Source: Trueperaceae bacterium (lineage in GTDB: Bacteria > Deinococcota > Deinococci > Deinococcales > Trueperaceae). From it: a stretch of DNA of 64,000 nucleotides. Position numbers and translations under genes: made by a program. The notes beneath the pieces were generated by a model. It was not told where the DNA came from, ran no database searches, and worked only from the letters and a program-made list of their open reading frames with translations. The DNA is taken from positions 2,816,001 through 2,880,000 of the forward strand of contig OZ243927.1 in the NCBI GenBank assembly GCA_965213925.1, read 5' to 3'. Each line of letters starts with the position of its first letter. The first letter of the stretch is position 1. Shown one piece after another: positions 1-64,000 of this stretch.

Positions 1-145
1 GTATAATACAAGGAAAATAGGGGCGTAGCTGCGGTACTACGCCCTTCAAATGCTATAAAGAACGTACTTTTAGCTGTTTTTGAGGAGTATTGATGCACTT
101 TATTGATTTACGAACAACGTTACCTACTGACTCGAGCCTAGCCCT

Positions 146-1279
146 ATGAGCAGCCCCAAAGAACGAGTCCTCGAAACCTTCCAAACGCGCTATGACGCCG
201 AGCCCGCCTTCTTGGTCCGCGCCCCTGGCCGCGTCAACTTTATTGGCGAACACACCGACTACAACGGCGGCTTCGTTTTACCGCTCGCGATTGACCGAGC
301 GGTGTGGCTAGCGCTAAGACCACGTGAAGACTCGAGGGTTGAAGTTCATTCGCTCGAGTTCGGCAAAACGCGCAGCTTTAACCTGAACGGCTTCGGCAAA
401 GGCGAGGGGTGGTTGGAATACCTCAAAGGCACCGCGTGGGCGCTAAAAGGCGCGGGCTATGACCTTGAGGGCTGGGAGGGAGTTAGCGGGGGTGATGTGC
501 CGCGCGGCTCCGGGCTCTCCTCGTCGGCAGCTTTAGAACTCGCCACCGCGCGGGCGTTCGCCGCTGTTTCTGACCTTCCTTGGGACGCGGTGAAGATGGC
601 AAAGCTCGCCCAGAAAGCCGAAAACGACTGGGTGGGCGTGAGCTGCGGCATCATGGATCAGCTCGCGTCGGCGGCGGGACGCGAAGGGCACGCCCTCCTG
701 ATCGACTGCCGCTCTTTAGAGATCGAGGCCGTGCCCCTACCCGAGAACACTGCCGTTGTCGTTCTCAACACCACTGAGCAGCGCGGGCTGGTCGACTCGG
801 CGTACAACGAGCGCCGTCAACAATGCGAGGAAGCGGCGCGGGCGTTCGGGGTAGAGGCGTTACGGGATGTGAGCATAGAGAGGTTCGAAGCAGAGGCGAA
901 TAAACTCGAGGAGGTCACGAAGAAGCGGGCAAAACACGTGATAAGTGAAAACGCGCGGACGCTTAGAGCGGCGGACGCGATGAAACGTGGGAACGCAGCC
1001 GTGTTGGGCACACTGATAAACGAGAGCCACGCAAGTCTGAGAGATGACTTTGAGGTCTCGAGTGACGCGCTTGACGCGGTGGTCGAATGTGCGCTACAGG
1101 CAGGCTGCTACGGCGCACGCATGACCGGCGCGGGCTTCGGGGGCTGCGCCGTGGCGCTCGTGGCGCAAGAAGAGGTCGACGCCTTTGTTCAAGAGGTCGC
1201 GCCCTGCTACGAGGAGAAAACAGGGCGCAACGCGGAAATCTACGTTTGTCACGCCACGGAGGGCGCGGCGGTCGTCTAG
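146..1279 (+). CDS. galK: Galactokinase
   Basis: GRVNFIGEHTDY signature, PRGSGLSSSAA ATP loop, CGIMDQ, GARMTGAGFGG. Confidence 0.97.
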   Translation: MSSPKERVLETFQTRYDAEPAFLVRAPGRVNFIGEHTDYNGGFVLPLAIDRAVWLALRPREDSRVEVHSLEFGKTRSFNLNGFGKGEGWLEYLKGTAWALKGAGYDLEGWEGVSGGDVPRGSGLSSSAALELATARAFAAVSDLPWDAVKMAKLAQKAENDWVGVSCGIMDQLASAAGREGHALLIDCRSLEIEAVPLPENTAVVVLNTTEQRGLVDSAYNERRQQCEEAARAFGVEALRDVSIERFEAEANKLEEVTKKRAKHVISENARTLRAADAMKRGNAAVLGTLINESHASLRDDFEVSSDALDAVVECALQAGCYGARMTGAGFGGCAVALVAQEEVDAFVQEVAPCYEEKTGRNAEIYVCHATEGAAVV

Positions 1280-1429
1280 CTAACTGCCGTCTTCGTCATC
1301 GCCACCACGCCAGAGAAGAAAGTAGAGGATCACGGCGATGATGGCTAGAACCGCCGCCACCTCGACGAAGAGGAGCAGCTTTTCCCAGATGGACAGGTCG
1401 GGAATGGCTGAAAAGCTTTCGGGAATCAT
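1280..1429 (-). CDS. Small single-TM membrane protein (49 aa, MIPESFSAIPDLSIWEKLL...WRGGDDEDGS)
   Basis: AAAGGAG RBS 7 nt before ATG at 1429; one clear hydrophobic helix and an acidic tail. Confidence 0.7.
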   Translation of the reverse strand: MIPESFSAIPDLSIWEKLLLFVEVAAVLAIIAVILYFLLWRGGDDEDGS

Positions 1430-1564
1430 GCGAAGACTCCTTTGTGCTTTGAGATTTATGCCTTGAGACTGATGAACCGGCTTCAAAAGTAGAGGGTTGG
1501 CTGCTAGGTGTTCGCCAACACCTCTCTAAAACGCTACGCCACGCATCTTTATATATGAGACGCA

Positions 1565-1930
1565 CTACAACATATCCGCCCGCCTACTCTGCGTTACGGT
1601 AGGAGAGGGCTCTTTCTCGTCTCGGTTGCGCAACAATTCTATGAGGAACACCTGTGCGACGCCAAAGCTCAGCGCGCTTATAAACCAGTTGATCCAGCGG
1701 AGCGGGTTGTCCACGTTTTGCCGCAAATTGATCGTAATGACCGCCGGACGAAAGCCCCACCGCGTGATGAAGTAAACCGCACCGAAGGCGAAGACGACGC
1801 TGAAGATACTCATGATGAGGCGCGAACCGAGCCAAGCGTCAGGGACCCACCGTTTGCCGAAGCGGTTGACGAGGAAAAAGGTGATGAAGGATATGAGTAG
1901 AAAGATAAGTGTAGTGACAAAAACGTTCAT
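1565..1930 (-). CDS. Hypothetical 3-TM membrane protein (121 aa, MNVFVTTLIF...)
   Basis: GAGGAGG RBS upstream of ATG at 1930; three hydrophobic segments. Confidence 0.75.
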   Translation of the reverse strand: MNVFVTTLIFLLISFITFFLVNRFGKRWVPDAWLGSRLIMSIFSVVFAFGAVYFITRWGFRPAVITINLRQNVDNPLRWINWFISALSFGVAQVFLIELLRNRDEKEPSPTVTQSRRADML

Positions 1931-2107
1931 GCTGAGCACCTCCTCGATGCTATTGGACGCGAATGCGGACGTTGATAACTGAGAATACGGAGCGAACGGT
2001 AGGGTTGGGCGGCTCTCATTCTCCACCCTCCGCTTCTCCGTAGGGAACAACACTCCTACACGTTACTGCGTTCTCCATGCCTAGCGGCGACGTGATGCAG
2101 GTCAAGT

Positions 2108-4927
2108 TCATGAGTCACCCCGACTCGGCTGTAAAACCTCCGACTCCGAGGTTTCCGCGTCCGGCACCGGACGCCCGAGCCACCACACGCTGAGGCGCGT
2201 GATGATGAGCACGCCCAGCCCGAGCAGGGACGCTTTGAACCAGGCAAAGCTGTCAATAGGCGCAGAGCCGAACACGGCGTTCATACCGGGCAGGTAGATA
2301 AACGCCAGTTGCAGCGCGGCGAGCACGCCGACGCTCAAGATTACCCAGGGGTTGCGTCGCTCGGACAGGCTCAGGGGCCTAGTGGGCGCGCGGATCGCGA
2401 AGAGGTAGGCGAGCTGCGCCAAGACGATACCCGTGACAGTGAGCGTCTGTATTCGGGCGAGCGTGCGTTCCGGGGAGACACTGTCGGCTAGCGCGTCGGC
2501 CAAGCCGAGATAGCTTAGAATAAGCGTACCGACAGTGAGTAAAACGCTCATCAGGGCGATAAGGGTGAGGTTGGAGCGGCTCAAGAGGGCACTTTGGCGC
2601 GAGCCGAGCGGCGTGGGGATGGACTCGAGCGCCAGCGGCAACCCCAGCAAGAGGTTGGCGACCAGGTGAACCCAGAGCGCTTGGGTGGGCAAGAGCGGCA
2701 AGAGCGTGCCGTCTCCTAGTAAAAGGGCGTAGCCCGTGCTGACCGCCAAGATCGCGAGCAGCGCGATGTTGACGGGCAGCGCAAAGGTCAGGAGCCGCGT
2801 GACGGCGGTGCGCACCTTGCCGCCCTCTTGCAGGGCGGTCAAAAGCCCCCCGATATTGTCGTCCGCTAGCACCACGTCCGCGACCTCTTTCGCCACGGAC
2901 GTACCCGACACGCCCATCGAAACGCCCACGTCGGCTTGTTTCAGTGCGGGCGCGTCGTTGACGCCGTCCCCTGGCACCGCGACGACGTGACCGTCCGCCT
3001 GGAGCGCCTTGACAAGGTCCACCTTCTGCTCCGGCGTGACTCTAGCAAAAACGTCGTGGTCGCGAACGGCTTGCGCAAACTGTTTATCTGAAAGCGCCGC
3101 TAGTTCTTCGCCCGTGATGACCTCGTCGTCCTCTCTAAGAAGCCCCAAATCTTGCCCGGTCAGCCGCGCGGTGGCGGCGTGGTCGCCCGTGATCATCTTG
3201 ACGGCGAGCCCCGCTTTTCGGCACACGTGCAGCGTCGAGCGCGCCTCGGTGCGCACCGGGTCCACGACGCCGATAAGCCCTAAAAAGGTAAAGCCGTCCT
3301 CGACGTCGCTGGTGACGAGCCGCTCGGCAGGTTCGGGCGTACGGCGCTCCGCCAGGGCGATCACGCGCAAGCCTCGCGCCGCCCACGTTTCCGCCTCGCG
3401 GCGGATGCGCGCTACGTCGAGGTCGTGTCCGTCGCTCTGGACCACGCAGCGCGGCAGAACCTCGCCTGGGTCGCCGCGCAAGGAGATGAGCCCGTACCCG
3501 GCGGGCGTGCCGTGCGAGCTGGCGGTAAAACCGCGCCACGTCTTGAAAGGAAGCGTGTCGAGTCGCGGGTAGCTCTCGCGGAGGCGGTCCGCGTTGAGGC
3601 CGAGCTTATAGCCCGCCACGACGAGCGCCCCTTCGACGGGGTCGCCTGCAATAAACCAGCCGAGCCTATCGCGTTGGAGTTTGGCGTCGCTCGAGATCAC
3701 CCCCACCTTGAGCAAGTCTTCGCCGTTCGAGGAGAGCAGCCGGACCTGTTCGTCGTCAAAGCTGAGTAGTTGTCCTTCGGGCGCATACCCCTGACCGCTC
3801 AGGTGAAAGGGCAAGGGCGGCGTCCAGAGCGAGGTCGCGGTCATCTCGTTATGAGTGAGCGCCCCCGTCTTATTCGCCAGAATCGCCGTGACGCCGCCTA
3901 AAGTTTCCGTCGCCGCAAGGTGACGCAGCGCGACGCGGTGCGCGATCAAGCGCCAAATCCCGGCGGCGAGCGCGACGGTGACGAGAATCGGCAGACCAAC
4001 CGGCGCAGCCCCCACCGCAATCGCTGAAACGGTGAGTTTAATCTCTGCGAAGGTGAAGTCGCGCCAGACGCCGCCTAGAGCGACTAACGAGGCGAGAACG
4101 GCGATGGCGATTGTCAGCGCCCAACCGATGCGGTTAAAGGTCTTCGAGAAGGGCGGCGCGTCGTGCTTGATGCGCTGAATGAGCCCCGCTAGGTGTCCCA
4201 GTTCCGTCGCCATACCCGTCGCCACGACGATGCCCGCTGCGCCGCCGCTACTCACGTAGGTACCGCTATGGAGCATGCTGTGGCGGTCGCCTACACCGAC
4301 CTCTTCGGGTGTGGGGTCGGCGTGCTTGTCGACGGGCAGCGATTCGCCTGTCAAGGCGGACTGTTTGACGCGCAGGTTGTAGGAGCTTAAGAGGCGCAAA
4401 TCGGCGGGCACCCAAGCGTCCGCCTCTAAGGTCACGATGTCGCCCGGTACGAGGTCTTCAGCCGGAACGGAGAGCTTCTGCCCGCCGCGCAAAACCGTCG
4501 CCTCGTCCGGCACGATCTTAATGAGCGCGTCGAAGGAGCGGTTCGCCCGGTACGCCTGTACGAGCCCGATAGCGAGGTTGATGCTGACCGCGACAAGGAG
4601 CACCACGCCGTCTAGGACGAGCCCGAGCCAAAAAGCTAAGACGCTCGCCACTAAAAGAACGTAGTTGAGCGGGTTGCGAAACTGACGGCGCAAGAGGTGA
4701 GTAAAAGTCTCCCCTTCGATGCGCGTCAACGCATTTGCGCCCTCCTTATTGAGCCGCTTTTTCGCCTCTTCGCTACTTAGCCCCGCCTCACTACTATTAA
4801 GTAGCGCCAACGCTTGCCGCCCTGAGAGCGCGTGCCAGGGGTACTGGGTTTGCTTGCCTTGCGCACCTTCTCGGTTGTCCTGAGCTTGCCCTCGAGCTTG
4901 ACCTCGAGCTTTTTGGTCGTCAGACAT
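2108..4927 (-). CDS. P-type (IIA-like) ATPase homologue with degenerate catalytic and ion-binding motifs
   Basis: TGES, DPVR, MITGDH, FARVTPEQK and GDGVNDAPALKQADVG retained; DKTGT reads NKTGA and PEGL reads PVGL; AAAGGAG RBS. Confidence 0.92.
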   Translation of the reverse strand: MSDDQKARGQARGQAQDNREGAQGKQTQYPWHALSGRQALALLNSSEAGLSSEEAKKRLNKEGANALTRIEGETFTHLLRRQFRNPLNYVLLVASVLAFWLGLVLDGVVLLVAVSINLAIGLVQAYRANRSFDALIKIVPDEATVLRGGQKLSVPAEDLVPGDIVTLEADAWVPADLRLLSSYNLRVKQSALTGESLPVDKHADPTPEEVGVGDRHSMLHSGTYVSSGGAAGIVVATGMATELGHLAGLIQRIKHDAPPFSKTFNRIGWALTIAIAVLASLVALGGVWRDFTFAEIKLTVSAIAVGAAPVGLPILVTVALAAGIWRLIAHRVALRHLAATETLGGVTAILANKTGALTHNEMTATSLWTPPLPFHLSGQGYAPEGQLLSFDDEQVRLLSSNGEDLLKVGVISSDAKLQRDRLGWFIAGDPVEGALVVAGYKLGLNADRLRESYPRLDTLPFKTWRGFTASSHGTPAGYGLISLRGDPGEVLPRCVVQSDGHDLDVARIRREAETWAARGLRVIALAERRTPEPAERLVTSDVEDGFTFLGLIGVVDPVRTEARSTLHVCRKAGLAVKMITGDHAATARLTGQDLGLLREDDEVITGEELAALSDKQFAQAVRDHDVFARVTPEQKVDLVKALQADGHVVAVPGDGVNDAPALKQADVGVSMGVSGTSVAKEVADVVLADDNIGGLLTALQEGGKVRTAVTRLLTFALPVNIALLAILAVSTGYALLLGDGTLLPLLPTQALWVHLVANLLLGLPLALESIPTPLGSRQSALLSRSNLTLIALMSVLLTVGTLILSYLGLADALADSVSPERTLARIQTLTVTGIVLAQLAYLFAIRAPTRPLSLSERRNPWVILSVGVLAALQLAFIYLPGMNAVFGSAPIDSFAWFKASLLGLGVLIITRLSVWWLGRPVPDAETSESEVLQPSRGDS

Positions 4928-4995
4928 ACCGCTCCTTTCTCTTAGGCATTTTAGCCCCTCGCCGGGAGGACGCGCCGTCCACGCTAGGTGCCGCC

Positions 4996-5550
4996 CTATT
5001 CGTGGGCTTCATGACCTCCACCTTCATGACCGCCGCTATGGTGGCTCAGATAGATCGCGCCGCCCATTGCCAAGATGCCCAGGCTTAAGAGGAGCAAGTC
5101 GAGGGTGGTGTCGTAGTCGAGCCCCAACGCCTGCTGCAAAAACTTCACCACTAAAATAAGTACGATAACCCGAGCCAAGCGTCCTTTAAGCCCTTCAAAC
5201 GAGTTAATATCTAGTATACGACTTGCTACCTCGGTCCCTTCGGCGCTCCGGACGTTACCGATAAACTGCCGGTAGAGCCCGAGCGTAAAGATGAAGAGCG
5301 CCGAGGCGATGAGGTACCCGTCGATAACGCCCACCACACCGCTAATCATCTGCGCGCGAAAGTCGGTGCGCGCCTCTAAGTCGAGCGACGCGTCGACGTA
5401 ACCCGAGACGCGCAAGGTGAGGTAAAAGGCGTCCACCGTCGTAATAAAGAGCATCAGTAGCCACATGAAGAAACTCGCGATGACCGCGACGAGCGTGAGA
5501 ACGCGGCTCTGCCAGAGCGCCGCTTCGAAAACGTAACCGATAACTTTCAT
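4996..5550 (-). CDS. YqhA/UPF0114 family membrane protein
   Basis: LWQSR N-terminus, IDGYLIA..IFTLGLY, LDINSFEGLKGRLA..IVLILVVKF pattern; four TM segments. Confidence 0.85.
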   Translation of the reverse strand: MKVIGYVFEAALWQSRVLTLVAVIASFFMWLLMLFITTVDAFYLTLRVSGYVDASLDLEARTDFRAQMISGVVGVIDGYLIASALFIFTLGLYRQFIGNVRSAEGTEVASRILDINSFEGLKGRLARVIVLILVVKFLQQALGLDYDTTLDLLLLSLGILAMGGAIYLSHHSGGHEGGGHEAHE

Positions 5551-6183
5551 GTACTATACCTTTTCTAACATCCATGTTTGAAAGAACATGTTGACAATTG
5601 CTGTACAGTTGGTTTTGCGCGCTCGAGCCGAAAGACGAAACGCATTGAAGGTGCAGTCGGGGCGAATAAAGTGGTGCATCCTCTCTCCTCATTGATAGTA
5701 CAAGGGTGACACTTGCGTGAGACACCTCGAGAAGACCATGACAAAACAGGTCACCAAACAGGCTTATTGTGTCACACATTCGAAGGGGGTTGTTTCGGAC
5801 GGTATAAAGTCAACTTTGAAAGGTCAGCGAAGTCCGCGCAAGACGAACGTTGACTCGGCTGAGCCGCGGGCTCTACACAAGACTACAGATTGTTTTAGAG
5901 CGTTGCAGAAGATGCCCGAAGCCTGACCTTATGGGTAGGATCGCAGCTCCTCGGCGTGGTTCCACCCGAGCGCGTCGCGGGCCACCAAAGACGAACGAAT
6001 AGGGACGCAGCAGATACAGGCGTTCAAAGGAGACATCGTGTAAAAAGTATAGCCGAGCTATCTGCTCAAGGTTGTCTTGTAAGATAGGGTAAACGGGCGT
6101 GAGGCGCGGCCAGAAGAGATATACGCTGCAGCGCTACGGTTTGGCGCGAGCCCTTCCCTTTTCGATTTGGGGTAGTCTAGGCT

Positions 6184-6474
6184 ATGCGAAGCGGCTACAG
6201 CGTCGAACAGGTCTTTTTGAGACTGCGCGGCGGCTCGGTGAAAGTAGAACTCGTTTTGGTCGCCCCGAGTGGCGCGCTCAAGCACGACACGCTGAGCTTT
6301 CCGACCCGCAGCGAATTAGAAGCGACGAAGCGCAGCGCGGCGCATCTAGCCGCCAGAGGCGACGTAGACAGCACGAGCGGCGTGAGGGTTCGCGTCGAGC
6401 GGCGCGGCGCGCTAAAAGACGAAAAGTCACTCCGAAAGCTCTTTACAGAAACCTTTGAAGACGAATTAGGGTGA
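6184..6474 (+). CDS. Hypothetical protein (96 aa)
   Basis: Leaderless-type TAGTCT box 5 nt before ATG; plausible globular composition. Confidence 0.65.
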   Translation: MRSGYSVEQVFLRLRGGSVKVELVLVAPSGALKHDTLSFPTRSELEATKRSAAHLAARGDVDSTSGVRVRVERRGALKDEKSLRKLFTETFEDELG

Positions 6475-6813
6475 AGCCTGGGGGCTTTCCCCGTTTCGCG
6501 CAAGCTTCTCACGGTCTACTAGGCTGACAAGCTGCTGCGCCAACGCTATGTTCCCCTGCACCTTGAGCTTGCCGCCCATAAATGCCGCCAGCCCGTTCAG
6601 CTCACCTGTAACGAGCTTCACGAGGTCTTCCCCGCTGATTCTGACGGTTACGTCGGGGTTCTCCGCTCGCCCGTCGTGGACCTCCATCACACCCCCATCC
6701 ACGGTGTGATAGACGGGCTCTTCGGTATCGAACTGCACGGACGCTTTCAATTCTTTCGCGGCGTCGCTGTCGAAGGCGCGGGGCAGGTTGTAGAGCATCT
6801 CTTTGGCAGTCAT
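6466..6813 (-). CDS. SCP2 sterol/lipid-binding domain protein
   Basis: PDVTVRIS..D..L..GELNGLAAFMGGKLKVQGN motif; TATAAT 5 nt before ATG; divergent from acyl-CoA dehydrogenases. Confidence 0.92.
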   Translation of the reverse strand: MTAKEMLYNLPRAFDSDAAKELKASVQFDTEEPVYHTVDGGVMEVHDGRAENPDVTVRISGEDLVKLVTGELNGLAAFMGGKLKVQGNIALAQQLVSLVDREKLARNGESPQASP

Positions 6814-6869
6814 GGTGGATTATAGCGGACGCCTCAAACACATAACTTGTGCGGGTGTAGCTTTTTTGG

Positions 6870-6983
6870 GAGCAATGAGTTGAAAGCAATCCAGTCGAGC
6901 TGGTGTACGTAAGTCCTCACGTAGTGAACGAACGGTGAGCAATGAGTAAAAAACAAAAGCCTTCTACTTTCAACTCATTGCTC
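6870..6983. repeat. Palindromic intergenic repeat built on GCAATGA units
   Basis: 17-bp perfect inverted repeat GAGCAATGAGTTGAAAG (6870-6886) / CTTTCAACTCATTGCTC (6967-6983); related sequence at 23621-23638 and 31346-31404. Confidence 0.8.
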
Positions 6984-7086
6984 GTTGCTGCTTTTTTTGT
7001 ACGTGCATAGTGGGGCTCGAGCCCAGCTCAAACGTCCGCGCCGTATACTGAGGAGATGACTCTTTTCAGTTTGGGACGCCTTTAAG

Positions 7087-8232
7087 ATGGACTTCGCCCT
7101 CTCCGACGACCTCTTGATGATGAGGCGCGCCGTGCGCGACTTTGCTCAGAATGAGATTGCCTCGGTCGCATCGCAGCTCGACAAAAAGCCGTGCTTTCCC
7201 TGGAAGACCTTGCGGCAGATGGGCGAACTGGGGCTCTTAGGGATCACGACGCCGGAGCGCTACGGCGGCTCAGGTTTGGACACACTTTCTTACGCCGTGC
7301 TCTTAGAGGAAATCTCCGCCGCCGACGCCGCCCACGGCACCATTATGAGCGTCACGAACGGGCTGCCCCAAACGATGCTCCTCACCTACGGCACGGACGC
7401 GCAAAAAGAGCGCTATCTCCCTCGTCTCGCCTCGGGCGAATGGATAGGCTCCTTTTGCCTTTCCGAGCCGCATTCAGGCTCGGACGCCGTGGCGATGACG
7501 ACGCGGGCGAAAAAGGTCGAGGGCGGCTACGAACTCTCGGGCACGAAAGCTTGGATCACCTCGGGCGGCGAAGCGCACGTCTATCTCGTGATGGCAAAGA
7601 CCGACCCCGACGCGGGCGCAAGGGGGGTTTCGTGCTTCGTGGTCGAAAAGGGCACGCCGGGCGTGAGCTTCGGTAAGCCGGAAGAAAAGTTGGGTCAGCA
7701 CGCCGCCATCACCACGAGCGTCACCTTTGATGAATGTTTCGTCTCGGATGACGCGCTTCTAGGACCGGAGGGGCAGGGTTTCATCATCGCGATGGCGTCC
7801 CTTGACGGCGGGCGCATCGGCATCGCGGCGCAGGCGGTAGGGATTGCGCGCGCCGCCTTCGAAGCTGCCAGAGATTACGCCAATGAGCGCCAGTCGTTCG
7901 GCAAACCGATCCGGGAGTATCAGGGAATCAGCTTTAAGTTGGCGGACATGGCGACGCGCCTAGACGCCGCGAGGCTCCTCACCCACCGCGCTGCCTGGCT
8001 CAAGGATAGGGGCTTTCGCATGACCCAAGAGGCGTCGATGGCGAAGCTCTTCGCGTCCGAGGCGTCGTCCTTTATCACGCACCAGGCGGTGCAAATTTTT
8101 GGCGGGTACGGCTACTCGAAGGACTATCCGGTGGAGCGCTACTTCCGCGACGCCCGCGTTACCGAAATCTACGAAGGCACCAGCGAAGTGCAGCGCATGG
8201 TCATCGCGCGGCAGATGTATAGAGATAGATGA
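7087..8232 (+). CDS. Acyl-CoA dehydrogenase (short-chain/butyryl type)
   Basis: CLSEPHSGSD, GTKAWITSG, RQSFGKPI, QIFGGYGY, IYEGTSEVQR. Confidence 0.96.
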   Translation: MDFALSDDLLMMRRAVRDFAQNEIASVASQLDKKPCFPWKTLRQMGELGLLGITTPERYGGSGLDTLSYAVLLEEISAADAAHGTIMSVTNGLPQTMLLTYGTDAQKERYLPRLASGEWIGSFCLSEPHSGSDAVAMTTRAKKVEGGYELSGTKAWITSGGEAHVYLVMAKTDPDAGARGVSCFVVEKGTPGVSFGKPEEKLGQHAAITTSVTFDECFVSDDALLGPEGQGFIIAMASLDGGRIGIAAQAVGIARAAFEAARDYANERQSFGKPIREYQGISFKLADMATRLDAARLLTHRAAWLKDRGFRMTQEASMAKLFASEASSFITHQAVQIFGGYGYSKDYPVERYFRDARVTEIYEGTSEVQRMVIARQMYRDR

Positions 8233-8600
8233 GACGAATTATCTACGACAAACACGGGAAGCCGAGGCTTTACGTCACCGGAGCAGGGGTCGTGTATGGG
8301 CTCGACAATCACGTCCGCGGCTTTGTCCAAAACGAACAACTCGCCGACGAGCGCGGCGCGATAAGAGGGTGGTTTGACGGTGACTTCTTGTGGGACGTGG
8401 AAGGCTACCTCGTGGGCTTCGTCAAAGGTGCCAAACCTCCGCAAAGCTTGACGTTACCCAAAACGCGACCGCTCAGGGTCAAACCGCAACCGACGCCCGC
8501 ACTTCTAGCGCCTTTTTTGCAGATGCAACCCAAACCCAAACTTCTCTTCGAGTGGTCCGAGCGGGAGCTTGAAGAGGTGTTCTCGAGTCCCGCGGTTTAA
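8229..8600 (+). CDS. 4-fold beta-flower-like domain protein
   Basis: Repeated IYDKHGKP / VYGLDNHVRGF / LWDVEGYLVGF units and Pro-rich tail; ATGA overlap with upstream gene. Confidence 0.65.
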   Translation: MRRIIYDKHGKPRLYVTGAGVVYGLDNHVRGFVQNEQLADERGAIRGWFDGDFLWDVEGYLVGFVKGAKPPQSLTLPKTRPLRVKPQPTPALLAPFLQMQPKPKLLFEWSERELEEVFSSPAV

Positions 8601-8610
8601 GGAGTTATCC

Positions 8611-9750
8611 ATGATCAACTTCGCGCTTACAGACGAACAGCGGCAGTTTCAGTCTTTGGCACGTCAGTTCACCAAAGAGGTCATCATCCCCTGCGCGAGC
8701 CAGTACGACCGCGAGGAGCGCTACCCCGAAGAGGTCGTCCACCAGGCGCACGAGTTGGGGCTTCTCAACACCCTCATCCCCGAAGAAAATGGCGGCTTAG
8801 GACTCTCTATGATGGATGAGGTCGTCATCGGCGAAGAACTCGGCTACGGCTGTATGGGCATCTACACGATTCTGATGGCGTCCGAACTCGGGCTCACGCC
8901 GATTTTGCTGGCAGGCACGGACGAGCAGAAAGCGCGCTTTTTAGAACCTCTTTTAGAGGGTCCGAAGCTCGCCGCCTTCGCTCTCTCCGAACCCGACAAC
9001 GGCTCAGACGCTGGCGCGATGAAAACGCGGGCGAAGCTCCAAGGTGACGAGGTCGTCTTGACCGGCAGCAAGATGTGGATTTCGAACGGCGGCTTAGCCG
9101 ACCTCACCGTCGTCTTCGCCTCGCACGCGCCCGAAGAGAAGCACCGGGGCACGCTCGCTATCGTCGTAGAGGGCACGCCCAAGGGGATGAGCCACCAAAA
9201 GATTCACGGCAAGATGGGGCAGCGCGCGAGCTACACCGCCGAAGTCGTGTTCGACAACGTGCGCGTCCCCGCCGCGAACATCCTAGGCGAGCCCGGCGAC
9301 GGCTTCAAAATCTCCATGAAGACGTTGGATAAGACGCGCATCCCCGTCGCGGCGGGCTCGGTGGGCGTGGCGCGGCGGGCATTGGACGAATGCGTGAAAT
9401 ACTCCGCCGAGCGAAACGCCTTCGGCAAGCCCATCAACCGCCTGCAGGCGATTCAGTTCAAGATGGCGGACATGAAAATTGGCATCGAAACCGCGCGTTG
9501 GCAGACCTATCACGCAGCCTGGCTCGTGGACCAGGGGATGCCCCACACCGAAGCCTCCGCCATCGCCAAAGCCTACGCCTCGGACATGGCCTTTGACGCG
9601 GCGAACGAGGCGATTCAGCTTCACGGGGGCTACGGTTACGTGCAGGAATATCCGGTGGAGAAGCTTTTGCGCGACGTGAAGCTCAACCAAATTTATGAGG
9701 GGACGAACGAGATTCAGCGGGTGGTGATTGCGCGGGGGTTGACCTCTTGA
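8611..9750 (+). CDS. Acyl-CoA dehydrogenase (medium-chain type)
   Basis: AAGGAG RBS before ATG 8611; ALSEPDNGSD, GSKMWISNG, QLHGGYGY, IYEGTNEIQR. Confidence 0.96.
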   Translation: MINFALTDEQRQFQSLARQFTKEVIIPCASQYDREERYPEEVVHQAHELGLLNTLIPEENGGLGLSMMDEVVIGEELGYGCMGIYTILMASELGLTPILLAGTDEQKARFLEPLLEGPKLAAFALSEPDNGSDAGAMKTRAKLQGDEVVLTGSKMWISNGGLADLTVVFASHAPEEKHRGTLAIVVEGTPKGMSHQKIHGKMGQRASYTAEVVFDNVRVPAANILGEPGDGFKISMKTLDKTRIPVAAGSVGVARRALDECVKYSAERNAFGKPINRLQAIQFKMADMKIGIETARWQTYHAAWLVDQGMPHTEASAIAKAYASDMAFDAANEAIQLHGGYGYVQEYPVEKLLRDVKLNQIYEGTNEIQRVVIARGLTS

Positions 9751-9770
9751 GTTGGTCGACTTGAAGATGA

Positions 9771-10232
9771 TTGGAAGTCCCTGTAGAGCAGTTTCAAGAC
9801 GTCATGCCTGACTCAGATATAGACATTGTCGGCGTTCCTCCACAAATCGTAGGGAAGCACTGTCAAGCTCTTTTGTGCCAGCAGTATTGGTATCAAGGAA
9901 GGCTCACGGAAGCCGCTCTTAGCACCTTCCTAAAGTTTGAGAATCAGTGGCATCGTCTCTTTCTCGACTTCAATACGATTTTTTGGCGTCCACAAGAGGA
10001 GGAGCCGGAGTCTTGGAATATTCCAGAAAAAGGGTTTGACTATCCGCTTATCAACTTAGGCGGGTTTTTGAAACTCGAGGGAGCTATTTTACTGGACTTC
10101 ACTTCTGAATCCATCGAGGGTGCAATAGGAGTCCGCATCATCTTTACATTCGATGATGGTTACGTCGTAGTTCTTGAAAACAGGAATGACATAACCCATC
10201 TTTTAGTAAGGTCTGCCAATGTTGAAAGGTGA
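9771..10232 (+). CDS. Hypothetical protein, lower GC than flanks (true start may be ATG 9804)
   Basis: Uninterrupted ORF with aromatic-rich globular composition. Confidence 0.65.
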   Translation: MEVPVEQFQDVMPDSDIDIVGVPPQIVGKHCQALLCQQYWYQGRLTEAALSTFLKFENQWHRLFLDFNTIFWRPQEEEPESWNIPEKGFDYPLINLGGFLKLEGAILLDFTSESIEGAIGVRIIFTFDDGYVVVLENRNDITHLLVRSANVER

Positions 10233-10338
10233 GAATAAGCTTTAGTTGCTTTCTACACTTTTCGCAATGCGCTCCCGCTTATCTCGAATACAATTCTTCC
10301 GTCAATCCAACGCTCGAGCCTAACTTATACTGCGCTAA

Positions 10339-11103
10339 ATGAACACTAAAGAAATCTTCAACGCCAAAGCCGAGCACTATACCGCCTCCAAAACGAACCC
10401 TTGGGACAAATTACGCTACGACCTTTGGACTGCGAACATAGGGAAACACGCACCAGAGAACGAACTGCGCGTTCTCGACGTGGGCGGTGGTGACGGTCTC
10501 GACAGCGTCATCTGGGCGCGAAGAGGTCACAAAGTTACGCTGCTCGACACCTCATCTAAGATGTTGGAACAGGCTAGAAAGCGAGTCGAGGCTGAGAAAC
10601 TATCACATAGCGTGGTGTTTCTCGAGCAAGACCTCTTGACCCACTCCTCTTTAGATCAGTCTTTCGACCTCGTTCTATGCCACAACCTTCTGCCCTACCT
10701 GGATGATATTGAGGGTCCATTAGAGCGTCTCAAATCCGCTCTTAAACCGGATGGGCTGCTCTCGGTCGTCTGCCTCAACCGCTACTCCGAGCCGTTCCGC
10801 CAAGCGGTGCAGCAACAGGATGTGGAAGCGGCATTACGAACATTGGACGAAACGACCTACACGACGGCAGCTTTTGGCATACCCATCACCCTCTTCACGG
10901 CTGACGAAGTCGTTTTGGCGGCGAACGCGCAAGGGCTCGAGCTTGCCGCTCAGTACGGCGTGCGCTGCGTGAACGACTATATTCCGAATGAGGCGAAAAG
11001 GGATTATGAAGCGGTGTTGAGGCTCGAGCTTGCCCTAACCAACCGCCACCCCTACTACCTCTTGGCGCGGTTTTTTCAACTTATCCTCAAAAGAAAGGGC
11101 TGA
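10339..11103 (+). CDS. Class I SAM-dependent methyltransferase (SmtA/CmoM-like)
   Basis: VLDVGGGDG motif I, FDLVLCHNLLPY, LKPDGLLS, YGVRCVNDY. Confidence 0.9.
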   Translation: MNTKEIFNAKAEHYTASKTNPWDKLRYDLWTANIGKHAPENELRVLDVGGGDGLDSVIWARRGHKVTLLDTSSKMLEQARKRVEAEKLSHSVVFLEQDLLTHSSLDQSFDLVLCHNLLPYLDDIEGPLERLKSALKPDGLLSVVCLNRYSEPFRQAVQQQDVEAALRTLDETTYTTAAFGIPITLFTADEVVLAANAQGLELAAQYGVRCVNDYIPNEAKRDYEAVLRLELALTNRHPYYLLARFFQLILKRKG

Positions 11104-11140
11104 GTTCGCATCTCTCTTAGCCCTTTCACCTTACGACCTA

Positions 11141-11233
11141 CTAACCCGCCGACTCCGCCATCACTTGCGCGTCGAAGACGTAGTCGTTTGCTGCAACCTG
11201 CGTGTGGCAGCTTATGCACCCGGTTGAGGTCGG
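11141..11233 (-). pseudogene. 3' remnant of a c-type cytochrome, cytochrome P460-like
   Basis: Minus strand reads PTSTGCISCHTQVAANDYVFDAQVMAESAG*; in-frame TAG immediately upstream, no start codon before the motif. Confidence 0.6.
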
Positions 11234-11378
11234 CTAAATAGGTGACGCGCGTGAGCTTTTGGCGGCAGATACTCGCTCAGCTAGGTGCGGCGGCTGAACG
11301 CCCCAGCGCCATAAAATCGGTTAGAATTCAGCATTACCTTGTGGGACGCGCCCCGTCCTACTGATACGAGGATATTGC

Positions 11379-11987
11379 GTGATTAAACACCCCCCCTTTA
11401 GCGCCGCCGAGCCCGACTTTGACGAAACAGCCAACTCACCTGCCGACGACCTGAGCGACCTCATCGCGGCGCTCATCGCGGGGCTCGGGGAGGACGTCTC
11501 GAGAGAGGGGCTCGCAGGCACCCCCCAGCGCGTCGAGCGCTCCTTGCGCCACCTTATGAGCGGCTACCACGCAGACCTAGAGACCGTGATCAACGGCGCG
11601 CTTTTCCAGGCGGAGGGCGCGGAGATGGTCGCCGTCAAGGGGATCGAATTTTATTCGCTCTGCGAACACCACATGTTGCCCTTTTTCGGTCAGGTGCATC
11701 TCGCTTACGTTCCTAACGAAACGATATTGGGGCTCAGCAAGTTCGCGCGCCTCGTCGACGTGTTCGCGCGGCGGATGCAGGTGCAAGAGCGCTTAACGGC
11801 GCAACTCGCGGACGCCCTCGAGGAGATTCTAGCGCCCCAAGGCGTCGCCGTCGTCACCGAGGCGAGCCACCTCTGCATGATGATGCGCGGCGTGGAGAAG
11901 CAGGGCGCACTAACTAGGGCGAGCGTCATGCGCGGTGTGTTCAAAGAGGACACCGAACTCAAAAGGGAGTTTTTGGCGTCCCTTTAG
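11379..11987 (+). CDS. folE: GTP cyclohydrolase I
   Basis: REGLAGTPQRV, SLCEHHMLPFFG, GLSKFAR, QVQERLT, HLCMMMRGVEK. Confidence 0.97.
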   Translation: MIKHPPFSAAEPDFDETANSPADDLSDLIAALIAGLGEDVSREGLAGTPQRVERSLRHLMSGYHADLETVINGALFQAEGAEMVAVKGIEFYSLCEHHMLPFFGQVHLAYVPNETILGLSKFARLVDVFARRMQVQERLTAQLADALEEILAPQGVAVVTEASHLCMMMRGVEKQGALTRASVMRGVFKEDTELKREFLASL

Positions 11988-12052
11988 GTCATGGGTCGGC
12001 GTAGCGCGCTAGTATCATTCACAACGAGGAACCCGAGGACGTATCACGTTAG

Positions 12053-12256
12053 ATCATCAGACGCCGCCACCTCTCATTCGCTGGAAGGCTTAAAAACCGC
12101 ATCGGCTCGAAAAGCTGGCTCATCGGTCTCTCCGCCCAGGAGAGGTTGGGCAATCGCGAACTTCATATCCACGTTCTTGCAGACGCGACGCCTGAAGAGG
12201 GACCGAGCGCTAGGGTCGCCATCACCACCTCGCTAGACAATTCCACCAAGTTTTAA
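12053..12256 (+). pseudogene. Degenerate fragment of a Lon protease catalytic domain
   Basis: Frame starting 12053 reads ...ELHIHVLADATPEEGPSARVAITTSL..., matching the Lon HIHVPEGATPKDGPSAG motif; no start codon. Confidence 0.65.
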
Positions 12257-12286
12257 GAGGGCTGAGTTTCGATTCGGCTCTCTTTT
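12255..12286 (+). terminator. Probable intrinsic terminator
   Basis: AAGAGGGCTGA-loop-TCGGCTCTCTT hairpin followed by T. Confidence 0.6.
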
Positions 12287-12317
12287 CCGTTATAGCTGGT
12301 GTATGCTAACATAAGCC

Positions 12318-12551
12318 ATGAAGCGCACAACGATTTACCTAGACCCTGAATTAGAAGTCATGCTCAAGCTCGAGGCGATGCGGCAGCAAAAGCCGATGGC
12401 CGAGGTGATTCGTGAGACGCTGCGGGAGAAGCTGGAGAGACGACCTCGCCCGCAATCTAAATACGTTGGGGCGTTCGACAGTGGACGGACGGATACCGCC
12501 GAACGGCATGAAGAACTTTTAGGCGAATGGGGCTTCGGCGAGGATAGCTAA
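12318..12551 (+). CDS. vapB: CopG/RHH-family antitoxin
   Basis: MKRTTIYLD...MAEVIRETL RHH pattern, FDSGRTDTAERHEELL tail; precedes PIN gene. Confidence 0.88.
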   Translation: MKRTTIYLDPELEVMLKLEAMRQQKPMAEVIRETLREKLERRPRPQSKYVGAFDSGRTDTAERHEELLGEWGFGEDS

Positions 12552-12554
12552 AAC

Positions 12555-12959
12555 GTGCCGCTAATCACCGATACGGGTGCGATTTACGCCTTTTATGACC
12601 GTAGAGATAGTTGGCACGAGCGCATGGAAACACTCCTTAACGGAGAAAGTGCGCTTATCTTGCCCTCTGCAACCCTCCCGGAGATAGATTACCTGCTCGG
12701 TAGAGACTTTGGAGCAAAAGGGCGCTTTGCCTTCTACGAAGACATCGAGGCGGGCGTTTATCTCCTCACCGAACTTCCCAGAGAAAGCTACGCGCGGGTA
12801 TTTGACCTTAATAGGCGTTACACCGACCTCAACTTGGGGTTTGTCGACGCGGCTGTTATCGCTACGTCGGAAGCGCTAGGGCTACCTCGCATCGCGACAA
12901 CAGACCGCAGGCACTTTAGCGTCGTAGCAAGAGAAGTGAGGCTCGAGCTGCTGCCCTAA
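12555..12959 (+). CDS. vapC: PIN-domain toxin
   Basis: ITDTGAIYA, PEIDY, LGFVDAAV, ATTDRRHF; acidic tetrad intact. Confidence 0.93.
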   Translation: MPLITDTGAIYAFYDRRDSWHERMETLLNGESALILPSATLPEIDYLLGRDFGAKGRFAFYEDIEAGVYLLTELPRESYARVFDLNRRYTDLNLGFVDAAVIATSEALGLPRIATTDRRHFSVVAREVRLELLP

Positions 12960-12970
12960 CATTAAAAAGG

Positions 12971-13742
12971 GGTAGTGGTCGCACCTCGAATGCTACAATA
13001 AAGGAATGGTAACGAAGATAGTAACCTGCCGTCACTGCAACAGCGAGAACATTGTCAAGAATGGGATAGCCCCGAATGGCAAACAGAAGTATAGGTGCAA
13101 GGACTGTAAGAAACAGAGCCGCGAAGACCCGAGTCCGAATGGCTACACCGAGCCGCGTAAAGAGGAGATTCTCGGTGCCTATGAGGAGCGTTCAAGTCTG
13201 AGAGGGCTGGAGCGCACCTTCGGGGTGGCGCGTAGTACCGTAAGCCGCTGGCTCAAAAAAAACGAAGAAGGCTTCCCGCACTGAAAGACACCCTCGTCCG
13301 ATTCGATGTTCCTCAGCGCGTGGAGCTAGAGCTTGATGAGATGTGGTCGTTTGTGCAGAGGAAAAGCAAGAAACGCTGGATTTGGATCGCGTTATGTAAA
13401 CAGACCCGTCAGGTGGTCGCTTGTGTCATTGGCGGGCGTGGCGCGGCTACCTGCAAACAACTTTGGAAGGGCATTCCTGACAACTATAAACAAGGTCTCT
13501 GCTACAGCGACTTCTGGGAAGCCTACCAGAGCGTGCTCCCAGATGAACACCATCAAGCTGTGAGTAAAGCAAGCGGTCTCACCTCACACGTTGAACGTTT
13601 CAACAACACACTCAGGCAACGTCTTGCTCGCTTCGTGCGCAAGACGTTAGCCTTCTCCAAGTCTGAGCGTATGCACCTTATCTGCTTACACCGTTTCCTC
13701 GTGCGTTACAACCTAGATATCATTCGGGATTGAACCACTACC
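12971..13742 (+). mobile_element. Complete IS1-family insertion sequence (772 bp)
   Basis: 22-bp imperfect terminal IRs GGTAGTGGTCGCACCTCGAATG / GGTAGTGGTTCAATCCCGAATG; 8-bp target duplication TAAAAAGG at 12963-12970 and 13743-13750. Confidence 0.96.
13006..13733 (+). CDS. insAB: IS1 transposase, InsA (13006-13284) fused to InsB by -1 frameshift
   Basis: CRHC..CKDC zinc ribbon and HTH; A8C slippery run at 13255-13263; -1 frame continues KKRRRLPALK..ELDEMWSFV, YSDFW, HVERFNNTLRQR (DDE). Confidence 0.94.
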
Positions 13743-13777
13743 TAAAAAGGTTGGACCGCTCAGCTTATCAAGCTTTT

Positions 13778-16700
13778 TCACTTAGCAACCTGCGCGTAAT
13801 GCGCGTCTAGCTCAATCCCTATATCTAAAAGCGCCACGATTCGCTGTACGATTTCACCCAGCCACTGCGCGTCCTCTAGCTCCAAAACCATATCTTTGCG
13901 GTAGCCGAGCCACTTCGAGAGGACAGGGTAGCCGCCGAGCGTATACGTCCACACCTCTTTGGGCACATTCTCGAGCCACAACGCATCACTCAGATAGAGC
14001 TTTCCCTCTTTCCAAGCAGGTTTGACTACCCTAAGTTCTTCGGGAAGGTTTTCGTTAAATCGCCCTAGTGTTTCATAAGGCGCAAGTAGCGCACTTGCGT
14101 CGCTCAGCGGGTCGAGAAGCCGCGCCACCTTTCCACCGAGTTCCGCGCCCGCCTCCAACCCCGTTTTATCCTCGGGTAGCGGGATACGCGGCCAGTCCTC
14201 CGCCAAGTATTCTGCGTGGTCCTCGCGGTAGGTGGGCGCGTGCATCACGGCGAGCGTATGGTAAAAAAGCGCCTCGGAAAGCCCAAACGCCTCTTCGGTA
14301 GGTTTGCCCGCCGCGTCCTTGACGCAGCCATAGCGCGACAGCACAGGCTCAGGTTTAGGAGGCCGTTTACAGTCCTGTTTTTCCTTAGGCAGTTTGAGCA
14401 GTTTGTTCTTGACGAGTTCGTCATAGAAGTCTGAGACGTTGGGGAGGTATTGGTAGTCGTCACTGTTGTCGAAGAGTCCAGCTTGTCCGCCCTCAATGGG
14501 ATGATAGCGAAGTTTGAGAGGTAAAGCGTCGGCATCGGGATCAATCAAGTGGAGATCAATCAAGCCTTGATCAAATAAAGGTGCATCGTAACCACGACGC
14601 ATAGTTTGAGATACGCTGATAAACTTATTGTCTTCAAATACTTGCGAAAAGAACTCTTTACGCTTTTCATTGAGCAGTTTTCCTTCTTCTTCCCAGTACA
14701 AAAAGCGTTTATCAAATGGACGATAGTGATAGTTGACGATTCGCTCTTCACGATATTGGGATTTCTCGAGCAGAAGTTGGCGATTAGCAACTGGAGTATA
14801 GCGGGCAGCCTTCTTCATTAAAACAGGATTGAGCTTATCTAATTCCTTTTGTGTAACTAACGGGTCATAATATTTCTGCATAAGCTCTTCTAACGTTTTT
14901 GCTTTGAAAGCTATAACAGCTTTATCACGGTTCGTGTTTACACCATCGAAACTTACAGGAAAAATCTCTTCTAGGTTGGTCCATGTCCAATAGGCGTCTT
15001 CTCCAACAAGCGGACGCAAGAGGTAGCGGTGTTGCCTTTCGGGTTGAAAACTTTCGCTAAAAGGTTGTGCTTGGGCAGCGAGCGCAGCCCTCTTCCCTTT
15101 GCCCGTGCCTTCTCGATATTCGCGGTAGTGAACTTTAGCGGTGTCTTTATCCGGTTTGCTGCTTACAAGATGAGCAATGGCAATGCCTACGCGAACGCCG
15201 CCCGCTGTCTCGGTTGTAAACACGCTGCCGTTATTTGCGCGGTTTGAGCGTTGCGAGCCGTGCAGGTCGTCAATATAGATGCTTGAAAAGTTCTCTACAA
15301 GATGTTGGCGCATGACGGGATGTGACAAACCCGTTAGGTACGAGCGGTTCGTGATGTACGAAACGATACCTTCACCCTGATTCTCTGCGATTTGTCTTTC
15401 TGCTAGTCGGATGAAGCGGATATAGAGGTCGTCCAGCGTTTGCTTTTTGACGCCCCAAGACTGTTGCAAACATTGTTTGTAAGGTGCAATGAGGTCAGCT
15501 TGCTCGTTTTCCGCCACGCCCGAAAAACGGTCATAAGGCGGGTTGCCGATAAAGACCAGAATTTTCTCTTGCCGCTTGACGTTGTCCGCCGCCTCTTTCT
15601 CCTTGGCAAACTGCGGCCAAATCGGGGTCACGTCCTCCTTAGCATCCTTTTTCCACCCGAGCAGGCTATTTGTGAGGTAAACGCCGACGCGCTCCCCCTC
15701 GCCAAGCGCTGTACCTGCCTCTGCGAGCAAAAGCCCGAGTTGTAAGTGGGCGATAACGAAGGGTGCGGGCAGTAGTTCAAAGCCGAAGATGCGCTCTTGA
15801 AAGGCTTTTTTGACGATGCGCCCGCGCAAGGGGTTGTTGGCAAGGCGCTCGAGCATAAACTTGCCGATTTCAACCAGGTAGGACCCCGTCCCCGTCGCAG
15901 GGTCGAGCACCACCACGCGCTCGTCCATCAGCCCTTTAGCGATGTCGAGTTCGTCTTTGAGGAGTTGGTCGGTCTTCTCCACCTGATAGCGGACGATTTC
16001 ACGCGGCGTGTACCAGACGCCTAAGTCCTTGCGGAGTTGCTTGTCGAACTTCTCCAGAAAAGGTTCGTAGAAATACTGAACGGCTTGCCCTTCGTCAAAG
16101 GCTTTGAGAAACGCATCGGGGTCAACGCGCTTGAGAGCGTCTACAGCCCAGTCAATCGGGGTTTTAAGCTCGAGGTTTTTAAGTCTTCTCGGTTGCGTCA
16201 CCTCTTCGAAAAGGTCAACGACGAGCGGAACCTTGAGGTATTCGGACGCTTCGTAGAGCGTTAGCTTGTCCCCTTTACCTTGCTTAGCCGCTTCTACCCA
16301 AGCACTGAAGAGCCCGTAAAAGAGCGCTTGAACGACGCCGCTTCTAAAGAACTTTTCCCCCGCCTTGTCCTTAATCCTGATACCGAGTGCCTCCTCCATC
16401 GCTTTACGCAGTGGGGCGAGACTATCCTTCTCGGCAGCCTCGAGGCGATTGAGGGCGTCCTTGGCGTATTCAGAGAGGCGTTCGGCGAGCGCTTCAGGCT
16501 TGGTGATAGGCGTGCGCAGCTTGGTCCAGAGGTTGAGCAACTCGAGCAGCTTGGTCTCATGAGTGCTGACTACCTGGTCAAGCGGCGCATTGAGAAAGTC
16601 GTTCTGCGCAATTTCGTAGCGCTGCACCTCTTGGCTTTGATCAATAATCCAAAATTCGTAGAAGTTAGTGAGCAGCGTAGGCGCTTCTTTTGAGTAGCGT

Positions 16701-16963
16701 TGTGCTTGTTCTAAACCGTGTTTATTTTTGCTGAGCGGTGTTTTGAGCGCCTCGGCCTCGACGTATCCTTCAAAGACGTTGCTGACGCTTATGCCAATAT
16801 CAGGTAGACCTTGATGGTTACCTTTCGGCCAAGAGGTAACGTCAACCTCTTCAAGGGCAGCCTGAAGGAAATTCTTCAGCTCTGGAACGTAGCTGTTTTC
16901 GGGCGTTCCGGTATCGTTGCTGTAAATTTTTCTAACGGCGCTCAGGTAAGTTTTGAAGGACAC
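13778..16963 (-). CDS. Single-chain R-M enzyme: N-terminal PD-(D/E)xK-like domain, N6-adenine MTase and type ISP-like specificity region; no helicase
   Basis: YFYEPFL, GVWYTPREIV, VLDPATGTGSY, GNPPY, LDDLYIRFIR, YRPFD, WPRIP, YTLGGYPVLSKWL. Confidence 0.9.
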   Translation of the reverse strand: MSFKTYLSAVRKIYSNDTGTPENSYVPELKNFLQAALEEVDVTSWPKGNHQGLPDIGISVSNVFEGYVEAEALKTPLSKNKHGLEQAQRYSKEAPTLLTNFYEFWIIDQSQEVQRYEIAQNDFLNAPLDQVVSTHETKLLELLNLWTKLRTPITKPEALAERLSEYAKDALNRLEAAEKDSLAPLRKAMEEALGIRIKDKAGEKFFRSGVVQALFYGLFSAWVEAAKQGKGDKLTLYEASEYLKVPLVVDLFEEVTQPRRLKNLELKTPIDWAVDALKRVDPDAFLKAFDEGQAVQYFYEPFLEKFDKQLRKDLGVWYTPREIVRYQVEKTDQLLKDELDIAKGLMDERVVVLDPATGTGSYLVEIGKFMLERLANNPLRGRIVKKAFQERIFGFELLPAPFVIAHLQLGLLLAEAGTALGEGERVGVYLTNSLLGWKKDAKEDVTPIWPQFAKEKEAADNVKRQEKILVFIGNPPYDRFSGVAENEQADLIAPYKQCLQQSWGVKKQTLDDLYIRFIRLAERQIAENQGEGIVSYITNRSYLTGLSHPVMRQHLVENFSSIYIDDLHGSQRSNRANNGSVFTTETAGGVRVGIAIAHLVSSKPDKDTAKVHYREYREGTGKGKRAALAAQAQPFSESFQPERQHRYLLRPLVGEDAYWTWTNLEEIFPVSFDGVNTNRDKAVIAFKAKTLEELMQKYYDPLVTQKELDKLNPVLMKKAARYTPVANRQLLLEKSQYREERIVNYHYRPFDKRFLYWEEEGKLLNEKRKEFFSQVFEDNKFISVSQTMRRGYDAPLFDQGLIDLHLIDPDADALPLKLRYHPIEGGQAGLFDNSDDYQYLPNVSDFYDELVKNKLLKLPKEKQDCKRPPKPEPVLSRYGCVKDAAGKPTEEAFGLSEALFYHTLAVMHAPTYREDHAEYLAEDWPRIPLPEDKTGLEAGAELGGKVARLLDPLSDASALLAPYETLGRFNENLPEELRVVKPAWKEGKLYLSDALWLENVPKEVWTYTLGGYPVLSKWLGYRKDMVLELEDAQWLGEIVQRIVALLDIGIELDAHYAQVAK

Positions 16964-16998
16964 AGGCTATGTTACCTGACGCTCATAAGAAACGTAAA

Positions 16999-17487
16999 TC
17001 ACTCTTGGGCGTTAAATTCTTCACTCACCTCGAGCACCCGCTTGACAACATCCCCCGGATACCCCCGCCGCGCTAGATACGCATACGCCTTGCTTCTTCT
17101 CTCAAAAGGCTCCCCCTTCCAGCGCCACGCCTGCTTCTCCACGAGCGTCAGCGCCGCTTGCACCTGCTCCTCTTCGCCTAATTCCTCGATAGCGGGGGTG
17201 ATGAGCTTGCCCGGCACGCCTTTCTGGTAAAGCTCTTGCTTCAAGGCTAAAGGGCCTTTTTTGCGCTTGCGGGCGCGGATGTAGTTCTCGGCGTAGAGGG
17301 CGTCGTCAACGAAGTGGAGGCGCTCGAGCTTCTCCAACACCCGCTCAATCGTCTCAGGCGTTGCCTCTTTGCGCTCGAGTTTTTTGGCGAGTTGCGCCTT
17401 CGTGTACGACTGCCGCCCCAAGAGCCACAGCACGTAGTTCCAAGCGCGTTCATACGTATAAGGTCCGCTTTTCTTCCTACCCTCCAT
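16999..17487 (-). CDS. recX: Recombination regulator RecX
   Basis: LLGRQSYTKAQL..KL, FVDDALYAENYI, KGPLALKQELYQKG, YLARRGY. Confidence 0.93.
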   Translation of the reverse strand: MEGRKKSGPYTYERAWNYVLWLLGRQSYTKAQLAKKLERKEATPETIERVLEKLERLHFVDDALYAENYIRARKRKKGPLALKQELYQKGVPGKLITPAIEELGEEEQVQAALTLVEKQAWRWKGEPFERRSKAYAYLARRGYPGDVVKRVLEVSEEFNAQE

Positions 17488-18743
17488 CAGCCAAAGAGCC
17501 GCCCGGCGATGCTAAAGCCTGCTAAGTACGTCCCCGCCGCCGAGCCGAGCGTAGCGAGGAAGAAGACTAAGAGCGTGCGCGCCACGCGGTTGCGCCACCA
17601 GCCGCGCCACACGGTTACGTCTTGGCGGAGCGTGTTGAAGTCGCCCATCTTGGGCTTGCGCGCCCACAGCTCGATGCCCGCCGCTACAAAACCCGCGCCG
17701 ATGAGCGGGTTAAGCGAGGTCAGGGGTGCCGCGAAGAACGCGCCGATGATGGTTAGTGGATGTGCGGTAGCAATAATTGCACCGAGCGCCGTTAAGCTGC
17801 CGTTGATGAGGACCCAGTCCGTGACGAGTTGGAGCCCAAGTTCAGGGCTGCGCGAGAAGCCAATAATGAAGCCCGTAAGGACGAGTGCAACGATGAGCCA
17901 GGGAAGGACACGGAGCCAGGGGGTGCCTTTGGGGAGAGTTTCTAAGCTCTTACGCACCTCAGCAGGTTCTTTTTCAGTTGGCGTCTCGAGGTTTTGCGCC
18001 AACCCCTTGAGATGCCCTGCACCAATCACAACGAGGACGTTTTTATACGGCTTAACGTTCGTCTCCTCACGCAGCCGCACCGCCATGTACTCGTCTCGCT
18101 CGGCGATGAGCGGTCCGTAAAGTTCTTGCGAAGACTCCGCGAACTCGTTGAAGGTCGCCTCCAACATATCCCCCTCTTTGAGCTTCTCGATCTCCTCTTC
18201 CGTGACCTCTTCGCGGCTCACCACGCTCGCCAACAGCCCACCGATGAGCGTCATGCGCTGCCACCAGGGGACGTTGCGGTAGACGCGGCGCAGCGTAATG
18301 CCGATGTCGCGGTCTATTAAGAGAACGGGCAAGTCGGCATCTTTGGCAACGCGGATGGCGCGGCGCATCTCCTCGCCCGGCTGAATACCCGACTGCTCGG
18401 CGATGCGCTGCTGAAACGCGCCCAGAGCCAGTGACGCCGCCATCATGCTCGCTTTGCCCTGGCGGAAGACTTCGAAGAGGTCGGTCTTGGCCCAGCGGTC
18501 CGGGTCGGTCAGGTTCGCGTGGCGGTTCGGGTCGAGTTCGATGGCGACGGCGTCGAAGTCGCCCGTGTTGATGAGGCGCTCCACCTCGTCGGCGCTGGTT
18601 TTGGAGACGTGGGCGGTGCCCAAAATGGTGTAGCGTGCGCCGCCCTGCTCGATGATACGAAGAGGCTGCTCGGGTTTTTTCTTGGTGTGTTGTTCGGCTC
18701 GAGATTTCGTTAGCTCAGGCTGAGCGTTAGCGGTGTCGGTCAT
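17487..18743 (-). CDS. TraB/GumN-family (pheromone-shutdown-like) protein with C-terminal membrane domain
   Basis: GTAHVS, AIELD, IDRDIGITL, ERDEYM, VIGAGHL, AAPLTSLNP. Confidence 0.9.
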   Translation of the reverse strand: MTDTANAQPELTKSRAEQHTKKKPEQPLRIIEQGGARYTILGTAHVSKTSADEVERLINTGDFDAVAIELDPNRHANLTDPDRWAKTDLFEVFRQGKASMMAASLALGAFQQRIAEQSGIQPGEEMRRAIRVAKDADLPVLLIDRDIGITLRRVYRNVPWWQRMTLIGGLLASVVSREEVTEEEIEKLKEGDMLEATFNEFAESSQELYGPLIAERDEYMAVRLREETNVKPYKNVLVVIGAGHLKGLAQNLETPTEKEPAEVRKSLETLPKGTPWLRVLPWLIVALVLTGFIIGFSRSPELGLQLVTDWVLINGSLTALGAIIATAHPLTIIGAFFAAPLTSLNPLIGAGFVAAGIELWARKPKMGDFNTLRQDVTVWRGWWRNRVARTLLVFFLATLGSAAGTYLAGFSIAGRLFG

Positions 18744-18870
18744 CTATAGAGTGTACCTAAAGATAGTGAGGGCTCAGGTTAAGTAGGAGGTTAAAGAGAA
18801 AAGGACTGTTACGAAATTTTCGCTAAAGGCGAAGGGACTGAGAGAAAAGAAAAGACTTTCACCTCAGTCC

Positions 18871-19812
18871 TCAGTCCTTTCTACTGCTTAATGATGACAA
18901 CTCGAGCGCCAACCGCTCCAACGCCCAGCCCTCATCCCCACCGGACTTCATCGCCACGTCCGCCTCCAAAATCGCTGAGAGCACCTCTTTCAACTTTGCC
19001 TCGTCCAACCCTTTCGCTAATCCTAACGCTTTTTTCGCCACGAACGGCTTGACCTTTAAGGTCTGCATGACGAGCCCATCGTTCACCGCCGCCCGGTCTT
19101 CCTTGAGCCCGACGCACCGCGCCACTAAATTGTACTGCCAGGTGAGCGCCCCTAGAACCCTGGGCGGCGCTTCCCCTTGCGCGACGAGGCTCTGGCAGAT
19201 AGCGAGCGCTTTAGCAGCTTCACCCGCCGACGCCGCTTCGATGAGGTCGAAGGCGTCCCTTGCAGCGGGTCGGTTCACAATTTCTCGCACGCGCTCGCTA
19301 TTTAAGGTTTCGTCCAAAACTTCCAACTTCTGAATCTCGGCGGCGATGCTCGGCAGGTCTTCCCCGAATAGGTCGGCTAGGGTCTGCGGAACATCTTTGT
19401 CGAACTGGACGTTCTCGGCAGTGAGTTCTTGGCGGACCCAGTGCGTGAGCGCGTTAAAGCGCGGCGTAGGAAGGTGCTCGTGTTGACCGAGTTTGGTGTA
19501 GGTCTTTTGCCTCGAGGCACTCGCATTGAGGTCGATTACGACGATGAGACTATCTTCAGGGACGTTCTCGAGCGCTTTTAAGACCTCATTGCGCGGCTTG
19601 ACGCCCGCTTGACCCTTAAAGGCGGCGTCGAAGTCGAGAAGTAGTGCGACTTGACCAAAGAGTCCCGACTGCGCGGCGAGTTGCGCGACTTGGGGTGCGT
19701 CCATCCCTTCGCCGAGTTCGGTCACTTCGTCCAGTTTGAAACCTCTGGCTTGGAGGGCGCGGCGGGCGGCTCTGGTCGCTAAGAATTCGTCACCGCTAAA
19801 GGAGAGGATCAC
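18871..19812 (-). CDS. holA: DNA polymerase III delta subunit
   Basis: GDEFL, SGLFG, AEIQKL, AFDLIEA, PFVAKK, LEADVAMKSG; TAAACT box 6 nt before GTG. Confidence 0.88.
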   Translation of the reverse strand: MILSFSGDEFLATRAARRALQARGFKLDEVTELGEGMDAPQVAQLAAQSGLFGQVALLLDFDAAFKGQAGVKPRNEVLKALENVPEDSLIVVIDLNASASRQKTYTKLGQHEHLPTPRFNALTHWVRQELTAENVQFDKDVPQTLADLFGEDLPSIAAEIQKLEVLDETLNSERVREIVNRPAARDAFDLIEAASAGEAAKALAICQSLVAQGEAPPRVLGALTWQYNLVARCVGLKEDRAAVNDGLVMQTLKVKPFVAKKALGLAKGLDEAKLKEVLSAILEADVAMKSGGDEGWALERLALELSSLSSRKD

Positions 19813-19860
19813 GGGTTTAGTTTACCTCTTGGCCAAGCAAAATGCTGATATGCTCCTCTT

Positions 19861-20640
19861 ATGTTGGCGAAACGCATCATCCCCTGCTTGGACGTTCATA
19901 ATGGCAGAACGACGAGAGGTCAGCAGTTCGGACAGGTCGAAAAGGGCGAACTCGTGGACGTGGGCGACCCCGTCGAGCTAGCGCTCCGCTATAACGAACA
20001 GGGCGCGGATGAACTCGTCTTTTACGACATCACCGCCACGAGCGAGGGGCGGGCGCTGATTACGGATGTCATCACGCGAGTGGCAGAGCAGTGCTTTATG
20101 CCCTTAACCGTCGGCGGCGGCGTGCGCACCCTTGCGGACTTTCGCACCCTCTTTTTAGCGGGCGCGGACAAGGTCTCTATCAATTCGGGCGCGGTTTCTA
20201 ACCCGAAGGTCGTGCGCGAAGCAGCCGAGCACTACGGCTCGCAGGCGGTAGTTTTCTCCATTGACGCGAAAAAGCGTGAGGACGGCAACGGCTGGGAAGT
20301 CTACGTCGCGGGCGGGCGGAAGAAGACGGGGCTGGATTTGCTCGAGTGGGCCGTGCGAGGTCAAGCACTCGGCGCGGGCGAAATCGTCTTGAACAGTATC
20401 GACGCGGACGGAATGAAGACGGGGTATGACTTAGAGGCGACGAAGTTAGTGGCTCGGGCGGTAGATATTCCCGTCGTCGCCTCGGGCGGCGCGGGCAACG
20501 CTCAGCATATGCGAGAGGTCCTGAAAGAGAGCGAGGCGGACGCGGCTCTTGCAGCAGGTATTTTTCATAGAGGTGAGACAACCGTGGGCGAGGTCAAGCG
20601 GCTCTTGGCGGAAGAGGACGTACACGTGAGGCTTGTCTGA
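19861..20640 (+). CDS. hisF: Imidazole glycerol phosphate synthase cyclase subunit
   Basis: [50 protein letters not shown]. Confidence 0.98.
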
Positions 20641-21143
20641 TGGATATTGTTATCAGGAAAATTGAGATGGCAGACGCTCGAGGCTACTGGTCTGCCTTTG
20701 CCGAGGTCGCCAAGGAAAAGAAACACCTCTTGAGAACAAAACCACCCCCTTTTGAACAGACTGAGTCATTTATACAGTCGAACCTCGAGAAAAACCACGC
20801 TCACTATGTCGCAGTGCAGGGCGATACGATTATCGGTGAAGCGTCTATCATCCCGCTGAGCCGTCCCACCATGACTCATGTCGGCGTGCTCGGTATGTTC
20901 GTCGTTGCCGACTACCGCGGTCAAGGCGTCGGGAGTCAACTGCTTGACAAAGTGATCGAACATGCCTGGTCCAGGGGCTTGAAGCGGTTGGAGTTAGAGG
21001 TCTTCGCCGACAACGAGCCCGCCATTCGGCTCTATAAAAAGTATGGCTACGTTCAAGAGGGCGTCAAGCGGTATGCCCGGTTTATAGATGGTCAGTATCA
21101 GGACCTTGTTATCATGGCGCAGTACTGTATTAAGAGACATTGA
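20640..21143 (+). CDS. GNAT acetyltransferase (YhhY/RimL-like)
   Basis: DYRGQGVG, LELEVFADNEPAIRLYKKYGY. Confidence 0.9.
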   Translation: MDIVIRKIEMADARGYWSAFAEVAKEKKHLLRTKPPPFEQTESFIQSNLEKNHAHYVAVQGDTIIGEASIIPLSRPTMTHVGVLGMFVVADYRGQGVGSQLLDKVIEHAWSRGLKRLELEVFADNEPAIRLYKKYGYVQEGVKRYARFIDGQYQDLVIMAQYCIKRH

Positions 21144-21165
21144 TGTGGGGCTGCTATAGTTGCGT

Positions 21166-21396
21166 ATGGCAGACACCTTAGACCGCATCACCTTCGACCC
21201 CAAAGTCATGGGCGGCAAACCCTGTATTCGCGGCATGAGAGTGACGGTAGGAACGCTCGTTGGGCTCGTCGCCGCTGGCAAATCCTTCGAAGAGGTGTTG
21301 ACCGCTTACCCTTACATAGAGAAAGAGGATATTCAGCAAGCGCTCTCTTACGCGGCGTGGCGTAGTGAAGAGGTCGAGCTACCTTTAGCAGGTTGA
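21166..21396 (+). CDS. DUF433 antitoxin
   Basis: RITFDPKVMGGKPCIRGMRVTV, AYPYIEKEDIQQAL. Confidence 0.95.
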   Translation: MADTLDRITFDPKVMGGKPCIRGMRVTVGTLVGLVAAGKSFEEVLTAYPYIEKEDIQQALSYAAWRSEEVELPLAG

Positions 21397-21399
21397 TAG

Positions 21400-21763
21400 T
21401 TGAAGCTCCTTATCGACATAAACCTCTCGCCCACATGGTGCGCTGCTCTGACAAGACGTGGAATAGAAGCGCGTCACTGGTCTGAGATGGGCAGTAGCGA
21501 CGCACCCGACAGCGAAATTCTCACCCACGCGCAGGCAAACGGTTACATTATTTTTACGAACGACTTAGGGCGCTATTTTGGCAAATACGAAGGGGCGTGG
21601 TCCAAGCGTCATTCAAGTGCGTGCACAAGCCCTTCTTCCCGAAGATTTGCAAGAGGTCGTCTTGGCAGCGTTGCGTCAGTTCTCTAGTGAGCTTGCCGAA
21701 GGTGCGCTCATCATTATCGACTCAACAAAAACTCGAGTCAGACTTCTCCCGCTCAACCTTTGA
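21400..21763 (+). pseudogene. Frameshifted DUF5615 (PIN-like) toxin
   Basis: MKLLIDINLSP..DSEI..IIFTNDL in one frame, GAILA..PSVIQVRA..GALIIID..RVRLLPL in the next; shift at about 21568. Confidence 0.88.
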
Positions 21764-21772
21764 AGGTACGAT

Positions 21773-22912
21773 ATGACCAAAAAATACAACCTCGAGACTC
21801 TCGCTGTCCATGCAGGCTTAGAAACCGACCCTGCCACGGGCGCGCTCATCCCGCCGATTCACCTCTCAACGACGTTTGAGCGGGAAAAAGACGGCTCTTA
21901 CCCGCACGGGCACGTCTACACGAGGACGAGCAACCCGAACCGGGCGGCGTTAGAAGAGGCGTTGGCGCGGCTCGAGAACGGTGCAGCGGCAGCCGCTTTC
22001 TCCTCGGGCTCCGCCGCCGCTGGCGCAGTCTTCCGCGCCCTTAGACCGGGCGACCACGCGATTGTTCCCGACGACATGTATCACGGCATTGCCAAACTCT
22101 TAAAAGAGGTCTTCATCCCTTGGGGACTGAAAGTTGACTTCGTTGACCTCACGGATTTAGACGCACTGCGCAGTTCTTTAGGGAAAGAGACGAAACTGGT
22201 ATGGCTCGAGACCCCCTCCAACCCCCTCCTAAAAATCACCGACATCGCCGCCGTTACTGAGATTGCGCGCGAGGCGGGAGCCGTCGTCGCTTCGGACAGC
22301 ACCTGGACGCCGCCGCCCCTTCAGCCCGTTTTCGACCTCGGCGCAGACCTCATTGTGCACTCCACGACGAAGTACCTCTCCGGTCACAGTGACGTCTTGG
22401 GCGGCGCAGTCGTGGCGAAAGAGGAAAGCGACCTCTTGGAGCGCGTCCGCATGGTGCAGACGACGGAAGGTGCAGTTCCCTCCCCTTTCGACTGCTGGCT
22501 CGTCTTACGAGGAATACGCACACTTCCCTACCGGATGCGGGCACACTGCGAGAACGCGCAGAAGTTAGCGGAATTCTTAGATGAGCACGCTAACGTCGAG
22601 GCGGTGCACTATCCGAGCTTGGCGCGTCATCCAGGTCATGAGGTTGCTAAGAAGCAAATGTACGCTTGGGGTGGGATGCTCTCGTTTCGGGTGAAAGGAA
22701 CGGCAGAGGATGCGATGAAGGTGGCGGCGAACGTCGAGCTGTTTACCAGGGCGACGAGCTTGGGCGGGGTGGAGAGTCTGATTGAACACCGCGCCTCTAT
22801 AGAGGGTCCGCAGTCGCAGACGCCGCAGAATTTGCTGAGGGTGTCAGCGGGGCTCGAGCACCCCGACGACCTCATCAACGACCTCTCGCAAGCTTTAGCT
22901 ACCCTGAACTAA
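21773..22912 (+). CDS. Cystathionine gamma-synthase/lyase family PLP enzyme
   Basis: YTRTSNPNR, WLETPSNP, HSTTKYLSGHSD, SLGGVESL, LRVSAGLE. Confidence 0.94.
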   Translation: MTKKYNLETLAVHAGLETDPATGALIPPIHLSTTFEREKDGSYPHGHVYTRTSNPNRAALEEALARLENGAAAAAFSSGSAAAGAVFRALRPGDHAIVPDDMYHGIAKLLKEVFIPWGLKVDFVDLTDLDALRSSLGKETKLVWLETPSNPLLKITDIAAVTEIAREAGAVVASDSTWTPPPLQPVFDLGADLIVHSTTKYLSGHSDVLGGAVVAKEESDLLERVRMVQTTEGAVPSPFDCWLVLRGIRTLPYRMRAHCENAQKLAEFLDEHANVEAVHYPSLARHPGHEVAKKQMYAWGGMLSFRVKGTAEDAMKVAANVELFTRATSLGGVESLIEHRASIEGPQSQTPQNLLRVSAGLEHPDDLINDLSQALATLN

Positions 22913-22928
22913 GAGGTAGACTGAGCGA

Positions 22929-23558
22929 ATGTCCGACCTATCCACCGTTCCAACTGTCAATTTCGATGAACGCGGTCTCGTCCCGGTCGTGACCCAAGAC
23001 GCCCTGACCGGCGAAGTCTTGATGCTCGCTTATGCCAACCGTGAGGCGCTAGAGAAGACGCTCGAGACCTCCCAGGCCCACTACTACAGCCGCTCGAGGG
23101 GTGAACTCTGGCGCAAAGGTGCCACCAGCGGCAACACGCAAGAGGTCACTGAAGTGCGCGTAGACTGCGACGAAGACGCGCTTCTTTACCGCGTGAAGCA
23201 ATCTGGACCCGCATGTCATACAGGCGAGAGGTCGTGCTTTTACCGCTCGTCGGACGAGGGGCAGACCTCTTTAGGGGAGACGATGGCGCTTTTGGAGCGG
23301 GTCGTGAACGAGAGGCTCGAGACGCTCCCCGAAGGTTCCTACGTCACGAAGATGCACGAAAGAGGTAAGGGGTACGTCGCGCAGAAAGTCGTCGAAGAGG
23401 CGGGCGAAAGTATCGTGGCGGCGCTCGAGAACAAACCAGATGAACTCACCAGCGAAGCGGCGGACCTCTTGTTTCACCTCACCGTCCTCTTGCGCGAGAG
23501 CGGCGTGAGTTTGCAAAAGGTGGCGGATGAACTTGTAAAGCGTCATCAAACTAAATAA
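22929..23558 (+). CDS. hisIE: Bifunctional PR-AMP cyclohydrolase / PR-ATP pyrophosphatase
   Basis: [50 protein letters not shown]. Confidence 0.97.
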
Positions 23559-23702
23559 TGGTCGAGAGAAAAGGACTGAGTGCTGAGGACTGAGGTTAAA
23601 ATCTTTTCTCCCTGCGAGGGTTTTCAACTCATTGCTGCTTCTTGTTTACCTACGGGAGAGATACACCACCTCTCATCGCTGCGAGCCGTGTCACCATGCG
23701 GT

Positions 23703-24761
23703 ATGACCACACACGCAGCCGAAGACGCTAAAACGGAAAACCCCGAAAAGCCCAAAAAGCGCCCCCGTAAGCAGAATAAAGCGGTGGATATGGAACGCGC
23801 TTTAGTCCTCGACACCGTGCGCATCACCGAACAAGCCGCCATCGCCGCGAGCCGCGTAGCGGGCAAAGGCGACTCCGACTTGGTCGACCAAGCGGGCACC
23901 GACGCCATGCGCCGCGTCCTGAACGAACTCGACATCGACGGCGAGATCGTCATCGGTGAGGGCGAGCGCGACGAAGCGCCGATGCTCTATATCGGTGAGA
24001 AGCTTGGCAGGGGCGGCGAAGGCGCGTGGGCGGTGGATATCGCAGTGGACCCCGTCGAGGGCACGGGCATCACCGCGCGCATGGTGAATAACTCGGTGGC
24101 GGTCATCGCCATTGCCGAAAAGGGCGGGCTTTTTCAAGCCCCCGACACCTACATGGAAAAGCTCATCGTTGGGCCGCCAGCGGCGGGCAAGGTAGATATC
24201 ACCTGGCCCGTCGCAGCGAACCTGAGCGCGGTGGCGCAGAGTTTGGACCGCTCGGTTGAGGATTTGACCGTCGTCATTTTAGACCGTCCGCGCCACGCCG
24301 ACCTCTTGAAGCAGGTGAGGGGGGCGGGCGCACGGGTCAAGCTCATCGGCGACGGCGACGTGATCGCGGCGCTCTCGGCGGCGGTGCGCGGTACGAACGT
24401 CCACGCGGTCATGGGCATCGGCGGTGCGCCCGAAGGGGTCTTAGCGGCGGCGGCTTTGAAGTGTTTGGGCGGCGAGATTCAAGGGCGGTTCAAGCCGCGC
24501 AATGAGAGCGAGCAGAAGCGGCTCGAGTCGATGGGCGCGTCTACCGGACAGGTTTACAAGACCGAAGACTTAGCGCCGGGGCAAAACATCGTCTTTAGCG
24601 CCACGGGCATCACCGACGGCGACCTCTTAAACGGCGTGCGCTTTTTCAAGAACGGCGCACGCACGCACTCGATTTCGATGGGGTATCAGTCGCGGGTCTT
24701 GCGACTCGCAGACGCGGTTCACCTCTTAGGGGACGGGGCGCGGGTGACAATTCAGGTATAA
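23703..24761 (+). CDS. glpX: Class II fructose-1,6-bisphosphatase
   Basis: [42 protein letters not shown]; start uncertain (23703 or 23790). Confidence 0.95.
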
Positions 24762-24813
24762 AGTCTAGTTGTAGCATGTATAGCGGTTATCGGAAGTATT
24801 GGAGCGAAATGGC

Positions 24814-24889
24814 GCAGGTATCATCACTTGAAGTGCGTGCTACACGATGTTCTATAACGTGAGGTTGGTTCAAACCAGATGATACCTGC
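24814..24889. mobile_element. MITE-like repeat, copy 1
   Basis: 12-bp perfect terminal IR GCAGGTATCATC; ends match copies at 31219-31316 and 56292-56435. Confidence 0.7.
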
Positions 24890-24921
24890 TATAAATAACA
24901 GAAAGTTGTTCAAACTTGCGT

Positions 24922-25224
24922 CTAAGCAGCTTCATCAACTTCAGGCACATCTTTAGCTTTGATGAAAGTCAAAATGGCGAGTCCTAATATACCTGTAGCG
25001 AAACAGAAAATGCCTAAGATGTATCGTCTCTTGCCGATAGCGAGAACGATGTTACCGCTAAACATCGCGAGGAATCCGATAATCCCAGCAACGGCATAAA
25101 TAGGTGAGTCTTCACTCACTAACCCAAGAAATATGGGTAAGAGGCAGACAAAGGCGGTTGCTGCTAAAAAGTAGCCAATGTCTTTTGCGTAAACTGAAAA
25201 TCTAACAAGAATACTGGTGATCAT
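24922..25224 (-). CDS. Hypothetical 3-TM membrane protein, AT-rich
   Basis: Three hydrophobic segments; low GC relative to flanks. Confidence 0.65.
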   Translation of the reverse strand: MITSILVRFSVYAKDIGYFLAATAFVCLLPIFLGLVSEDSPIYAVAGIIGFLAMFSGNIVLAIGKRRYILGIFCFATGILGLAILTFIKAKDVPEVDEAA

Positions 25225-25296
25225 GAAATTATTTTAGAAAACGACTGCTTTTCAAGATGTGATAAAAACTGTTCCTAACAAGATTTTTAGTTTTTC

Positions 25297-25758
25297 TTAC
25301 GCCGTACAGGTGCAGCCGCACTCGAGCCTCACCTCTACCGGAGAGATGTACCTCTCCACTCCGTCGCGCCGAACATGCAAGACGACAAGCGTATAGGGGT
25401 TAAATACAACTACGTCCTTGACCCCTTGCGAGAGGTAGAACTGCGGTCCAATCTCCAAGTCTTTCGCTTCATACCCTTTGCTGATAACCTCAATCACCGC
25501 TTCGGGTACGAGGGTGACAGCCTCTTCTTGTTCGTCAGGTTCGCGGCAGAAGACAGAGATGTCAGGGCGTTTGAGAGAGCCGTCAAGGAAGCTCACATAA
25601 ATATTTGCAGTGCGAAAACACGACCCTCGAATACTCGAGCGAATCCTATCCACCGCTTTTTGATGTTTGTAGACGGGGTGCGGCTCCCAGATGGGCAAGC
25701 CCGCAACCATCTCTAAACGGATGCCTAGTTCGTCGGCGCGGAGGTACTTGGGGTCCAT
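25297..25758 (-). CDS. Uma2/DUF820 family PD-(D/E)xK endonuclease
   Basis: RLEMVAG, HQ, RPDISV, PEAVIEVIS, YLSQGV. Confidence 0.88.
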   Translation of the reverse strand: MDPKYLRADELGIRLEMVAGLPIWEPHPVYKHQKAVDRIRSSIRGSCFRTANIYVSFLDGSLKRPDISVFCREPDEQEEAVTLVPEAVIEVISKGYEAKDLEIGPQFYLSQGVKDVVVFNPYTLVVLHVRRDGVERYISPVEVRLECGCTCTA

Positions 25759-25833
25759 GACTCGAGGGTATCACGCTTTTTTCTAGGTCGTAAAAATCTT
25801 TTATCTTTGTGAGTAGTGCAGTAAGATGGAAGT

Positions 25834-26433
25834 ATGACGCTCCTAAAGCCGCAACCTAAATCCCTCCCCTACGAGCCGCGCACGTTTACTTACCGCGAAC
25901 TCCTGGCGATGGAGCGTGCGGGCATCATCGGTGAAGACGAGCGCGTCGAACTTTTGAACGGGAGCATCGTCCCTATGACCGTCAGCCCGCCTCACGCGAC
26001 CGTGGTACGCGAACTCACCAAAACGCTGTCCTTAGCTTTCCTGGAAGTTGCTGAGTTAGACGTACAGAACCCGCTCCGGCTATCAACCGATCTCGACGAC
26101 CGCCAACTGCCTATACCTGACCTGATGCTCTTAGCGCAACGCGGCTACACCGACCACTCACAGCCTGAAGACGTATACCTTCTTATCGAAGTGTCCGATA
26201 CGACGCTCCTCAAAGACCGCAAGGTGAAGCTGCCGCTTTACGCAGCAGCGGGGGTGGGTGAGGTCTGGCTCTTCAACCTCGCCAACAAGCGCTTAGAGGT
26301 CTATACCGAACCGCTGGACGAGGTGTACAGGACGCGGCGCACGCTCGAGCTGAGCGAGCGGGTTGCGCCGCAGCGCTTTCCTGGCAGAGCCCAAATGTGG
26401 CTCAGCGGAGCGACCGTAAAGCGGTTACCCTAA
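25834..26433 (+). CDS. Uma2/DUF820 family PD-(D/E)xK endonuclease
   Basis: RVELLNG, PPH, PIPDL, LLIEVSDTTL..DR..KLPLYAAAGVGEVW. Confidence 0.93.
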   Translation: MTLLKPQPKSLPYEPRTFTYRELLAMERAGIIGEDERVELLNGSIVPMTVSPPHATVVRELTKTLSLAFLEVAELDVQNPLRLSTDLDDRQLPIPDLMLLAQRGYTDHSQPEDVYLLIEVSDTTLLKDRKVKLPLYAAAGVGEVWLFNLANKRLEVYTEPLDEVYRTRRTLELSERVAPQRFPGRAQMWLSGATVKRLP

Positions 26434-26643
26434 CACCAAACTGAGGTTTGGATGTCAAAAGTCGAGCAGATTAACAGGCGTTTTAAGCTGGTCTTCGGGC
26501 TGCGCGGTAACAGTTGAGGCGAAGCTCGCTCGGAGCGCGTCCGCGAAGCCAGAGACGCCGCGAAAGGGTCTTAGAGGACATGACTGAGCATACCGCTAAA
26601 GACAGCGTGGAATAGGGCGACCTTGCGCTATGATAGTTCTAAC

Positions 26644-26874
26644 ATGGAACGTTTGAAAATCACCTTGCCCGCAGAGCTTAAAACTCGAGCCGAAACCTTA
26701 GCGCGTGAAGAGGGTGTTTCGTTAGACGAACTAATTCGCCAGTCTCTACAAGATAAAGTTGGACGTGCGCCAAGCGCAGAACAAGACCCCTTCTTTGACG
26801 ATCATGAAACCTTTTCTGGAGACGTGCCTTCTGATCTCTCTGCGAACCACGACAAGTATCTCTACGACGAGTGA
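26644..26874 (+). CDS. vapB: RHH-family antitoxin
   Basis: MERLKITLP..GVSLDELIRQSL, DLSANHDKYLY tail; GTGA overlap with PIN gene. Confidence 0.88.
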   Translation: MERLKITLPAELKTRAETLAREEGVSLDELIRQSLQDKVGRAPSAEQDPFFDDHETFSGDVPSDLSANHDKYLYDE

Positions 26875-27275
26875 CTTTCATAGATACGGGAGCTTTCTTA
26901 GCGCGTTACTTAGAACGCGACCAACATTACAAAGAAGCGGCTGATGTATGGCAGCAACTAGGACGAGAAAGACCCCAGCTCTTCACCAGTAACTTCGTGT
27001 TGGACGAAACCCTAACCCTCTTGTCGCGCCGCTCGAGCTACCCCTTTGCAGCATCTAAGGCGAGAACGATTTTTACGTCGAACGCCTTCACTATTCTACG
27101 CCCTTCTATTCAGGACGAACTCGCCAGTTTAACGCTATTCGAAAAGTACGCTGACCAGAAGATTAGCTTTACAGATTGTGTTTCGTTTACGCTCGCGCGC
27201 AAGGTCGGGCTCAAACAGGTATTCACCTTCGACAAGCATTTTCTTTGCGCAGGCTTTGAGGTTATTCCTTCGTGA
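26871..27275 (+). CDS. vapC: PIN-domain toxin
   Basis: FIDTGAF, VLDETLTL, SFTDCVSF, FTFDKHF. Confidence 0.93.
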   Translation: MTFIDTGAFLARYLERDQHYKEAADVWQQLGRERPQLFTSNFVLDETLTLLSRRSSYPFAASKARTIFTSNAFTILRPSIQDELASLTLFEKYADQKISFTDCVSFTLARKVGLKQVFTFDKHFLCAGFEVIPS

Positions 27276-28636
27276 TGCGTATTGCGGTCATCGGCGGCGG
27301 CATCTCCGGTCTCACAGCGGCTTATTACCTCTCTAAGCGTCCCGGCTTAGACATTACTGTGCTCGAGTCCTCCCCCCAGCTAGGCGGTAAACTAGGCGTC
27401 AGCACCCCGCAAGGCTACACGGTGGACTGGGCGGCGAACGGCTTTCTCACCAACGTCACCGAGACGTTGGAGCTGGCGCAGGATTTAGGTTTAGCGGACG
27501 AGTTAGAGCCTGCTTCTGAGGCGGCGAAGTACCGCTTTCTCTTCAAGAATGGTGAGCTTAAGCCTTTACCTCTTTTACCGCCGACCTTTTTCAAGTCCAA
27601 CCTCTTGACGCCCGCAGGCAAGGTGAGGGCAACGCTAGAGCCCCTCCTAGGCAGACACGTCAAGGCTGAGGAGAGCGTTTACGACTTCTTAAAGCGGCAC
27701 TTTGGAGGACAGTTCGCTAGAGTGTTTGCGGGACCGTTTACGTTAGGGATTACTTCGGGGGACGCTAAGGAACTCAGCTTAGACGCGCTCTTCCCGCGCT
27801 TTCGGGACTTGGAGCGTGAGCACGGGAGCTTAATCCGCGGAATGATAGCGGCGCAAAGAAGAGCGAAGGCGGAGAATAAACCTAAAAGCCGTCTGACGAG
27901 CTTTCGCTCAGGTGGTAGCAATAGACTCATTCATGCGTTAGGTGACGCGCTCGGAGAGCGGGTGCGGCTTGGTGTCGGGGTGGAGAGGCTCGAGCCTCAA
28001 CCTAGAGGCTACGCCCTCACGCTCTCGTCCGGTGAAACGTTGGACGCGAACGCGGTTATCTTGGCGACGCCTGCTTATGTCTCGGCGGAGCTTGTTAGCG
28101 TATTTGCACCCACCGCCTCGAGCGAACTAGGGCGAATCTCTTACGCCGACGTGCAGGTCTTCGGGCTCGGTTATGACCGTGCGGACGTGCCTAACGCGCT
28201 AGAGGGCTTCGGCTTTCTCGTACCGAGGGGTGAAGGGCTGCGCGTATTGGGCGTACTTTACGGGTCGTCGATCTTTCCAAGTCAAGCGCCTGCAGGAAAG
28301 GTGTTGCTGCGCGTGATTGCGGGCGGGAGTGTGGACCCGGAGTTTTCGAAGTTGTCCGAAGAGGCGATGCTCGAGGTCGTCAGGTGCGACTTAGAGATTA
28401 GTTTGGGTATCACCGCTGAGCCGGAGATGGTCAAACATATTCCCTGGTCTAAAGGGATTCCGCAGTACAAACTCGGTCACGGCGTTCGCGTCAAGACCAT
28501 CATGCAAGAGATGAGGTCGCAGCCGGGGCTCTACCTTACGGGCAATGCTTACTACGGCGTCGGTGTAAACGACTGCGTGCGGGACGCGAAGCGGGTCGCG
28601 GAGACCCTTTTAGAGGCGCTCAGAGAGGAACGTTAG
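27275..28636 (+). CDS. hemY: HemY-type proto/coproporphyrinogen oxidase
   Basis: IAVIGGGISGL, GFGFLVP, IPQY..GH, GNAYYGVGVNDCV. Confidence 0.93.
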   Translation: MRIAVIGGGISGLTAAYYLSKRPGLDITVLESSPQLGGKLGVSTPQGYTVDWAANGFLTNVTETLELAQDLGLADELEPASEAAKYRFLFKNGELKPLPLLPPTFFKSNLLTPAGKVRATLEPLLGRHVKAEESVYDFLKRHFGGQFARVFAGPFTLGITSGDAKELSLDALFPRFRDLEREHGSLIRGMIAAQRRAKAENKPKSRLTSFRSGGSNRLIHALGDALGERVRLGVGVERLEPQPRGYALTLSSGETLDANAVILATPAYVSAELVSVFAPTASSELGRISYADVQVFGLGYDRADVPNALEGFGFLVPRGEGLRVLGVLYGSSIFPSQAPAGKVLLRVIAGGSVDPEFSKLSEEAMLEVVRCDLEISLGITAEPEMVKHIPWSKGIPQYKLGHGVRVKTIMQEMRSQPGLYLTGNAYYGVGVNDCVRDAKRVAETLLEALREER

Positions 28637-29398
28637 GAGCTGCCGCCACGCCCTCCCTTGTGCGCCGCCTGCTTCGGTAGGGTCGGACGCGCTCACGAAG
28701 GCGTGACCGACGCCCTCGTAAATCGTAACTTCGTGCGGCACGTTCGCCTCCTCTAGCGCTGCCCCGAACGCCCTCACGCTTTCAACCGAAATCATGCCGT
28801 CCTCTGCGCCGAATACGCCGAGGACGGGACCGGGTAGGGTGCGGAGCCGGGCAACGTCCGTCACTCTGTCGCCGTAAAAGTCACCCGTCGCCGCGATATC
28901 GTCGTTATGAAAGCTGTATTCGAGCGCCACCCCGCCGCCGTAGCAAAAGCCGATGATGGCGGTGCGTTCGGGGTCAACCCCTCCCTGCTCGGTAAGCCAG
29001 TTGTAAACCGCGTCCACATCTGTATTGACCTGCTCTTGCGGCGTGCGCACGGTTTGATAAATGGCGGTGGGAATCCAGGTCGTGCTGCGTCCTCTAAAGG
29101 TGTCGGGGGCGACGACGACGTAGCCCTCTTGCGCCAACGTCTCGGCTTTGCCCGTGATGTCCTCGCGCAAGCCCCAAAACTCGTGGATCATGATGACGGC
29201 GGGGAAGGGTCCCGCTCCTTCGGGGCGAGCGACAAAGGCGGCGACGTCGGGTCCGTCAGGATTAGGGATTTGCACGTTCGTAATCGCCCCTACGTCGCCG
29301 CTCACCCACCACCCGAGCGGGATAGAGAGGGCGACACCGCCAACGAGCGCGACAACCGCGACGACGAGACCGGCGATGATTCGTCTGAGTAACTTCAT
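28610..29398 (-). CDS. Dienelactone hydrolase family protein with N-terminal membrane anchor
   Basis: HEFWGL, GFCYGG nucleophile elbow, GAED, GVGHAF. Confidence 0.93.
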   Translation of the reverse strand: MKLLRRIIAGLVVAVVALVGGVALSIPLGWWVSGDVGAITNVQIPNPDGPDVAAFVARPEGAGPFPAVIMIHEFWGLREDITGKAETLAQEGYVVVAPDTFRGRSTTWIPTAIYQTVRTPQEQVNTDVDAVYNWLTEQGGVDPERTAIIGFCYGGGVALEYSFHNDDIAATGDFYGDRVTDVARLRTLPGPVLGVFGAEDGMISVESVRAFGAALEEANVPHEVTIYEGVGHAFVSASDPTEAGGAQGRAWRQLLTFLSERL

Positions 29399-29426
29399 CT
29401 CTCTATTATGACGGTAAACTTGTGTT

Positions 29427-30005
29427 ATGAGCTATAGCGGAGCAGTTTTAGCGGGGGGAGTCTCGAGCCGTTTCGCCAGCAAGCGAAAACCCGAGGACAA
29501 AGCCCTTTTCGTCTACCGGGGTAAACCTCTCGCGGCGTGGGCGCTGGGCAGCTTAGAAGGCGCAAATGAGCGCTTTCTCATCGCCAACCGCGCGTATCCC
29601 TCGTTCGAGGTCCCTGTCTATCCCGACCTCTTGCCGGACGGCGGCAGTTTGAGCGGACTGCACAGCGCGCTTCACCATGCGAAAGAGGACTGGGTCGCGC
29701 TCGCCGCGTGCGACATGCCCTTCTTGACCCCGGCGTTTTGGGCGCATCTCTTAAAGTACCGCCCTGAAGATCCTGGCGACGCGCCCATCGTTATCGGCAA
29801 GGGACCGGGGGCGTCTTTGCAACCGCTCGCGGCGCTCTATCACCGCTCGCTTTTAGAAAAAGTTGAGCACAATATTCAGGCTGAGAGGTTGAGTTTGCAG
29901 CGTTTGGCGCGTGAGAGTGACGCCGTCGTCATCCCCTGGCGAGAGCTGAGTCCGCTCGGCAAGAACCTCTATCTCAACGCAAATCGGAAAGACGACCTGC
30001 CGTAA
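29427..30005 (+). CDS. mobA: Molybdenum cofactor guanylyltransferase
   Basis: VLAGGVSSRF, DKA, GSLSGLHSAL, ACDMPF, QPLAALY, NAN..DDL. Confidence 0.92.
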   Translation: MSYSGAVLAGGVSSRFASKRKPEDKALFVYRGKPLAAWALGSLEGANERFLIANRAYPSFEVPVYPDLLPDGGSLSGLHSALHHAKEDWVALAACDMPFLTPAFWAHLLKYRPEDPGDAPIVIGKGPGASLQPLAALYHRSLLEKVEHNIQAERLSLQRLARESDAVVIPWRELSPLGKNLYLNANRKDDLP

Positions 30006-30007
30006 CT

Positions 30008-31195
30008 TCATTCCCGGCAGAAGATGAGCGCTGTTCCGGTGCCGAATACGAGCGCCGTGCAGGTGAGCATCAACACGCCAGCCCATCCGAAATTGGGTAA
30101 CAGCAGCCCCGGCAAAAACGCGCCCAGACTGCCGCCGATGTAGTAGGTAAAGAGGTAGAGCGAGTTCGCGCCGCCCCGGTCGTGGTCGGCTTGGGTGGCG
30201 ACGAACGAGGTGGCGGTGCTCTGCGTGGCGAAGTTGCCGAAGCAGAGTACGAGCAGCGCGGCGATGAGAAAGAGCGTGTCGGGGACGAGCGTCGTGACGT
30301 TCGCAGCGAGCGCGACGAGCATCCCGAGCGCCATCACGAGTCGGCGGCTGAGGCATTTGGAGAGTCGGCTCGAGAAGGGCGAAGAGAGCAGCCCCGTCGC
30401 GTAGACGAGGTAGATGAGCCCCGTCGCAGAAGGCGAGAAGTTAAAGGGCGGCGCTTCCACGTAAAAAGGCAGGTAGGTAAAAATCGCGATAAAGGCGAAA
30501 AAGAGGCAAAAACCCACGCCCAAACCGCCGAGAATTTGCCGGTTGGAGAGATGCGACAAGAGCCCCTTAAAGGCTTGGCTGAATTTAGACGCGGCGTGAA
30601 AGTGCGTCGAGGGCTGAAGCCGCAGCAGTAGCAAGCCCACGAGCAGCGCCACCCCCGCGCTGAGAACGAACATCCAGCGCCAGCCGAAGAGGTCGGTCAC
30701 GAAACCGCTCAGGATGCGGCTGACGAGTCCGCCGAAGACCGTCGCGCCGATGTAACCCCCGATGAGCGAAGACGAGCGCCCCTCCTCGAACTCCTCGGTG
30801 AGATACGTGACCGTCACCGCGGTGATGCCAGGGACCAAACAGCCCTGTAAAAAGCGCCAGACGAGGAGCGTGGTGAGGTCAGGCGCTAAAGCGCAGAAGA
30901 GCGAGGGGACGCTCAGGAGGAGCGTGCAGCCCACAAGCATCGGCTTGCGCCCGATGCGGTCCGAGAGCGGTCCCATCACGAGCGACGCGCCCGCGATGCC
31001 GAAAATCAGCAGGCTCACCGTTAGACTCACGGCGCTGGGGCTCGCCGAGAGGTCGCGCGCGATAACCGGCAAGACCGCTTGCGGCGTGTACATGGCGATA
31101 AACGCCGCTACGACGGCGGCGTAGAGGAGAAGCGTGTCGAGCCAGCTCGAGGACTGCTTAAATTTTGGCGCTGAAGACACAGACGGCTGGGACAT
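30008..31195 (-). CDS. MFS transporter (YnfM-like)
   Basis: GPLSDRIGRK motif A, GGYIGA..GG..SR, ANSLYLFTYYIGGS; about 12 TM. Confidence 0.92.
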   Translation of the reverse strand: MSQPSVSSAPKFKQSSSWLDTLLLYAAVVAAFIAMYTPQAVLPVIARDLSASPSAVSLTVSLLIFGIAGASLVMGPLSDRIGRKPMLVGCTLLLSVPSLFCALAPDLTTLLVWRFLQGCLVPGITAVTVTYLTEEFEEGRSSSLIGGYIGATVFGGLVSRILSGFVTDLFGWRWMFVLSAGVALLVGLLLLRLQPSTHFHAASKFSQAFKGLLSHLSNRQILGGLGVGFCLFFAFIAIFTYLPFYVEAPPFNFSPSATGLIYLVYATGLLSSPFSSRLSKCLSRRLVMALGMLVALAANVTTLVPDTLFLIAALLVLCFGNFATQSTATSFVATQADHDRGGANSLYLFTYYIGGSLGAFLPGLLLPNFGWAGVLMLTCTALVFGTGTALIFCRE

Positions 31196-31218
31196 AGGCG
31201 AATATAGCAGCAATGATA

Positions 31219-31316
31219 GCAGGTATCATCTGGTTTGAGTGCACGAAGTACGCCGTTAGGCACGCTCGCACTGTTAATAGTGTTGTCTAACACGCACATT
31301 TCAAGATGATGCCTGC
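31219..31316. mobile_element. MITE-like repeat, copy 2
   Basis: GCAGGTATCATC ... GATGATGCCTGC terminal IR; TAGCAGGTATCATCTGGTTTGA identical to reverse complement of the right end of copy 1. Confidence 0.7.
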
Positions 31317-31405
31317 GCTTTTCTGTCTCAGTATGTTGTGGAACTGCAATGAGTTAAAAGCAATGAGCAATGAGTGGAAGACAAAAACTCATCGCTCGTT
31401 GCTCC

Positions 31406-32353
31406 CTACGCAATGTCCTGCCGCGTGAAGCTCCAGACCAAAATGCTAGCGAAGATAAGCCCGTACACCGCCATCACCAGCGCCGAGCGCGTCAAGTCCA
31501 CCGTCAAGAAGTCGGCGAGCGGTCCGCCGATGTCGCCGATGGCGTCTGACCCGAACACTTCGGCAAATTGACCTAGAGGTTGCATGGAGGGCGCGTAGAG
31601 GTTCGTCGAGAAGAAGTAGCGCGGCAAGTCTCGGATCGTGTTTTGAATCTGCAACGCCTCTAACGCCGCGTTGAAGCGGTTTATACGGTCGAAGCCGACC
31701 ACGACGCTGTAGAAGCTATACGCACCCTCTAAAAGCGCCGGTAAGAAAAAGATGCTGACGATGCCTAAAGGCAGGTTGCGAAGGAGCCAAATCATCAGGA
31801 ACGCGAAGAGCATCGCCGTGAGCCCGAAAGTCCATTGCAGGAGGTAGAGCCCCGCCAGCCCCAGCCAGTCCGAGCCGAACGAAGTCGGTAAGAAGAGCAT
31901 CCCGACGCCTCCGAAAAGAAGCCCGCTGACGTAGCTGCCGAGTAGGAGCACGCCGAGGACGATCATCGCGGCGACGAGCTTGCCCGTCAAGACGGTCAGG
32001 CGGCTCGGCTGCGCGGTGAGAACCGTTTTCCACATGTTCTGCGAGCGCTCCTCGCCGATAAAAAGCGCCGCTAAAAGTGCGATCACGATGATGAGCAGGC
32101 TCGGCGAGAGGAGCCCCAAGAGCAGGAGGTTGTTACGCGTAATCGAGACGGGCGAGGCGATAAGTTGCACGATCTCCTGCACGCTCACCGCTTCGTCAGC
32201 GAACGAGCCCGCCACCCGGCTCTGCAAAATCCAGCCGATGAGGAGCAGCAGCGCGGGCACCAAGAGCCACATGAGCCCCGCCATGAGGTACGTGCGGCGT
32301 TTACGCACGGCCTTAAAGACTTCGGCGCGGATGACGTTGGACAGACCGTTCAT
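31406..32353 (-). CDS. ABC-2 type exporter permease
   Basis: IRAEVFK, GEERSQNMWKTVLTAQPSR..VLTGK, FTRQDI C-terminus. Confidence 0.88.
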   Translation of the reverse strand: MNGLSNVIRAEVFKAVRKRRTYLMAGLMWLLVPALLLLIGWILQSRVAGSFADEAVSVQEIVQLIASPVSITRNNLLLLGLLSPSLLIIVIALLAALFIGEERSQNMWKTVLTAQPSRLTVLTGKLVAAMIVLGVLLLGSYVSGLLFGGVGMLFLPTSFGSDWLGLAGLYLLQWTFGLTAMLFAFLMIWLLRNLPLGIVSIFFLPALLEGAYSFYSVVVGFDRINRFNAALEALQIQNTIRDLPRYFFSTNLYAPSMQPLGQFAEVFGSDAIGDIGGPLADFLTVDLTRSALVMAVYGLIFASILVWSFTRQDIA

Positions 32354-32516
32354 TGAGGCTCCTTCGAAATCGCGTTCAGAGCGTGAGCGTCGTATTCAGT
32401 CAGAATCCGGTAGTCAGTGGGGTGCTGAATTCTGACTACTGACACCTGACCCCTGCTTATTGTCTTACTAAGACCCTGTCGCAACAACAGAACCCGTGAA
32501 ACCTCACCGCTGACGT

Positions 32517-33428
32517 TCACTGCGGTCTCCCGTCCTCTTTAAGCAGTTTGAGATAGGCGTCCTCTAAGCTGTCCACTTCGCGCCGCGCTTCGAGTACGTC
32601 CACGCCTTCGGCGGCTAAGCGCGAGAGGAGTTTGGGGGCGTCCTCTAGGGGGACGATGGTCTCTAACCTCTCCCCTTCTAGGTCTTGCACAGGATAATCA
32701 AACCTTTCTAATACGGACTTTAAGACCTCTTTATCGGTCGCTTGAAGCTCATAGCTCGCCTGCCGCTCGTCCAACCGTTTGGTGAGACGCTGCAAGGGTC
32801 CGTCGAACAAGAGCTTACCTCTCTCTACGACCAATACACGCTCGACGAGCTTTTCGATCTCGGCTAAGATGTGGCTCGAGATGAGGATCGTCACGCCTTC
32901 TTGGGCTGTCGCGCGTAAATTCTCGCGGATTTCGGCGATGCCGACGGGGTCCAAGCCGTTCGTCGGCTCGTCTAAGAGCATCACTTTGGGCTTCCACAGG
33001 AGCGCCCGAGCTAAGCCTAAGCGCTGCCGCATCCCCTGCGAGTAGGCGGAGAGCTTTTTATCGGCGGCGTTCTCCATGCGCACGAACTTCAAGACCTCGT
33101 CGATGCGACCCTCCGGCACGCCGCCGTGTAAGAGCGCGGCGTGTTTGAGGTTCGCTCTACCCGTCAAGTAGGGGTAAAAGCTCGGCTCTTCGATCATCGT
33201 GCCGACTTCCAAAAGGCTCGGGCCGGGGGCGCGTCGGTCCAGTATCTTCGAGGAACCGCTCGTCGGGCGGATCAGCCCCGCGAGCATCCGCAGCGTGGTC
33301 GTTTTGCCCGCGCCGTTCGGTCCTAAAAAGCCGACGATCTCCCCCTCTTTGATGTCGAAGCTCATGCTGTCTACCGCGGCTTTGCGCCCGTAGCGTTTGG
33401 TCAGGTCAGTGGCTGAAATCGCGCTCAT
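32517..33428 (-). CDS. ABC exporter ATP-binding subunit (BcrA-like)
   Basis: GPNGAGKT, YSQGMRQR, LLDEPTNGLD, SSH. Confidence 0.95.
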   Translation of the reverse strand: MSAISATDLTKRYGRKAAVDSMSFDIKEGEIVGFLGPNGAGKTTTLRMLAGLIRPTSGSSKILDRRAPGPSLLEVGTMIEEPSFYPYLTGRANLKHAALLHGGVPEGRIDEVLKFVRMENAADKKLSAYSQGMRQRLGLARALLWKPKVMLLDEPTNGLDPVGIAEIRENLRATAQEGVTILISSHILAEIEKLVERVLVVERGKLLFDGPLQRLTKRLDERQASYELQATDKEVLKSVLERFDYPVQDLEGERLETIVPLEDAPKLLSRLAAEGVDVLEARREVDSLEDAYLKLLKEDGRPQ

Positions 33429-33724
33429 GGGTAGCTCCTTATAGCAAGTACGACCTGGAACACGCTCACTCGCGAGCGAGCACGAGGACGGTCCCTGCGG
33501 TTATGTACCGCAGTAAGCCGTGCAACTGTTTAGTCCCCCGCGTTTAGCCCCCCACCAAGCTTACACTCTGCACGCCGCTGCTTGCTGAGCGTACGCGCCA
33601 AGAAGGTTTATCACTAAAGTTATCGCTGCGGCGACCTTCATCTCCTTTTAAGCTGAAGGCGTCTACGGCGCGCTTCGTGACGAACGTAGGGTAATTCACG
33701 TCGGTGGCGCGCTAGGCTTGTGGA

Positions 33725-34816
33725 ATGACATCTCTCGAGTGGCTCACTATCATTCTCGTTTACGCCGCCGCTTACGGCTTATGGTCCGCGCTCGTGCGCT
33801 ACCGCGAAAATGCGCCCTACAGGTCGAAGCGGTCGCGCCGCCTAGTCCGGTTCGGCGTTCTTACGCTCCTTCTCGTCGGTTTAGGCGCGGTCTATAACAG
33901 CGCGTCCGTGCAACGCTTTTTTCAAACAGAATCCCCTGAGACGTCCTCCGTGACGCCTGACACCACAACGGAGCCGGCTGAGGAGCTTGGGAGCGCGTCT
34001 GAGGGATCAGGCGAACAGCCCGCACCGGAAAAGTCCACGTCGGAGGTCGCGGTTCTCGAAACGACGCCGCCTCGAGACCTCGCCGTCGCCGCCTTGCCGA
34101 ACCGAGCCGCGCCGAAAGTCGAGGCAAGTCTGCCCTCTGTCCCACCAGCGCGAACGCAGCGCGCCGCGCCCGCTTCGGACAAAGCTCAGGATGCGTCTAA
34201 GCCCGCAACAGCGCCCCAAACACCTAAACCGTTCAAGATAGAGTTCCAGAGCGACCCCGCCGGCGCGACGCTCTATATTAGCAGCGAGCGTGTGGGCGTC
34301 ACGCCGATCGAACTCTCCTTAGCCGAGGACGAGCCGCTCCTCTACACGCTCCGCGCCGAAGAGGGCGTAGCGAACTACCGGCTTTACCACCCCTACTCGA
34401 ACACGCTGACGCTGACGAGGGACACCTCACTGAGTGTCTGGCTCGAGCGCCTGAACCGTGAAGAGGCTGCCGCCTTGCAGGAACGGCAGCGCCGAAAAGA
34501 CCTAGACGCCATTCAGCTTCCGCAGCTAAGCCACGTCAGCGCCGACACGACGCGCTATCAGATCATCACTGGTTGCAGCGAAGGGCTGGACCTCACCTAT
34601 ACGAATAAGGCGCAGCGTGTTGTACAAGAGAGAGGTCGCAAAGACGGTTGGGCTTACGGCTTCGTCCCCAAACCCGGGCAGTTTCTCTACCTCTACGCGC
34701 GAAGCAACTGCGCCTCGGGGTACTTGACGGTGCAACTCGTCCAAAACGGCGAGGTGCTCCAGGAAAACACCGCCACGGGCAAGAACGCGATCGCGACGAT
34801 CAGCACCTATTGGTAG
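33725..34816 (+). CDS. Membrane-anchored PEGA-domain protein with Pro/Ser/Ala linker and C-terminal beta domain
   Basis: Two N-terminal TM segments; FQSDPAGATLYI...VGVTP PEGA signature; C-terminal domain with two Cys. Confidence 0.75.
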   Translation: MTSLEWLTIILVYAAAYGLWSALVRYRENAPYRSKRSRRLVRFGVLTLLLVGLGAVYNSASVQRFFQTESPETSSVTPDTTTEPAEELGSASEGSGEQPAPEKSTSEVAVLETTPPRDLAVAALPNRAAPKVEASLPSVPPARTQRAAPASDKAQDASKPATAPQTPKPFKIEFQSDPAGATLYISSERVGVTPIELSLAEDEPLLYTLRAEEGVANYRLYHPYSNTLTLTRDTSLSVWLERLNREEAAALQERQRRKDLDAIQLPQLSHVSADTTRYQIITGCSEGLDLTYTNKAQRVVQERGRKDGWAYGFVPKPGQFLYLYARSNCASGYLTVQLVQNGEVLQENTATGKNAIATISTYW

Positions 34817-34825
34817 AGCGTTACA

Positions 34826-37615
34826 TTATCCGGTATTGCGCATTCCCGCCGAGACGCCCAATAGACTTACGCGCACCGAGTAGTCCAGCGGGTCCCGTTC
34901 GGGCGCGTCTTCGGGTAGGGCGCGCAGCCTCTTTAAGAGTTCGACCTGCAAGTACGAGATGGGGTCCACGTAGGGATTGCGCAGCTCGATGCCGCGCCGC
35001 AGGGTCGGGTCATGCTCCAAGAGCGACACGCCCGTCGCGCGGCTCACAACGTCGACGGAGCGCCCGTACTCCTCCCTAATCTTCGGCCAGAAGCGCTCTT
35101 TAAGCTCGGCGGGCAAGAGGACTAAGTACGATTCGAAGATGCCCATATCGGCTTTAGCCAGGCTCATCTGCGCAAAGTCGATGACGGTCTTGAAGAAGGG
35201 CCAAGCCTCGTACATGTCACTCAGCGACCCGTCATCCAGTTCCGCTAAGCCTGTGCCCAAACCGTACCAACCTGGCAAGTTGGCGCGGCACTGCGTCCAG
35301 GAGAACACCCAAGGGATGGCGCGGAGGCTCTCTAGGGAGCGCTCACCTTCGCGCCGGGCAGGACGTGAGCCGACCTCTAAACGGCTGATCTCCTCGATCG
35401 GTGTGACTTGGTGGTAGAAGTCCAGAAAGCCTTCCGTTTCTAAAAAGGCGCGGTAGTGCGCCTTAGCCGCCTTTGCCGCGCGGCTCAGCGCCTCTCTATG
35501 TTCACTGCTGACTTCGGGTAAGGTCTCTGGGCGGGCGTCTCTGGCAGACGACAGGATAAAGGCGTGCGTCACTTGCTCTAGGTGGCGGTGCGCCAAGTCG
35601 GGGTCGGCGTAGCGGTCTGAAAGCGCTTCGCCCTGCTCGGTCATGCGCATCCGCCCGCCCAAGGAGCCCGGCGGCTGCGCTAGGATTGCGCGCCCGGCGG
35701 GTCCGCCGCCGCGCCCGATCGAGGTGCCGCGCCCGTGAAAGAGGCGCAGCGGCACGTCCGCTTCGCGGCACACCTCGGCGACGCGCTCTTGCGCTTCGTA
35801 GAGCGCCCAGTTCGCGGCTAAAAAGCCCGCGTCCTTGTTCGAGTCGGAGTAGCCGATCATCACCTCTTGCACGCCCCGCCGCGAGAGGTGTTTTCGGTAC
35901 ACGTCTAGGCTGAAAAGCTGCCGCAAGATGTCCGGCGCGTTTTCCAAGTCCGTCACGGTCTCGAAGAGCGGCGTGATGTCGACATCTGTCACGCCCGCTT
36001 GCTTAGCCAAGATGAGCGGCTCCAAGATGTCGGAGATGCCCGCCGTCATCGAGATGATGTAGCTGCTGAGCGCGTCATCCCCGTAGCGCCGCCCCATCTC
36101 CTTGTAGGTTTCTAAAAAGGTCAGCGCCCGCACGGTCTCGTCCTCTAACGGGGTGCCGGGCGCGGCGAAGGGGCGCGGCGAGGCGAGTTCGCGCGTCAGA
36201 AGCTCGACCTTCTCCTCCTCGCTCAGCGCGCCGTAGTCCCCGCAGACGCCCGCGTGACGCAAGAGGTCAGCCACTGCGCGCTCGTGCATTCCGGAGTGCT
36301 CGCGCAGGTCCAGAGTCGCTAAGTGCGCGCCGAAAACTGCCGCGCGGTAGCGCGCCGGGCGCACGAACGCCTCCGCCGCCCGCCTGCCCTTGTCCGCGCG
36401 GAGCGTGCGCTCGACCAGCGCCAGGTCGCCCAGATAGTCCTGCCCCGCCTCCGGCTGCTCCTCTAACGCGTCTAAAGCGGAGGTGAGCTTGCGGTGCGTC
36501 TCGGAGAGCTTGAGGCGGTAGGGTTCGCCCTCGAAGCGGGACAGCTTAGGGCGAACGTTCTCCAAGCGACCCCTCTCCTCCTCGAAGTCGTCCGTAAGTT
36601 GAACCCTATCGTCCCACTGCGAGAGACGTTGAATAAGCCCGTCCACGTCGTCTACATAGCGCGACAGGGCGACCTCCGTTTGCAGGTCGTACGCCTCTTT
36701 CATCACCTCGGGCGTCACGAACGGGTTGCCGTCGCGGTCGCCGCCGATCCAAGAGCGAAACTTAATGACGGGGGGTAGGGGTTTGGCTTTGCTCGCGCTG
36801 CTCGTGTCGCCCTCTCGTCCGTAGTAGCGCTCTAGTGCGCCCTCTAGCTCGAGCATAAGCCGCGGCACCGTCTCTAGGAGCGAGCGCCGGAAGTAGTAGA
36901 GCGCCGACTTGACCTCATCAAGCACGCTCGGCTTCTGCGCGACGAGTTCGCGCGTCTGCCACAGGGTCGCGATCTCCGCGACGATCTCCTGCTCTTTAAT
37001 CGTGCGGGCTTGCGGCGAGAGGTCGCGCTCGCTCAGTTGGCGCAGCGCGGAGGCGACGCGCTCCAGTTTGAGCCGCACCGTGTAGCGCTTGACCTCGGTC
37101 GGGTGCGCCGTGATGGTGGGCTGGATATCGAGCGCTTCGATGAAGTGCCGCGCTTCGCCGTGTGACCAACCCTGATCTTTGAGCGATTTGACCGCCGCCG
37201 CGACCGACTCCTTGCGGGGCGCGTCGTCGGTCGCTTCGCCCTCGCGCAAGCGGTTGATGCGGACGCGGTGAATCTCTTCGGCCAGGTTGATGAGCTGAAA
37301 AAAAATGGTGAACGCGCGCAGGAGCTTTTCAGCCTCGTCCAAGCTCAGCTCCGAGAGCCGTTTCCTGAGCCTCTCGCGCAGGGCTTCAGCGTCCGGGTTC
37401 GCGCGCAGCTCTTTAGTGAGGTTGCGGACCTCTTCGACTAAATTGTAGAGCCCTTCACCCTCGAGTTCTTGCAGCACCTCCCCGAGTGAGCGCCCTAAAA
37501 AATCCACATCCGCCCGGAGTTGCGCGAAGGCGCGTTTGTAGACGTCTGCACCCTCCGTCGCCTCTTTTCGTGACCTATTTTCAACTACCTTATCTTTAAC
37601 TACAGGATCACTCAT
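34826..37615 (-). CDS. ppc: Phosphoenolpyruvate carboxylase
   Basis: TAHPTE, SWIGGDRDGNP, MIGYSDSNKDAG, FHGRG, LRAIPWVF, MRNTG terminus. Confidence 0.98.
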   Translation of the reverse strand: MSDPVVKDKVVENRSRKEATEGADVYKRAFAQLRADVDFLGRSLGEVLQELEGEGLYNLVEEVRNLTKELRANPDAEALRERLRKRLSELSLDEAEKLLRAFTIFFQLINLAEEIHRVRINRLREGEATDDAPRKESVAAAVKSLKDQGWSHGEARHFIEALDIQPTITAHPTEVKRYTVRLKLERVASALRQLSERDLSPQARTIKEQEIVAEIATLWQTRELVAQKPSVLDEVKSALYYFRRSLLETVPRLMLELEGALERYYGREGDTSSASKAKPLPPVIKFRSWIGGDRDGNPFVTPEVMKEAYDLQTEVALSRYVDDVDGLIQRLSQWDDRVQLTDDFEEERGRLENVRPKLSRFEGEPYRLKLSETHRKLTSALDALEEQPEAGQDYLGDLALVERTLRADKGRRAAEAFVRPARYRAAVFGAHLATLDLREHSGMHERAVADLLRHAGVCGDYGALSEEEKVELLTRELASPRPFAAPGTPLEDETVRALTFLETYKEMGRRYGDDALSSYIISMTAGISDILEPLILAKQAGVTDVDITPLFETVTDLENAPDILRQLFSLDVYRKHLSRRGVQEVMIGYSDSNKDAGFLAANWALYEAQERVAEVCREADVPLRLFHGRGTSIGRGGGPAGRAILAQPPGSLGGRMRMTEQGEALSDRYADPDLAHRHLEQVTHAFILSSARDARPETLPEVSSEHREALSRAAKAAKAHYRAFLETEGFLDFYHQVTPIEEISRLEVGSRPARREGERSLESLRAIPWVFSWTQCRANLPGWYGLGTGLAELDDGSLSDMYEAWPFFKTVIDFAQMSLAKADMGIFESYLVLLPAELKERFWPKIREEYGRSVDVVSRATGVSLLEHDPTLRRGIELRNPYVDPISYLQVELLKRLRALPEDAPERDPLDYSVRVSLLGVSAGMRNTG

Positions 37616-37841
37616 AAGCCATCCTCTCTAATTGAAATGGTATGGGGAGACGTTCGTTGCGGAATAAACGCGTTGCGGAGTAAACGCACAAATGCAACGC
37701 TAAGGTGTATCAATATGCAATCCCTAGACCTCTTAGCGCTACTTTATAACTATGACACGAACGGTGTGCAAAAAACAAATCTTGGGGAAACCAAAAACGA
37801 GAGGCGTTCACGTTTCGACTGCTTCCTGCTTCTGACTACCC

Positions 37842-38603
37842 TCACGCCTCTTGCGTCCACTGGACACGCTCGATAGAGGTCGCTTTGCCCGCCTCGAGGT
37901 CCAACACTACCGCGCAGAGCGTTCCCGGTTTATCGGCAGGTTTATAACGCTTGGGTAAGCCCGTCCGGAAGCGGTAGACGACCTCGTCGAAGCGCAGACC
38001 GATGGCCGAGTCGAACACGCCCGTCATGCCGACATCAGTGATATAAGCCGTGCCCTTCTTGATCATCTCGTCGGCGGTCTGCACGTGTGTGTGCGTCCCT
38101 AGAACCGCCGCCGCCCGCCCCGCTAAGAGGTGCCCTAGCGCCCGCTTCTCAGAGGTCGCCTCGGCGTGAACGTCTACGATGAGGGTTTCATTCACCTCGT
38201 CGGCAAGGGCGTCTAAAGCGGCGAAGGGATTGTCCGTGGGCGGCATAAAAATACGCCCCATCGCCTGCGCCACCGTGACGCGCTCGCCCGTCCTCGCTTC
38301 GACGCTCGTGTAGCCTAGCCCTGGCGCACCGGAGGTGTAATTCATGGGGCGAATTAGGCGCGGCGTCTCCTCTAAAAGCGTCATAACCTCCTCTTTGTCC
38401 CAGGTGTGATTGCCGAGCGTCACCACGTCTACGCCCGCGCCCAGAATGCGCCCGAAGGTTTTGCGCGTGAGACCGAAGCCGCCCGCCGCGTTTTCTCCGT
38501 TGGCGATGATGAGATCAAAATCGTTTTTGCAGCGCTCTAAGTACGCCTCCAGGACCGCTAACCCAGGATTCCCGAAGATGTCGCCGACGAAAAGAACCCG
38601 CAC
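37842..38603 (-). CDS. ymdB: YmdB-family 2',3'-cyclic nucleotide phosphodiesterase (TIGR00282)
   Basis: VGDIFG, NGENAAGG, TLGNH, DVHAEATSEK, GTHTHVQTAD, TDVGMTG; GTG start at 38603. Confidence 0.94.
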   Translation of the reverse strand: MRVLFVGDIFGNPGLAVLEAYLERCKNDFDLIIANGENAAGGFGLTRKTFGRILGAGVDVVTLGNHTWDKEEVMTLLEETPRLIRPMNYTSGAPGLGYTSVEARTGERVTVAQAMGRIFMPPTDNPFAALDALADEVNETLIVDVHAEATSEKRALGHLLAGRAAAVLGTHTHVQTADEMIKKGTAYITDVGMTGVFDSAIGLRFDEVVYRFRTGLPKRYKPADKPGTLCAVVLDLEAGKATSIERVQWTQEA

Positions 38604-38962
38604 TAACGCGCCTTTTGCGCCTCGTACGCTTCGCGCCAACACGCCTCGTCCCAGCCTACCGTAAGCGTGTCGCCGCTTCTTACAAGAGGTTGCACCATCA
38701 GCGCGGGGTTTTGGATGAGCTTGTCCATCATCGCCTCATCGCCGACGCGCATGTACTCGAGCCCCGCCTTTTCGTACGCCTTACCCTTCGTGTCGACGAG
38801 CGCGTTAAGACCCACTTTCTGCACGAAGCGCTTCAGCTCGCCCGGCGCGATCTCGCGCTCTTTAAGGTCCACGAACTGCGGCTTGATGCCCCGCTCCTTA
38901 AAGAAGCGGAGCGCTTTTTTGGTGTCTTGCGACTTTTTGGTGCCGAATATCTGGACGTTCAC
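38603..38962 (-). CDS. ArsC/Spx/MgsR-family thioredoxin-fold protein lacking CxxC
   Basis: VQIFGTKKSQDTKKALRFFKERGI, NPALMVQPLVR. Confidence 0.85.
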   Translation of the reverse strand: MNVQIFGTKKSQDTKKALRFFKERGIKPQFVDLKEREIAPGELKRFVQKVGLNALVDTKGKAYEKAGLEYMRVGDEAMMDKLIQNPALMVQPLVRSGDTLTVGWDEACWREAYEAQKAR

Positions 38963-39028
38963 GAGTGTAGTCTAGTCGAATTGTACGGGGGAGATGTTTC
39001 TGTATATCGCAACAGGCTTGAAGAAAGC

Positions 39029-39481
39029 TCATGAGAACAGCGACTTACGAATTTCTACGGTGACTTCGCCGTCTGGCTCCACCTTCTTTTCTACCGCTTC
39101 GTAACCGAGGTGAAGGTAGAAGTCTAAGGCGGTGAGGCTCGAGTACGCCCTAAGCGCCTCCAAACCTCTTCCCCTTGCGACCTCTTCTACATGCGTTACC
39201 AGCAGCTTACCGACGCCACCACCATGTAAATCTGGATAGACAAACACGCTGCCGAGTTCATCTTCTTTCAAGGTCGCTGTGCCGACAACCTCTTCTTGCA
39301 CCGCCACGAAGCTCAACCGCTCGCCGAACCTCTCTCGCACCTTTCCGGGTGTGAATTCACCGCACAACCTCTCGATTTGAGAGGGCGTGTAGTCACGGCT
39401 ATTGACCTCTTTCAAACAGCGCATGATGACACCTGAGGCTCCCTCACTATCGTTGGAGTGAAAGGGACGAATCTTTATCAA
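39029..39481 (-). CDS. GNAT acetyltransferase
   Basis: VFVYPDLHGGGVGK, SSLTALDFYLHLGY. Confidence 0.9.
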   Translation of the reverse strand: MIKIRPFHSNDSEGASGVIMRCLKEVNSRDYTPSQIERLCGEFTPGKVRERFGERLSFVAVQEEVVGTATLKEDELGSVFVYPDLHGGGVGKLLVTHVEEVARGRGLEALRAYSSLTALDFYLHLGYEAVEKKVEPDGEVTVEIRKSLFS

Positions 39482-41703
39482 GAGGGCGTCAAAATCTCCT
39501 CGAACTCCAGATTCTCCGCCGCCAAAACGAACACCGTTGTAGGCAACTTGTCCGCCCGCTCCTGCAATGACTCGTAGTACGGCACGTAGTCGTCCCCTTC
39601 GGGCGCTCTCATCCCTAAAAAGACGAGGTCGGCGTTCGCGGATGACTCGCGCAAGATGTTATCGAAGGAGCGTCCGCCGGAGAGGATCACGTCGGTTTTC
39701 GCGCCCGTCCTGACGCTGTCGACCACGGCGTCTAGGTTGCGCTTCGCGCCCTCGACGCCCTTCTCCGAGCCCACCACCATCTTGATGCGGATTTCCGCGC
39801 CGCGCCAGCTCGAGGAGGTCTTTAAGAGGTACGCCAAAGTTATCATCAAGCCGCCGTTCCCTTTGAGACCGCCCCACCACACGTCGATGCGCTTGCGGTG
39901 ACCGTAACCCTTTTGGGAATTGTTATGGACGATGACCAAGTTGCGCTCCGACTGGTGAAAGTTGGCGAGCATCTGGCAGAAGCGCTCTCTTCGCTCGGAG
40001 GACTCGCTGTCACCTAAAAGCACCGTATTCGGCACGAGCGGGCCTAACCCGTAGGTTTCGACGAGCCGCTCCGCGCCCGCGAAAGCGTCGGGCGCACGCA
40101 CGATGCGCAAGAGGGCTTGCACGCCGCGCTCTTCTAGGTAGTCCTGAACGGTGCGCTCCAAAGAGTCCTCGCGCTGGGGCGAGATGGAGCGGTCGGTGAG
40201 CACGCTGGCGATGGTCACAAGCGCGCGGTTATGGGAGAGCGAGAGCGCCAAGTCCACCAGATGCCAACGTTTGGTCGGCGCGCCGGAGAGCACCAAGAGG
40301 TGAGGTCGCCAGTTTTTGGGGTCGGGGTCACTCCGCAGACGTAAAAGCCCCGCGCGCGTCACCGCCATCCAGAGTCCCTGGCGCACGTCGCCCCAGGCGG
40401 TGCGGAGTTCGCGGCGCTCCAACCACACGAAGATAACCAGCACCACGACCACCGCGATCGCCGTGGCGAGCGCGTTGATGAGGAGCATTACCGCGATACA
40501 ACCCACCGCGCCTAAGAGCGACCACGCCCAGTGCACCTGAAACTTGGGGCGGTACGACGGGCTCGCCAACATCCGCTCGACCGCCGCCGCGATATTGAGG
40601 ACGCCGTAGGTGGTCAAAAAGAACATCGTGAGAATCGGCGCGATGAGGTTGAGGTTGCCGAAGTACACCGCCGCCAACGCCACGCCCAAGGTGACGAACG
40701 TGCCGATGCGCGGCTGGTCCGACTCGCCGCTGCCGCGACCCAACCAGCGCAGCATGGGCGGCAACACGCCGTCACGCGCTAAGGCTTGCAGCACCCTAGG
40801 CGCACCGAGGATGCTGCCTAGGGCGCTCGAGAGCGTCGCCCCCCATACGCCTAAAAGGATCGCGTCGCCCCAGAACGCCATCTTGCGCATGATCAAAGGG
40901 TCCTCGATGAGCGTCACCGCGTCCGCCCTGGTCGCCAGCAAGATAGGCAGCAGCATGTAGATGACGTAGCCCACGCCCACCGCCGCAAAGGTGCCGAGCG
41001 GGATGGACTTTGCCGGGTTGCGCAGGTCGCCCGAGAGATTCACGCCCGCCATGATGCCCGTAACCGCCGGAAAAAAAACCGCGAAAACCGTCCAAAAGGG
41101 TTCCGAAACGCGGTCCGACGCGCCGAACATCTCGATGTTGGACTGCTCTATAGGTCCGCCGAAAAGCAGCGACAGCAGTGAAATCGCAATCGCCGTCATG
41201 ATGATGTACTGCGAGCGGATCACGATTTGCGCCGAGATGAGCGCCAGCGCCGCTACGCCAAGCGTAACCACAATGCCTACGGTGCGCTGGTCCAACTCAG
41301 GGAACACGCCCGCCAAACTCTCCGCAAAACCGATCGTATAGAGTGAAACCGACAGCGCTTGCGCGAAGTAGAGCGGGATGCCCACCGCGCCGCCCGTCTC
41401 GATGCCCAAAGAGCGGCTGATCATGTAGTACGCGCCGCCGATGCGCACGCGCTGGTCGGTAGCGATGGCTGAAATCGAAAGGGTCGTCAAAAAAGTGATG
41501 GACGTAGCGAGCGTGACGATGGCGAGCGTGCCGATGAGCCCCGCGTTGCCGACCACCCAGCCGAACCGCAAATACATGATGACGCCCAAGATCGTCAGGA
41601 TGGAGGGGGTGAAGACGCCGCCGAAGGTGCCGAGCTTGCCGTCTTGCGGGGCGGGTTCGGAAGAACCAGACTCAGAGGAAAAAAAGGAGAGAGGATTTTT
41701 CAT
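39478..41703 (-). CDS. Prokaryotic cation-chloride cotransporter (SLC12/CCC-like APC transporter)
   Basis: GVFTPSILTILGVIMYLR, GGAYYMISRSLG, FFPAVTGIMAG..LSGDL, KNWRP, IDVWW. Confidence 0.92.
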   Translation of the reverse strand: MKNPLSFFSSESGSSEPAPQDGKLGTFGGVFTPSILTILGVIMYLRFGWVVGNAGLIGTLAIVTLATSITFLTTLSISAIATDQRVRIGGAYYMISRSLGIETGGAVGIPLYFAQALSVSLYTIGFAESLAGVFPELDQRTVGIVVTLGVAALALISAQIVIRSQYIIMTAIAISLLSLLFGGPIEQSNIEMFGASDRVSEPFWTVFAVFFPAVTGIMAGVNLSGDLRNPAKSIPLGTFAAVGVGYVIYMLLPILLATRADAVTLIEDPLIMRKMAFWGDAILLGVWGATLSSALGSILGAPRVLQALARDGVLPPMLRWLGRGSGESDQPRIGTFVTLGVALAAVYFGNLNLIAPILTMFFLTTYGVLNIAAAVERMLASPSYRPKFQVHWAWSLLGAVGCIAVMLLINALATAIAVVVVLVIFVWLERRELRTAWGDVRQGLWMAVTRAGLLRLRSDPDPKNWRPHLLVLSGAPTKRWHLVDLALSLSHNRALVTIASVLTDRSISPQREDSLERTVQDYLEERGVQALLRIVRAPDAFAGAERLVETYGLGPLVPNTVLLGDSESSERRERFCQMLANFHQSERNLVIVHNNSQKGYGHRKRIDVWWGGLKGNGGLMITLAYLLKTSSSWRGAEIRIKMVVGSEKGVEGAKRNLDAVVDSVRTGAKTDVILSGGRSFDNILRESSANADLVFLGMRAPEGDDYVPYYESLQERADKLPTTVFVLAAENLEFEEILTPS

Positions 41704-41857
41704 GGGAATGAGGTCATGGTAACAGGTTTGAGAATTCAGGAGCGCAGACAGCCTTACGCAACCGTGAGGCACTTCATTAAGCCCGAACCTCACTTATGAA
41801 AAATGTCACATTCATAACGTTTTTTTGTTACACTTATCCAAGTCAAAGGAGGCTTTC

Positions 41858-42721
41858 ATGAACCGTCGTATTTACCTGTTTTTCTCCGTCCTTGCGCTTC
41901 TGCTACTTATGGCTTGTAGTTCAGACCCAGTGACGCCAACACCAAATCCAACGCCTTCACCCGTGATCCCGCCCACACCGAACGGCAATACGATTTCAGG
42001 AACCGTCACGGGGCCTGGCGATGTCTCAAATACTCTCGTCATTGCTGCCGTTGGAGAAACCCCTGCATCTCAGGCCTTTGCGGATGCTTCAGGTAACTAC
42101 ACGCTTGCCGACCTTGCACCCGGTTCGTATCAAATAATTGCCGTCAAAGATATAGATAATAACGGTCTTACTAACGGCGACTACATTGGCGCTTATCCGA
42201 GTTTTGAAGCGCCCACCCCTGTTACACCACCCGCAAGTGGCATCAACATCACGATGCAAGTTTACAATGATGGGTCAGCACCTCCAGAGCCCGTCGATCC
42301 GGTTGATCCTACACCGACTCCTGGTACTGGGATTAGCGGCACGGTCACTGCGCTGCCCGGAACCGACATTGCTGGAACACTCGTAGGAGCTTGTCCTGTA
42401 GTAGGCGACAGCCCGGACTGCACCAATCCGGCAAGTATTATAGAGATTGCCCAAGCAGGACCGAGTGCGCCGTACACTCTCGACGTATCCGCAGGACTGT
42501 ATGCTGTCGCAGCGTATCAAAGCGCGGACGGAGGCAGCACCTACACCGTTGTAGGTATCTACGAAAATAGTCAAAATCTAGTCTACGTTTCGCCTCCAGC
42601 CAGCGATATTAACTTTCAAATAGAGATTGCCGCTGGTGCTACTAGCCTCGATGTCTCGGGAGTAGACAAACTGAACTCAAGCAAGCTCAACTTAGATAAG
42701 CTCCAGGACTTACTCGAGTAA
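41858..42721 (+). CDS. Lipoprotein with two tandem beta-sandwich (carboxypeptidase regulatory-like) domains
   Basis: AAGGAGG RBS; LLLMAC lipobox; repeated ISGTVT domain starts; PT/PV linkers. Confidence 0.82.
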   Translation: MNRRIYLFFSVLALLLLMACSSDPVTPTPNPTPSPVIPPTPNGNTISGTVTGPGDVSNTLVIAAVGETPASQAFADASGNYTLADLAPGSYQIIAVKDIDNNGLTNGDYIGAYPSFEAPTPVTPPASGINITMQVYNDGSAPPEPVDPVDPTPTPGTGISGTVTALPGTDIAGTLVGACPVVGDSPDCTNPASIIEIAQAGPSAPYTLDVSAGLYAVAAYQSADGGSTYTVVGIYENSQNLVYVSPPASDINFQIEIAAGATSLDVSGVDKLNSSKLNLDKLQDLLE

Positions 42722-42736
42722 TACCCACGCCTAGAC

Positions 42737-42770
42737 GAGGAGAAGAGGTGCGACCTCTTCTCCTCTTTTT
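42737..42770 (+). terminator. Intrinsic terminator
   Basis: GAGGAGAAGAGG / CCTCTTCTCCTC stem followed by T run. Confidence 0.88.
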
Positions 42771-42829
42771 AGCTCGAGCACACCAACCTCAAATATGCGC
42801 CGTAGCGAACGCCGAACTATCTAGCGCAC

Positions 42830-43957
42830 TCAAACCGATACCGCCTCAACCTTTTTCCAATCGTAGGTTTGTCCGCTCAGCGCCGTTAAAAGCGTGTTCA
42901 AGATGAGCGCGTCGGGACGGAGGTAGCGCCCATAATACCGCGCGTTATTCACCATCATCTCGCGTCTTAGCGCCTCGTCATCGAAAAGACGCTGCACCTG
43001 CGCCACGCACTGCTCGGGCGTGCTGAAGCTCAGGTAGTTGCGCCCCGCTTGGAAGTCGCCGGGCACCTCGTAGTTCAGCTTTTCCGAGACGATGGCTTTC
43101 GAAGTGGCGACGTACTCGCCCAGCTTTCCGCCTGTTGAGCCGAGCAGACCCGTCGTCGCGACACCGATGGGGTATTCCTGAAGCAGCTTAAAATAGTTGC
43201 CTTTCGAGGCGGCGGCAGCGTCTGGCATGAGCGCGTCCGGGTAGCGTTCCCGCGCGTAGGGTTCGTGCATGAATCCGCCGTAGAAACGCCTTCCGAACGC
43301 CTCTCTTAGCGCCCGAATACACGCCGCGCGCGTCTCGTTGATCTGGTCGAGTTCAGCGACGCGCTCGGGCGGACGGTCGGGCGCGCTGTAGGGGTCCCAG
43401 GTTCTCACCATGAAGAGCACCTTGGGCTGCGCTAAGTTTTGCGGCGGCAACGACTCGAGCATCGAGACCCGCGGCGTAAAGCCAAGCAGGTCGAACGCAC
43501 CGACGGGGCGAACGACGTGCCGCCAACTCTTTCGGTCGATAAATCTGAGGTTGCGCCGCGCGCCGCGCCAATCTGACCCGTCCGGGTAGACGTTGTAGTA
43601 AAGGCCTAGCGGGTGCACCTTCTCGCGCATATCCAGGTGCCGCAAATGACGCGCCGAAAAGCTCCGTTTGAAGTAGAGGTCGGACGCCTCTAAAAACGGC
43701 TCGTCGAGTTCCCAGCTGTCGTGTGCGTCGTAATGGAACCGCAACGTACCGTTGACGAGGACGCTCAGGTGCGCGCGCCTGGCGTCGCGAAGGTGCTTCG
43801 TCCGCTCGGGGAAGTGGGTAGGCTCCCCGGAGAAGTGCTGCTCCAAGTTGATGAGACCGCGCCGGTGGAGCATGAGAAAGCCCGTATAGGCTTGCTGAAC
43901 ATGGGGACCGTTCGAATGCGAGAGAAGTTGACAAGTCGTTTTCATGATGGAAGACAC
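42830..43957 (-). CDS. Hypothetical protein, probable GT-B glycosyltransferase-like
   Basis: DLYFKRS, GVATTGLLGSTGGKLGEYVA..KAIVSE, NYLSF..PEQC; resembles GT-B C-terminal domains. Confidence 0.65.
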   Translation of the reverse strand: MSSIMKTTCQLLSHSNGPHVQQAYTGFLMLHRRGLINLEQHFSGEPTHFPERTKHLRDARRAHLSVLVNGTLRFHYDAHDSWELDEPFLEASDLYFKRSFSARHLRHLDMREKVHPLGLYYNVYPDGSDWRGARRNLRFIDRKSWRHVVRPVGAFDLLGFTPRVSMLESLPPQNLAQPKVLFMVRTWDPYSAPDRPPERVAELDQINETRAACIRALREAFGRRFYGGFMHEPYARERYPDALMPDAAAASKGNYFKLLQEYPIGVATTGLLGSTGGKLGEYVATSKAIVSEKLNYEVPGDFQAGRNYLSFSTPEQCVAQVQRLFDDEALRREMMVNNARYYGRYLRPDALILNTLLTALSGQTYDWKKVEAVSV

Positions 43958-44051
43958 CTTCTACCCTGCGCTATAGGACGCGGGTTCAGGCGTAACGTTT
44001 CGCCAGGTCGACGGTGCTTACATTTCGCAACCTTTTGGTACTACCCGCGCC

Positions 44052-44092
44052 CTTCAGGTTGCGCCGCTCATACCGAGCGGCGCAACCTGAAG
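44052..44092. repeat. Perfect 18-bp inverted repeat downstream of dxs
   Basis: CTTCAGGTTGCGCCGCTC-ATACC-GAGCGGCGCAACCTGAAG; no U-tract. Confidence 0.85.
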
Positions 44093-44168
44093 TTACCCTA
44101 GTTTACTTTGATGTAACATTTCTCACTGTGACTGTTGACGCGACGAGTGGAAATGCGTTCAGCAGACC

Positions 44169-46043
44169 TTAGTCAGAAGCCTCGAGCACCTTGACCAAGT
44201 CGAGAGATGCGAGGACCTCACGAATGCCCTTAGGACCGTAGCCGTACTCCTCGTGCTGCGCCTTCGGATCGCCGTGCGGCACGTGCTCGTCGGGGATGCC
44301 TAAGCGGATGAGTTGCGTCTCTAGGCGCTCGTCTTTGAGAAACTCCGCTACCGCCGAGCCTAGCCCACCGGTGCGGACGTGATCTTCCGCGGTGATGAGC
44401 ACGTCCGCTTCTTCGGCTATTGACCTTAGCATGTCCTCGTCGAACGGCTTGACAAAGCGCGCGTTGATGACGCCCACTTCGGGGGAGCCCTCGGCGGCTT
44501 GCAGCGCGTAGCCGAGTGTCGGACCGAGCGCTAGGATATAGGCTTTTTTGCCCTCTTTGAGCCGTTCCCAACTCCCCCAGGTGATGTCGGGCCACTCGCC
44601 TAACCCTACGTCTGGCGCGGCGGCAGTTTTGCCTCTAGGCCAGCGGATCGCTTTAGGACCGCTTAGCCTCAGCGCTGCTTTGAACATCGCGCGCATCTCC
44701 TGCGCGTCTTTGGGCATCGCCACCGACATATTAGGGAGCGCGCGCAAGTAAGCGATGTCGTAAACGCCCTGGTGCGTCATGCCGTCGCTGCCGACGAGCC
44801 CGGCGCGGTCGATCGCAAACATCACGTCCAGGTTTTCCAAGCACACGTCGTGAATGACTTGGTCGTAGCCGCGCTGCAAAAAGGTGCTGTAGATCGCGAC
44901 GATGGGTTTTTCACCGCGCAGGGCTAAACCCGCCGCCGTCGTCACGCACACGTCTTCGGCGATGCCTACGTCTAAATAGCGATCCGGGTGCGCTTGGCTG
45001 TAACCGTCGAGCCCGCTGCCGATGCGCATGGCGGGCGTGAGAACCCACACCCGGTCGTCCTTATCAGCGAGTTCGGTAGCGGTGTCACCGAAGGCGTTGC
45101 TCCAGCCGTACGCCTTATCCGCTTTGACTGGGTTGACCGCGTCAAACTTGGGCGGACCGTGCCAGTACATCGGGTCGGACTCGGCGATCTTATAGCCCTT
45201 GCCCTTTTTCGTGACGATGTGGAGCATGGTGGGACCGGGCAAGTGTTCGACGTGCTCTAGGTAGTACAAAAGCTGGTCGATGTCGTGACCGTCAATAGGA
45301 CCGACGTAACGCAGCCCCATCGCGTGAAAGGGGTTGGCGCTCGCCGGGTCAAAAAAGCGCCGCGCGGACTTCTTGGCGCGGCTGCCGAATTCGGCTAGGG
45401 GCTGCCACATCCCGGAGAGCGCCCGCTTGCCCGTCTCCTCGGCGTTTTGAAACCACTCTTGCACCTGCAGCGTGCGCATAAACGTGTTGAGCGCACCGAC
45501 GTTCTCGCTGATCGACATCTCGTTGTCGTTCAAAATAATCGTCATCTTAGGTTTGACGTGACCGATCTGGTTGAGCGCCGCTAACGCCTCGCCGCCCGTC
45601 AGCGCGCCGTCGCCAATCACCGCGAGCACGCTGTAGGGCGCTTTTCTGGCGTCCCTAGCGAGCGCCATACCGAACGCCGCCGCCAAGCTCGTGCTGGCGT
45701 GCCCCACGGTGAGCGCGTCGTGCGGCGACTCGGACGAGGTCGTGAAACCCGCCAAGCCGCCCGGCTTGCGGATCGTGTCAATGCGGTCTTTGCGCCCCGT
45801 AATGATTTTATGACCGTAGGTCTGATGACCCACATCCCAGACGATGCGGTCCTGGGCGGTGTTATAGAGGTGATGGAGCGCTACGGTCAGTTCGACCGCG
45901 CCTAGGCTCGAGGCCAGATGCCCTCCACCCAACGCGCACACCCGCACGATCTCGCTACGCAGTTCACCGGCGAGCTGATGCAGTTCGTCGCGCGAAAGCG
46001 CCGTTACGTCGTCCGTGCTGTTGACGCGCTCAAGCACTGACAT
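44169..46043 (-). CDS. dxs: 1-deoxy-D-xylulose-5-phosphate synthase
   Basis: GGHLASSLG, WDVGHQ, GHASTS, IGDGALTGG, LNDNEMSI, DRAGLVG.DG.THQG. Confidence 0.98.
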   Translation of the reverse strand: MSVLERVNSTDDVTALSRDELHQLAGELRSEIVRVCALGGGHLASSLGAVELTVALHHLYNTAQDRIVWDVGHQTYGHKIITGRKDRIDTIRKPGGLAGFTTSSESPHDALTVGHASTSLAAAFGMALARDARKAPYSVLAVIGDGALTGGEALAALNQIGHVKPKMTIILNDNEMSISENVGALNTFMRTLQVQEWFQNAEETGKRALSGMWQPLAEFGSRAKKSARRFFDPASANPFHAMGLRYVGPIDGHDIDQLLYYLEHVEHLPGPTMLHIVTKKGKGYKIAESDPMYWHGPPKFDAVNPVKADKAYGWSNAFGDTATELADKDDRVWVLTPAMRIGSGLDGYSQAHPDRYLDVGIAEDVCVTTAAGLALRGEKPIVAIYSTFLQRGYDQVIHDVCLENLDVMFAIDRAGLVGSDGMTHQGVYDIAYLRALPNMSVAMPKDAQEMRAMFKAALRLSGPKAIRWPRGKTAAAPDVGLGEWPDITWGSWERLKEGKKAYILALGPTLGYALQAAEGSPEVGVINARFVKPFDEDMLRSIAEEADVLITAEDHVRTGGLGSAVAEFLKDERLETQLIRLGIPDEHVPHGDPKAQHEEYGYGPKGIREVLASLDLVKVLEASD

Positions 46044-46279
46044 AAGGTCTCCTGCGGGTTATAAGGATCCGAAAAGAGCAAACAGCATTGTTACACATAA
46101 CTCAGTCTATCAGGGAGCTTTGCCCGAGCTATGTGTGGAGACCTCCTGTTAAAGTTGCGTGAACCCTGCGGGAGATTTTTTTGATCCTGCGCGCTTAGTT
46201 AGAGGCGAACCGAGCGAGTTCCCGGTCGCTGCTTCTCACAGTGCTTCTTTCGGTGCAGCGTTACAGTGCCTACGCAGAC

Positions 46280-46969
46280 CTACTGCGCCTGCGCAAGCCC
46301 AAAGTTCGCGTCTGTCAGCACGAGGTCGAGTTCGGTGCGCACCTCGCCAACAAAGGGCGCGAACCAGATTTCTTGACGCACCGTCTGAGTGTCCGTCTCG
46401 TCCTCCGCGCCCCTAAGTTGGCTCTCCAAGTTAATGACGAAGACGTCGAACGCCCCCGCTTCGACCCGCACCTGCCGCTTATCCACCACCGAATAGGTAT
46501 AGGTAAAGCGCAAGGTGTCGCGTTGACTTTCGGGAGGCGCGTCGGAGTAGTAGATGTTGGCGGTGGACTCGCCGCCCCAGCTCGCGCCGACGCGCAGAGC
46601 GCTCTGCGCGGGCAGTTCTTGGAGGGGCGGGTCGAAGGTGAGCTGCGTGCCGGGGCGTAGCTCGCGCAGCACGAAGACCCCCTCGGGTCGGTACTGCTTA
46701 AAGGTGCGCACGTCCAAGCCGCGCCCCGCTAAGCGCCAAGCGATCCAGCGCTCGCCGCCGATAAGGGTGGGACCTTCGACTTGCTGAAAGACGGGGAGCG
46801 CGCCGAGCGACGCGCCCGCAGGCAAGTAGGTCCAGGTCGCACCCGTCTCTCGAGGATAAAAGGAAGGCTCGCCCGCGAGCTGCGCAATCTCGACGCGGCC
46901 CTCTTCAGCGGAGGGCGCGCACGCGCTGAGCAGCAGCGCTAAAACGAGCAGGAGGGAAAAACGCATCAT
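46280..46969 (-). CDS. Hypothetical beta-rich lipoprotein
   Basis: LLLSAC lipobox; FYP..TGATWTY, VEAGAFDVF, WFAPFVGEVR. Confidence 0.8.
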   Translation of the reverse strand: MMRFSLLLVLALLLSACAPSAEEGRVEIAQLAGEPSFYPRETGATWTYLPAGASLGALPVFQQVEGPTLIGGERWIAWRLAGRGLDVRTFKQYRPEGVFVLRELRPGTQLTFDPPLQELPAQSALRVGASWGGESTANIYYSDAPPESQRDTLRFTYTYSVVDKRQVRVEAGAFDVFVINLESQLRGAEDETDTQTVRQEIWFAPFVGEVRTELDLVLTDANFGLAQAQ

Positions 46970-47137
46970 GCTTTTAATGTACCGTGACCCTCGCAAGATG
47001 CTTTGAAGAATTTCACATCGGGGCGTGCGAGCGTCCGCGCCTATTCTCTGCATATCCTTGACGCCCTCCATAGCGCGGTGAAGCAGTGCTTTTCACAAAG
47101 TGCCGCGCGCCCCTACAGGAGTGTTAGCATACCCTCT

Positions 47138-47899
47138 ATGCGCACGCTCATCCTCAGCGATATTCACGCCAACCTCGTCGCCTTCGAAGCGACCATGCGC
47201 CACGCCTCGAAGCAAAGCTGGGATGAGGTCGTCTTTCTGGGCGACATCGTCGGCTACTACGCCGAGCCCGAACAGAGCGTGGCGACGCTGCGCGAGCTAA
47301 ATCCTAAAGTGACGATCCTCGGCAACCACGACGCGATGCTCCTGAGCGAAGTCGGCGAGCGCGGCAGCAGCGACTTTCGCTCGCGCAGCGTCGTCGCGGA
47401 GGTCGTGAGCAAGCACGCGCAGGCGCTGTCTAAAGAGAGCATCGACTATATCAGCAGTTTTCAAGATCACGCCTTAGCCGACGGGTGGGAGGCGACGCAC
47501 GGCTCCTTGAAAGAGCGCTGGGCGTACCTCTCGGACTTGCCCAAAGCGCAGAAGAATCTGCCCGCGATGCAGCGCGACCTCTTGCTCTTCGGGCATACGC
47601 ACGTGCCTGTCGCGTACGTATGCATTACGGTCGGCGGCAAAGAGATGTGGCGCACCGTGCCTTTTCGCGCCGAGAGCGCACGCTACCGAATCCCGCCTAA
47701 CGCGCGGGTGCTCTTTAACCCCGGCTCGGTGGGGCAGCCGCGCGACGGCGTGCCCCAAGCGAGCTACGCCATCTTGGACGAAGAGGCGCAAACGTTGGAG
47801 CTGTTCCGCGTGGATTTCGACATCACCAAGGTGCAGCGGCGGCTGCGCGAGGCCGGCTACGAGCCCTCGCTGGGGACGAGGCTCGAGCGCGGCACGTAG
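47138..47899 (+). CDS. Calcineurin-like metallophosphoesterase
   Basis: SDIHAN, LGDIVGY, GNHD, HGS, GHTH, NPGSVGQPRDG. Confidence 0.94.
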   Translation: MRTLILSDIHANLVAFEATMRHASKQSWDEVVFLGDIVGYYAEPEQSVATLRELNPKVTILGNHDAMLLSEVGERGSSDFRSRSVVAEVVSKHAQALSKESIDYISSFQDHALADGWEATHGSLKERWAYLSDLPKAQKNLPAMQRDLLLFGHTHVPVAYVCITVGGKEMWRTVPFRAESARYRIPPNARVLFNPGSVGQPRDGVPQASYAILDEEAQTLELFRVDFDITKVQRRLREAGYEPSLGTRLERGT

Positions 47900-47910
47900 A
47901 CCATACAGGT

Positions 47911-48840
47911 ATGAACGTGAATATGAACATAGAACCCTTAGAGTTCATCGGTCACGGCGAGGTCAAAGCGGTGCTGCGCCGCCTGGACACCCACACGCTC
48001 CTCTTCGTCGGTCCGGCGAGCGTCGGGCGTCGGCGCGTCGCGAGGTGGTACGCCGCGCTCTTAAACTGCGAGCGTAGAGGTGACGAGCCGTGCGGACACT
48101 GCCCTAGCTGCCGCCTCTTCGAGAGTGATCATCCCGACTACCGCGAAATCGCGCCTAAAACAACAACGAAAACGGGCAAGCGGAAGCGCGAGCTAGAAAT
48201 TCTTATAGGTCAACTCGTTCCACGAGAAGGCGAACCGGACCCGCTCGGACCCTGGTTAGAGACGCGCCCGCGTTTCCGGCGGCGCGTCGGCGTCATCGAC
48301 AGCGCAGAGACTTTGAACCCACAAGCCGCTAACGCCTTCTTGAAGTTTTTAGAGGAGCCGCCCTCGTACGCTGTGATTATCCTGATCGCGCCGAGCCCGC
48401 AAGCCGTGCTGCCAACCATCGCCTCGCGCAGCACGCCCGTGCGCTTTGGGACAGTGGATGTGTCGTCACTCGAGACACCCATCCCACACCCCGCCGCGCG
48501 GCTCGGACGCGCTGGGGATTTAATCCGCGCGGCAGAACATCCTGAGGATTTCACCGCGCTCACTGAGCTGGTGAATAGCTACGTCCTGTCGTTAGAAAAA
48601 GGGTTGGAAGAAGCCCTAGAAAAAGCCGACGCTTTAGAGAAAGCCTGGTCGAGTGAGACACGCTTCAACCTTCCCGAACTGCTCCGCGCCCGCCTAAGCG
48701 CCCTCTCCCATAGTGCCTACGCGAGCGCGCTCATCGCTTTGGAGCGGTGCGAAAACGCACTTGTCGCTTACGCTTCGCCGGGGTTGGCGGTGCAGGTGTT
48801 GACGTTAGAACTGAGAGAGGTCGTTCGTAACAGTAGATGA
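47911..48840 (+). CDS. holB: DNA polymerase III delta-prime subunit
   Basis: LLFVGPASVGR, C..PCGHCPSC, HPD, AANAFLKFLEEPP, PTIASR. Confidence 0.93.
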   Translation: MNVNMNIEPLEFIGHGEVKAVLRRLDTHTLLFVGPASVGRRRVARWYAALLNCERRGDEPCGHCPSCRLFESDHPDYREIAPKTTTKTGKRKRELEILIGQLVPREGEPDPLGPWLETRPRFRRRVGVIDSAETLNPQAANAFLKFLEEPPSYAVIILIAPSPQAVLPTIASRSTPVRFGTVDVSSLETPIPHPAARLGRAGDLIRAAEHPEDFTALTELVNSYVLSLEKGLEEALEKADALEKAWSSETRFNLPELLRARLSALSHSAYASALIALERCENALVAYASPGLAVQVLTLELREVVRNSR

Positions 48841-48875
48841 CTCAGAAAACTCACATAATTTGTTAGCCTGTTATC

Positions 48876-49664
48876 ATGCAAAATAGCGAACAAAGAGAGA
48901 GATGGCATTAAAACCTCACTAAGTTTTTTGAAAATCCTTCAAAAGATAATCTTCGCAGCTTACTTCTCAATCATACAGGCGAACATAACGAGTTAGATTT
49001 CAAAGAGGAGTGGTCCAGCTTTCCAAAAATAGCAAAACATGTCTTAGCAATGGCTAATTCCGGCGGGGGCTGCATCATTTTTGGGATAAAGGATGAAACT
49101 CAGCAGCTTATAGGCATAAGCTCTTTCGAAGACGAATCGAAACTGTTTAACAAGATTAAGAAGTTTATTCCGATACAGCTCAAATACAAGTTACACAGTT
49201 TTGATTGTGAAACTGATACGTCCAGCGAGTTGAGAGGTAAAAAGTTTCAGGCTTTGCTCATAGAGGACAATCCCAAATATATTCCTTTCATATCGGAAAA
49301 GAGTTCAGGAGGAGATATAGAAGAAGGCAAGATATACGTTAGGCGTGGTACTAACTCCGAACAAGGCAACTATGAAGAGGTGCAAGAAATTATTAACAGG
49401 CGCATAGAAACAAACGTTTCAATTCGAAGTGAGCTTTCACTCGAAAGGCATTATCGTGAGTTGAGGCAACTTGATGAGCAACTTCCGAAGCCCGGCTCAA
49501 CCGAAGCAATAACTGAAAACCTGAGTCAGTTGACAGCGGACATTTATAGTTCACGTATTGGCGGTGTGCGGCGCGAAGAAAGGTTTTTTGACTTCATAAG
49601 GAGAATGATAGAAGAGAAGAAGCACTTGATAGAGTTCAAGCTCGAAGACCAAGAAAAGTATTGA
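48876..49664 (+). pseudogene. AlbA_2/Schlafen-like domain gene with premature stop at codon 12
   Basis: In frame MQNSEQRERWH*NLTKFFENP...GEHNELDFKEEW...AMANSGGGCIIFGIKD...YVRRG; TAA at 48909-48911; AT-rich. Confidence 0.82.
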
Positions 49665-49722
49665 GCTTCCCTCTCACCTCCTGTATCCTCTTTTCTTAGT
49701 GAATGGAGGCTCTTAAACAAAC

Positions 49723-50969
49723 GTGAACAGCATCAATAATATTGTGGTCCAGAAGTACGGCGGCACCTCGGTGGGCGACGTCGAAAGAATCAGCAAGGTC
49801 GCGGCGCGCGTCGCGAGAGCGGTGAACGAGGGTCACAAAGTCGCCGTGACGGTTTCCGCGATGGGGCGCACCACCGACCGCCTCGTCTCGCTGGCGAAAG
49901 AGGTCACGCCTCGCCCGAGCCGCCGCGAGTTGGACGTCTTGATGGCGACGGGCGAGCAGCAGTCGACGGCGCTCCTCAGCATGGCGCTGCACAAGTTGGG
50001 CGTCAAGGCGCGCTCCTTTACGGGGCAGCAGGCGGGCTTTTTGACGGACGACTTCAGCGGCGGCGCGAGGATCATCGAGGTCAACCCGGCGCGGATTTTA
50101 GAACGCCTTTAGAGACGGACGACGTCGCGGTCATCGCGGGCTTTCAGGGGGTGGACGCGCTCGGCAACATCACCACGCTCGGGCGGGGCGGCTCGGACAC
50201 GACGGCGGTGGCAATAGCGGCGGCCTTGGAGGCGGACACCTGCGACATCTACACGGACACCGAAGGCGTCTATACGACGGACCCGCACCTCGTGCCGAGC
50301 GCGAAGAAGTTAGAGACGATCGACTACGAAGAGATGTTAGAACTCGCCTCTTTGGGCGCTCAGGTCTTGCACCCGAGGAGCGTCTGGTACGCGCGGCGCT
50401 ACGGCGTGCGCGTGCACGTGCGCTCGTCGTTTTCGTATAACCCAGGCACCATCGTTACGAATCTAGGCGTCACCGAAGGGGAGAAACGCATGAAGACAGA
50501 TAGGCCCGTGACGGGCGTCGCTTTAGACCGCTCGCACGCCCGCATCTACCTCACGGGCGTCGAGGATACGCCCGGCGTCGCCGCGAGGGTCTTTAGCGCC
50601 TTGGGCGACGCGAACATCAGCGTGGACATGATCATTCAGGGCGTGCCGGGCGACGGCAGCCGTCAGCAGATGGCGTTTACGCTCAACCAGGACACCGTCG
50701 CGGACGCTTTAGAGGTTGTGAAGCCGGTTCTAGCCGAGGTGGGCGGCTCGGCGCAGGCGGACCCGGACATCGCCAAGCTCTCCATCGTCGGCGTGGCGGT
50801 CGGCTCGACGCCCGGCGTAGCGGGGCGCATGTTCGCCGCCATCGCCGAAACGGGCGCGAACATCGAGATGATCGCGACCAGTGAGGTGCGTGTGTCGGTG
50901 GTGCTGCGCTCGAGACACGCGGAAGAGGCGCTCAAAGCAGTTCATCAGGCGTTCGGTCTGGAAATGTGA
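49723..50969 (+). pseudogene. lysC: Aspartate kinase alpha subunit, split by a frameshift near 50105-50112
   Basis: [14 protein letters not shown] in the first frame; [22 protein letters not shown] and ACT domains in the second. Confidence 0.93.
50490..50969 (+). CDS. Nested in-frame aspartate kinase beta (ACT regulatory) subunit
   Basis: Internal GGGGAG RBS 6 nt before ATG ([13 protein letters not shown]) at the ACT boundary, as in alpha2beta2 aspartate kinases. Confidence 0.75.
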
Positions 50970-51097
50970 CAGGAAACTCTTTTTAATGATGAGAACATTG
51001 TGCGTCTCGTTATAGTGCTACGCCGGGCGGTAGGTCATCCTCGAGTTGGACAGTGGAAAAATTCACATTGCAAGGCGCAACACAGATTGGAGCACAT

Positions 51098-51610
51098 ATG
51101 AACCGCACGATACTTTTTTCCTTAATTCTATCTCTAGGCGTGCTACTTGCAGCTTGTGACTCGGATGACGAAACGCCCGAAAGCACAAGCTACACGCTTA
51201 ACGAAGTTGATGGCTCGGGTGTAACGGGCACAGCTACCTTCACTAAAATATCGGATACAGAAACTGAAGTGACGCTCGACATCACGGGTGACGCTGTTAC
51301 AGGTGACCATCCCGCGCACATCCATTCAGGCGCGGCGGGCAGCGGCGGTCCTATCGTTGTACCACTTACAACAGTTGATGCGGCAGCGACAGAAGGTGAA
51401 AGTATCGAAACGACGCAAGGCGGCGACCTTGCTGAAGGGAACAGTGTTACGACAGTGACACAGTATGACAGTGATGAAGATGGAACCGCAGAAACGGATA
51501 TAGATTATGAAGGGCTGCTCGAGTATAACGGTTACATTAACGTTCACGAAAGCCCCGACAATCTCGCCAATGTGATCTCTACAACGAACATCGGCGCAAA
51601 CGCTGAGTAA
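51098..51610 (+). CDS. Acidic CHRD-like domain lipoprotein
   Basis: GGAG RBS; LLAAC lipobox; HPAHIHSG..GSGGPIVVPL, YINVHES. Confidence 0.82.
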   Translation: MNRTILFSLILSLGVLLAACDSDDETPESTSYTLNEVDGSGVTGTATFTKISDTETEVTLDITGDAVTGDHPAHIHSGAAGSGGPIVVPLTTVDAAATEGESIETTQGGDLAEGNSVTTVTQYDSDEDGTAETDIDYEGLLEYNGYINVHESPDNLANVISTTNIGANAE

Positions 51611-51630
51611 TTAGCTTCAGCAACCAAGAC

Positions 51631-51661
51631 GAGGGTGACCAAATAGGTCACCCTCATTTTT
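51631..51661 (+). terminator. Intrinsic terminator
   Basis: GAGGGTGACC-AAATA-GGTCACCCTC then ATTTTT. Confidence 0.85.
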
Positions 51662-51702
51662 ATTATCTTTCCGTGAGGTTCAATGCTTTCATGAGAAGTT
51701 TT

Positions 51703-52557
51703 ATGATGAAGTGGACCATTTTAGTGAGTTTGAGCCTCGTTTTAGCAGCTTGTGGCACGTCTAGTGACCCAAATCCGGACGATAGCGACGAGCCAGGTGA
51801 GCTTATCCAGGAGAACTCCGTGGTGGACGTCGCCGAGGAAGCGGGTCTCAGCGCCTTTGTGCAGGCCTTGGAGGAGGCGTTTGGCGACGACGAATTTAGA
51901 GACAGCGGTCCTTACACGCTCTTCGTGCCGACCAACGCTGCTTTTAGCGCAGCAGATACGAGTGCGGAAGATTTGCTCGAATACCACGTCGTCAAGGGCA
52001 CGTACACCTTAGAAGATTTAGAGAGTGGAGCGCTCACAACCGAGAGCGGGCTCGATATTGAGGTGTCCGTGAGTGGCAACAGCGTAAGCTTAAACGGTGA
52101 AGCGGAAGTGGTGCCGCCCAACAATTTAGAGGCGGTCAACGGGGTCGTTCATGCAATTGGCAACGTGCTCACACCGCCCGACAGCTCCGACGAGGATGAC
52201 CCTGGCGAGGGTGAAGCGACCGCCTTCTTCGCCGAGCTTGGTCCGGTGGCTGAAGGGGTCAGCGCGGAGGCGTCAGGCGAGGCGATCGCAACTTTAGACG
52301 GCGAGACCCTCTCCGCCGAAGGCAGCGTACAGAACCTCTCGGGCGAAATCACCCAGGTAGGTCTTTACGAGGGTGGCGGCGACGACGTGGGCATCTTGTT
52401 CTATGAACTCGAGGTTGACGGCACCAGCTTCAGCGGCGAATTCACGCTCTCACGCGAAGAGCTTGCTATCCTCGCTGACGGGAACTTCTACGTGACCGTT
52501 TCCACCGAAGCCTACCCCGAAGGCGAGGTCAGCGGACCGCTCCTCAGCGAGGATTAA
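51703..52557 (+). CDS. Lipoprotein with fasciclin (FAS1) domain and degenerate CHRD domain
   Basis: VLAAC lipobox; YTLFVPTNAAF, LLEYHVV, NGVVHAIGNVL; GNFYVTVSTEAYPEGEVSG. Confidence 0.85.
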   Translation: MMKWTILVSLSLVLAACGTSSDPNPDDSDEPGELIQENSVVDVAEEAGLSAFVQALEEAFGDDEFRDSGPYTLFVPTNAAFSAADTSAEDLLEYHVVKGTYTLEDLESGALTTESGLDIEVSVSGNSVSLNGEAEVVPPNNLEAVNGVVHAIGNVLTPPDSSDEDDPGEGEATAFFAELGPVAEGVSAEASGEAIATLDGETLSAEGSVQNLSGEITQVGLYEGGGDDVGILFYELEVDGTSFSGEFTLSREELAILADGNFYVTVSTEAYPEGEVSGPLLSED

Positions 52558-53102
52558 GTTCGAGGTACGTCCCGCCACGCGATCACGGTAGCGTCCTCTA
52601 TGGACACCGCGCCGCGCACGAAAACGTGAGGCGTGTGCGCAAACCAGCCCCCTTTACGCCCGACTTCATAAAGTCGGGCGTACCACTTCTTGGTGGCGTC
52701 GCTCAGCGTTGTAACCTCTTGGTAAAAGTCGGGCTCGAGCCACGTCACGTGCGCTTCCGGTATATCCTCGCCGGCTCGTCCAGGTTCGGCGATGACGGCG
52801 GGCAGGTGAGCGACAGCTTCCACCGGGAACTGATACCAGTTCACATCCGGCAGCGTCACACCCAGCGTTCGCCACGCTTTGTAAACGAGGTGCGGATGTA
52901 GCGGCGAGAAGTTCAGCACCTCTTTACGTAAGCAGTCTAGTTTAGGAAGGTGCTGATACGGGATACGCTCGCGGCTCGGGTGATCGTCGTACTTGGCGAG
53001 TTGCTGCTGATAAAGTTTGGGCGCAAAGGTCTCTAACGCGCTGAGCGGATAGAGGGTTTCTCCGGTCATCTCTTCGGGAACTTGATGGTAGATACAAGCC
53101 AC
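52554..53102 (-). CDS. Hypothetical protein
   Basis: GAGGAGG RBS before GTG; IYH..P...G.TLYPL, NFSPLHP, PHVFVRG. Confidence 0.75.
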   Translation of the reverse strand: MACIYHQVPEEMTGETLYPLSALETFAPKLYQQQLAKYDDHPSRERIPYQHLPKLDCLRKEVLNFSPLHPHLVYKAWRTLGVTLPDVNWYQFPVEAVAHLPAVIAEPGRAGEDIPEAHVTWLEPDFYQEVTTLSDATKKWYARLYEVGRKGGWFAHTPHVFVRGAVSIEDATVIAWRDVPRT

Positions 53103-53244
53103 GCTTGACCTCCTCGTCTAATCAAGGACCCTAAGCGTAGGCGCTCGAGAGATCAGCTTCAGCGTCCAAGGCTCTGGCGACTGGGGCGCGAAAGGGCTAT
53201 ACTCTAGGCACCTTGATGAACGAGCAAACCTATACGGAACCCCG

Positions 53245-53928
53245 ATGAGCCGAGCGGACACCTTTATCCAGCTCTACAACCAGTTGGACGAACACCTCGC
53301 GCGAATCATGGACGAAGACTCGAGGACGCCCTTCTACAGCCTCGTCGAAAGGGCCGCCCAGCGCCGCTTTATCGTCAAGCGCGACGAGGTGACGCTCAAG
53401 AAGTACGGCAGCTTGCGCAACCTCATCGTGCACGACGCCGACTATCCGGAGCGCGTCTTAGCGGAGCCCACCGAGGAGACCTTGGCGCAGTTCGGGCGTA
53501 TTGTGCAACACCTGATAAATCCGCGAACGCTGGACGACTTTCGCAGAGAGGTCCATACGTTTTCGGAGCGCGACGCGCTCACCTCTGCGTTGGAGCACAT
53601 GCGCAGCGGAGACTTTTCTCAAGTCGTGGTGAGAGATGACCGCTTAGCCTTGCTCACGACCGAGGGCGTAGCGAAGTGGTTGGAGCGCCAACACGCCACG
53701 GCGAGCCTAGCGAACGCGACCATTGGCGACGCGCTCACACACGAACTTCCCGGCAGTTTTGAACTGGTAAGCCGACGAGAGACGCTCGAGCAGGCGCAAG
53801 CGGCATTCATCGGGGCGTTAGAACGGGGGAAACCGCGCCTCTACGCACTTATCATCACTGAAAATGGCAAACCTCATGAGACACCTTTAGGCGTGGTGAC
53901 GCCTTGGGACGTTATCGAAGACGACTAG
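53245..53928 (+). CDS. HEPN-like (RxxxxH) domain fused to a CBS pair
   Basis: Helical N-terminus with LRNLIVH; CBS motifs DFSQVVV..ALLTTEG and LIITENG..PLGVVTPWD. Confidence 0.8.
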   Translation: MSRADTFIQLYNQLDEHLARIMDEDSRTPFYSLVERAAQRRFIVKRDEVTLKKYGSLRNLIVHDADYPERVLAEPTEETLAQFGRIVQHLINPRTLDDFRREVHTFSERDALTSALEHMRSGDFSQVVVRDDRLALLTTEGVAKWLERQHATASLANATIGDALTHELPGSFELVSRRETLEQAQAAFIGALERGKPRLYALIITENGKPHETPLGVVTPWDVIEDD

Positions 53929-56195
53929 GCTTGCAGCGTGACGGTAGGGTCGGGCTCGAGCGTCTCTAAAAGGGCCTCGGATAGCGCCAGCGCCGCCTTT
54001 TTATCCAAAATTTGATTGCCGTTACCGCATTTAGGCGACAATACGCAGCGCGGACAGCCCTCTTTACAGGTGCAGTCCCGCAAGAGGTCCCTTGCCGCGC
54101 TCAGCCACTCGGGGAAGCGCGACGCGCCTGAGCGCGTATAGCCGACCCCACCGGGATACCCGTCGTAAATAAAGATGAGCGGTTCGCCTACCGCCGGATA
54201 GAAAGGATAGGAGACGCCGCCTACATCCGCGCGTTCGCAGAGGACGAAGACGGGCAACAGCCCGATGAGGGTGTGCTCTAAAGCGTGCATCGCCGCAGGC
54301 AAGTCGGCGGGCGAGAGCGCCTTTGCGACCTCTTTGACGCTGAACCAGAGCGCCTGCGTCGGGTAGGAGACGTCGGGCAAGTCCAAGAGCCGCTCGTCCA
54401 GTGCCGCTTCGCTGTAGAAACGCTTGCGCACGTAAGAGGTCATCTGCGTGGTGACGCGCGCCCGCCCGGTTTGAACGCCGTAGAAGCTCGCCTCGCGTTC
54501 CAAAATCTCGATCTCCGTCACCGAGCGCGTCTGCGTGTAGTAGTCTTCGATGTGGGGAAGGAGCACCGCAACGCCCTTTTCCAAGTCGAGGTTGCGTACC
54601 AAGTAATTCTCTCCCTGATGCAGATAGACCGCGCCGGGGTGAAGCTCGCGGAGCGCCGCCTCGTAGTCGCTCACGCCGAAGGCGTTGCCCGAGGCGTCTT
54701 TCATCACGATGCGCTTGCCGCCCGTGCCGCGCACGCTGATTTTCGGGTGCGGGTAGCCGCCTAAGTGATAGAACTTGCCGCGCAACTCTTTAAGGCGAGG
54801 GTGCTTACGCAGGTTAGCCGAGCCGACGACCTCTTCCCTCTCGACGAGCGGGCGCTCGTACGCCGCGCACGAGAGGTGGAGCGGGTGAAGTTCGCTGTTG
54901 AAGGCGTCCGCGACGGCGTTTTCGGCGCGTCCGTCGGTGATGAGGTCGGGATGATTCAAATAGTACTCGTCTAAGGGATCGTTGCCGGGGATGAGCAGCG
55001 TCAACGCGCGCTTGTCACCGCGCCCGGCACGCCCGGCACGTTGCCACAGCGCGGTCATGGAGCCAGGGTAGCCGACTAGAACCACAGCGTCCACGCCGCC
55101 CACGTCTACGCCGAGTTCCAACGCACTCGTCGCGGTCAACACGCGCAATGCTCCGTTTTTGAAGTCCGCCTCGAGCTTCCTTCTATCCTCTGGCGTGTAG
55201 CCCGCGCGGTAAGAGCCCAACCGCGTCGCCTCTTCGTCCGTGAGCTGCCCAGCGGCGTAGCGGCGCAGGAGTTCGGCGGTCTTGCGAGAGTTACAAAAGA
55301 AGATGCTTTTGAGTCCTGTACACACGAAGAGCGCGGCTAAGTCCGCCGCTTCGGTGTTGACGCTGCGCCGTGCATCCTTGCCGGGAAGCTCGGGCGGACG
55401 CCAGAAGAGGAGTTCGCGCGCCGCACGTGGTCCGTGGTCCTCGCGCACCGCCGTAAAATCCAAACCTGTCAAGTGCTGCGCGTGCAAGGCGGGGTTGCCG
55501 ATGGTCGCGCTCGCTGCAACCACTTGGGGCGACGCGCCGTAATGGAGAGCCAACCGCAGCAGCCGCCGCAAGATGTTCGCCACGTGCGTCCCCATCACCC
55601 CGCGGTAGGCGTGCAACTCGTCCACCACGATGAACTGTAGACGGCTGAAAAAGCCCGCCCAGAGCGCGTGGTGCGGCAAGATGCCGTAGTGGAGCATGTC
55701 GGGGTTGGTGAGTAGACAGCCCACGTGTTCGCGCACGGCGCGGCGCTCACGACTCGGGGTGTCGCCGTCGTAGCTCGAAACCCGCTCCCCCACCCCGAAA
55801 ACCCGCGCGAAGTCGCGCAGCTTGTCCAATTGGTCGTGCGCGAGCGCTTTGGTCGGAAAAAGGTAGAGCGCCGCGCCCCCTCCTTGCAACGCGCTCACGG
55901 TGGGCACTTGGTAGTTCAGCGACTTGCCCGACGCCGTCGGCGTGGCGATGACGACGTTACGCCCCGCTTCGATGAGCGTCAGCGCTTCCGCTTGGTGGCG
56001 GTAAGGCGTGATGCCAAGCGTGTCTAAAAGAGGTCGGTAAGTACCTTCGTAGACGAGCCGCTCCCCTTCTCTGCGCCCCGGCAAGAAGCTGTAAGAGGTG
56101 ATCTGCCCCTTGTAGTCCGCTAAAGAGGTCAGCCAGCCGTGATAGGAGCCGTAGTCGCGCAGGATGTCGGGCAGGGCTTCGGAGGGTTTCGGCAC
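53925..56195 (-). CDS. MrfA/YprA (Hrq1/SftH-like) SF2 helicase with DUF1998 zinc domain
   Basis: TPTASGKS, YDGDTP, TNPDMLH, DELH, SATIGNP, QRAGRAGR, CTC..GCPRC..SPKCGN. Confidence 0.94.
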   Translation of the reverse strand: MPKPSEALPDILRDYGSYHGWLTSLADYKGQITSYSFLPGRREGERLVYEGTYRPLLDTLGITPYRHQAEALTLIEAGRNVVIATPTASGKSLNYQVPTVSALQGGGAALYLFPTKALAHDQLDKLRDFARVFGVGERVSSYDGDTPSRERRAVREHVGCLLTNPDMLHYGILPHHALWAGFFSRLQFIVVDELHAYRGVMGTHVANILRRLLRLALHYGASPQVVAASATIGNPALHAQHLTGLDFTAVREDHGPRAARELLFWRPPELPGKDARRSVNTEAADLAALFVCTGLKSIFFCNSRKTAELLRRYAAGQLTDEEATRLGSYRAGYTPEDRRKLEADFKNGALRVLTATSALELGVDVGGVDAVVLVGYPGSMTALWQRAGRAGRGDKRALTLLIPGNDPLDEYYLNHPDLITDGRAENAVADAFNSELHPLHLSCAAYERPLVEREEVVGSANLRKHPRLKELRGKFYHLGGYPHPKISVRGTGGKRIVMKDASGNAFGVSDYEAALRELHPGAVYLHQGENYLVRNLDLEKGVAVLLPHIEDYYTQTRSVTEIEILEREASFYGVQTGRARVTTQMTSYVRKRFYSEAALDERLLDLPDVSYPTQALWFSVKEVAKALSPADLPAAMHALEHTLIGLLPVFVLCERADVGGVSYPFYPAVGEPLIFIYDGYPGGVGYTRSGASRFPEWLSAARDLLRDCTCKEGCPRCVLSPKCGNGNQILDKKAALALSEALLETLEPDPTVTLQA

Positions 56196-56291
56196 CCTTT
56201 AAGCGTACCGCACACCGCTTCACGAGAGGTATTTTTGAGCAGCTTTTGAGTGAGTGTTGTAAGGGGCTCGAGCGCACCTCTACCTCTTTTA

Positions 56292-56435
56292 GCAGGTATC
56301 AAAGTCTGTCTCGCAAAGCTCGGAGCTGGTCAGAGTGCGCGAAGCGATGCGAAGCAACACTCTCACTTTGTAAGACGATGTTTCACTGCGTGAAAACTCC
56401 GTAACTAGCACGCACTTTAAGGGATGAAATCCCGC
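56292..56435. mobile_element. MITE-like repeat, degenerate copy 3
   Basis: Starts GCAGGTATCA; ends TAGCACGCACTTTAAGGGATGAAATCCCGC, similar to TAGCACGCACTTCAAGTGATGATACCTGC of copy 1 (reverse strand). Confidence 0.55.
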
Positions 56436-56647
56436 TAGCTTCGCTGAGACCTGCGCTCATCCGTCTCAATATGTTTTGGAATTACTCTCTACACGTTTCT
56501 TTCGGTATCTTTGTCCTTTCGAAGCGACAACGGCGGCATTTTAGGCGTCACTTTTTGCAATCTCACCTTGCATTGTGAGAATTCAAACATGCTACACTCC
56601 CTTGTCATGCGCGTTCATCTCAGCTTAATCCTTCTAGGGGTTGTCTC

Positions 56648-57871
56648 GTGATAACAACTATCTTTTTAGTCTTGCTCTACGCTTTAGTTCTGCCTTATAT
56701 CGGTCTGATGTTGATGGTTTTGGTCGGGCTCTTCCGGCGCAACCAGCGCCCTTTCAACCCGGCGACGCCCTCGGTCAGCGTGATTATCCCGGCGCACAAC
56801 GAAGAGGACAAGCTGGGCGCAACCTTAGCCTCACTCTCTGAGCAGCGTTACGACGGTGATTTGGAGTTCGTCATCGTCAATGACCGCTCGCGCGACGCGA
56901 CGGAGGCGATTATTCGAGGTTTTGTAGAACGTGACGCGCGTTTTCGGCTGGTGAACGTGACGGAGCCCAGCCGCCGCTTGGCTCCCAAAGTCAACGCCGT
57001 CAATATCGGTATCGCCAATTCATCAGGTGAGATTATCTTGACGAGCGACGCGGACTGCCAGTACCCCACAAGTTGGGTCAGCGGCATGGTCTCGCACTTC
57101 GAGAAAGACGTGGCGATGGTTGTGGGCTACGTCGAGAGCACGCAGCCCTTTGATGGCGCGGGCGCGGTGCAGCGCTTCGAGTCCACCGACTGGCTCTCTC
57201 TGATGCTCACCTCGATGTCCTTAACACACTTCGGCTGGAAGTTCGCGAGTAGCGCCAACAACCAGGGCTACCGCCGCAGCGCCTTCGAGGAAATCGGCGG
57301 TTTCGGCGCGTCGGGACGTGCGCCCTCGGGCGACGAAGACCTTTTGACGCAGCGTATGGGGCGTCTGCAAGAGGGGCGCATCGTCTTCGCCAGTGACCCT
57401 GCGATTCGCGTTTTTACCCAGCCGATGAAGAGCGCGCTCGCCCTCCTCAATCAGCGCCGCCGCTGGGTTTCGCGCTACCGCCACATCATGCACTACCACC
57501 CCGCGTTTTGGCTAAGCATCTTTATCTTAGGTTTCCAGAGCATCTTTTTATCCGCCGGGATTCTTTTATCGCCCTTCTTCCCGGAGATTGCACCTTATGT
57601 ATTTGGACTCTGGGCGGTGAAGCTCGCCGTAGAATTTTACGGCATGTACGTCGGCACAGGGATTATGGGTCGGCGCGACCTGTGGGGCGTTACGGTCGTC
57701 ACCTGGGCGCTTTTACATCCCTTTTTCATCGCCACCGTCGTCCTCTGGTCGCTTATCAAAACCGGCGAGTGGAAAGCCGGGGCGCAGGGGTACAGAAAAC
57801 GCTTTATCAAGCGGCAAATGAGAGAGATCAAGCGGGAGTGGAAGCGCAAAGTGCGGGGCGGATTGTTGTAA
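56648..57871 (+). CDS. Membrane GT2 glycosyltransferase
   Basis: SVIIPAHNEE, VNDRS.D, SDAD, GDED, QRRRW; N- and C-terminal TM segments. Confidence 0.93.
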   Translation: MITTIFLVLLYALVLPYIGLMLMVLVGLFRRNQRPFNPATPSVSVIIPAHNEEDKLGATLASLSEQRYDGDLEFVIVNDRSRDATEAIIRGFVERDARFRLVNVTEPSRRLAPKVNAVNIGIANSSGEIILTSDADCQYPTSWVSGMVSHFEKDVAMVVGYVESTQPFDGAGAVQRFESTDWLSLMLTSMSLTHFGWKFASSANNQGYRRSAFEEIGGFGASGRAPSGDEDLLTQRMGRLQEGRIVFASDPAIRVFTQPMKSALALLNQRRRWVSRYRHIMHYHPAFWLSIFILGFQSIFLSAGILLSPFFPEIAPYVFGLWAVKLAVEFYGMYVGTGIMGRRDLWGVTVVTWALLHPFFIATVVLWSLIKTGEWKAGAQGYRKRFIKRQMREIKREWKRKVRGGLL

Positions 57872-57924
57872 ATAGGTGGTGTTAAGAACGCCTTAGCATC
57901 TCTTTTTTTCTTTGGAGAGAAATC

Positions 57925-58078
57925 GTGCCAGATATTCAAAGCTTATCGAGCACAACAATTGGGCGAATTTCCAAATTATCGAAACTTGTTCCGCTCTAAG
58001 TGCCAGATATTCTCGCAAAGCTTATCGAGCACAACAATTGGGCGAATTTCCAAATTATCGAAACTTGTTCCGCTCTAA
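57925..58078 (+). repeat. Tandem duplication of the dinB 5' end (75 bp + 79 bp)
   Basis: 57925-57999 equals 58000-58078 except for a missing TCGC. Confidence 0.95.
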
Positions 58079-58500
58079 GTGAAGAGCAACTGGACACCGT
58101 TCCTCTACCCACCTCGAGCTGGAGCATCCGCTACACCTTATTTCATCTCGTCGAGTCGCAAGGGGGTTACCTTTCGCTCTTGACCTCTTCATCCGAGCGG
58201 AAACAGGCTATACCTCTCACCACTTCTTTTACCGAGTTACAGCAAGCAGCCGAAAGGAGCGGAGAGGCGCTGCTCGCCCTCGTCCGAGACGAAACCGGCG
58301 AATACTTCGCTACGCGCATCCAGACAGAGGACGGTTACTTTATAGACCTATGGGTGGTCGTCGTCCAAGCGATTAACCATGCTACAGAGCACCGTAGACA
58401 AATTTGCAGAATGTTGAGAATTTTAGGCGTCACGCCGCCTAGACTCGACGGTTGGGCGTTCGGAGAGGCTGTGAGCGCGGTCCTTCCGATTCGTATTTAA
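58000..58500 (+). CDS. DinB/YfiT family protein
   Basis: HNNWAN, SIRYTLFHL, NHATEHRRQ His triad. Confidence 0.9.
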   Translation: MPDILAKLIEHNNWANFQIIETCSALSEEQLDTVPLPTSSWSIRYTLFHLVESQGGYLSLLTSSSERKQAIPLTTSFTELQQAAERSGEALLALVRDETGEYFATRIQTEDGYFIDLWVVVVQAINHATEHRRQICRMLRILGVTPPRLDGWAFGEAVSAVLPIRI

Positions 58501-58655
58501 GGACGAGGGGCGGCTCGAGCCCCTTCTAACCCATCCTCCGCCCTAAATGGTAAGCTACCCCCGTTAAGACCCGCTACCAAACTGCTACACAACCTGCAGT
58601 TTAGTTTTTCATTCGGGGCTACCTTGTAAAGAACTCACCTAGTACGGAGGCATGT

Positions 58656-59867
58656 ATGAAAGTTATGATTTTAGGCGGAGACGGCTTCTGCGGCTGGCCC
58701 ACGGCGCTGCACCTGTCGAACTTGGGGCACGACGTGATTATTTTGGACAATCTGTCGCGGCGCAACATCGATAACGAACTCGAGGCGGGCTCACTCACCC
58801 CCATCCAACCCATCGGCACGCGCCTCAAAGTATGGCAAGAGGTCTCGGGCGAGACGATAGGCTTTTACAACCTCGATATTGCGCAGGAGTACGAGCGCCT
58901 ACTCCACGTCATTTTGGCGGAAGAACCGGACGCCATCGTCCACTTCGCCGAGCAACGCGCCGCGCCCTACTCGATGAAGTCGCCCAGGCACAAGCGCTAC
59001 ACGGTGGATAATAACCTCAATGCCACCCACAACGTGCTCTGCGCCATCGTCGAATCGGGTTTGGATATTCACGTCGCGCATTTGGGCACAATGGGCGTCT
59101 ACGGTTACGGCACGGCGGGTATGAAAATCCCCGAGGGCTACTTAGATGTCGAGGTTAAGACCGACACGGGCGAGCGCATGATGCAGCAGATTCTCTACCC
59201 GACGAACCCCGGCAGCGTCTACCACATGACCAAGACGCAAGACCAGCTCTTCTTCGCGTACTACAACAAAAACGACAGCGTGAGGGTGACGGACTTGCAC
59301 CAGGGCATCGTCTGGGGCACGAACACTGCCGAGACGAAGCGCGACGAGCGCCTGGTGAACCGCTTCGACTACGACGGCGACTACGGCACCGTCTTGAACC
59401 GCTTCTTGATGCAAGCCGCCGTCGGCTACCCCTTGACCGTGCACGGCACGGGCGGACAGACGCGGGCGTTTATCCATATTCAAGATACGGTCAAGTGCAT
59501 CCAACTTGCGCTGGAAAACCCCCCCGAAAAGGGTGAGCGCGTCAAAATTTTGAACCAGATGACCGAAACCCACCGCGTCCGCGACCTAGCCGAGATGATC
59601 AGCGAGATGACGGGCGCGGAGGTCGCGTATCTGGACAACCCGCGCAAAGAGGCAGCCGAGAACGACCTCCACGTCAAAAACGACCTCTTCTTGGATATGG
59701 GCCTTAACCCGACGACGCTCTCCGAGGGTTTGCTCTTAGAGGTCACGGACATCGCCCGCAAATATAAGGACCGCGCCGACCTGAGCAAAATTCCCTCGAC
59801 CTCCGTGTGGACGAAGGAGCAGAAGGCGGGGATTTTGAAAGATAAGAAGCTCGAGGCGGCGAGTTGA
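58656..59867 (+). CDS. sqdB: UDP-sulfoquinovose synthase
   Basis: GGDGFCGWPTA, SLTPI, HFAEQRAAPYSM, HLGTMGVYG, YHMTK, DLHQGIVWG, RFDYDGDYGTVLNRF. Confidence 0.95.
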   Translation: MKVMILGGDGFCGWPTALHLSNLGHDVIILDNLSRRNIDNELEAGSLTPIQPIGTRLKVWQEVSGETIGFYNLDIAQEYERLLHVILAEEPDAIVHFAEQRAAPYSMKSPRHKRYTVDNNLNATHNVLCAIVESGLDIHVAHLGTMGVYGYGTAGMKIPEGYLDVEVKTDTGERMMQQILYPTNPGSVYHMTKTQDQLFFAYYNKNDSVRVTDLHQGIVWGTNTAETKRDERLVNRFDYDGDYGTVLNRFLMQAAVGYPLTVHGTGGQTRAFIHIQDTVKCIQLALENPPEKGERVKILNQMTETHRVRDLAEMISEMTGAEVAYLDNPRKEAAENDLHVKNDLFLDMGLNPTTLSEGLLLEVTDIARKYKDRADLSKIPSTSVWTKEQKAGILKDKKLEAAS

Positions 59868-59902
59868 CAAGCGAGTGCAAACAGATTCTAATTCCAGACT
59901 CG

Positions 59903-60109
59903 ATACATTGTTAAGTAAAAAATGAGTGATGTCATTCTGAGCGGAACGAAGTGGAGCGTAAGAATCTCGTCTTCCATTCCCTGCTAGCCGAGATTGCAAG
60001 TTACAAGGTTTTGGCATAGCCAAACGAGACCCTTACGCCTTCGCCGAAGCTTCGCTCTACTTCGTGAACAGGGTGACATCAGTGTTACAAAACTTACCTA
60101 ACAATGTAT
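59903..60109. repeat. Nested palindromic REP/MITE-like element between sqdB and sqdX
   Basis: Outer 16-bp IR ATACATTGTTAAGTAA / TTACCTAACAATGTAT; inner arms GATGTCATTCTG..ACGAAGTGGAGCG..AAGAATCTCGT pair with ACGAGACCCTT..CGCTCTACTTCGT..CAGGGTGACATC. Confidence 0.8.
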
Positions 60110-60220
60110 TTAATCTAATAAACGGCTTCTAGCTAAAAGCTAACCGCTAAAAGCCACGTAGACCGAGAAGAAAGGGGTGAAGAGCAAAGCGGAACCTATT
60201 TTTCTCTTTGCCCTTATTTT

Positions 60221-61366
60221 ATGCGCATCGCCCTCTTCACCGAAGTCTTTCTGCCTAAAATCGACGGGGTCGTAACCCGCATTGTGCGCACGCTGGACCA
60301 GTTGCGCGCGCTCGGTCACGAGGCGCTTATCTTTGCGCCGCACAACCCGCCCGAGTCTTACGCAGGATATAAGGTGGTGCGCGTACCGGGCGTGCCCTTC
60401 AAACCTTGGTATCCCGAACTCGTCTTAGGAATGCCGCGCCCGCGTTTGGGGCGCGAGCTGGACGCCTTCGCGCCCGACGTCGTCCACGTAGTCAACCCGG
60501 TGATTTTAGGGCTGTGGGGCACGGCGATTGCCAAGCAGCGCAACTTACCCCTTCTGGCGAGCTTCCACACCGACTTGCCGCAGTACGTGGACCACCTCAA
60601 ACTCGGCTTTCTGAAACCTCTTTCGTACACCTGGATTCGCGACGTACATAACCAAGCGCACGTCAACCTCTGCACGAGCCAGCCGATGGTCAACTCGGCA
60701 CAGGGGCTGGGCATCAAGCGCGTGCGGCTGTGGCCCAAAGCGGTGGATACAGAGACCTATCACCCGGAGAATAAGTCTGCCGCGATGCGCGAGCGACTTT
60801 CGGGCGGACGCCCTGAGCTGCCCCTGATGATCTATGTCGGGCGGCTCTCGCACGAGAAGCGGCTCGAGTGGCTCTACGCCCCCATCACCCAACTCAGCGG
60901 CGTGCGCTTAGCCTTCGTCGGCTCAGGACCGGCGGAAGCGTTTTTGCGCGAGCGTTTCAAGGACACGCCCACGGTTTTTACAGGCTATATGAGCGGGCGA
61001 GACTTAGCCGAGGCGTACGCGAGCGCCGACGTGTTCGCCTTTCCCTCGGATACCGAAACGCTCGGCTTTGTGGCGATGGAGGCGATGGCGTCGGGCATTC
61101 CGGTAGTCGGCGCGCGCGCGGGCGGCATCCCCGACGTCATCACGCCGGGCGAAAACGGCTTTATGTTCACTCCCGGTGACCTGGGCGAGTTGACGGAACA
61201 TCTCAGCGACCTTTTACACGACGCCGAATTGCGCGAGAGGTTGGGACGACAGGCGCGGCAAAGTGTTGAGCACTGGGGCTGGCGAGAGAGTACGCAGGCG
61301 CTGCTCGAGTACTACGAAAGGGCCAAGACCATCCACAAGAGGTACGACCCGCCGAGTCGATACTGA
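60221..61366 (+). CDS. sqdX: GT4 sulfoquinovosyltransferase (SQDG synthase)
   Basis: MRIALFTEVFLPKIDGVVTR, ASFHTDLPQY, YVGRLSHEK, FPSDTETLG..EAMASG; adjacent to sqdB. Confidence 0.85.
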   Translation: MRIALFTEVFLPKIDGVVTRIVRTLDQLRALGHEALIFAPHNPPESYAGYKVVRVPGVPFKPWYPELVLGMPRPRLGRELDAFAPDVVHVVNPVILGLWGTAIAKQRNLPLLASFHTDLPQYVDHLKLGFLKPLSYTWIRDVHNQAHVNLCTSQPMVNSAQGLGIKRVRLWPKAVDTETYHPENKSAAMRERLSGGRPELPLMIYVGRLSHEKRLEWLYAPITQLSGVRLAFVGSGPAEAFLRERFKDTPTVFTGYMSGRDLAEAYASADVFAFPSDTETLGFVAMEAMASGIPVVGARAGGIPDVITPGENGFMFTPGDLGELTEHLSDLLHDAELRERLGRQARQSVEHWGWRESTQALLEYYERAKTIHKRYDPPSRY

Positions 61367-61371
61367 AGGGC

Positions 61372-61458
61372 AGAAGCAAGAAGCAAGAAGTAGGAAGTAG
61401 GAATATGAAGGCTTTTCTCCTTAATTCTTACTTCCTACTTCTTTTTACTTATTCTTCC
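61372..61458. repeat. Heptamer-based palindromic repeat
   Basis: AGAAGCA x2, AGAAGTA, GGAAGTA followed by complementary TACTTCC/TACTTCT units. Confidence 0.75.
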
Positions 61459-61494
61459 GCCGCCCTCCGTCCCCCTTTTGCGGTAGCATAACTC

Positions 61495-62388
61495 ATGGTT
61501 CGCCCCCTCGAGACCCAGCACCTCCCGCCACTCTTAGAGCTGCTCAAACTGCAAGACAGTCACGCAGAGCTGCGCACCATGAGCCCGGAGAGCCGCGAGC
61601 TTGAAGAGTTGGCGCTCGAGCTAGGCGAACTCTCGCCCTACAGCGAGATGTTCCCGTTCGTCTTGGAACGAGGCGGCGACTTCGGCGCGTACGTGGCGTT
61701 ATGCAACTACGGCGGCGAGGCGTTTTTGGAGGGCCCACTGATTCAGCCCGAGTTGGAGGCGGACGCGGTGTATCCCTTAGTCGAAAAGACGGTCGAAGAG
61801 GCGCGGCGCTACGGGTACGGTTTTTTAGAGGCGTTCACCGACGAGGAGAACGAGCGGGCTCAAGAGGTCTTGGGCGCAAACGGCTTCGAGCCCTTTCGCA
61901 CGACCTACATCTACGAATTCACGCGCCAAGACACGCTCAAACCCCTCTCCCCCACTGAGTTCCGCTTCGACCTGTCGGGCGAAATCACCGCCTCGGACTA
62001 CCGCGACCTCTACCGCGAGACGAGCGACAACTGGAGCACGCGCCTAGCCTGGAGCGACGAAGAACTCGCCGAACGCTTCGCCGAGCCGGACGTGAAGCTG
62101 ATGCTGGCATATCAGGGCGAAGAGGTCGTGGGACACTTGGAACTCGAGCTTATTTCTGAGGAGAATTACGCAGAGATCGCCTACTTCGGCGTATTGCCGG
62201 GGGCGAGAGGTCAAAAACTCGGGCGGCAGTTGCTCTTACGCGGTCTCCACGAAGCCCTCAAAGATGAAGGCGTCTCGCTCGTGTTAGCGCGGGCGAACGA
62301 CGACGAACGCGCGGCGTCGTTCGCGCTAGAAAAAACGGGCTTTCACCTCTCGCACGGGGTGATTGCGTGGACGCTCGAGCTGGAGTAA
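61495..62388 (+). CDS. Tandem-domain GNAT acetyltransferase
   Basis: FGVLPGARGQKLGRQL, ALEKTGF; N-terminal degenerate GNAT (ENERAQEVLGANGF). Confidence 0.85.
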   Translation: MVRPLETQHLPPLLELLKLQDSHAELRTMSPESRELEELALELGELSPYSEMFPFVLERGGDFGAYVALCNYGGEAFLEGPLIQPELEADAVYPLVEKTVEEARRYGYGFLEAFTDEENERAQEVLGANGFEPFRTTYIYEFTRQDTLKPLSPTEFRFDLSGEITASDYRDLYRETSDNWSTRLAWSDEELAERFAEPDVKLMLAYQGEEVVGHLELELISEENYAEIAYFGVLPGARGQKLGRQLLLRGLHEALKDEGVSLVLARANDDERAASFALEKTGFHLSHGVIAWTLELE

Positions 62389-62590
62389 ACCGAGCGGACA
62401 TACCGAGTAACGTGTGCGCGACCCTGCACCTTTTCAAAACCGCGACGTTAATTTAATACACCTACGGTAGGCTACCCCCTTGTTTAACGCAATCTTCACA
62501 GAGGCTTGCGTCCTCCCCACTTTCTGCTATTTTGTCTGTGTCCGTAATCACCGACAGGTGAGACATTCACGCAGCATTTGGGAGGCATTT

Positions 62591-64000
62591 GTGTTACGAC
62601 GTTACAAGCTCATTCCGTTTTTCTTTCTATTCATGTTCATGACCGCCTGCGGCGACTTAGGGGGCTCCGCTGTCACCCAGCCCGACGACAACGCTAGTGA
62701 CGCCGCGCCCACGGGCACCTTCGGCGTGAGCGAAGCGTTCGGCGGTCCCTACCTCAGCGACGCGGACGGCGCGATTACCGACGCCAGCGACGCGCGTGTT
62801 GTTTCTGTTGCGCCAGGCGGCTCGTTCTTCGTGCAGGTGGACTACGAAGACCCCAGTGGGATTACTAACATTGATGTGAACTTAGTCAACAGCAGCCCGG
62901 AAGGTTTAGCGGGAACTTTAGACCCGACGCAAAGCTTCTTTACCTTAGGTCAGCCTACGGGCATAAGTGAGCCCAGCGGCTGCGACCTCTCGGACAACCC
63001 TACAAGTGTGTCCTGTATCTATGAGGTCAGGGTAGCGGACGACGCGGTGAACATCACCGAGTTAGACGGTTTAGGTGATGAGTTTGCTTACGTCTTTCGC
63101 ACGCAAGTCACGGATGCTGCTGGCAACACCTCGGATGAGGCGGAGCGGGGCTATGTGGTGGTTACGGGTGGTGATGGGGAGCCTGAACCTACGCCCGAGC
63201 CAGAGACCTGCACGAACCCGGTGGAGATTCCTGACGAGGCGTTAGAGACCGCCCTTCGCGTAGAACTCGGCAAGCCAGAAGGTGACTTGACCTGTGAAGA
63301 CTTGGCGAGCTTAACTGAACTCAACTACAATGGTAGTAATGAAGAGATCGCCAGTATAGGTAGCCTCGAGGGGTTGCAGTACGCGGTCAATTTAGAAGCG
63401 TTAAACCTGTTTGGTAACGATGTTAGCGACCTCAGCCCGCTCCAGAACCTCATAACGCTCACCGTCTTGAACCTCAGCGGCAATATGATTACCGACATCA
63501 GTCCGCTCCAAAACCTCACCAACCTTACCGAACTCGACCTCTCGAACAACGGCCGCCTTGACCGCGAAGCCGATACTCGTCAGGAGCTAAGTGATATCAG
63601 CCCCCTCCAGAGTCTCACCAAGCTTACCTCTTTGAACCTCGGCACGAACGGCAGGATCGGGAACACCTTAGACGGCACGATCAGCGACATCAGCCCCCTT
63701 GGAAACCTCACCAACCTCACCTTTTTAGAGCTTGGCGGCAACGACGTCAGCGACATCAGTCCGCTCCGAAACCTCACCAACCTCACCGAGCTTAGCCTCT
63801 TCAATAACGAACTCACCGACCTCGGCGGGCTCCAGGACCTCACCAACCTGACCGAGCTCAATATCGGTACGAATGAGCTTGAAAACGACCTCGACGGGCT
63901 CCAGAATCTCACGAACCTCGTCCGCTTGGATGCGTCCGATAGCGGGGTCGTTGACATCGGCGCGCTCCAAAACCTCACGCGCCTCTCTGTGCTCAATCTC
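62591..64000 (+). CDS. Internalin-like leucine-rich-repeat lipoprotein, truncated at window end and absent from the ORF track
   Basis: GGAGG RBS and GTG; MLRRYKLIPFFFLFMFMTAC lipobox; cap IPDEALETALRVEL; 22-aa repeats such as ISPLQNLTNLTELDLSNN. Confidence 0.92.
   Translation, partial: MLRRYKLIPFFFLFMFMTACGDLGGSAVTQPDDNASDAAPTGTFGVSEAFGGPYLSDADGAITDASDARVVSVAPGGSFFVQVDYEDPSGITNIDVNLVNSSPEGLAGTLDPTQSFFTLGQPTGISEPSGCDLSDNPTSVSCIYEVRVADDAVNITELDGLGDEFAYVFRTQVTDAAGNTSDEAERGYVVVTGGDGEPEPTPEPETCTNPVEIPDEALETALRVELGKPEGDLTCEDLASLTELNYNGSNEEIASIGSLEGLQYAVNLEALNLFGNDVSDLSPLQNLITLTVLNLSGNMITDISPLQNLTNLTELDLSNNGRLDREADTRQELSDISPLQSLTKLTSLNLGTNGRIGNTLDGTISDISPLGNLTNLTFLELGGNDVSDISPLRNLTNLTELSLFNNELTDLGGLQDLTNLTELNIGTNELENDLDGLQNLTNLVRLDASDSGVVDIGALQNLTRLSVLNL

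Follow-up and report, generated by a model that had tools for sequence, protein, structure and literature searches.

The analysed stretch of DNA, referred to here as the window, covers 64,000 nucleotides of contig OZ243927.1 from a Trueperaceae bacterium and carries a gene for a P-type ATPase-like protein, with a gene for a UPF0114/YqhA-family membrane protein directly upstream and a gene for a small membrane protein downstream of it (Table 1). The ATPase frame was found to be free of internal stops over its 939 codons, in agreement with the original prediction. Its product possesses the complete P2-type set of five Pfam domains, all above cut-offs (Cation_ATPase_N, E1-E2_ATPase, Cation_ATPase, Hydrolase, and Cation_ATPase_C), and scores 233.7 bits on TIGR01494 (cut-off 62.3), the model of the P-type superfamily (HAD-IC; Pfam PF00122/PF00702). 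A hydropathy scan placed peaks for TM2 to TM10 where they were expected, TM1 being below the threshold used. The equivalog cut-offs of TIGR01116 (375.1 vs. 703.4 bits) and TIGR01522 (457.2 vs. 798.3 bits) were not reached, and the nearest real relatives likewise fell short of the P2A Ca2+-ATPase equivalog cut-off (660–680 bits). With a GC3 of 0.773 (vs. 0.745 ± 0.059), the gene is of native codon composition, and no compositional sign of horizontal transfer was found in it. Furthermore, an Rfam search of the window returned zero matches, and a promoter and terminator scan of positions 1200–6200 gave nothing exceeding shuffled sequences.

Table 1. Features at the ATPase locus (positions within the window).
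Feature	Position	Strand	Basis or remark
Lineage-specific 121-aa membrane protein gene	1565–1930	−	Downstream of the ATPase; conserved in both sister species
Putative pseudo-P-type ATPase gene	2108–4927	−	939-aa ORF, translation, Pfam P2-type architecture, catalytic Asp replaced by Asn; ATG start
TM6 WVHLVAN, aa 752–758	2654–2674	−	His754 for conserved Asn; alignments
GDGVND, aa 653–658	2954–2971	−	P-domain Mg2+/phosphate site, kept; invariant in 82/82 aligned sequences
RGDPGE, aa 484–489	3461–3478	−	For N-domain KGAPE; translation
AAT codon, Asn352	3872–3874	−	At the phosphorylated Asp of DKTGT; context ILANKTGALT
TM4 PVGL, aa 309–312	3992–4003	−	Val310 for the cation-binding Glu of PEGL; translation
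TGES, aa 193–196	4340–4351	−	A-domain dephosphorylation loop, kept; ALTGESLPVDKH identical in g1 lineage and P0005
Shine-Dalgarno AAGGAG	4932–4937	−	4 nt ahead of the ATPase ATG at 4927
UPF0114/YqhA-family membrane protein gene, 184 aa	4996–5550	−	Pfam PF03350; directly upstream of the ATPase

Translation of the frame bore out the motif readings made in the original prediction, both for the altered motifs (NKTGA, PVGL, RGDPGE, NIAL at amino acids 720–723 in TM5, and WVHLVAN) and for the retained ones (TGES, MITGD at 578–582, FARVTPEQK at 627–635, and GDGVND). In the alignment with the Listeria Ca2+-ATPase LMCA1 (6zhf), the nearest solved pump, which extends over residues 36–909 (E 3.8e-114), Asn352 falls on the phosphorylated Asp, Val310 on the TM4 Glu, and His754 and Asn758 on the TM6 Asn and Asp, respectively. 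Two nucleotide contacts are altered, namely the Lys of KGAPE (now Arg) and the last Thr of DKTGT (now Ala or Ser). Within an alignment of 82 sequences, TGES, T580-G581-D582, K635, and G653–D658 are (nearly) invariant; K353, T354, G355, F461, R521, D556, R559, T580, G581, D582, R629, K635, and G653–D658 are the same in all 82 rows. The further claim that the cation ligands of TM4 to TM6 had been lost together was upheld in part: the replacements of the TM4 Glu by Val or Leu and of the TM6 Asn by His are specific to the clade described below, whereas the real pumps closest to it (38–44% identical) already lack the TM6 Asp and, mostly, the TM5 Glu. This part of the claim needs correcting because it was based on a comparison with SERCA. 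None of the 54 nearest real pumps carries the TM6 Asp, and the ancestor therefore did not belong to the two-site pumps of the SERCA kind.

An artifact of sequencing or assembly would have to alter just a single base of the Asp codon (GAT to AAT), but nothing was found in favor of it. The AAT codon was recovered in Logan contigs assembled independently for two sequencing runs, the only ones that contain the stretch; both runs stem from a single sample, which may be the source sample. These contigs span positions 3728–3953 and 3946–4237 and show no difference. Asn is present in each of the 13 clade sequences that extend across the site (four 90% clusters, at least 11 different contigs), and the residue is accompanied by dozens of further clade-specific substitutions. 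The likelihood of an error is thus practically negligible, as had been supposed.

Among the 270 proteins returned by the searches, 265 feature Asp at the site, and Asn was detected only in the query and its four closest relatives; the clade sequences with Asn include a lineage of 52% identity (P0005). At the loci of real relatives, Asp is encoded in 96 out of 97 cases, the remaining locus ending before the site. The sequences with Asn form a single branch of the tree (SH-aLRT 100), the stem of which measures 0.64 changes per site, and the bacterial P2-type pumps represent its sister group. Members of the latter, such as P0006, P0010, and P0011 ('cation-translocating / HAD-IC family P-type ATPase'), are of equal length, with five Pfam domains and ten TM helices, and share 38–44% identity with the studied ATPase. 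They feature DKTGT, PEGL, KGAPE, and the TM6 Asn, whereas the clade is characterized by a TM6 His together with NKTG(A/S), P(V/L)(G/S)L, and RG..; scores on the PMR1-type model are 660–680 bits for the real sisters, 457 for the studied ATPase (P0001), and 441 for P0005. Judging from the tree, the loss of the catalytic Asp is one old event, and a clade with NKTG and without the TM4 Glu, the existence of which had been proposed as a check, was indeed present.

The orthologues in two congeneric genomes are 92% and 76% identical. Of the other g1-lineage sequences in the clade, the 11 covering TM4 all read PVGL; P0005 reads PLSL, and the 54 nearest real pumps read PEGL; the Lys of KGAPE is Arg in five out of five clade representatives and Lys in 54 out of 54 real pumps. 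LWVHL occurs in every clade sequence covering TM6, in place of the LWiNLVaa (without Asp) of the real relatives, and P309, W752, and His754 are fixed in the clade. The clade comprises one genus of the 60 in the phylum and one metagenomic lineage, and this small size limits the generality of the finding. A scan of genome contigs with P0001 returned 80 loci, all being real pumps of at most 43% identity, while the metagenome scan with P0005 gave one unrelated locus only (36% identity) and the plasmid search a best match of 38% identity.

The ATPase is under purifying selection, as had been anticipated in the original prediction: the maximum-likelihood omega across three congeneric species (925 codons) is 0.082, with values of 0.088 for galK and 0.083 for the UPF0114 gene, and pairwise NG86 values range between 0.087 and 0.20, every domain being below 0.27. 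A neutrally evolving branch, i.e., a young pseudogene, had been named as the refuting outcome and was not observed. A recently inactivated gene in which stops have yet to accumulate could account for one metagenome contig, on which the ATPase is broken into ORFs of 697 and 230 aa, for the long stem branch, and for the changes that at least one clade member shows at 119 out of the 276 columns with a conservation of 93% or more among real pumps. However, the omega of the ATPase equals that of its housekeeping neighbors, and the frame is open in three species, the dS values of which (0.57–0.87) exclude a near-clonal misassembly of the three genomes, as well as in the 52%-identical lineage; in a neutral simulation, none of 500 copies remained open at 0.1 changes per site. 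Moreover, the derived residues N352, R484, and H754 are common to both lineages, and position 310 is occupied by Val or Leu, not Glu, in both. A pseudogene is, therefore, very remote as an explanation.

The distribution of conservation along the protein differs between the clade and the real pumps. Comparison of P0001 and P0005 with 917 pairs of real pumps of 47–57% identity revealed an excess for the N domain (61% vs. 41 ± 3, about 6 sd above) and the A domain (66% vs. 54 ± 5), and a deficit of about 3 sd each for TM3-4 (36% vs. 55 ± 6), the phosphorylation loop (63% vs. 86 ± 7), and S5-TM5-6 (43% vs. 64 ± 7); together with TM7-10 (34%), TM3-4 and S5-TM5-6 are the least conserved parts. Within the genus, an excess was likewise detected for the N domain (75–81% vs. 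55 ± 8) and also for the N-terminal segment (78–81% vs. 44 ± 9), TM5-6 being slightly low and TM3-4 and the phosphorylation loop equal to real pumps. Positions at which the clade is invariant and real pumps vary number 38 in the N domain, one in S5-TM5-6, and zero in the loop, and in TM3-4 the clade deviates at 70% of the canonically conserved positions. This comparison shows that constraint has left the membrane ion pathway and the phosphorylation loop for the cytoplasmic N domain and, to a lesser degree, for the A domain; in effect, it draws on two lineages, seven of the eight rows from the clade being 76–92% alike.

These values also bear on the idea that the protein is a passive transporter, channel, or membrane ligand-binding protein without ATP turnover, its membrane pathway having been remodelled for another substrate by the exchanges of the TM4 Glu for Val or Leu and of the TM6 Asn for His. 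In its favor, the alignment with real pumps shows each of the ten TM segments to be present, the TM regions have omega values of 0.06–0.19 within the genus, and neither lineage departs from P309, W752, or LWVHL. Between the lineages, however, it is the membrane regions that are least conserved, with TM3-4 and TM5-6 below real pumps of equal divergence and most canonical TM3-4 positions replaced, and the additional constraint lies in the N domain, a cytoplasmic part for which a passive pore would have no use. We therefore consider a passive role improbable.

In P-type ATPases, the aspartyl phosphate must form at the Asp of DKTGT, and the TM4 Glu binds the cation in the relatives of the studied protein. 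With Asn at the aspartyl-phosphate site, an E1P/E2P cycle is impossible, and with the TM4 Glu lost, the protein is not an ATP-driven pump. Hence, it is very likely that the gene does not encode an ATP-driven pump and has been kept by purifying selection, with moved constraint, in at least two lineages, which are about 48% diverged. As in pseudoenzymes, the protein has preserved the fold of its enzyme family (Pfam, alignment) but lacks a residue essential for catalysis, and its gene is under purifying selection and is conserved beyond one genome; the absent residue is the phosphorylatable Asp that gives the P-type family its name. Since the gene is intact under selection despite the lost Asp, it probably has a new, non-pumping job. 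The repurposed non-pumping protein that had been proposed originally thus gains support from the NKTG clade, the purifying selection, and the read-built contigs.

A protein of this type could, in principle, still use energy by non-canonical chemistry, with a water molecule activated by the Glu of TGES hydrolyzing ATP, with another phosphorylated residue, or with Asn352 being converted to Asp post-translationally. The only known job of the TGES loop is the hydrolysis of aspartyl phosphate, and the loop with its flank is identical across the two 48%-diverged lineages; furthermore, every Mg2+ and phosphate ligand except the nucleophile is kept. Bacterial A-to-I editing needs a UACG context, however, and this is lacking around the codon. 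No acidic, Ser, or Thr residue lies beside Asn352, the preceding residue being Ala or Phe, whereas real pumps have Ser or Thr there, and GKVRTA or QQIRNT stands in place of the stalk-5 residues (RRvYDN) by which the P domain is coupled to TM5. In addition, engineered Asp-to-Asn pumps are without a phosphoenzyme (PMC13322241), and chemistry of this kind is considered quite improbable for the clade.

On balance, we lean towards the gene encoding a pseudoenzyme that descends from a P2-type cation pump and would serve as a nucleotide-dependent switch, sensor, or scaffold anchored in the membrane. In this mechanism, the head would bind Mg-nucleotide, as suggested by the otherwise complete retention of the motifs in contact with phosphate, Mg2+, and adenine (K353, T354, G355, F461, R521, TGD, K635, and GDGVND), and close over it without turnover, as suggested by the engineered Asp-to-Asn pumps, in which the phosphorylated intermediate is prevented and which reportedly stay locked in an E1-like state (PMC13322241). 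The narrower role of a nucleotide-binding switch or regulator is suggested tentatively, its probability being somewhat below even. That it regulates another pump, as one option of the original prediction had it, is unlikely because the sole other P-type ATPase of the genome is a CopA-type copper pump; in one sister species, no other P-type ATPase was found.

The substitution has well-studied counterparts. SERCA D351N, Na,K-ATPase D369N, H,K-ATPase D386N, and ERMA D427N represent the same exchange at the same residue; in the first three of these pumps, it keeps the phosphoenzyme from forming (PMC13322241). In contrast to these laboratory or disease variants of working pumps, the exchange described here arose naturally long ago and is fixed throughout a clade, the cation site is also lost, and the N domain is under new constraint. 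The protein may, thus, serve as a natural counterpart of the mutants that trap pumps. Among the P4-ATPase–guanylate cyclase fusions (P4GC) of alveolates and stramenopiles, the Asp of DKTGT and the Glu of the A domain are altered in some lineages (Cryptosporidium, P4GC-beta, gregarines, and Tetrahymena) without loss of the module, for which a supporting role other than pumping has been discussed (PMC13466520), while the member from Toxoplasma retains DKTGT (10.1101/475848). However, P4GC is eukaryotic, of the P4 (flippase) type, and fused to an output cyclase (PMC13466520), whereas the protein studied here is bacterial, stand-alone, and P2-type, keeps the Glu of TGES, and has no output domain attached. 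The signaling and scaffolding roles of the Na,K-ATPase are exerted via protein complexes and not by transport (PMC6152704); there, a non-pumping role was added to a catalytically competent enzyme, whereas in the present case the pumping chemistry was lost outright.

Pedersen et al. (2014) surveyed 9,634 P-type ATPases in UniProtKB and reported single changes in DKTGT for 22, including 17 from bacteria, the motif being present in 99.77%; they regarded the variants as possible sequencing errors or as non-functional or highly specialized pumps (PMC3896382). The variants are listed there without an analysis of conservation, selection, or context, and a bacterial NKTG entry may already be among them. 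In a literature search covering mostly sources outside subscription journals, no description of a bacterial clade of this kind was found. P-type ATPases are defined by the aspartyl phosphate; the present clade indicates that a stand-alone bacterial member can lose this chemistry and the cation site and stay under selection at housekeeping level, with constraint relocated to the nucleotide-binding domain in a natural pump-derived protein. It would, thus, offer a natural example of other uses of the scaffold, such as nucleotide sensing, gating, or scaffolding.

Regarding the genomic neighborhood, the UPF0114 protein matches PF03350 with 85.1 bits (cut-off 23.1; E 5.4e-24), and its gene, 68 bp from the ATPase gene in the window, lies directly upstream of the ATPase in all three congeneric species; the 73-nt spacer has no unusual fold (z 1.27). 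The closest UPF0114 relative outside the lineage, P0300 (64% identical), is encoded on a Logan contig of the same source and size (4938 nt) as that of P0005, and on the basis of this agreement the two genes are very probably adjacent. The UPF0114 tree does not place P0300 firmly as sister of the genus clade. UPF0114 homologues and four further clade ATPases were also found on contigs of equal size (783206, 34518, 27455, and 8042). No UPF0114 gene was detected beside the 97 real relatives, and no P-type ATPase beside seven other UPF0114 genes of the phylum. The pairing may not be obligate, since the contigs of six UPF0114 proteins of the same subgroup (P0301–P0306, 57–62%) match in size none of the 120 ATPase hits listed. 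A 51%-identical UPF0114 protein of G018 is encoded on a 2.1-kb contig ending 120 bases past the gene. Complex prediction for ATPase residues 58–345 and 695–918 with the whole UPF0114 protein gave a score of 0.00 and no answer; the PDB contained no UPF0114 relative, and no function for YqhA/UPF0114 was found in the partly available literature searched.

The ATPase-derived protein may work jointly with this membrane protein, and the clade offers a candidate partner for the YqhA family; that YqhA is the partner is conceivable but doubtful. Rather unlikely, although more specific, is a receptor whose head binds ATP or another nucleotide tightly without phosphate transfer and controls the upstream YqhA-family protein, open and closed states being read out via the A domain and the retained TGES loop. 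If true, it would represent a bacterial energy-state sensor made from a dead ion pump and the first functional handle on the widespread UPF0114/YqhA family. In KdpFABC, the P-type ATPase KdpB shares an operon with a separate membrane subunit that carries part of the function, to which (KdpA) UPF0114/YqhA is unrelated. KdpB retains Asp307 and energizes transport (PMC10654040).

PADLOC returned zero matches for the ATPase, the UPF0114 protein, and the 121-aa protein encoded downstream. For the latter, no Pfam family and no usable lead in the ESM Atlas (best score 0.87) were obtained. Its ATG at 1930 is preceded by GAGGAGG at 1939–1945, and it has just 12 homologues, all at least 65% identical.

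The original prediction described an intact P-type ATPase gene whose product (P0001) had lost the phosphorylated Asp and the ion ligands. The changed motifs NKTGA (within ILANKTGALT), PVGL, RGDPGE, NIAL, and WVHLVAN, as well as the kept motifs TGES, MITGD, FARVTPEQK, and GDGVND, were all confirmed in the translation. According to Pfam, the P2-type domain set of this pseudo-pump is complete, and the hydropathy peaks of TM2–TM10 were located where expected. Of the pumps with a solved structure, LMCA1 from Listeria (6zhf) came nearest (E 3.8e-114); in the alignment with it, the phosphorylated Asp corresponds to Asn, the TM4 Glu to Val, and the Asn and Asp of TM6 to His and Asn, respectively, in P0001. 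Contigs assembled independently from two runs (one sample, possibly the source of the window) covered both codons concerned and showed no difference.

Features of the ATPase locus and of other genes in the window (aa, residues of P0001)
Feature	Position	Strand	Details
Pseudo-P-type ATPase ORF	2108-4927	-	single uninterrupted 939-codon frame, ATG start
Shine-Dalgarno AAGGAG of the ATPase gene	4 nt before ATG	-	sequence
Asn352 in ILANKTGALT	3872-3874	-	AAT; translation
PVGL	3992-4003	-	translation
Cation_ATPase_N	aa 31-97		Pfam
E1-E2_ATPase	aa 138-328		Pfam
Cation_ATPase	aa 414-494		Pfam
Hydrolase	aa 526-666		Pfam
Cation_ATPase_C	aa 743-913		Pfam
121-aa membrane protein gene	1565-1930	-	after the ATPase gene, own Shine-Dalgarno site
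UPF0114/YqhA gene	4996-5550	-	PF03350, E 5.4e-24; ATPase gene 68 bp downstream of it
Sigma-70-like promoter match	5553-5582	-	TTCAAA, 18 nt, TATAGT; 3 nt between its end and the UPF0114 start codon
GAGGAGAGAGGATG-like string	about 5680-5700	-	Shine-Dalgarno and ATG, lying about 140 nt before the UPF0114 start
Type ISP restriction-modification enzyme gene	13778-16963	-	1061 aa; Pfam Type_ISP_C, N6_Mtase, Eco57I
Cation-chloride cotransporter-like gene (putative)	39478-41793	-	771 aa; K-Cl cotransporter model TIGR00930, 473 bits, under the 953-bit cut-off

Homologues were collected with a word-indexed protein search, in which relatives of P0001 at 91, 81, 75, and 52% identity were found and nothing further above 44% among the best 120 of 5666 matches, and with an exhaustive search of 1.84 billion representatives, in which the 52% protein, P0005 from a metagenomic lineage, was followed by a match at 41%. 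The site carries Asp in 265 of the 270 proteins obtained (one of them, P0165, reading DKSHT) and Asn in the remaining five, namely the query and its four relatives. The four 90% clusters of this Asn clade comprise 14 sequences, one being a C-terminal fragment that does not reach the site, and NKTG was read in all other 13, so that the NKTG clade considered in the original prediction does exist. Real relatives, outside the Asn clade, were examined at 97 loci, 17 of the family and 80 in genome_contigs; Asp is encoded at 96 of them, while the sequence of the last one ends short of the site. The pseudo-pump was found in each of the three species that make up the window's genus (100, 92, and 76% identity). 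It was not found in the other 360 genomes of the order or, searching with P0005, in the other 361 genomes of the phylum, both sets varying in completeness. Asn352 is neither a sequencing error nor unique to one genome, and the pseudo-pump is genuine and well supported, but taxonomically narrow.

In a quick maximum-likelihood tree of 36 rows (eight from the clade plus 28 real pumps, of 850–1010 aa, taken at regular steps through the two match lists), the Asn proteins formed one branch with an SH-aLRT support of 100, so that no more than one change of state is needed. The stem of the clade has a length of 0.64 changes per site, and the branches leading from it to the genus and to P0005 measure 0.48 and 0.63. 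Both lineages share Asn352, Gln189, an Arg484 where pumps have the KGAPE Lys, and a His754 where they have the TM6 Asn; at position 310, the place of the TM4 Glu, each carries Val or Leu. Judging from these shared residues, catalysis and the cation site were lost before the genus and P0005 diverged.

The 54 closest real pumps (canonical, 850–1000 aa, among the 59 best matches of the word-indexed search) share 276 columns conserved to at least 93%, 157 of which are unchanged across the five representatives of the clade. Apart from the Asp nucleophile and the TM4 Glu, which are gone, the changes comprise the last Thr of DKTGT (to Ala or Ser), the residue preceding the phosphorylated Asp (Ala/Phe instead of Ser/Thr), the KGAPE Lys (to Arg), the TM6 Asn (to His), and the stalk-5 string RRvYDN joining the P domain to TM5. 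The cation ligands of TM4–TM6 had all been regarded as lost by comparison with SERCA; this holds for the TM4 Glu and the TM6 Asn, whereas the TM5 Glu and TM6 Asp are not clade losses, since the nearest real pumps mostly lack the former and, reading LWiNLVaa, already lack the latter, making both differences ancestral. No real relative reached an NCBIfam equivalog cut-off; with the PMR1-type model (cut-off 798 bits), real relatives scored 660–680 bits and pseudo-pumps 457 and 441. The Palmgren review (PMC10654040) describes a family, termed P6 or CtpE, that has PEGL and lacks the TM6 Asp.

P0001 and P0005, 52% identical overall, were compared by domain with 917 real-pump pairs at 47–57% identity from 68 sequences, the clade amounting effectively to two lineages and the real-pump pairs being mutually non-independent. 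Constraint was found to be redistributed, increasing in the N domain (61% identity against 41 ± 3% in real-pump pairs) and decreasing in TM3-4 (36% against 55 ± 6%), the phosphorylation loop (63% against 86 ± 7%), and S5-TM5-6 (43% against 64 ± 7%). Identities were also higher in the A domain (66% against 54 ± 5%) and the N-terminal segment (56% against 37 ± 7%). Within the genus, compared with 58 real pairs at 68–84% identity, values were again high for the N domain (75–81% against 55 ± 8%) and the N-terminal segment (78–81% against 44 ± 9%) and slightly low for TM5-6 (82.7% against 88.2 ± 4.1%), while TM3-4 and the phosphorylation loop did not differ. In the N domain, 38 positions are invariant in the clade and variable in real pumps, a density of 20 per 100 aa; S5-TM5-6 has one such position and the phosphorylation loop none. 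Of the canonically conserved positions, 70% are changed in TM3-4 and 19% in the A domain.

The dN/dS below 1 that the original prediction proposed to look for was found across the three species of the genus, with an omega of 0.082 over 925 codons (codon model GY+F3X4), next to 0.088 for galK and 0.083 for UPF0114. Pairwise Nei-Gojobori estimates were 0.087 (dS 0.57), 0.19, and 0.20, remaining below 0.27 in every domain and at about 0–0.02 in the loop around Asn352. A young pseudogene is excluded by this low omega, by the dS of 0.57, and by a neutral simulation at 0.1 changes per site, in which the frame stayed open in 0 of 500 copies. The GC3 of the gene (0.773) is typical of the window (0.745 ± 0.059).

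Without the Asp nucleophile, no aspartyl-phosphate can form. Exchange of this Asp for Asn in SERCA, Na,K-, and H,K-ATPase is described in PMC13322241 as preventing the phosphoenzyme and trapping an E1-like form. Across an 82-row alignment (8 clade rows and 74 real pumps from the 270 proteins, excluding fragments and long fused forms), K353, T354, G355, F461, R521, D556, R559, TGD, R629, K635, GDGVND, and the Gly-Glu of TGES are invariant. The pseudo-pump thus has neither Asp nucleophile nor TM4 carboxylate, and it evolves under strong selection with redistributed constraint. Since its contacts to phosphate, Mg2+, and adenine are retained and the N domain is under additional constraint, we infer that the head would still bind nucleotide, the protein working as a membrane-anchored switch, sensor, or scaffold. 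A nucleotide switch leaves the perfectly conserved TGES flank unexplained, which is the main reason for keeping non-canonical hydrolysis alive. The main rival is a remodelled passive pathway, with which the fixed His754 agrees, although TM3-6 is poorly conserved between the two clade lineages.

The switch, sensor, or scaffold could hardly serve as regulator of a paralogous P2 pump, as had been considered for another pump: the only other P-type ATPase in the window's genome is a CopA-type copper pump, the same second match was obtained in the sister species G035, and in the sister G056 (97% complete) the generic P-type ATPase model found the pseudo-pump only. The protein possibly acts on or together with the YqhA protein encoded upstream. 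Both sister genomes have galK, the gene of the 121-aa membrane protein, the ATPase gene, and UPF0114 arranged as in the window. For the 121-aa protein only 12 homologues were found, all at least 65% identical, three lying on contigs equal in nucleotide size to clade ATPase contigs; it is a lineage orphan. UPF0114 homologues at 77–85% identity occur on contigs matching in size four further clade ATPase contigs, and the next-closest relative (P0300, 64%) has the same source and an equal-sized contig as P0005 (Logan, 4938 nt). These matches in source and contig size are strong but indirect evidence that the ATPase/UPF0114 pair is conserved across the deep split.

No UPF0114 gene was found beside the 97 real relatives, and no P-type ATPase within 1.5 kb of seven other UPF0114 genes of the phylum. 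The UPF0114 subgroup of the window (tree support 99, inner order not separated) is confined within the phylum to the genus and one 51% copy, whose short contig belongs to a genome with 9% contamination; six further members (57–62%) matched no ATPase among the best 120 of 5666 matches. At about residues 93–96 of the window's protein, this subgroup, to which the neighbours of the pseudo-pump belong, reads GLY(R/K)QF, a basic residue replacing the conserved Glu of GLYELF, as read in the other aligned YqhA homologues except P0309. The GAGGAGAGAGGATG-like string, recognisable upstream in all three species and opening about 44 codons in the window's genome, may represent a leader peptide or a chance match. 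Sigma-70-like matches were no more numerous than in shuffles; a real promoter at this place would leave the operon mRNA with almost no leader.

In an earlier survey, point changes in DKTGT were counted in 22 of 9,634 P-type ATPases, 17 of them bacterial, and termed 'non-functional or highly specialized' (PMC3896382); such natural variants are not known to have been investigated beyond this count. Eukaryotic flippase-cyclase fusions contain degenerate P4-ATPase modules (PMC13466520), and the Na,K-ATPase has non-pumping roles (PMC6152704). The literature searches brought up no account of a bacterial clade of stand-alone P2-type proteins of this kind.

Further observations concern single sequences. 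One 8042-nt metagenome contig carries the pseudo-ATPase as two ORFs, P0276 and P0277, of 697 and 230 aa, with a frame change near residue 680; either the contig is misassembled or one strain has a gene that is truly broken. Elsewhere in the window, the Type ISP gene was probably acquired horizontally, as suggested by its low GC3 (0.58 against 0.745 ± 0.059 for the other genes), and the 771-aa protein, from its model match, would be encoded by a bacterial cation-chloride cotransporter-like gene.
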